Below, in pieces: positions 1 to 20,000 of a stretch of 20,000 bases of DNA; position 1 is the stretch's first letter; every line of letters begins with the position of its first letter. Made by a program: the position numbers and the translations under genes. Source of the stretch: an uncultured virus (IMG/VR IMGVR_UViG_3300031840_000567) (Duplodnaviria; Heunggongvirae; Uroviricota; Caudoviricetes). The notes under the pieces are model-generated. The model ran no database searches. It saw only the letters and a program-made list of their open reading frames with translations, and was not told the origin of the DNA. The stretch is taken from the IMG/VR virus record IMGVR_UViG_3300031840_000567, one strand, 5' to 3'.

Positions 1-83
1 GTGTAGTGTTTACCGATCCGATACAAGGTGAAATCGTAAGATTTCATTAATTGTCGCAGTTCTTTGGGGATCTTAGTGGTCAT
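1..83 (-). CDS. Partial small protein, HicA-like (dsRBD-fold mRNA interferase) N-terminus; runs off the window edge
   Basis: Manual translation from ATG at 83 gives MTTKIPKELRQLMKSYDFTLYRIGKHY. This fits the HicA pattern (helix EL.xL...GF.L.R..G.H). It lies just downstream of the promoter element at 105-160. Confidence 0.45.
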   Translation of the reverse strand, partial: MTTKIPKELRQLMKSYDFTLYRIGKHY

Positions 84-104
84 GGAGGTGTCTTAACCTC
101 ACAT

Positions 105-160
105 ATTCTAGCACCCCACCACTAGAGCGGCAGGGTAGCTAGTCCGGTTCGAGAACTGGT
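105..160 (-). promoter_or_regulatory. Cyanomyovirus-type early promoter element, copy 1
   Basis: Minus strand reads ACCAGTT-CTC-GAACCGGAC, with TGC-TAGAAT (-10 box, 105-110) 34 nt after GAACCG. Confidence 0.75.
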
Positions 161-373
161 TGATTTCTCTAACCTTTTACAGAGATTTAAGGCAGACTGA
201 TAGTTACGGCAGACCTTGTATTGTCTGCCCTGATATACAACTACGAATTTTTTGCTATTTCCAAGCGGGACCGCCGCCACTAACCCGTTTTTGCTCACAT
301 ATCCAGAATATCTTAGTTGTGCATCAAGGATGTGAGTATTTGTATGATAGACTGACTGATAGTTATCAGACAT
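122..373 (-). CDS. Hypothetical phage protein (83 aa)
   Basis: ORF track; same strand as neighbours; its start overlaps the stop of the upstream 366-527 ORF. Confidence 0.75.
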   Translation of the reverse strand: MSDNYQSVYHTNTHILDAQLRYSGYVSKNGLVAAVPLGNSKKFVVVYQGRQYKVCRNYQSALNLCKRLEKSTSSRTGLATLPL

Positions 374-527
374 TCATATTCACACGCATGATTTGCACAT
401 CACCATACTGAGATTCAACGATTTGTTCAGCACCTTGTTGATCTTGGCACTGAACATTAACAGTTTGCATTCCAGTCCTAGCAGAGTAGAATGTCACTTC
501 AGCAGAGCGGTTGTTGTTTCCAAACAT
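366..527 (-). CDS. Small hypothetical protein (53 aa), not in ORF track
   Basis: MFGNNNRSAEVTFYSARTGMQTVNVQCQDQQGAEQIVESQYGDVQIMRVNMNV*; fills the gap and overlaps the next start by 8 bp. Confidence 0.7.
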   Translation of the reverse strand: MFGNNNRSAEVTFYSARTGMQTVNVQCQDQQGAEQIVESQYGDVQIMRVNMNV

Positions 528-542
528 AATAAAAAGAGAGAA

Positions 543-707
543 TTAAGCAGATGGGACGGTAGTTAGAACAGTTTCTATTCTACCATTAGGAACATCAATT
601 GTAAACTGATCCTTAGCAGAGTCAACAGTATCTGCTAAGATTACTGCCTCTAATAGAGGTCCAGAACCATTGACTTTGTAAGAGATTGTGTGCTTGAACT
701 TTGCCAT
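543..707 (-). CDS. Small hypothetical protein (54 aa), not in ORF track
   Basis: MAKFKHTISYKVNGSGPLLEAVILADTVDSAKDQFTIDVPNGRIETVLTTVPSA*; starts 2 nt after the helicase stop. Confidence 0.7.
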   Translation of the reverse strand: MAKFKHTISYKVNGSGPLLEAVILADTVDSAKDQFTIDVPNGRIETVLTTVPSA

Positions 708-709
708 TT

Positions 710-1975
710 TTATGCGAATGAGTGGGCGGGAAGACCATCAACAAAGATGAGATCAATAACTTTTTGCAAACGATTGCGCGTTGCTTGTGATGCTTTGCCA
801 CACAGGGGGACAGTCACAACACCATGAGATTTACGATATTGTGAAAGCTTACCAGGAATAATCCTACCTTCAGCAATATCTTTTGCATCATCCTTATGTA
901 GACGAATGACACGACCAATTGTCTGTGCCATCTCAATCACAGGCAGATTACGCAGTAGAATAGTATGCGTTAGACCAGGAACATTGATACCCTCAGACAG
1001 AATAGAATAATGAAAGACGATGAACTTTTTCTGATCATCAGCACCCCATTCTTGAAGAGTCTCAAAGAACTTATCACGACCTACTTTGTCACGATTGATA
1101 TATGCACCATGCTTAGATGTGATGTGCATAATATCATAACCCATCTCATTCAAACTATCAAGAATATCTGTACGAGAAAGCATTGCCCACAATACACGGG
1201 TGTTAGGTGCGGCAACTAGAATCTTTGCAGCATCATCATCACCAAGGTCATCAATAATGTCTAGTACCATCTCACGATCTACATCATGTGCATTATGCTT
1301 ATTACGCACAAGTTCTGTCTCATGAACAACAAGCTCGGGAGGAATAATGCTGCCATTGTTGATAAGTTCAGGAGCAGGAACAATCTCCAGAGTATTACCG
1401 AACACGACTTGATTGTTCATGCCATTTGCAAAAGGATTGCGAGAATACTTAGGAGTTGCAGTAAAGAAATACGAATTAGATGCTAGTTGTGAAGTAGCAG
1501 CAACACCGACAAAGTGATTCTTTTGAATTGCATTGTGTGCCTCGTCACAATACATAACATCGACTTTGATGCCACTGTCAACAACTTTATGCAAACTGTG
1601 ATAAGTGGTGAAGATAAGTTGATGAACATTTACATTCATGCAAACATCATCATGACGCTGAATTTGATCGACTTTAGTAGTCTTAAAATGAGAAGTCTCA
1701 CCACTGTGAATGTGCATCACAGTAAAGTTGTTGTTGTACTCATAACCATCGATATTGTCAAGATACTGCATGAACTCACTACAAAGTTGTGAGGCAAGCA
1801 GAATGCGAGGAGCAACGACTACGATAGTCTGAGCAACATTAGCTGCATCAAGTCTGCGAACACAATCTTCCATCATGATGACTGTCTTGCCACCACCAGT
1901 AGGAACATAGACGCAACCTTTGTTATTACCAGCAAGAGCAGTGAGAGCGCGTTGCTGGTGTGGTCGTAGTTGCAT
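710..1975 (-). CDS. Superfamily 2 DEAD/DEAH-box helicase (ResIII-like)
   Basis: Q motif LRPHQ, Walker A PTGGGKT, motif Ia APRILL, Walker B DEAH, motif III TAT, motif V LSEGINVP, motif VI QTIGRVIR. Confidence 0.92.
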   Translation of the reverse strand: MQLRPHQQRALTALAGNNKGCVYVPTGGGKTVIMMEDCVRRLDAANVAQTIVVVAPRILLASQLCSEFMQYLDNIDGYEYNNNFTVMHIHSGETSHFKTTKVDQIQRHDDVCMNVNVHQLIFTTYHSLHKVVDSGIKVDVMYCDEAHNAIQKNHFVGVAATSQLASNSYFFTATPKYSRNPFANGMNNQVVFGNTLEIVPAPELINNGSIIPPELVVHETELVRNKHNAHDVDREMVLDIIDDLGDDDAAKILVAAPNTRVLWAMLSRTDILDSLNEMGYDIMHITSKHGAYINRDKVGRDKFFETLQEWGADDQKKFIVFHYSILSEGINVPGLTHTILLRNLPVIEMAQTIGRVIRLHKDDAKDIAEGRIIPGKLSQYRKSHGVVTVPLCGKASQATRNRLQKVIDLIFVDGLPAHSFA

Positions 1976-1997
1976 TGAAGTTCTGTCGTATGCAATA

Positions 1998-2053
1998 ATT
2001 ATAGCAGATCCATATCTTTTCGCTTGTGTCCCGTGTCCAGTTTGCGAACTGTC
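1998..2053 (-). promoter_or_regulatory. Early promoter element, copy 2 (upstream of the helicase)
   Basis: GACAGTT-CGC-AAACTGGAC, with TGC-TATAAT (1998-2003) 34 nt after AAACTG. Confidence 0.8.
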
Positions 2054-2160
2054 TTAGTATGTTCGTACCATGGATGCTCATAAGGTTGATTCATATTATT
2101 CTCTACCCATCTTTTAAGAGATTCATATCTCTCTTTCCAAATTAGTGCTTCTTCAGTCAT
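1999..2160 (-). CDS. Small hypothetical protein (53 aa), not in ORF track
   Basis: MTEEALIWKERYESLKRWVENNMNQPYEHPWYEHTKTVRKLDTGHKRKDMDLL*; start overlaps the upstream stop, and its TAA lies inside the TATAAT box. Confidence 0.6.
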   Translation of the reverse strand: MTEEALIWKERYESLKRWVENNMNQPYEHPWYEHTKTVRKLDTGHKRKDMDLL

Positions 2161-2353
2161 TTTTGTCTAATACTTCAATGTGTGATAGGAACGAGGAGGG
2201 ATATTGAAACCATATTGATTGTGCTATATCCCAAGCATCAGTATTCAGTGACTCACCATTAGCTAATACAACTTTGTAGTTGTGTCTATCGTAGGGTTCA
2301 TCACTAGAATTAGTGAAATAGCGAGGATCACTAGGATCAATTAGTTGAGTCAT
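2153..2353 (-). CDS. Hypothetical phage protein (66 aa)
   Basis: ORF track; directly downstream of promoter copy 3. Confidence 0.75.
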   Translation of the reverse strand: MTQLIDPSDPRYFTNSSDEPYDRHNYKVVLANGESLNTDAWDIAQSIWFQYPSSFLSHIEVLDKND

Positions 2354-2501
2354 CTAATCTTGGTCTATGTCCATATTCTATCACAACCTCATCATGTTCA
2401 GTGTTGTCTGTTGTGACAGTTTTGTAAGTGATTGTATACTTCTCAGATAGCAATCTAGCAGCAGTATGCAAAGCCCATGCTAATTCATTGTCCTTCGACA
2501 T
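2337..2501 (-). CDS. Small hypothetical protein (54 aa), not in ORF track
   Basis: MSKDNELAWALHTAARLLSEKYTITYKTVTTDNTEHDEVVIEYGHRPRLDDSTN*; overlaps both neighbours by 17 bp. Confidence 0.65.
   Translation of the reverse strand: MSKDNELAWALHTAARLLSEKYTITYKTVTTDNTEHDEVVIEYGHRPRLDDSTN
2375..2432 (-). promoter_or_regulatory. Early promoter element, copy 3
   Basis: ATCACTT-ACA-AAACTGTCA, with TGA-TAGAAT (2375-2380) 36 nt after AAACTG; entirely inside the 2337-2501 ORF. Confidence 0.6.
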
Positions 2502-2691
2502 GTTTCTCTGCCTTTAATTGTCTGAAGTATAGTTTATAATAGTTTTTCTTTATAGATTCAATCTTGAGCATATCTTCTTCAAATCCTAGGTATTTAAGCA
2601 TCTGATATGACCCCTCTAACTCACTGATTAGTCTTGCATAGTTAGCAGAACATCTCTCCTGTCCACCAAATTCATACTTACCCAACTCCAT
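2485..2691 (-). CDS. Hypothetical phage protein (~68 aa)
   Basis: ORF track 2485..2703; the second ATG (2691, MELGKYEFGG) is preferred because it gives a shorter overlap with the upstream gene. Confidence 0.7.
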   Translation of the reverse strand: MELGKYEFGGQERCSANYARLISELEGSYQMLKYLGFEEDMLKIESIKKNYYKLYFRQLKAEKHVEGQ

Positions 2692-3025
2692 ACAAGATTC
2701 CACCTTTGAATGTTAAATATCGTCGCGGAAGTGCCGCATAATGTGCATCCCATTTTGCAGGATATACTTCTATCTCCTTATCTATGAATACGGGGCTAAC
2801 TTTACCATGACAACCATTTGGAACTGGTTTTACTCTCTCCCATATATTCTCTGCTTTCTCATTAATAATAAGATCGTGTGTTCCTTGATAATTAATGTCC
2901 CACAATCTACCTGCGGGATCTATCCAATACTGACACATGCAACACTCTAAATCCTTGGTCTGCAATTCTTTATGAAACCCAGCACCAAGGTCATAAGATG
3001 ATTTTAGAGTATCAAACATGCCCAT
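2678..3025 (-). CDS. Hypothetical phage protein (115 aa)
   Basis: ORF track; MGMFD...QTKDL...YWIDPAG; starts 1 nt after the nuclease stop. Confidence 0.8.
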   Translation of the reverse strand: MGMFDTLKSSYDLGAGFHKELQTKDLECCMCQYWIDPAGRLWDINYQGTHDLIINEKAENIWERVKPVPNGCHGKVSPVFIDKEIEVYPAKWDAHYAALPRRYLTFKGGILYGVG

Positions 3026-3026
3026 G

Positions 3027-3731
3027 TCATTGGTAGATATGAAACATCATACCGTGATAACCAGAGTTGTACTTCTTACCTGATCCTTTCATTTGCAGAT
3101 GGAACAGTTTAACTCCTTCAGCGGTATAAAAATGTAGTGTCGTATTATTTAGAACCCACTCTCCACCCTCACATAGCTTTTCAAGTTTTGCAATGTCAAT
3201 GAAGCGCATTTGATCACTTTTCTTATTGCGCCATATCATCTGACTCACAGGATAACCATCATTAAGACCTTTACGAACAATCACATCAAAAATTGCCATC
3301 TTATTGGCGTTCATAAAGGTCATGAAGGCGTCTTTAATACCCTGAGGGATATTGTTAGCGTACACACGATTTTGACGAATCTCAGCGTCACTCAGAACGA
3401 GATCTTTATGGCGTAAAGAAATAGTAGACATACCATAGTTATTAGGAACACCAAAGAACAACCTAATAAACAAAGCTGGAAAAGTCTCTTGAAGTCCAAA
3501 ATACTCAATAAATTTACGAGAGGATAGTAATGCTACTTGAGTATGATTCTTGCTTACATTCTTGACAGAATATGCAATACCAGAATCATTGTCATATACA
3601 TCAACTTTGGTATCTGGGCGACCATTGACAACATGATCACCACCAAATATCTCATTTAGATACTCAGGCAAACTGTGCTCAAACTTGTGACCCTCAGTTT
3701 TAGCAAGTCGTCCTGCTTCAGTTGCGTTCAT
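3027..3731 (-). CDS. PD-(D/E)XK endonuclease resembling type II restriction enzymes of the HinP1I/MspI group
   Basis: Motif order AKxxGxxxE, KVDV, YSVK, HTQV, LQMKGSG parallels the HinP1I-type motifs as I recall them (AKxGFKNE, KSDI, QVK, NQI, LQRKGG). Confidence 0.65.
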   Translation of the reverse strand: MNATEAGRLAKTEGHKFEHSLPEYLNEIFGGDHVVNGRPDTKVDVYDNDSGIAYSVKNVSKNHTQVALLSSRKFIEYFGLQETFPALFIRLFFGVPNNYGMSTISLRHKDLVLSDAEIRQNRVYANNIPQGIKDAFMTFMNANKMAIFDVIVRKGLNDGYPVSQMIWRNKKSDQMRFIDIAKLEKLCEGGEWVLNNTTLHFYTAEGVKLFHLQMKGSGKKYNSGYHGMMFHIYQ

Positions 3732-3752
3732 GGTTGCCTGTCTTATGCCTAT

Positions 3753-3808
3753 ATTATAGCAATTAGAACCACGCTGTCACTTCTTCTTGGTCCGCTTCTT
3801 AAAGTGTC
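3753..3808 (-). promoter_or_regulatory. Early promoter element, copy 4 (upstream of the nuclease)
   Basis: GACACTT-TAA-GAAGCGGAC, with TGC-TATAAT (3753-3758) 34 nt after GAAGCG. Confidence 0.75.
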
Positions 3809-5195
3809 CATCCATCATCGAATCTAACACAATTTCACCAAATTTCTCACTTGGTTCCCACAATGGTGACATGAGAGGATATTTGTTTGCATATGGAGCA
3901 CCTAAACCATATACAGCTTGACAGAAACTTTGGTACGGACCTAACATTCTATATGGTTCATCTGACTCATCTGTCATTCTCTGACGCAGAAAGTATTTGT
4001 CATCTGCTTCTGCTTGATACCTGAAATAATCAAGTCTAATGTTTTCTTCCTCAGGGATCTCGTCTAATTTTACATATACTTCTCTACGCTCAGTTGAGTG
4101 AAGATCTTTATCTTCCAAGAGTCTACATGCTTTCTCTCTAGTTTGAACCCAGAAGTCAGAATGACGATACTTTGATCCAAACTGCAAGTAAAATGCCATG
4201 ACTGCTGCTTGATCAATCTGACCATCTCTCCACCGATCTTCTACCTCAAGACGCTGTATATTGTTACAAGGTTTTTCATCATCACCAAAGATAAATTCTC
4301 CTAATGCTTCACCTAAATCAGTCTCAACATAACTACGGAACCCAGTTAAGTCATCATTCATACCTAACGCACGACCACAACGGGCATACATTCTATTTTT
4401 GTTGACACAATAGTCAGATGTTTTATGATCTGATTCAGTTTTCTTATATGAACAGTGTTTTTTAACTGCACAATGAGTATTAAAATCTTCTACTGCTTGC
4501 TCTTCAGTTGTAATATCACTGTCATATGAATATATCCATGTTTGTGCATCTTGTGTAGGAACACCAGTCAAATATCCATGCTCAGTAGCAATGTATGCAG
4601 TGTAATCCCAATCACCAGGAATCTTACGATTAACCGTTAGCTTTGTATCAGTTGGATTATATAATGCATCACTATATGACTCTTTATCCCACAGTCCACC
4701 TCTCACACAATCAACAATAAAATCAAACTCTTCACCATCAATATATGCTTTTCTATCTTCTTCTGAGAACCCAATAGTTTCAACTCTTTTATCAATTAAG
4801 TTAAGATTAAAGTGTTGATTTTGGAGATTTTCCCAATAGAACTCAACAAACTTACCTTCATCGATGTGCATTGAGATCTCGGTGGGATCAAACATGACAA
4901 AGAAGTTCTTATCAATTCTATTACCAAACCCAATAAACTTTAACCCAAGTTTTTGAGTCGCATCAAATCTTTTATGAAAATCGAGTGTACTAATTGTGGT
5001 GTTGGTAGAAATAACAGTAAGCCAAAGTGTATTGACTTGCACTCCGAAGTTGTCAATTTTATGCGAGCAATCCCGTATCCATGTAATTTCGTCATCCTGG
5101 TATTCACTATCTTGTAGGTCTCTTCGCGAGATGAGTTGAGCAACAGTCGATACTGCATCTGCACCCGCACCGATGACAGCAATTTTCCTACTCAT
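3777..5195 (-). CDS. Divergent tryptophan halogenase (PrnA)-like FAD-dependent protein
   Basis: N-terminal Rossmann motif KIAVIGAG; ATQKLGLKF (halogenase catalytic-Lys motif); MHID; DFIVDC; TAYIATEHGYLTGVP at the WxWxIP position; FW near the C-terminus. Confidence 0.75.
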   Translation of the reverse strand: MSRKIAVIGAGADAVSTVAQLISRRDLQDSEYQDDEITWIRDCSHKIDNFGVQVNTLWLTVISTNTTISTLDFHKRFDATQKLGLKFIGFGNRIDKNFFVMFDPTEISMHIDEGKFVEFYWENLQNQHFNLNLIDKRVETIGFSEEDRKAYIDGEEFDFIVDCVRGGLWDKESYSDALYNPTDTKLTVNRKIPGDWDYTAYIATEHGYLTGVPTQDAQTWIYSYDSDITTEEQAVEDFNTHCAVKKHCSYKKTESDHKTSDYCVNKNRMYARCGRALGMNDDLTGFRSYVETDLGEALGEFIFGDDEKPCNNIQRLEVEDRWRDGQIDQAAVMAFYLQFGSKYRHSDFWVQTREKACRLLEDKDLHSTERREVYVKLDEIPEEENIRLDYFRYQAEADDKYFLRQRMTDESDEPYRMLGPYQSFCQAVYGLGAPYANKYPLMSPLWEPSEKFGEIVLDSMMDGHFKKRTKKK

Positions 5196-5218
5196 GCGTC
5201 TAAAATTATATCTTCGTC

Positions 5219-5225
5219 TATTTAG
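5219..5225 (-). promoter_or_regulatory. T4-type (gp55) late promoter CTAAATA upstream of the halogenase-like gene
   Basis: CTAAATA on the minus strand, 23 nt before ATG 5195; overlaps the stop of the upstream small ORF. Confidence 0.65.
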
Positions 5226-5383
5226 TTAAAAACGGGTAGAATATCGTAGTCTTCAATTCCTTGCTCTTTTAGCACATTAATATACCAGATTACATCTTCT
5301 TGTCTGTAGAATACTGCCTTTTGAAATGAAGAGTATCCTTTCTTTGGGCGCTTCCAATGTAGAGCGAATTTCATTGAACTCAT
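5222..5383 (-). CDS. Small hypothetical protein (50-53 aa)
   Basis: MSSMKFALHWKRPKKGYSS...ILPVFN; a start at ATG 5383 or 5374 lies downstream of the sigma70-type promoter. Confidence 0.7.
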   Translation of the reverse strand: MSSMKFALHWKRPKKGYSSFQKAVFYRQEDVIWYINVLKEQGIEDYDILPVFN

Positions 5384-5414
5384 AGCTATAGTTGTGCTGA
5401 ACTTCGACAAAGTT

Positions 5415-5443
5415 ACTCTACTTGGAATTCCAGGTCTTGTCAA
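5415..5443 (-). promoter_or_regulatory. Sigma70-type promoter
   Basis: TTGACA (5438-5443), 17-nt spacer, TAGAGT (5415-5420); embedded in the 3' end of the 392-aa gene. Confidence 0.65.
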
Positions 5444-6596
5444 CCGTAATGTTAGCAAGACGAAACTCATCGTCAACAAACTTCATCATTGACTTGTCAT
5501 TGTGAACAACATATCCCTCAGGACTTGTGGGAGTTTGACCGATAAATGTCTTGATAGTGCGAACTTTGTTGAGTTGGTCAATGACCATTTTCTTAGCAGT
5601 ACGAATAGAAATATACGCGGCAATCAAGAAGTACAACTCACGACGATACATAGCGATGAACATGAGACCATCAGTCTCCATGTTTTCGTATTTTTTCTGA
5701 GTTGCAGCAGTTTTCTTCTTGCCCCTCTCAGTTTGAATAGCAACTCTGTAGAATTGTGCAAACTCAGCAACCATTGTCTTGGCATTGACAACACCACGAC
5801 CACCACGGATACGCTGATTGAAGAACTTTTTGAGAAGAAGGTGCATCATTAGGTTAGATTTACCTTGACCTTGTAGGATGTCAAGAAACTTAGAAGATTG
5901 CTTTAGCGCACCTTGTGCGAGATTGATGTGAGCATTGAATGTATACAGATCTCTTTCATCAAAAAGAGAAGCACCAGTGGCATCAATAAAATTCGCACTG
6001 GCAACAAAAACATCCTCAGTAGAATGATACTTAGGGGCTTTTTTGAGAGGTACAACTTCCGCAGTCTGTAGAGTATCGCCCTTGTATTTTGTATGAAATA
6101 CGATTCCAAGTTTGGAAAGATGAACGACAGAACCTGTACGGGAATGACGATCAACAGCATAAGTAATAGTGTTAGGAGTGAAACAAATAACTCTGTTTCC
6201 ACCGACAATACCGCTTCTCTTGTCTTCTTGAGTGAATAGTAAGTCACCTTGAACAATACCAGAGATATTAAGTTGAGGAAGATATTCTAGACAATCTTTG
6301 AGCTTTGATGCAAGTTGACCGTTGTAAAAACGATCTACATCAGTGTCATCAAAACAAATTTTAGGATTGACTTTGTTGAATACTGATTTAGTACCGACAA
6401 AGAAACGACCACTGACAGGTTCAGTGCCACAAATAATAGCTGGGGCACCATCCCACTTGGTAGTGATATTTAAGTCACTGGACTTGCCAGATAACATATC
6501 ACTGAACTGTCGGAGGAAAGTAACAACATTGAAACCGCCAGCAGTGCCGCTGTTCAGGATCTCGTCTTCTAGGTGCTCAAGGTGGGTGTTTTTCAT
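5418..6596 (-). CDS. Ligase-like nucleotidyltransferase (DUF6267-type phage protein)
   Basis: NTHLEHLED N-terminus; motif I TTKWDG; FFVGTKS; QGDLLF (III); EGYVV (IV); MKFV (V), matching the ATP-dependent ligase/capping enzyme superfamily. Confidence 0.7.
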   Translation of the reverse strand: MKNTHLEHLEDEILNSGTAGGFNVVTFLRQFSDMLSGKSSDLNITTKWDGAPAIICGTEPVSGRFFVGTKSVFNKVNPKICFDDTDVDRFYNGQLASKLKDCLEYLPQLNISGIVQGDLLFTQEDKRSGIVGGNRVICFTPNTITYAVDRHSRTGSVVHLSKLGIVFHTKYKGDTLQTAEVVPLKKAPKYHSTEDVFVASANFIDATGASLFDERDLYTFNAHINLAQGALKQSSKFLDILQGQGKSNLMMHLLLKKFFNQRIRGGRGVVNAKTMVAEFAQFYRVAIQTERGKKKTAATQKKYENMETDGLMFIAMYRRELYFLIAAYISIRTAKKMVIDQLNKVRTIKTFIGQTPTSPEGYVVHNDKSMMKFVDDEFRLANITVDKTWNSK

Positions 6597-6602
6597 GTCC
6601 TT

Positions 6603-6657
6603 ATTATAGCGTCTGTGGGGCGCTGTGGGGGCGTTAGTGGACAGTTCTTCATCTGAA
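6603..6657 (-). promoter_or_regulatory. Early promoter element, copy 5
   Basis: TTCAGAT-GAA-GAACTGTCC, with CGC-TATAAT (6603-6608) 33 nt after GAACTG; ATG follows only 6 nt after the -10 box. Confidence 0.7.
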
Positions 6658-7251
6658 CCCAGGACCAGTCGCCCAGACCACTAGAGAGCGTCTTGTGCCC
6701 CTAGTGATAGGTGTTACACGATGTAAAACATAGCTAGGAAATACTGTTACTATTCCTCTGTCATTTGCAATTGTATGAACTTCTCCATCATTAACTTGAA
6801 GTTCTCCACCATCATAATCATCAGGATCAGTTAGTTGTATTGACATGCTCAACTTTCTAGGTGGAGCATCACCAAGTATCATATTATCTACATGCCAACG
6901 ATAGAAAGACTTATCATCATTGTAAACAGTATATTGAAGATGCTCATGAAATCCATGAAGATCAAATCTCCAGTGCATACCATTCATACACCTAAGAATA
7001 TTTCCTAGCCTGTCATATATCCATTCAGTCTCATCATTTAGCTCAATCCATGAGTTTTTAGATTTTCTAATACTTTCTACTACTTCATTAGATTCATCAT
7101 CAACACCAACTATGGATGCTTGAGGATTTAATGACTCACCATATCTAATAATTCTGTCACACTCTTGTGGGGTGAATCCTTCTACCCAAGTTTCATATAA
7201 AATCTCCCCCATACCGAAATTGGGTGAGGGGGATAGACGATAAATTGACAT
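6649..7251 (-). CDS. 2OG-Fe(II) oxygenase (prolyl-4-hydroxylase/PKHD-like)
   Basis: HxD (WHVD), RKLS, YDGGEL, FPS, distal His (LHRV), 2OG-binding Arg (RRSLVVW). Confidence 0.93.
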   Translation of the reverse strand: MSIYRLSPSPNFGMGEILYETWVEGFTPQECDRIIRYGESLNPQASIVGVDDESNEVVESIRKSKNSWIELNDETEWIYDRLGNILRCMNGMHWRFDLHGFHEHLQYTVYNDDKSFYRWHVDNMILGDAPPRKLSMSIQLTDPDDYDGGELQVNDGEVHTIANDRGIVTVFPSYVLHRVTPITRGTRRSLVVWATGPGFR

Positions 7252-7260
7252 AATAAAAAA

Positions 7261-8904
7261 TTAGTAAATTATTCTAATATCTCCGCCGTTGGGAATAACT
7301 TCATACTTATCACCATTAACAGCGCGACCACCTTTACCGCCAGCAGCACCACCAAACGCATCTTGACCCCAAGTGCCTCCAGATCCTCCTGGTTGTCCCG
7401 GTTGTCCTGGTTGTCCCGGAGTGCCTGCATTTCCAGGTGTTCCTGGTTGTCCAGGCTGTCCGCTTGCACCTCTACCGCCTGGTGTCCCTGGTTGTCCGGG
7501 TTGACCTGATCCGCCTGGTTGTCCCGGAGTACCAGCACCACAAGATGCAGGAGTACCAGCACCACCGCCGAAGCCACCACCACCACCCTGGCCAGGGGTT
7601 CCGGGTTGACCTGATCCGCCGCTGCCGCCTGGTGTCCCTGATCCACCACCACCACCGGGTGTGCCAGGAATGCCGGGTGTGCCAGGTTGTCCAGTGATAT
7701 TGCCTGTTTTGTAGTTCCAACCGCGACCGGGAGCACCTACACCAAGTTGACCGCCACCGCCACCAGTGCCATTATAACCAGATGGACCACCAGCACCGCC
7801 GCCGCCACCTGATCCGCCAGCACCGCCCCATCCACGACCGCCGCCGTAGCCGCCGCCACCGCCGGATCCACCTTGACCGCCAGAACAGTGCTTTCTATTT
7901 CTTTCAGTGTTTCTTCTTCTTTCAGTCCTTCTATTCTGATAACCTTGCCTATCCTGTTTTGGCCCTCTTCTACTTCTTGGCCATCCACCATATCTTTTCC
8001 TTCTAGTCCTTCTATTTCTTTCACCTCTTCTATTCTGATAAGCTTGTCTTGCTTGATATGTTGATCTTTGCTGACCACCAGATCCAGGAGATCCAGGTTG
8101 ACCAGAGGCACCGGGTGATCCATTGCTACCATTACTACCACTACCACCAGGGCTACCGGGTGATCCAGGAGATCCAGAAGATGCACCACTACCGGGTGAT
8201 CCAGGAGATCCATCAACTCCAGTTTTTCCACCACCGCCACCGGCATAAATGCGAGCGTCTGATCCTTCGCACTCTACAAATACCTTACGGAGTGAAGGAG
8301 CTCCAGGATTAGATACTTGAACAGCATCACCGCCAGGTTGACCACCTAATGCACCACCAGCAGAATAAATGCCATAAGATGGTGGAGAATTGTTTACATA
8401 GATGTTGAGATTTGATGACGGATCATCAGCAATAACAGCAGGAGTTGCAACACTTGTACTAATAATCCTACCCTTTAACCTCAAATATTTTGTGATATTT
8501 CTATTAAGGTTACCACCCCAAGTTGCATCAACACTAGGAGTAGAGGGACTATTCAGATCAGTAACATTAAAGTTCTCTTCCTCTGAATTTGCTGCCTGTT
8601 CGACCACATACTCATCAATAATACCTCTAAGATCTTGAGGTGTAATAGCTCCAGTCGTACCAACGCCTACATTTTCAACTGCATCTAAAACATATGGTAA
8701 GTGTGGCGTTCCTGTAGAAGTAGCATATTTTCCCTGGTTAAAATCATATGGTGCATCAAGATCTGTAACTCGATGCATCTCAGATGCAGAGATTGAAGCA
8801 GAAGTATCACCTACTGCTGCCCTAACTTCGCCATATGATATTTGTGTGCCAGGTGTACCTGTCAGGAGTTGTTGAGTTTTTGTGCTCCAATCTCCGTAAG
8901 CCAT
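7261..8904 (-). CDS. Gly/Pro-rich distal tail-fibre adhesin, gp38-like, with G-X-P repeats and an Arg-rich insert
   Basis: IYSAGG..GG.PGGDAV...IYAGGGGG and the C-terminal GAAGGKGGRAVNG...GDIRIIY resemble T-even gp38 polyglycine adhesins; last gene of the fibre cluster. Confidence 0.7.
   Translation of the reverse strand: MAYGDWSTKTQQLLTGTPGTQISYGEVRAAVGDTSASISASEMHRVTDLDAPYDFNQGKYATSTGTPHLPYVLDAVENVGVGTTGAITPQDLRGIIDEYVVEQAANSEEENFNVTDLNSPSTPSVDATWGGNLNRNITKYLRLKGRIISTSVATPAVIADDPSSNLNIYVNNSPPSYGIYSAGGALGGQPGGDAVQVSNPGAPSLRKVFVECEGSDARIYAGGGGGKTGVDGSPGSPGSGASSGSPGSPGSPGGSGSNGSNGSPGASGQPGSPGSGGQQRSTYQARQAYQNRRGERNRRTRRKRYGGWPRSRRGPKQDRQGYQNRRTERRRNTERNRKHCSGGQGGSGGGGGYGGGRGWGGAGGSGGGGGAGGPSGYNGTGGGGGQLGVGAPGRGWNYKTGNITGQPGTPGIPGTPGGGGGSGTPGGSGGSGQPGTPGQGGGGGFGGGAGTPASCGAGTPGQPGGSGQPGQPGTPGGRGASGQPGQPGTPGNAGTPGQPGQPGQPGGSGGTWGQDAFGGAAGGKGGRAVNGDKYEVIPNGGDIRIIY
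7320..8245. repeat. GC-rich low-complexity coding repeats (9-bp units encoding GQP/GTP/GSP, and poly-Gly)
   Basis: Repeated CCTGGTTGT/CCCGGTTGT, GATCCAGGA and CCGCCA/CCACCA units within the 547-aa ORF. Confidence 0.9.
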
Positions 8905-8914
8905 ATATCAATCC

Positions 8915-11635
8915 CTAGGAAAGTGTAAATGTAACCGAACCAATACCAGCAACTGTGATATACACTTTAGTCGGATCGGATGCGTCCTGCTCAATATTTA
9001 GGGCTGAAGTTCCAGAAGACACAAAGGATCTGAAGATACTCGCATCAGTTGCACTGGAACCCTGTTGAGTTGCATATTGGTGCTTATTATATGCCTTGTT
9101 ATAGATCATATGTGCAGTACCAAATCCGGTAGCACTTACACCGAACTCAGATCCAGGTTGAACAAGATTGTCAACATTATTATTAATCTGAGTTGCTCTA
9201 TCAGCATCGTTTTCGACGATACCGCCAAGGTATCCAAGTTCCTCAAGATACGAGACAGGATCATGAGTTTCATTAATAACAGTCTTAATACCAACAGGAT
9301 TATTCAACCTATCTTCATAGAATAATTGGTTGACATTTGAATTAATATCAAACCACAAACATCCTGGTTGTGTACCATCTGGGGTAGAATCATTTTGTCT
9401 GGAAAGAATAATACTACCGCTAGATTCTCCTAGGTCAAGAGTAGAGTTTGGAAGTGCAGTATCAAATCCAACTCTAACTGGTCCACCATCAGTGCCACCA
9501 GTGCCTGTGTAATTGCTAAAGAATTTTGTGGTTTTATAAATTTCAACTGCATTACTGTCATTGAGACCAAATTTAGTACCAATGCCAACACCAGACTCAA
9601 AGAGAGCTTCTCCACCAATAAAGTCACCGCTAGGGCTTCTTCTTAATCCAACATAAAGATCTACATTAGAATCTCTCTTACCGGAAGTTGATCCAATACC
9701 AATACCAGCTTCACCAAGCATGGCAATCTCAGCATTATCAAATAATGCAATTCCTTCCTGAACAGGAATACCTGAGAGAGTAGTATTGAATCCGATTCTA
9801 GTAATCAGCAGGTTTGTCCCTGCACCATCAGTAATATCTAAGTTTGCAACTGTGGTAACACCTGCATTTGCAACCATAAATTGGCATTCAACACCTTCGG
9901 TAACTTGAAGACTGCCACATGTGACAAGACCACTATTGGCATTTAATGTAACAGCTCCAAAGGTGCAAATACCACCGCCAGTAAAGTTAAAAGTATTGTT
10001 GATGTTAATAACATCTGTATTGACAGTATTAGTTGTGATAATACCACTTAGATTAGCAAATACTGTACCAGATGCAGAAACTACTGTGGTTAGATCACCA
10101 AAGACTAAAGTATCTGTAAGAATTCTACATGTGCCACCGATATTGACTTGCTTGAATGATGCAGAATCTCCACCAGTTTGATTAATATCACCGGTAAATG
10201 TTGTGTCATCCAGAATTGCACTAGATCCTGGTACACAAGAGACAATGCCAAGTACAACTAACTCAGTAGCAGTAACATCACTAATATTTACAGATCCACC
10301 AAATGTACCACCGATTGAAAGATCGCCACCAACAGTTAAGTTACCAGCAAATGTGCCATCACCATCAATATCAGCATCACCCCTAACACCAAGACCTTTA
10401 CCAAGTGCAGAACTTGTTGTGCCCACACCCACGAAGTTGGATACAAGTATCTCACCACCAAATGTAGAAATACCAGTGTTTCTAATAAAGATGCTGTTAA
10501 TTCCAAGAGAATCAATCTGATCAACACTAATATCAGGTACACCAGTTAATCCTTGCGCCAAACCTGCGACACCAGTAATATCACCGATAACATCGCCAAT
10601 GAATCCACCAGCAGCACCAAGCGAACCGCTAAATGTACCTGTGCCGACCACATCGAGATCAAAATTGGGATCAACTCTAGATTTACCAATACCAATCTTA
10701 CCCTCACTAGTAACAACTACTCTAGGCTTATTCTTAATAGCATCTGGATCTAAATCATCTTGCCCCCAGAACTCGACTTGTCCAATAGGAGTATTACCTA
10801 CACCAGTTACGGCACCGTTGAAAAGAATTGCTTGTCTTGGAATAGCACCACTTGTTTCAATAAACCTGATGCCATGACGACTATCTGAGTTGGCTACGGT
10901 TCCAATGAAAGTAATACTATTCTCATCATTAGTAAATGTTAATCCACGATCAGTACCAATCATGGCACCTGATGACATATTTAATCCACTAAATGAACCA
11001 ATACCAGTCAGTTCAATGTTACCACTACCAGTGATAGTTTGAACACCAACAATATCACCAACCATGTTGATGTTACCTTGCTGGGCATTACCAGTAAGTG
11101 TAATGTTCTTTGCACTCAGCCCCTCAAATGTACCAACACCACTAATAGCATCAAGTTTAATAATATCACCAACAGCAAAATCTGCCTGTGGGAATGTTAC
11201 AGATACACCAACAGGTCTAAACGCATAGATTGTTGATCCTACTCCAGGATTATCATTATCCCATACAGATGTAGGAAGATTAATCAATCCAGATCCATCA
11301 CCTTCAAATTTAACAGCTGTTACAGTACCTGCGACTGATATTGTGACACCTGTTGTTCCTACACCAACCTGAAATTCTGCTTCAGGTACTGTTGTACCAA
11401 TTCCAACTGAATATCCTACAGCAACATTAATATTGCCATAATGTGTTTGATATCCAATTACATTGACATCTCTAAAATTAGCTTGATTTTCGACAATCAA
11501 GTTTCCACGAATGTCCAGCTGCTCTCTTGGAATGGTTGTGCCGATACCGACTAGACCATTATTGGAGATTAGATCATCTGCATCAACCTGAATGCCATCT
11601 CTGAAGTTGATAATTGTCTTGTAATTATTAGGCAT
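8915..11635 (-). CDS. Tail fibre / virion structural protein (906 aa)
   Basis: Many VGIGT/VGVGT repeats and Gly/Thr/Val/Ile-rich beta composition; sits between two other fibre genes and has a late promoter. Confidence 0.8.
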   Translation of the reverse strand: MPNNYKTIINFRDGIQVDADDLISNNGLVGIGTTIPREQLDIRGNLIVENQANFRDVNVIGYQTHYGNINVAVGYSVGIGTTVPEAEFQVGVGTTGVTISVAGTVTAVKFEGDGSGLINLPTSVWDNDNPGVGSTIYAFRPVGVSVTFPQADFAVGDIIKLDAISGVGTFEGLSAKNITLTGNAQQGNINMVGDIVGVQTITGSGNIELTGIGSFSGLNMSSGAMIGTDRGLTFTNDENSITFIGTVANSDSRHGIRFIETSGAIPRQAILFNGAVTGVGNTPIGQVEFWGQDDLDPDAIKNKPRVVVTSEGKIGIGKSRVDPNFDLDVVGTGTFSGSLGAAGGFIGDVIGDITGVAGLAQGLTGVPDISVDQIDSLGINSIFIRNTGISTFGGEILVSNFVGVGTTSSALGKGLGVRGDADIDGDGTFAGNLTVGGDLSIGGTFGGSVNISDVTATELVVLGIVSCVPGSSAILDDTTFTGDINQTGGDSASFKQVNIGGTCRILTDTLVFGDLTTVVSASGTVFANLSGIITTNTVNTDVININNTFNFTGGGICTFGAVTLNANSGLVTCGSLQVTEGVECQFMVANAGVTTVANLDITDGAGTNLLITRIGFNTTLSGIPVQEGIALFDNAEIAMLGEAGIGIGSTSGKRDSNVDLYVGLRRSPSGDFIGGEALFESGVGIGTKFGLNDSNAVEIYKTTKFFSNYTGTGGTDGGPVRVGFDTALPNSTLDLGESSGSIILSRQNDSTPDGTQPGCLWFDINSNVNQLFYEDRLNNPVGIKTVINETHDPVSYLEELGYLGGIVENDADRATQINNNVDNLVQPGSEFGVSATGFGTAHMIYNKAYNKHQYATQQGSSATDASIFRSFVSSGTSALNIEQDASDPTKVYITVAGIGSVTFTLS

Positions 11636-11662
11636 TATCTTTTAGTGGCAAGACCTTTTTAC

Positions 11663-14600
11663 TTATTTATCCTTTAGGTCATCGACTTGTGAACTTAGGT
11701 CTTTGACTGCTTCAATAAGAAGAGGAATTAGTTTGTTATAGTGGACACCTTTAGTGCCATCAGGTTTGGTAGATACTGCCTCAGGAAGAACTTTTTCAAC
11801 ATCTTGAGCGATAACGCCAACATCGTGACCCGTATAGCTCTTGTTACCTGCCTTCCAATCGTATTCAGTGCCACGAATCTGCAGAACCTTAGCGAGTGGA
11901 TCTTCAAGTGTGGAAACATTTTCCTTCATAGAAAGGTCGGAAGTCTGACCATAGAATGCAACAATATCATCACATACATGGAGAGGACCACCACAATATG
12001 TAAATCCAGCACCACTCATGTATACATCACCAGAGAATGTAGTAAAACCATTGAGGTTAACCTGTTTCTCAAATGTTACTGATGCAGTGTACTTAGTGTC
12101 AGTTGCAATAGCAACAGCAAATCCAGTTGCAGCATTAAGAACGAGATCACCAGATCCAGGAACTGTTGTAATTTCAGTCTTCTGAGTACCAACACCGACT
12201 AAGACATTGTTTAACTTAGCACCATTGGGGAACTCACCAGTAATTTCAATAGAACCACCAAGCTCTACAGTTCCACTTGTAATTAAATCATCGGTGAAGT
12301 TAACATCATTAGAGAATGTTACTGGACCATCAAACTGAGATAGGATATTCTGTTGAGGACCACCTTCAACAATGATTCTCTGTCTAACAATAACTTCATC
12401 AAATACAACAGAGTTAGTAGATGCAGACTCACCAGTTACAGTAGGAATAGGAATACCAAAGGATGATTCTTCACCACTAGAAGAGGAGATTCTCTTGTTA
12501 CCAATGTAGAAGTCACCTTCGTTATTCAGACCAGTATATACAATTGAACCAGCTGATCTTTCCTGTGCCTGAGATAGATACTCCTCATCATCAGTCAGTG
12601 TTCTGTTCTGTACTTGAGGAAGACCGGTTGAATAGTTACCGGGACCATATCCAAGATACTCAAATGTATGTCCAGATGCACGAAGAATAGAAGGACGACG
12701 CAACTCGATAGGCAATGGTGCAATCTTTCTAATCAAGGAACCAGAAAAATGTTCAGTGGGTAGAGTACCAAGTGAACCACGAATAACACGGAGACCATCA
12801 TTACCACCACCGATTAGACCTGCCTCAGATACTCTCATGATCTCAGCATCAATCTCAATATAGTCACCAAGTCTGAATCTTAGATCAGTACCAATACCAG
12901 CATTGGGGAGTTGCAGTCTTACCGTTGTTGTTGTATTGTCCAGTGCATCTTTAGTTACTGCATGTTCTCCATCATACAAATTAGTATATCTTGATCCAAT
13001 AGCTTCTGATAAAGGTACAGATTGGTTGTTTCCATCAAATGCAAATTTATATACTCTATGTCCAGCAACAAAGTTAATATCATTAACTGTTGTAGATGTA
13101 AATGTAGTGACACCTGCAACGGTATTAACAATAAACTCACCAACTTTATTACTACTGGTATCAACAACTTTGAACTTAGCTCCTCTTTTCAAACCATGTG
13201 GAACTGATGTAGTGATTGTGGTCAATCCAGTGGCAATATCAAATTGAGTAGATGCAATAGAGACGGATGGAGTAACTCTATAAGCATATTGACCTGCAAC
13301 AACAATAGGATCTCCAGATGTTACTGCGATAGCAATACTATTCTTATCAGGTACGCTGGTAATTCTGAATAGTCCGTCGCTAGTTGTGCCGATGCCAGTG
13401 ATATTTACAACATCACCGATACATGAAGAAATACCTGATGTTGGGACACCAATAGTAGAACCTGGGAAGGTATCAATAGTTAATGTTTCTCCACCAGAAT
13501 ATGCTGATCCAGGTGCAAATACCTCTAGATCAGTAATAGTGGTAGATCCAACACCAACTGTAACTGTAGCTGTAGCACCGTTCCAATCACTACCATCGAG
13601 TAACTTTACATTATATCTGGTAGTTGCAGCATATCCTGAGGAAGTGACCAAATTTTCATGAATCTTGAGTCCACTTAAGTCATGCTGATTTTCAAAAGTA
13701 ATTGTACAAATACCAGCAGAGGGACTGGTGACACTAGATACTGCGTAACCAACATTAAATGTTTTTAAAAACTTGTCAACTGTCTCTCTTGTTAATGAAT
13801 TTGTCAAATCATTAACATCAACTTTACCTAAAGGTGAGCGCCTTGCAAATGATTGTGCAGCAGGTGCGTTGATTAGAATATTGTCTCTATCTTGTTGGGG
13901 ATAGTAGTAAGTAACATTCTGTTCGTACTTCTTGGGAGTAAATTCCTGCGGTGGTGAATAATCAGCAGAAAGAAGTTCTAAGATATAAACACCGTCTTCT
14001 TGTCCAGTAAGATATGGCTCAACAACGGTACTACGATACAATGAGAAGTTTTTATTATTGTTATTGATTGAGAATCTAGGTAAGAATAGATTCCTAGTGT
14101 TACTGGTATCCACATGAGTACCAGTATTTCTCTCTACACCAGAGGTATCAGTTTTGGAATGATTGAACTGGTATCCATTAATCAAACCAGTTACAGCGAA
14201 ATACCCATTATATCCCTTATCGGCAAGTCCACCAGTGTTATTTGAATCTTGAACATTCTCTACAAAAACAATATCCCCAACTTCGACTTGATGAGGAAGC
14301 TCAGTCGTAACAGTAACAACACCACCAGTCTCACTAACACTAGAAATAAACTGATGATTTCTTCTGAAGTTATTATCCTCCAGAGTGATTGTAGTGGATG
14401 TAGGATCACTAGTCTTAGCAAATCCAGTGAGACTAGAGCTTTGAATGATGAAACCATTTACAGGGTCTCTAGAGTTCCCTGCCTCCTTAGGAATAACATA
14501 TCTTACTTTATATAATTTGTCTTCAATACTTCTCTTATCTTCAAATCTCTTGATAAAACCAATATTGGTTCCACTTCCATCTTCTAGGTTGATATTAGTT

Positions 14601-16897
14601 TGAATCTGAGGATAGATTGTATTACCATCCTCAACATGCAAGAACCACTGTTCTTGATTAATGTCCCATTGAATTGGGTGTCCAATTTCACCAGTCTGCT
14701 TATCAGATACTGTACTCTTAACTCTTAGATCTTGTCCACCATAGATTTCCAGAGCTACATTATTGATAGCGTTAGAGAATGTTGTAGCAATTTTAATCTC
14801 TGTAGGGGAATTTACAATGGCATAATAGATTTTATTGAACTGAAGACCTTCCGAAAGATCTCCACTATCACTAAAGATTCTGATCTTCTCACCAGTTACC
14901 AATCCAATGGCATCCGTTGTCAATGCAAAATTAGAATTTGGTACACTAAGTTTACTTTCCTTGCTACCTGTTTGATCTCCCAGAATAGCTGTCGCTACAC
15001 CGGTCAGAACATTTTCTGACATACGAACATCAGCATCATATTCTGTACCGCCAATGGAGACATACAATTTCTCGTTTTTATTAGCACCAATTCTGAAACC
15101 TTGGGAGAGTGCTAGAGGTGGTTCATCCTGACGATCAAAACCGAAAATGTATAAGTGACTAGACAGACCAACATTCTTAGTCTTACTTACATCTAACTGA
15201 TAGAAACTTACAGTATCAATTTTAGATGCTGATGTATCTACATGCTGAGGTGTGGTGATATGAGTGATATATCCTTGGTCATCTCTGGGGAATGCTTCAG
15301 GTCTAAATCCATCAGCAAGTAGAGCAAACTGACCGAAGTTAGAGTTAGAGTTCGTGATAGATGCGTCAGCACCACTTTCACCAACAAAATGAGCATTATA
15401 ACCAATAGCAAAAACAGAAACGACTTGAACAACGGCGTTTTCTGAGATCTTAATATGAGATTGTTCCCATCCTTGCCTATAAACTGCACCAGAGTCTAAA
15501 TGATAGACAGTAGTAGCATCTGTAGATGAAGATTCTGCTGCCAGTTGAGATCCAGAGACTTTCTGATATGTAATACCTTCATAAAGTCTTGACTGAGTAT
15601 TATACTTAACAAATGCACGGTCATCCTTCTGCAATGAAATGCCCGTGAATTGAGCCACAACCATTGAACGGAAACCAGTAGCTTTACTGCCATCCGTGTG
15701 CATACCGTTCATGCCATAAACAGAACGCAATGAGATGTTGAAGATATAAGGAGATGCACCAGTTACAGTATCAGATTCAATGGTAACAACAGCACTTGTA
15801 ATGTTAGATGGTGTCGCTGGTAGGTTATTGGGGAAGACGGAAAGAGAATATGTAAATGTTGTTGAGTTTACAACAGACTGAACAAGAGTAGAAATATTAT
15901 ACTGAGATACATTAACTCCACTGATTTTAATTGGAGTACCAGAACTGAGTCCATGTGCTTGTTCTGTGGTAACAGTAATCTGAGCTGTAGGATTTAATCC
16001 GTCACCAGAGATGATACTAGCAATTTCAAGAGGGTCAGTACCGAGAGCACCAACAATCTCATTTTCTTGGCGAACTGCTTCAAAGTCGCCCTGATTTTCA
16101 GGCCATTCGTATGAAATAGCACGACCAGATGCTTCTTGGAAAGCATATGTCAGCTTGTAATAATACATGCTGAGGTCAGTGATATCATAACCTTTGACAT
16201 CATTCTTACCATCAGCATACTCAAAGCATGTCAGTTTGTGGTGAGAAAATGTTGGGAAAGATCTATTATCATCAGTAAATTGTTGATGATCGGTAAATAC
16301 TAACCGGTCACCTACTCCATCAAACAGAGAGAACTGCCACATATAGCAGTTACCGGTAATTCTAAAGATGGCACTATTGGGAACATCATCATCTGTTGGG
16401 TTGGGGACATATAATGGTCTAATCTTAGTTTTACGAAGGTCAAGACCAACCAGAGATGTGCCCCTAGGGATAACAACACCACCATTGACCGAGTTGAATC
16501 TATAAAGCTGATTATTTTCTACAGTTAAGTCAAATTCACTTGTTAAAGATAATGCAAATTCAGTTGTTCCTAAAGTTTCTGCACCAATAGGAGACACGCC
16601 TACGGCTCTAGTTGGATCACTGGGATCTTTTTTAATGGCAAATCCAGGACGATTATCAATAAAGTGATCGCCAGGGAACAACAGAATCGTTGTTTTATCG
16701 GTAATATCGTTATCGAATCCAGTCTGATACGAGAATCTTGCTGATTCTAATAGTGCTCGCTGAATTGTCTTAAAGGGTTTCGTTAATGAGTTACCCTGGT
16801 TCGTGATGCTATCTGTAGCATCAAGATCGTTAGGGTTCACATAAAGAATCTTACCCTCAGTATTCTTGATGAAATTCTCTAACTTATTAAGTGGCAT
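11663..16897 (-). CDS. Large tail fibre/spike protein with C-terminal intramolecular chaperone (peptidase S74)
   Basis: N-terminal LYV...PFKTIQRAL beta-helix cap; repeated T.TT...HGL..G modules; C-terminal SDLSMKEN...GVIAQDVEKVLPEAV...V.Y..LIPLLIEAVK followed by a coiled coil. Confidence 0.88.
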   Translation of the reverse strand: MPLNKLENFIKNTEGKILYVNPNDLDATDSITNQGNSLTKPFKTIQRALLESARFSYQTGFDNDITDKTTILLFPGDHFIDNRPGFAIKKDPSDPTRAVGVSPIGAETLGTTEFALSLTSEFDLTVENNQLYRFNSVNGGVVIPRGTSLVGLDLRKTKIRPLYVPNPTDDDVPNSAIFRITGNCYMWQFSLFDGVGDRLVFTDHQQFTDDNRSFPTFSHHKLTCFEYADGKNDVKGYDITDLSMYYYKLTYAFQEASGRAISYEWPENQGDFEAVRQENEIVGALGTDPLEIASIISGDGLNPTAQITVTTEQAHGLSSGTPIKISGVNVSQYNISTLVQSVVNSTTFTYSLSVFPNNLPATPSNITSAVVTIESDTVTGASPYIFNISLRSVYGMNGMHTDGSKATGFRSMVVAQFTGISLQKDDRAFVKYNTQSRLYEGITYQKVSGSQLAAESSSTDATTVYHLDSGAVYRQGWEQSHIKISENAVVQVVSVFAIGYNAHFVGESGADASITNSNSNFGQFALLADGFRPEAFPRDDQGYITHITTPQHVDTSASKIDTVSFYQLDVSKTKNVGLSSHLYIFGFDRQDEPPLALSQGFRIGANKNEKLYVSIGGTEYDADVRMSENVLTGVATAILGDQTGSKESKLSVPNSNFALTTDAIGLVTGEKIRIFSDSGDLSEGLQFNKIYYAIVNSPTEIKIATTFSNAINNVALEIYGGQDLRVKSTVSDKQTGEIGHPIQWDINQEQWFLHVEDGNTIYPQIQTNINLEDGSGTNIGFIKRFEDKRSIEDKLYKVRYVIPKEAGNSRDPVNGFIIQSSSLTGFAKTSDPTSTTITLEDNNFRRNHQFISSVSETGGVVTVTTELPHQVEVGDIVFVENVQDSNNTGGLADKGYNGYFAVTGLINGYQFNHSKTDTSGVERNTGTHVDTSNTRNLFLPRFSINNNNKNFSLYRSTVVEPYLTGQEDGVYILELLSADYSPPQEFTPKKYEQNVTYYYPQQDRDNILINAPAAQSFARRSPLGKVDVNDLTNSLTRETVDKFLKTFNVGYAVSSVTSPSAGICTITFENQHDLSGLKIHENLVTSSGYAATTRYNVKLLDGSDWNGATATVTVGVGSTTITDLEVFAPGSAYSGGETLTIDTFPGSTIGVPTSGISSCIGDVVNITGIGTTSDGLFRITSVPDKNSIAIAVTSGDPIVVAGQYAYRVTPSVSIASTQFDIATGLTTITTSVPHGLKRGAKFKVVDTSSNKVGEFIVNTVAGVTTFTSTTVNDINFVAGHRVYKFAFDGNNQSVPLSEAIGSRYTNLYDGEHAVTKDALDNTTTTVRLQLPNAGIGTDLRFRLGDYIEIDAEIMRVSEAGLIGGGNDGLRVIRGSLGTLPTEHFSGSLIRKIAPLPIELRRPSILRASGHTFEYLGYGPGNYSTGLPQVQNRTLTDDEEYLSQAQERSAGSIVYTGLNNEGDFYIGNKRISSSSGEESSFGIPIPTVTGESASTNSVVFDEVIVRQRIIVEGGPQQNILSQFDGPVTFSNDVNFTDDLITSGTVELGGSIEITGEFPNGAKLNNVLVGVGTQKTEITTVPGSGDLVLNAATGFAVAIATDTKYTASVTFEKQVNLNGFTTFSGDVYMSGAGFTYCGGPLHVCDDIVAFYGQTSDLSMKENVSTLEDPLAKVLQIRGTEYDWKAGNKSYTGHDVGVIAQDVEKVLPEAVSTKPDGTKGVHYNKLIPLLIEAVKDLSSQVDDLKDK
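11664..11670 (-). promoter_or_regulatory. Late promoter ATAAATA upstream of the 906-aa fibre
   Basis: GATAAATAA on the minus strand overlapping the stop of the 1744-aa gene, 28 nt before ATG 11635. Confidence 0.6.
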
Positions 16898-16929
16898 CTC
16901 TCTTCAGACTGAGAACTGTTTGCTCTGAC

Positions 16930-16944
16930 TATTTAGACTAAATA
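16930..16944. promoter_or_regulatory. Back-to-back divergent late promoters (TATTTAG-A-CTAAATA)
   Basis: CTAAATA on the minus strand (16930-16936) faces the fibre gene; CTAAATA on the plus strand (16938-16944) faces the 16969-17748 gene. Confidence 0.75.
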
Positions 16945-16968
16945 TGATTGGTCTTGTTATGTTCTATT

Positions 16969-17748
16969 GTGGATATACATCCAATACGAATACAAGAGAT
17001 TAATATTCCCGAAGCACCAGCCTGGTTAACATCAGATCCACCGGTAGCATTGCCTATCTATCCTCCTGTAACCACACAGATAGGAATACCAATTGTCAAT
17101 ATGCCAGGATGTGTTGAGTCTCACAGAGATAGTAGTGAGAATCAAACTCTGAAGGATGAGGATAAGGATGGTGTTCAAGTATTCTGTGATGCAGGAACTC
17201 CTAGCTTTAATCCTATTGATTATGATCCAAACAAACTAGAAATAACAACAGAGTCTCCACCACCCCCACCTATCAAATCTCCAGAAACTAAAAAACCAGA
17301 GACACCAAAGGCAGAGACAAATACCCCACCACCGCCTGCAAAGGTAGAGTGTCCTAGTAGAGCACAAGAATTAAAAAACCCTGTAGGAAAAATCCTAGAG
17401 GGTAATAAAAAGATTACTAAGTATGAGACAGTGGGAAAAGAATGTCTCCCTGTATTTGAAAATTTAAATATACCTGATCAGATCGTCCAGAACATACCAT
17501 CACCAGGCTCTATAACTATTACCGCCTCAATTGCTGTAGTTGCGACGACCTCTGCGTTGCTCGCAAAACCTCTTGCTGATCTTTTGTTAAAAGTGGTGAA
17601 ACCTGTAACGAAGAAGGTTGTGAAGAAGATTGCTGCCTTACGGGGTAAGAAGTCCCCGGTATTGTCTGTGTCTGAGAGGAAGGCGGAGCAACGGGATCGG
17701 AACCGGGCGATAAAGATTTTACGGTCGGCACTGAAACCGAAGGGATAG
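16969..17748 (+). CDS. Pro-rich protein with a C-terminal membrane anchor and basic tail
   Basis: ORF track 16948..17748, with GTG 16969 as the likelier start. Two Cys pairs, a PPPPPIKSPETKKPETP linker, hydrophobic ITITASIAVVATTSALLA, then a Lys/Arg-rich tail. Confidence 0.8.
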   Translation: MDIHPIRIQEINIPEAPAWLTSDPPVALPIYPPVTTQIGIPIVNMPGCVESHRDSSENQTLKDEDKDGVQVFCDAGTPSFNPIDYDPNKLEITTESPPPPPIKSPETKKPETPKAETNTPPPPAKVECPSRAQELKNPVGKILEGNKKITKYETVGKECLPVFENLNIPDQIVQNIPSPGSITITASIAVVATTSALLAKPLADLLLKVVKPVTKKVVKKIAALRGKKSPVLSVSERKAEQRDRNRAIKILRSALKPKG

Positions 17749-18793
17749 AGTGGCGATGTTGTGGAACTGCATTGACATTCATCACTACAACATCAGCACA
17801 TATTTTTCTATAAGGGCTGCGTGGGTGAAAAGAAATTCCTGCCTTCATTAATTCTCCACAATTCTTCAAACGAGCAAGCTCAAAGTCCAATCTTTTATTG
17901 GCAAGTTGTTGTTTCATTAATGCAGTATTGGTATCTGCAGCTGCTTTACAACGCTCTTGTAATCCACCATCAAGTGGGAAAGAGAGTGTTGCAGATAAAC
18001 CAATACTGGTACTATAATTTCTAGTGTCACCAGTTCTTACTGGTTTATCCCACAACTTAGAACCGGGATTATCTGGAATACCATCACCTTGCATTTCCAT
18101 AACTGTGATAGTCATATCTTGACCATCTTCATATGCTCTTACTGTCTCACCATCTGAGTTTGTATATGTTTTATCATTGTAATGCGATTCCCAAGGCCAA
18201 TTCTTTACATTCTTTTGAACTTCTACTAGTCTTCCATCAAAATCTCTATTGTCATACTGAGGTTCATAGTAATGTGTCTCAAATGGATCCTTCTCATTAC
18301 GAGCATGAGTAATGAATGGTGTGATATTAGCAGTCGGTCCTTGACATGCGATACCACCACCATATTGGTTGGTTATATATGGTCCTTGTAAGACCTGAAT
18401 AGCTTGGTTGGTCACTGAGCCTGAGCTATTCGCGATTGGGTTTGCAGTTGCACTTACACCCCCTACATTGGCATGTGCAGGTGTTGTTAAGAATATTGCT
18501 GCTACTGCGTAAAGATACTTGTGGTGTCGGTGACGCTGGTAACCTCTGTGACTCTTTGAATTACTGTTTGATTTGACACTCCTGGTCCGCTGTAAGTTTG
18601 GGTGAACTGAAAAGCCTCTCCAGGAGTTGTTATCTGAAAATTCTGATTGGATAGATTTAGAGCCGAGTTGGTGCTCGTTATCTGCCCTTCCGTACCCCCT
18701 AAAGGATTGACGATTACAGAATTTGTTGTTGGTGTTGGACTTAATGATTGACCACCACTGTCCACATTCGTTCCACTTACTGAATACTGCCAT
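17519..18793 (-). CDS. Predicted exported/outer-membrane protein; true start uncertain (signal-like region 18520-18470, mature protein from ~18469)
   Basis: KYLYAVAAIFLTTPAHA|NVGG signal-like segment; amphipathic strand SIGLSATLSFPLDGG followed by a helical segment; Cys residues in the mature part. Confidence 0.7.
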   Translation of the reverse strand: MAVFSKWNECGQWWSIIKSNTNNKFCNRQSFRGYGRADNEHQLGSKSIQSEFSDNNSWRGFSVHPNLQRTRSVKSNSNSKSHRGYQRHRHHKYLYAVAAIFLTTPAHANVGGVSATANPIANSSGSVTNQAIQVLQGPYITNQYGGGIACQGPTANITPFITHARNEKDPFETHYYEPQYDNRDFDGRLVEVQKNVKNWPWESHYNDKTYTNSDGETVRAYEDGQDMTITVMEMQGDGIPDNPGSKLWDKPVRTGDTRNYSTSIGLSATLSFPLDGGLQERCKAAADTNTALMKQQLANKRLDFELARLKNCGELMKAGISFHPRSPYRKICADVVVMNVNAVPQHRHSIPSVSVPTVKSLSPGSDPVAPPSSQTQTIPGTSYPVRQQSSSQPSSLQVSPLLTKDQQEVLRATQRSSQLQQLRR

Positions 18794-18996
18794 CCTGTTG
18801 CATAATCTATAGAGTTAATAGTTTCAGTCACCTTCGATGTTGTCTCAGTGTGACTGGTCATTGAGCCCTGGGTGAAGTTTGGGACTACTGGAACTGCTTT
18901 TGCTTGCCCAGAAGACATCGCAATGAGAACAACAACGGCAAAAAGAGGTGCCTTTACAATTTGAGCAAAGACATCCCTTTTGATTAGGAAATCCAT
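18502..18996 (-). CDS. Secreted Ser/Thr-rich beta protein (164 aa)
   Basis: Hydrophobic N-terminus ending AKA|VPVVPNF; long alternating Thr/Ser/Val strands. Confidence 0.85.
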   Translation of the reverse strand: MDFLIKRDVFAQIVKAPLFAVVVLIAMSSGQAKAVPVVPNFTQGSMTSHTETTSKVTETINSIDYATGWQYSVSGTNVDSGGQSLSPTPTTNSVIVNPLGGTEGQITSTNSALNLSNQNFQITTPGEAFQFTQTYSGPGVSNQTVIQRVTEVTSVTDTTSIFTQ

Positions 18997-19008
18997 AACT
19001 AAGTTCCA

Positions 19009-19512
19009 TTAATCAATTACCGTAATTTCACTTACAAATTGACCAATTGCCGTACTGCCAGCTCCACCAGCCGTCACGGTTAGAGCACCCGAAGTACCTA
19101 CAGTACCTGCTAGAGTTCCAGCAACACCCGCAGTGTAAGAAGTTACACTAGAGAAATTAGGAACATCACCTACAGTAGGAGCAGCAGTTGGGATTGCATC
19201 GCCTTGAAGGTAAGAGGTACTAAAGGAGAATGCTTCTCCGTTTGTTGCCGAAAGTTGATTTGCTGAAATAGTGCCAGGAGAATATACCCCACTGGTGATT
19301 GTGCCACTTGAAAGCATACCAGCAGTTGTTCCATCTGAGGTGCCAACATTTGAACCAGAGACACTATACTGAGACCCTAATCTTGTTGCTGAACTTCTAG
19401 CAGCATCAACAGTTAGTTGGACACTAGAAGACATTTTATGAACTAATCCGCCAGCGTTTGCTACACTAGCGGTCATCAATAACATTCCAAAAGCTAGTAA
19501 AGCTTTCTTCAT
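19009..19512 (-). CDS. Secreted Ser/Thr/Gly-rich beta protein (167 aa)
   Basis: Classic signal peptide MKKALLAFGMLLMTASVANA| from ATG 19512; the longer start in the ORF track lies inside the tRNA. Confidence 0.85.
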   Translation of the reverse strand: MKKALLAFGMLLMTASVANAGGLVHKMSSSVQLTVDAARSSATRLGSQYSVSGSNVGTSDGTTAGMLSSGTITSGVYSPGTISANQLSATNGEAFSFSTSYLQGDAIPTAAPTVGDVPNFSSVTSYTAGVAGTLAGTVGTSGALTVTAGGAGSTAIGQFVSEITVID

Positions 19513-19521
19513 TTTTTTGAA

Positions 19522-19537
19522 TGTAGGTGAACCTACA
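19522..19537 (-). other. Short hairpin between the tRNA 3' end and the next ATG
   Basis: TGTAGG-TTCA-CCTACA, a perfect 6-bp stem. Confidence 0.5.
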
Positions 19538-19538
19538 A

Positions 19539-19545
19539 TATATAG
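19539..19545 (-). promoter_or_regulatory. Possible late promoter variant CTATATA
   Basis: One mismatch from CTAAATA, 26 nt upstream of ATG 19512; overlaps the tRNA 3' end. Confidence 0.4.
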
Positions 19546-19626
19546 GAGTAGAGAGACTTGAACTCTCACGACCATGAGGTCAACAGATTTTAAGTCTGGT
19601 GCGTCTACCTATTCCGCCACACTCCC
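19543..19626 (-). tRNA. trnL: tRNA-Leu (anticodon UAA), no intron, CCA not encoded
   Basis: GGGAGTG-TGGCGGAATAGGTAGACGC-ACCAGA-CTTAAAA-TCTGT, long variable arm GACC-TCAT-GGTC, GAGAG-TTCAAGT-CTCTC, TACTCCT-A. Confidence 0.95.
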
Positions 19627-19634
19627 AAACCAAT

Positions 19635-20000
19635 TCAAATGTCATAGTAAAAGTATTGCCGACCGTATCTAGGGACATCAGTTAACCAACCATTCTTGGT
19701 AATCAGTCCACTTTGACTAGAAGTTCTAAACTTATTAATCATAGTTTCATCTTCACCATCCCACTCCCATTGTGTGCATGCATCTACAGTTAGAATTGGA
19801 ATTCCACATGAATATGATGTCATATGAAGAAATCCGTTATGCCACATATCGAAGGGAATAAAAGATGGATCATCTTCAGAAACCTTTGCACCATTTGTAG
19901 CATGAAAAATAATTGATACTTCAGGAATATCAGAATATTCTGTGGTCAATGGCTTCCTACCTATTTCATGATATCCCCAAAAATCATTACATATCAAACT
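19635..20000 (-). CDS. Partial carbon-nitrogen hydrolase (nitrilase superfamily), C-terminal part
   Basis: Frame is open to the window edge (SLICNDFWG); LICxD nucleophile-Cys motif, then IIFH.TN and SG.I...G. Confidence 0.65.
   Translation of the reverse strand, partial: SLICNDFWGYHEIGRKPLTTEYSDIPEVSIIFHATNGAKVSEDDPSFIPFDMWHNGFLHMTSYSCGIPILTVDACTQWEWDGEDETMINKFRTSSQSGLITKNGWLTDVPRYGRQYFYYDI

Follow-up and report, generated by a model that had tools for sequence, protein, structure and literature searches.

The window analysed here, 20,000 nucleotides of DNA from an uncultured tailed virus, carries a four-gene cassette that appears to hold the genomic slot taken by endolysin genes in related cyanophages and that quite probably does the endolysin's job late in infection, by means of a predicted non-enzymatic assembly whose parts are exported beta-strand proteins. 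Because in small relatives of this phage the cassette lies in the endolysin slot and is never found beside an endolysin there, it is likely to be an unrecognised route by which the host cell is burst.

The four open reading frames, designated A to D, were verified within positions 16930..19545 (Table 1) and are real genes that are inherited together. Each is matched by approximately 400 cyanophage records (clusters T4-GC234-237), and the phage matches are exclusively to cyanophages or uncultured marine records. Across these relatives the genes travel together and their order, D>C>B><A, is kept, as the co-occurrence proposed in the first-pass annotation would have it. The identical genes have been designated T4-GC234/235/236/237 (Sullivan et al. 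2010), Syn9 gp164-167, P-SSP7 gp42/44/45, PHROGs 570, 848/1755, 650 and 564, and DUF6322; an NCBIfam search gave no match to any of A-D, and in the accessible part of PMC3037559 T4-GC234-237 are carried as hypothetical clusters only, with no function stated. Genes A, C and B are also present in T7-like cyanopodoviruses, where they are joined by X, a small DUF6450 membrane protein, and where D was found in none of 88 loci. The proposed four-gene module is therefore convergent and co-inherited but is not a closed set. X is also encoded in the window's own genome, some 60 kb from A-D. In the window the cassette comes after tail-fibre genes.

Table 1. Features of the cassette in the window (positions count from its first letter).
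Feature	Position	Strand	Basis and remarks
CTAAATA late-promoter-like motif before A	16938..16944	+	sequence
Gene A (phrog_570, T4-GC234, Syn9 gp164, P-SSP7 gp42-like)	16969..17748	+	ORF and family matches
Convergent A/B 3'-end overlap, 230 nt	17519..17748	.	B part is an unconserved low-complexity tail
Gene B, 424 codons (phrog_848/1755, T4-GC235, Syn9 gp165, P-SSP7 gp45)	17519..18793	-	full ORF
B conserved mature core	17741..18469	-	beta hairpins, variable Asp-rich loop, long helix, 4 invariant Cys
B signal-peptide-like hydrophobic segment	18470..18517	-	sequence inspection; AHA/N site, no lipobox
Dual-coding stretch, 292 nt	18502..18793	-	B polar basic leader in -1 frame of C
Gene C (DUF6322/PF19847, phrog_650, T4-GC236, Syn9 gp166, P-SSP7 gp44)	18502..18996	-	leader and Ser/Thr-rich protein
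Gene D (phrog_564, T4-GC237, Syn9 gp167; 'OMP1 protein' in some records)	19009..19512	-	leader and Gly/Ser/Thr-rich protein
CTATATA late-promoter-like motif before D-C-B	19539..19545	-	sequence

In T7-like cyanophages the cassette lies between the tail fibre and the small terminase. When 80 podovirus loci were fetched by means of the P60 small terminase, without regard to whether they had a cassette or a lysin, the slot upstream of that gene held the cassette in 33, a lysin-like gene in 31, both in none and neither in five, the remaining 11 being too short. The lysin-like genes of the slot are of three unrelated kinds, namely GH19-like homologues of P60 gp37, PF01832 (GH73) and PF13529 (C39-like), which therefore marks it as a lysis slot. 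On a tree built by a quick method from 64 of the slot loci (270 columns), the cassette needs four changes, at least three of them forced by strong branches. The holin-endolysin cassettes of P60 and S-CBP42, in which a GH19-like, GH73 or C39-like enzyme precedes the small terminase, share this slot and its flanking small genes; they have one enzyme, whereas the cassette with X comprises several predicted exported proteins, with no Pfam, PHROG or NCBIfam match to a peptidoglycan-hydrolase domain in A-D or X. The mutual exclusion of cassette and endolysins from one slot lends the lysis reading strong comparative support and more readily suggests a stand-in for the endolysin than a spanin. Alternatively, a difference in host envelopes that favours different gene sets could lie behind the shared slot.

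Whole genomes (n=41) show the same tendency, with a stand-alone lysin in 14 of 15 lacking the cassette against 3 of 26 bearing it (DSL-LC02, G012 and G019); the associated Fisher P of 2.6e-7 overstates the case because six of the 15 cassette-less genomes were chosen by their lysin and eight others by slot content. Two further cassette-bearing genomes have lysin domains within ORFs of 827-935 aa, and in the other 21 of 26 no lysin domain was detected by a search of six hydrolase families, which missed one known C39 gene (G008). Among myoviruses, B23, S-B68, S-N03 and S-PM2 have a lysin and no cassette, and Syn9, P-SSM2, S-TIM5 and S-SCSM2R have the cassette and no lysin; Syn5 has neither. The window's own 131-kb record, which is probably incomplete, gave no GH19-like, GH73, C39 or GH24 match.

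A leader of the basic-hydrophobic-AxA type opens both gene C and gene D (hydropathy maxima over 11 residues of 2.9 and 2.2, by sequence inspection), and hhalign shows the two to be weak paralogues (85.9%, E 5e-6). A model of C has two beta strands of about 23 residues, read as one long hairpin. The weak fold neighbours of this model are pore stems and tail tubes; its top Foldseek rows are tail-tube proteins at non-significant E values of 0.014 and 0.016, and the best result of a wide structural search (Z 4.2 over 52 residues, rmsd 5.5) is likewise non-significant. A search of the ESM Atlas with D returned only DUF6322 viral clusters, which have no structures, and a literature search traced no basis for its 'OMP1' label.

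Gene B was first placed as starting near 18520, where there is no ATG, GTG or TTG in its frame. The frame is open from an ATG at 18793 that lies inside C in the -1 frame, and B is therefore 424 codons long, a polar basic leader of 92 residues coming ahead of the signal-like segment. This ATG takes its first base from the end of a Gly codon and its TG from a Trp codon of C. In 227 of 230 complete loci the start is likewise placed within C; it is annotated inconsistently (an internal ATG in Syn9, a late GTG in P-SSM2, uncalled in S-SCSM2R). A programmed -1 frameshift from C into B is less likely: the frame opens a few codons before the ATG, which occurs at four alignment positions, the start codon is ATG or GTG in 209/209 cases, Shine-Dalgarno-like motifs precede it in two clades, C and B of one podovirus simply overlap by ATGA, and no slippery heptamer was seen by eye in the region. 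A non-canonical start at the stop codon of C would give 12-residue leaders in many loci and was rejected. The mature core of B spans 140-250 aa with one helix block, and the model of a B homologue (from locus L084) places beta hairpins before a 42-residue helix, in line with the segment of beta strand plus coiled coil first proposed. PDB sequence searches with B and C profiles gave no relevant match; the search for a known fold with monomer models of the two proteins (pTM 0.34 and 0.43, the latter for B) likewise came back without a Foldseek match at E 0.001 or better.

Gene A encodes an acidic N-domain with 17% Pro over residues 1-185, four Cys in all, and one hydrophobic segment (residues 181-199, about 17509-17565), with a net charge of -9 before this segment and +15 after it. 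The Pro-rich, Cys-bearing protein with a single C-terminal hydrophobic segment and a basic tail is thus as first described, except that inspection of the sequence found no signal peptide; envelope-targeting features in all four proteins hold as leaders in B, C and D and as the hydrophobic segment in A. A and B overlap convergently in 116/131 loci (median 119 nt), and we treat the overlap as incidental because its length varies widely and the B tail is unconserved.

The CTATATA suspected of serving the minus-strand trio overlaps the 3' end of a tRNA-Leu(UAA) gene (19542-19627), and TAAATA or TATATA precedes D in 117 of 121 distinct loci, compared with 62/121 for a reverse-strand TAAATA control. 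The CTAAATA before A is present as annotated, with a mirror copy at 16936 (-) that faces the tail-fibre gene, but TAAATA/TATATA precedes A in only 15 of 147 relatives, which rules out a conserved promoter there. Late expression is borne out in a relative, since P-SSP7 genes 29-51, gp42-45 included, are expressed late according to the accessible part of PMC7885011. As the first-pass annotation expected of proteins other than ordinary virion components, T4-GC234-237 are missing from virion table S8 of PMC3037559, as far as that source is accessible, although small exported proteins may have been overlooked there. An envelope module fits the co-inheritance, the envelope-targeting features, the late timing in a relative and the absence from virion proteomes.

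Membership of the known envelope systems named at the outset, TolC, curli and spanins, failed on the features tested. The TolC/OEP family is defined by two OEP (PF02321) repeats; B similarly has beta strand followed by long helix, but its core has one helix block only, and none of 126 B sequences matched PF02321 at E 0.01. Its monomer model (pTM 0.43) compares with TolC at Foldseek E 3.6-5.3 and TMq 0.13-0.17. Curli have curlin repeats in their subunits and a lipoprotein pore; the secreted beta-rich subunits are alike, but C and D have no curlin Pfam match, B has no lipobox, and C is modelled as two long strands rather than a solenoid.

A borrowed secretion channel with a surface fibre, in which B would export C and D onto the infected cell for aggregation, as decoys or as a shield against grazers or superinfection, much as the host operons may, while something else brings about lysis, is an unlikely account, albeit one to be taken seriously. 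Two paralogous subunits with one probably low-copy beta-hairpin/helix protein would suit it, as would distant B homologues on the chromosomes of 9 of 301 picocyanobacterial genomes. These surfaced only with a deeper B profile; a first contig scan had found C in just 10 contigs, the inspected ones phage-like. They adjoin secreted Ser/Thr-rich proteins, some with similar S-V-F-like end motifs, and in operons L350-L357 they share the core and Cys pattern of B (hhalign 96.5%), a host-built profile matching B ORFs only; unlike phage B, they have an ordinary signal peptide and no long overlap was seen. Their neighbours there are non-phage (ndk, a PALP-family enzyme, a LuxR-type regulator), and an ESM Atlas query with host B returned unnamed viral and cyanobacterial clusters without structures. 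The homologues point to an unnamed cyanobacterial export system, and the channel-plus-fibre option of the first-pass annotation gains from them as regards the origin of the module. Against this, no A or X match lies beside the host homologues, their Ser/Thr-rich neighbours are weakly C-like (hhalign at most 13%), and both the repeated replacement of cassette and endolysin in one slot and the lysis of the 21/26 cassette genomes without a detected lysin domain are left unaccounted for. B alone would not be lytic, as cells with chromosomal homologues are presumably spared.

It is improbable that the cassette is a non-canonical spanin, with A (type I inner-membrane) and B (outer-membrane) removing the outer membrane with help from C/D and peptidoglycan being cut by an undetected phage enzyme or host hydrolase. 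According to the accessible part of a spanin survey, 20 of 91 spanin-less phages infect Prochlorococcus or Synechococcus; its section 15 notes that none was found in these 20, whose hosts' outer membrane may simply be fragile, and foresees that other topologies could serve in spanin-less phages (PMC6139136). Lysis-locus envelope proteins, out-of-frame overlap and a Pro-rich partner with paired Cys are common to the cassette and spanins such as lambda Rz/Rz1, T7 gp18.5/18.7 and T1 gp11, and cassette and lysin coexist in three genomes. Spanins work with endolysins, however, and most endolysin-bearing phages lack the cassette. The o-spanin, a lipoprotein of the outer membrane, has a lipobox (consensus from PMC6139136, accessible part), and [LVI][ASTVI][GAS]C is absent from A-D and matches 2/227 B signal regions. 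The topology of a type II i-spanin, an inner-membrane protein with an N-terminal TMD and periplasmic helices, is not that of A, whose sole hydrophobic segment is C-terminal and followed by the +15 tail, and a unimolecular spanin would pair such a segment with a lipobox or signal that A lacks. At the T7-type locus the out-of-frame overlap is that of B with C, which resemble two exported proteins more than an inner/outer pair. The cassette thus differs from spanins in having no lipoprotein, no N-terminally anchored coiled-coil i-spanin, extra secreted beta proteins and mostly no endolysin, and the lysis option offered earlier keeps its support from the slot while its spanin form fails on the features tested.

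A role in superinfection exclusion or in masking receptors, played from the periplasm or outer membrane, is very doubtful: the envelope-targeting features and confinement to phages of one host group agree with it, but it is hard to square with the late P-SSP7 timing and with the high conservation seen in myo- and podoviruses alike, and the exchange with endolysins goes unaccounted for. That these are ordinary virion or tail-assembly proteins, as the tail-fibre neighbourhood in the window and the tail-tube rows of C might suggest, is hardly credible given the cleavable-leader features of B, C and D, the absence from Table S8, the distance from tail genes in Syn9, P-SSM2 and S-H68, and a cassette common to phages with long contractile and short tails.

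If the cassette does replace the endolysin, C and D would be exported and their long beta strands would stack into a tube or fibre, while B, made in lower amount through its internal start, would serve as an oligomeric seed or pore whose beta hairpins enter the outer membrane. A, by its C-terminal anchor, and X would tie the assembly to the inner membrane, and the assembly would push through or tear both wall and outer membrane. A host secretion or fibre operon is the likely source of B, and perhaps of C/D, to which phages would have added A and X. The lack of a signal peptide in A, the three genomes with both cassette and lysin, and the non-significant fold matches count against this scheme. 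The virus-associated pyramids of the archaeal viruses STIV and SIRV2, in which one small membrane protein brings about enzyme-free structural egress from an S-layer host, may be a functional analogue.

The swapping of the cassette with three endolysin types singles out four or five genes in T7-like cyanophages, a group that can reportedly be engineered by a published method (PMC8776855). We tentatively entertain the broader possibility that T4-like and T7-like phages alike, the most abundant cyanophages of the sea, exit without an endolysin: a self-assembling beta-tube derived from a cyanobacterial secretion or fibre system and anchored in the inner membrane would punch mechanically through wall and outer membrane, its outer-membrane seed being metered by the start codon hidden within the subunit gene. 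If true, this would be a lysis route in tailed phages unlike the holin-endolysin-spanin pathway, operating within one of the ocean's largest mortality processes.

The 131-kb virus record whose final 20 kb form the window carries T4-like cyanophage genes, and the four genes at its right end (A to D) are considered here, together with the membrane-protein gene X, as one cassette. A to D have long been known and are listed as hypothetical; they are the clusters T4-GC234-237, labels that the available part of the PMC3037559 supplement places on 15, 15, 12 and 15 proteins from 16 cyanomyophages, and no function is assigned to them in the literature searched, which covers few subscription papers. 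Searches of 50,697 phage records by tblastn gave 402, 418, 407 and 405 matches for A, B, C and D, every matching record being a cyanophage or uncultured marine. The co-occurrence and synteny expected by the first-pass annotation are borne out, with about 400 records per gene and the order D>C>B><A conserved in T4-like phages, S-TIM5 and one podovirus. In T7-like P-SSP7, S-SBP1 and SS120-1, A, X, C and B are co-directional (C also occurs in S-RIP1/2 and S-TIP37), and the T7-like cassette sits between tail fibre and small terminase, with A in 79/88 loci and D in 0/88. Rearranged cassettes are seen among the fetched loci (L numbers): L202 and L251 have B apart from C; in L088, L046, L050, L052, L056 and L057 the gap between B and A is longer by several hundred to 2,200 bases; and A is inverted in L047, L053 and L234. 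Of Syn9 gp161-163, only gp161 (X) is matched in the window's own record.

Features of the window and of related loci (G000, the window's own record; L numbers, fetched loci)
Feature	Position	Strand	Remarks
547-aa protein	7261-8904	-	Gly-rich collagen-like repeats either side of very Arg-rich segment (RRRTRRKR-type); no PHROG match
Tail-fibre genes	8915-16897		followed by A-D, then tRNA-Leu
906-aa tail protein	8915-11635	-
Tail-fibre protein	11663-16897	-	S74 chaperone domain at C-terminus
Two CTAAATA, back to back	16930-16944		16938 (+), 16936 (-); divergent promoter-like pair, A / 1744-aa tail-fibre gene
A	16969-17748	+	ORF confirmed; PHROG 570, unnamed family
B	ends 17519	-	ORF confirmed; PHROG 848/1755, unnamed family
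C	18502-18996	-	ORF confirmed; PHROG 650, unnamed family; DUF6322
D	19009-19512	-	ORF confirmed; PHROG 564, unnamed family
tRNA-Leu(UAA)	19542-19627	-	immediately upstream of D; 3' end overlapped by late-promoter-like CTATATA
ORF	19635-19997	-	C-terminal half of phrog_36475 by match; probably extends past record end
X	G000:67139-67451		DUF6450 membrane protein; ~60 kb from the window, same genome
Syn9 gp161-163	L001:7367-8554		more membrane-type genes upstream of A
Small slot genes	L003:2778-2939; L096:59-241, 1752-2000		also P60 gp38/gp39
B of S-SCSM2R	L261:3501-4178		unannotated in public record, probably owing to its hidden start
Host B homologue	L353:2406-4456		split by DDE transposase
Secreted Ser/Thr-rich clusters around B homologue	L350:210-4510; L351:3515-7867; L354:1937-6541; L355:1800-4750

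The cassette is absent from P60, where an annotated endolysin occupies the equivalent place, and this led to a survey of the slot just upstream of the small terminase. Among the best 80 of 361 viral loci matching the P60 small terminase, picked blind to cassette and lysin, the slot held the cassette in 33, a lysin-like gene in 31, both in 0 and neither in 5, the remaining 11 being too short. Three kinds of lysin-like gene occur: GH19-like (homologous to P60 gp37), GH73 (PF01832) and C39-like (PF13529). Pfam scans covered 24 of the 31, and the others were assigned by their resemblance to P60 gp37, in some cases through its shared N-terminal module alone. The gp37-type genes have no Pfam match, and the phage matches of gp37 are annotated as endolysin, lysozyme or lysin A. 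On a quick tree restricted to loci having three markers (64 in all), the cassette requires 4 changes, at least 3 of them forced by strong branches. In 41 whole records, partly selected by cassette or lysin traits, a stand-alone lysin accompanied 14 of the 15 lacking B and 3 of the 26 bearing it, as counted over six types alone (GH19-like, GH73, C39, GH24, Amidase_2 and M15_3) in a search that missed one known C39 gene. Against an exchange stand DSL-LC02, G012 and G019, with both cassette and stand-alone lysin, G021 and G023, with lysin domains inside 827- and 935-aa ORFs, and Syn5, with neither. The 782 ORFs of the window's own record, which is probably partial, gave no match to GH19-like, GH73, C39 or GH24. 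The podovirus lysins (L265-L327, the gene before the small-terminase block) carry one shared, unnamed module at the N-terminus (~45 residues), joined to a GH19-like, GH73 or C39-like domain. Two small genes, one of phrog_2738 type or P60 gp39 type and one for a hydrophobic-plus-coiled-coil protein, persist in the slot beside either cassette or lysin and are candidates for holin or spanin.

None of the cassette proteins resembles a hydrolase; by anatomy they look like the parts of an assembly. C and D, weak paralogues (hhalign 85.9%), have basic-hydrophobic-AxA leaders judged from sequence and hydropathy, in keeping with the envelope features once ascribed to all four genes, but A has no signal peptide on inspection, and a lipobox is absent from A, B, C and D. 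The earlier description of A as Pro-rich with a C-terminal hydrophobic segment and basic tail is correct: an acidic Pro-rich domain (net -9) is followed by a single hydrophobic stretch rich in Ala and Thr (residues 181-199) and then by a tail of charge +15. Mature C, modelled from 60 sequences (pLDDT 71, pTM 0.34), has strands at 10-32 and 105-128, read as a single long predicted hairpin, plus a small beta region; the model has no significant structural match, and its weak rows, podovirus tail tubes and pore stems, may reflect just a long hairpin in common. The B model (L084 homologue; 126 sequences, pLDDT 75, pTM 0.43) has hairpins at 47-73 and 90-115 and a helix at 120-161, and B has four invariant Cys. 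The proposed TolC-type resemblance is not supported, the OEP domain being found in 0/126 B sequences and the B model having no Foldseek match. Both promoter-like motifs lie where they had been placed, but only that of D is conserved, TAAATA or TATATA preceding D in 117/121 distinct loci (reverse-strand control, 62/121) and A in just 15/147. Cyanophages use the late motif in shortened variants. The T4 late consensus is TATAAAT in the accessible part of PMC3037559.

B is predicted to begin inside C. The start formerly placed at ~18520 has no ATG, GTG or TTG nearby in B's frame, and the predicted start is the ATG at 18793. C and B occur together in 244 loci; with 14 excluded for incomplete C, 227 of the remaining 230 have B in the -1 frame with its start codon at or before the C stop, the exceptions being L202 and L251 (B further downstream) and P-SCSP1u. 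ATG is the start in 208 of 209 distinct C sequences and GTG in the other; all but one of these codons are built on a Trp codon of C, and the position differs by clade: 285-321 nt before the C stop in the window-type clade (63 sequences), 162-174 nt in a second (69), ~189 nt in a third (72), and 108, 60 or 0 nt in the remaining 5. From synonymous codon usage, 488, 229 and 411 stops would be expected in the overlap stretches, and an A would precede TGG in only 20-32% of cases. The median per-locus probability of an open frame is 3e-5, 0.016 and 8e-4, although the loci share ancestry and do not count as independent trials. That zero stops are seen follows from how the stretch is defined; the real test is that such a stretch is present almost everywhere. 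Shine-Dalgarno-like motifs (GGAGTGA, GGTGGTG) precede the B start in two clades, and none is clear in the window's clade. The B leader is dispensable, since some distant homologues begin with a plain signal peptide; we infer that it may be a by-product of the initiation site, whose position perhaps lowers B dose.

Of 301 genomes from the family to which a Prochlorococcus single-cell genome belongs, 11 matched a B profile. The two strong matches (G024, G097) are phage cassette carriers; the nine weak ones span E 3.5e-8 to 7e-4, and eight of their loci were retrieved. These chromosomal homologues have ordinary signal peptides and lie near ndk, a PALP-family enzyme, an aldolase or LuxR-type regulator, and secreted Ser/Thr-rich proteins of no Pfam family; a Cys-rich secreted protein comes next after B in L351, L353 and L355. 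A profile built from 7 host homologues found 179 matches among 11,399 phage-locus ORFs, all B, 87 of them at E<0.001 scaled to a million-sequence database, the window's own B scoring weakly (E 0.39); the host and phage profiles align at 96.5% by hhalign, and in the Atlas one host homologue is grouped near viral and cyanobacterial clusters. Host neighbours resemble C weakly (hmmsearch E 1e-4 to 1e-3 in L350; hhalign <=13%), and none beside B matches A or X.

On balance the cassette probably, if narrowly, serves lysis in place of an endolysin, this being the simplest account of why it has repeatedly changed places, in a single slot, with enzymes of three families. The earlier observation is confirmed in part, and the trans-envelope interpretation is supported in part, its lysis option being favoured and a TolC likeness not. 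C and D would be exported long-strand subunits, B a beta-hairpin/helix protein likely to form an oligomer in the outer membrane, and A and X inner-membrane anchors; that lysis is achieved by a mechanical tube of these parts is a tentative proposal. Subunits of the kind suggested for C and D might alternatively form a surface fibre, an improbable role beside the slot exchange. A spanin-only role is slightly less probable still: the accessible portion of PMC6139136 counts 20 Prochlorococcus- or Synechococcus-infecting phages among 91 without spanins and suggests that a type I inner-membrane protein and an OMP might serve instead, but its list includes phages from which the cassette is missing, namely P60, Syn5 and S-PM2 (B and C are the genes absent from S-PM2), so it is not a universal spanin substitute. 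Superinfection exclusion, which an envelope location would suit, is quite unlikely given the same exchange. That the proteins are virion parts is very unlikely: T4-GC234-237 are absent from the virion table in the part of PMC3037559 available. The accessible text of PMC12801897, which gives 23 virion proteins, one of them unnamed, weighs neither way. P-SSP7 genes 29-51 are late in the available part of PMC7885011, and the portion seen of bioRxiv 10.64898/2026.10.24.761521 describes phage OMPs, among them cyanophage DUF680, with no mention of the A-D families. On the features tested, the role proposed for the cassette would have no counterpart among described lysis systems.
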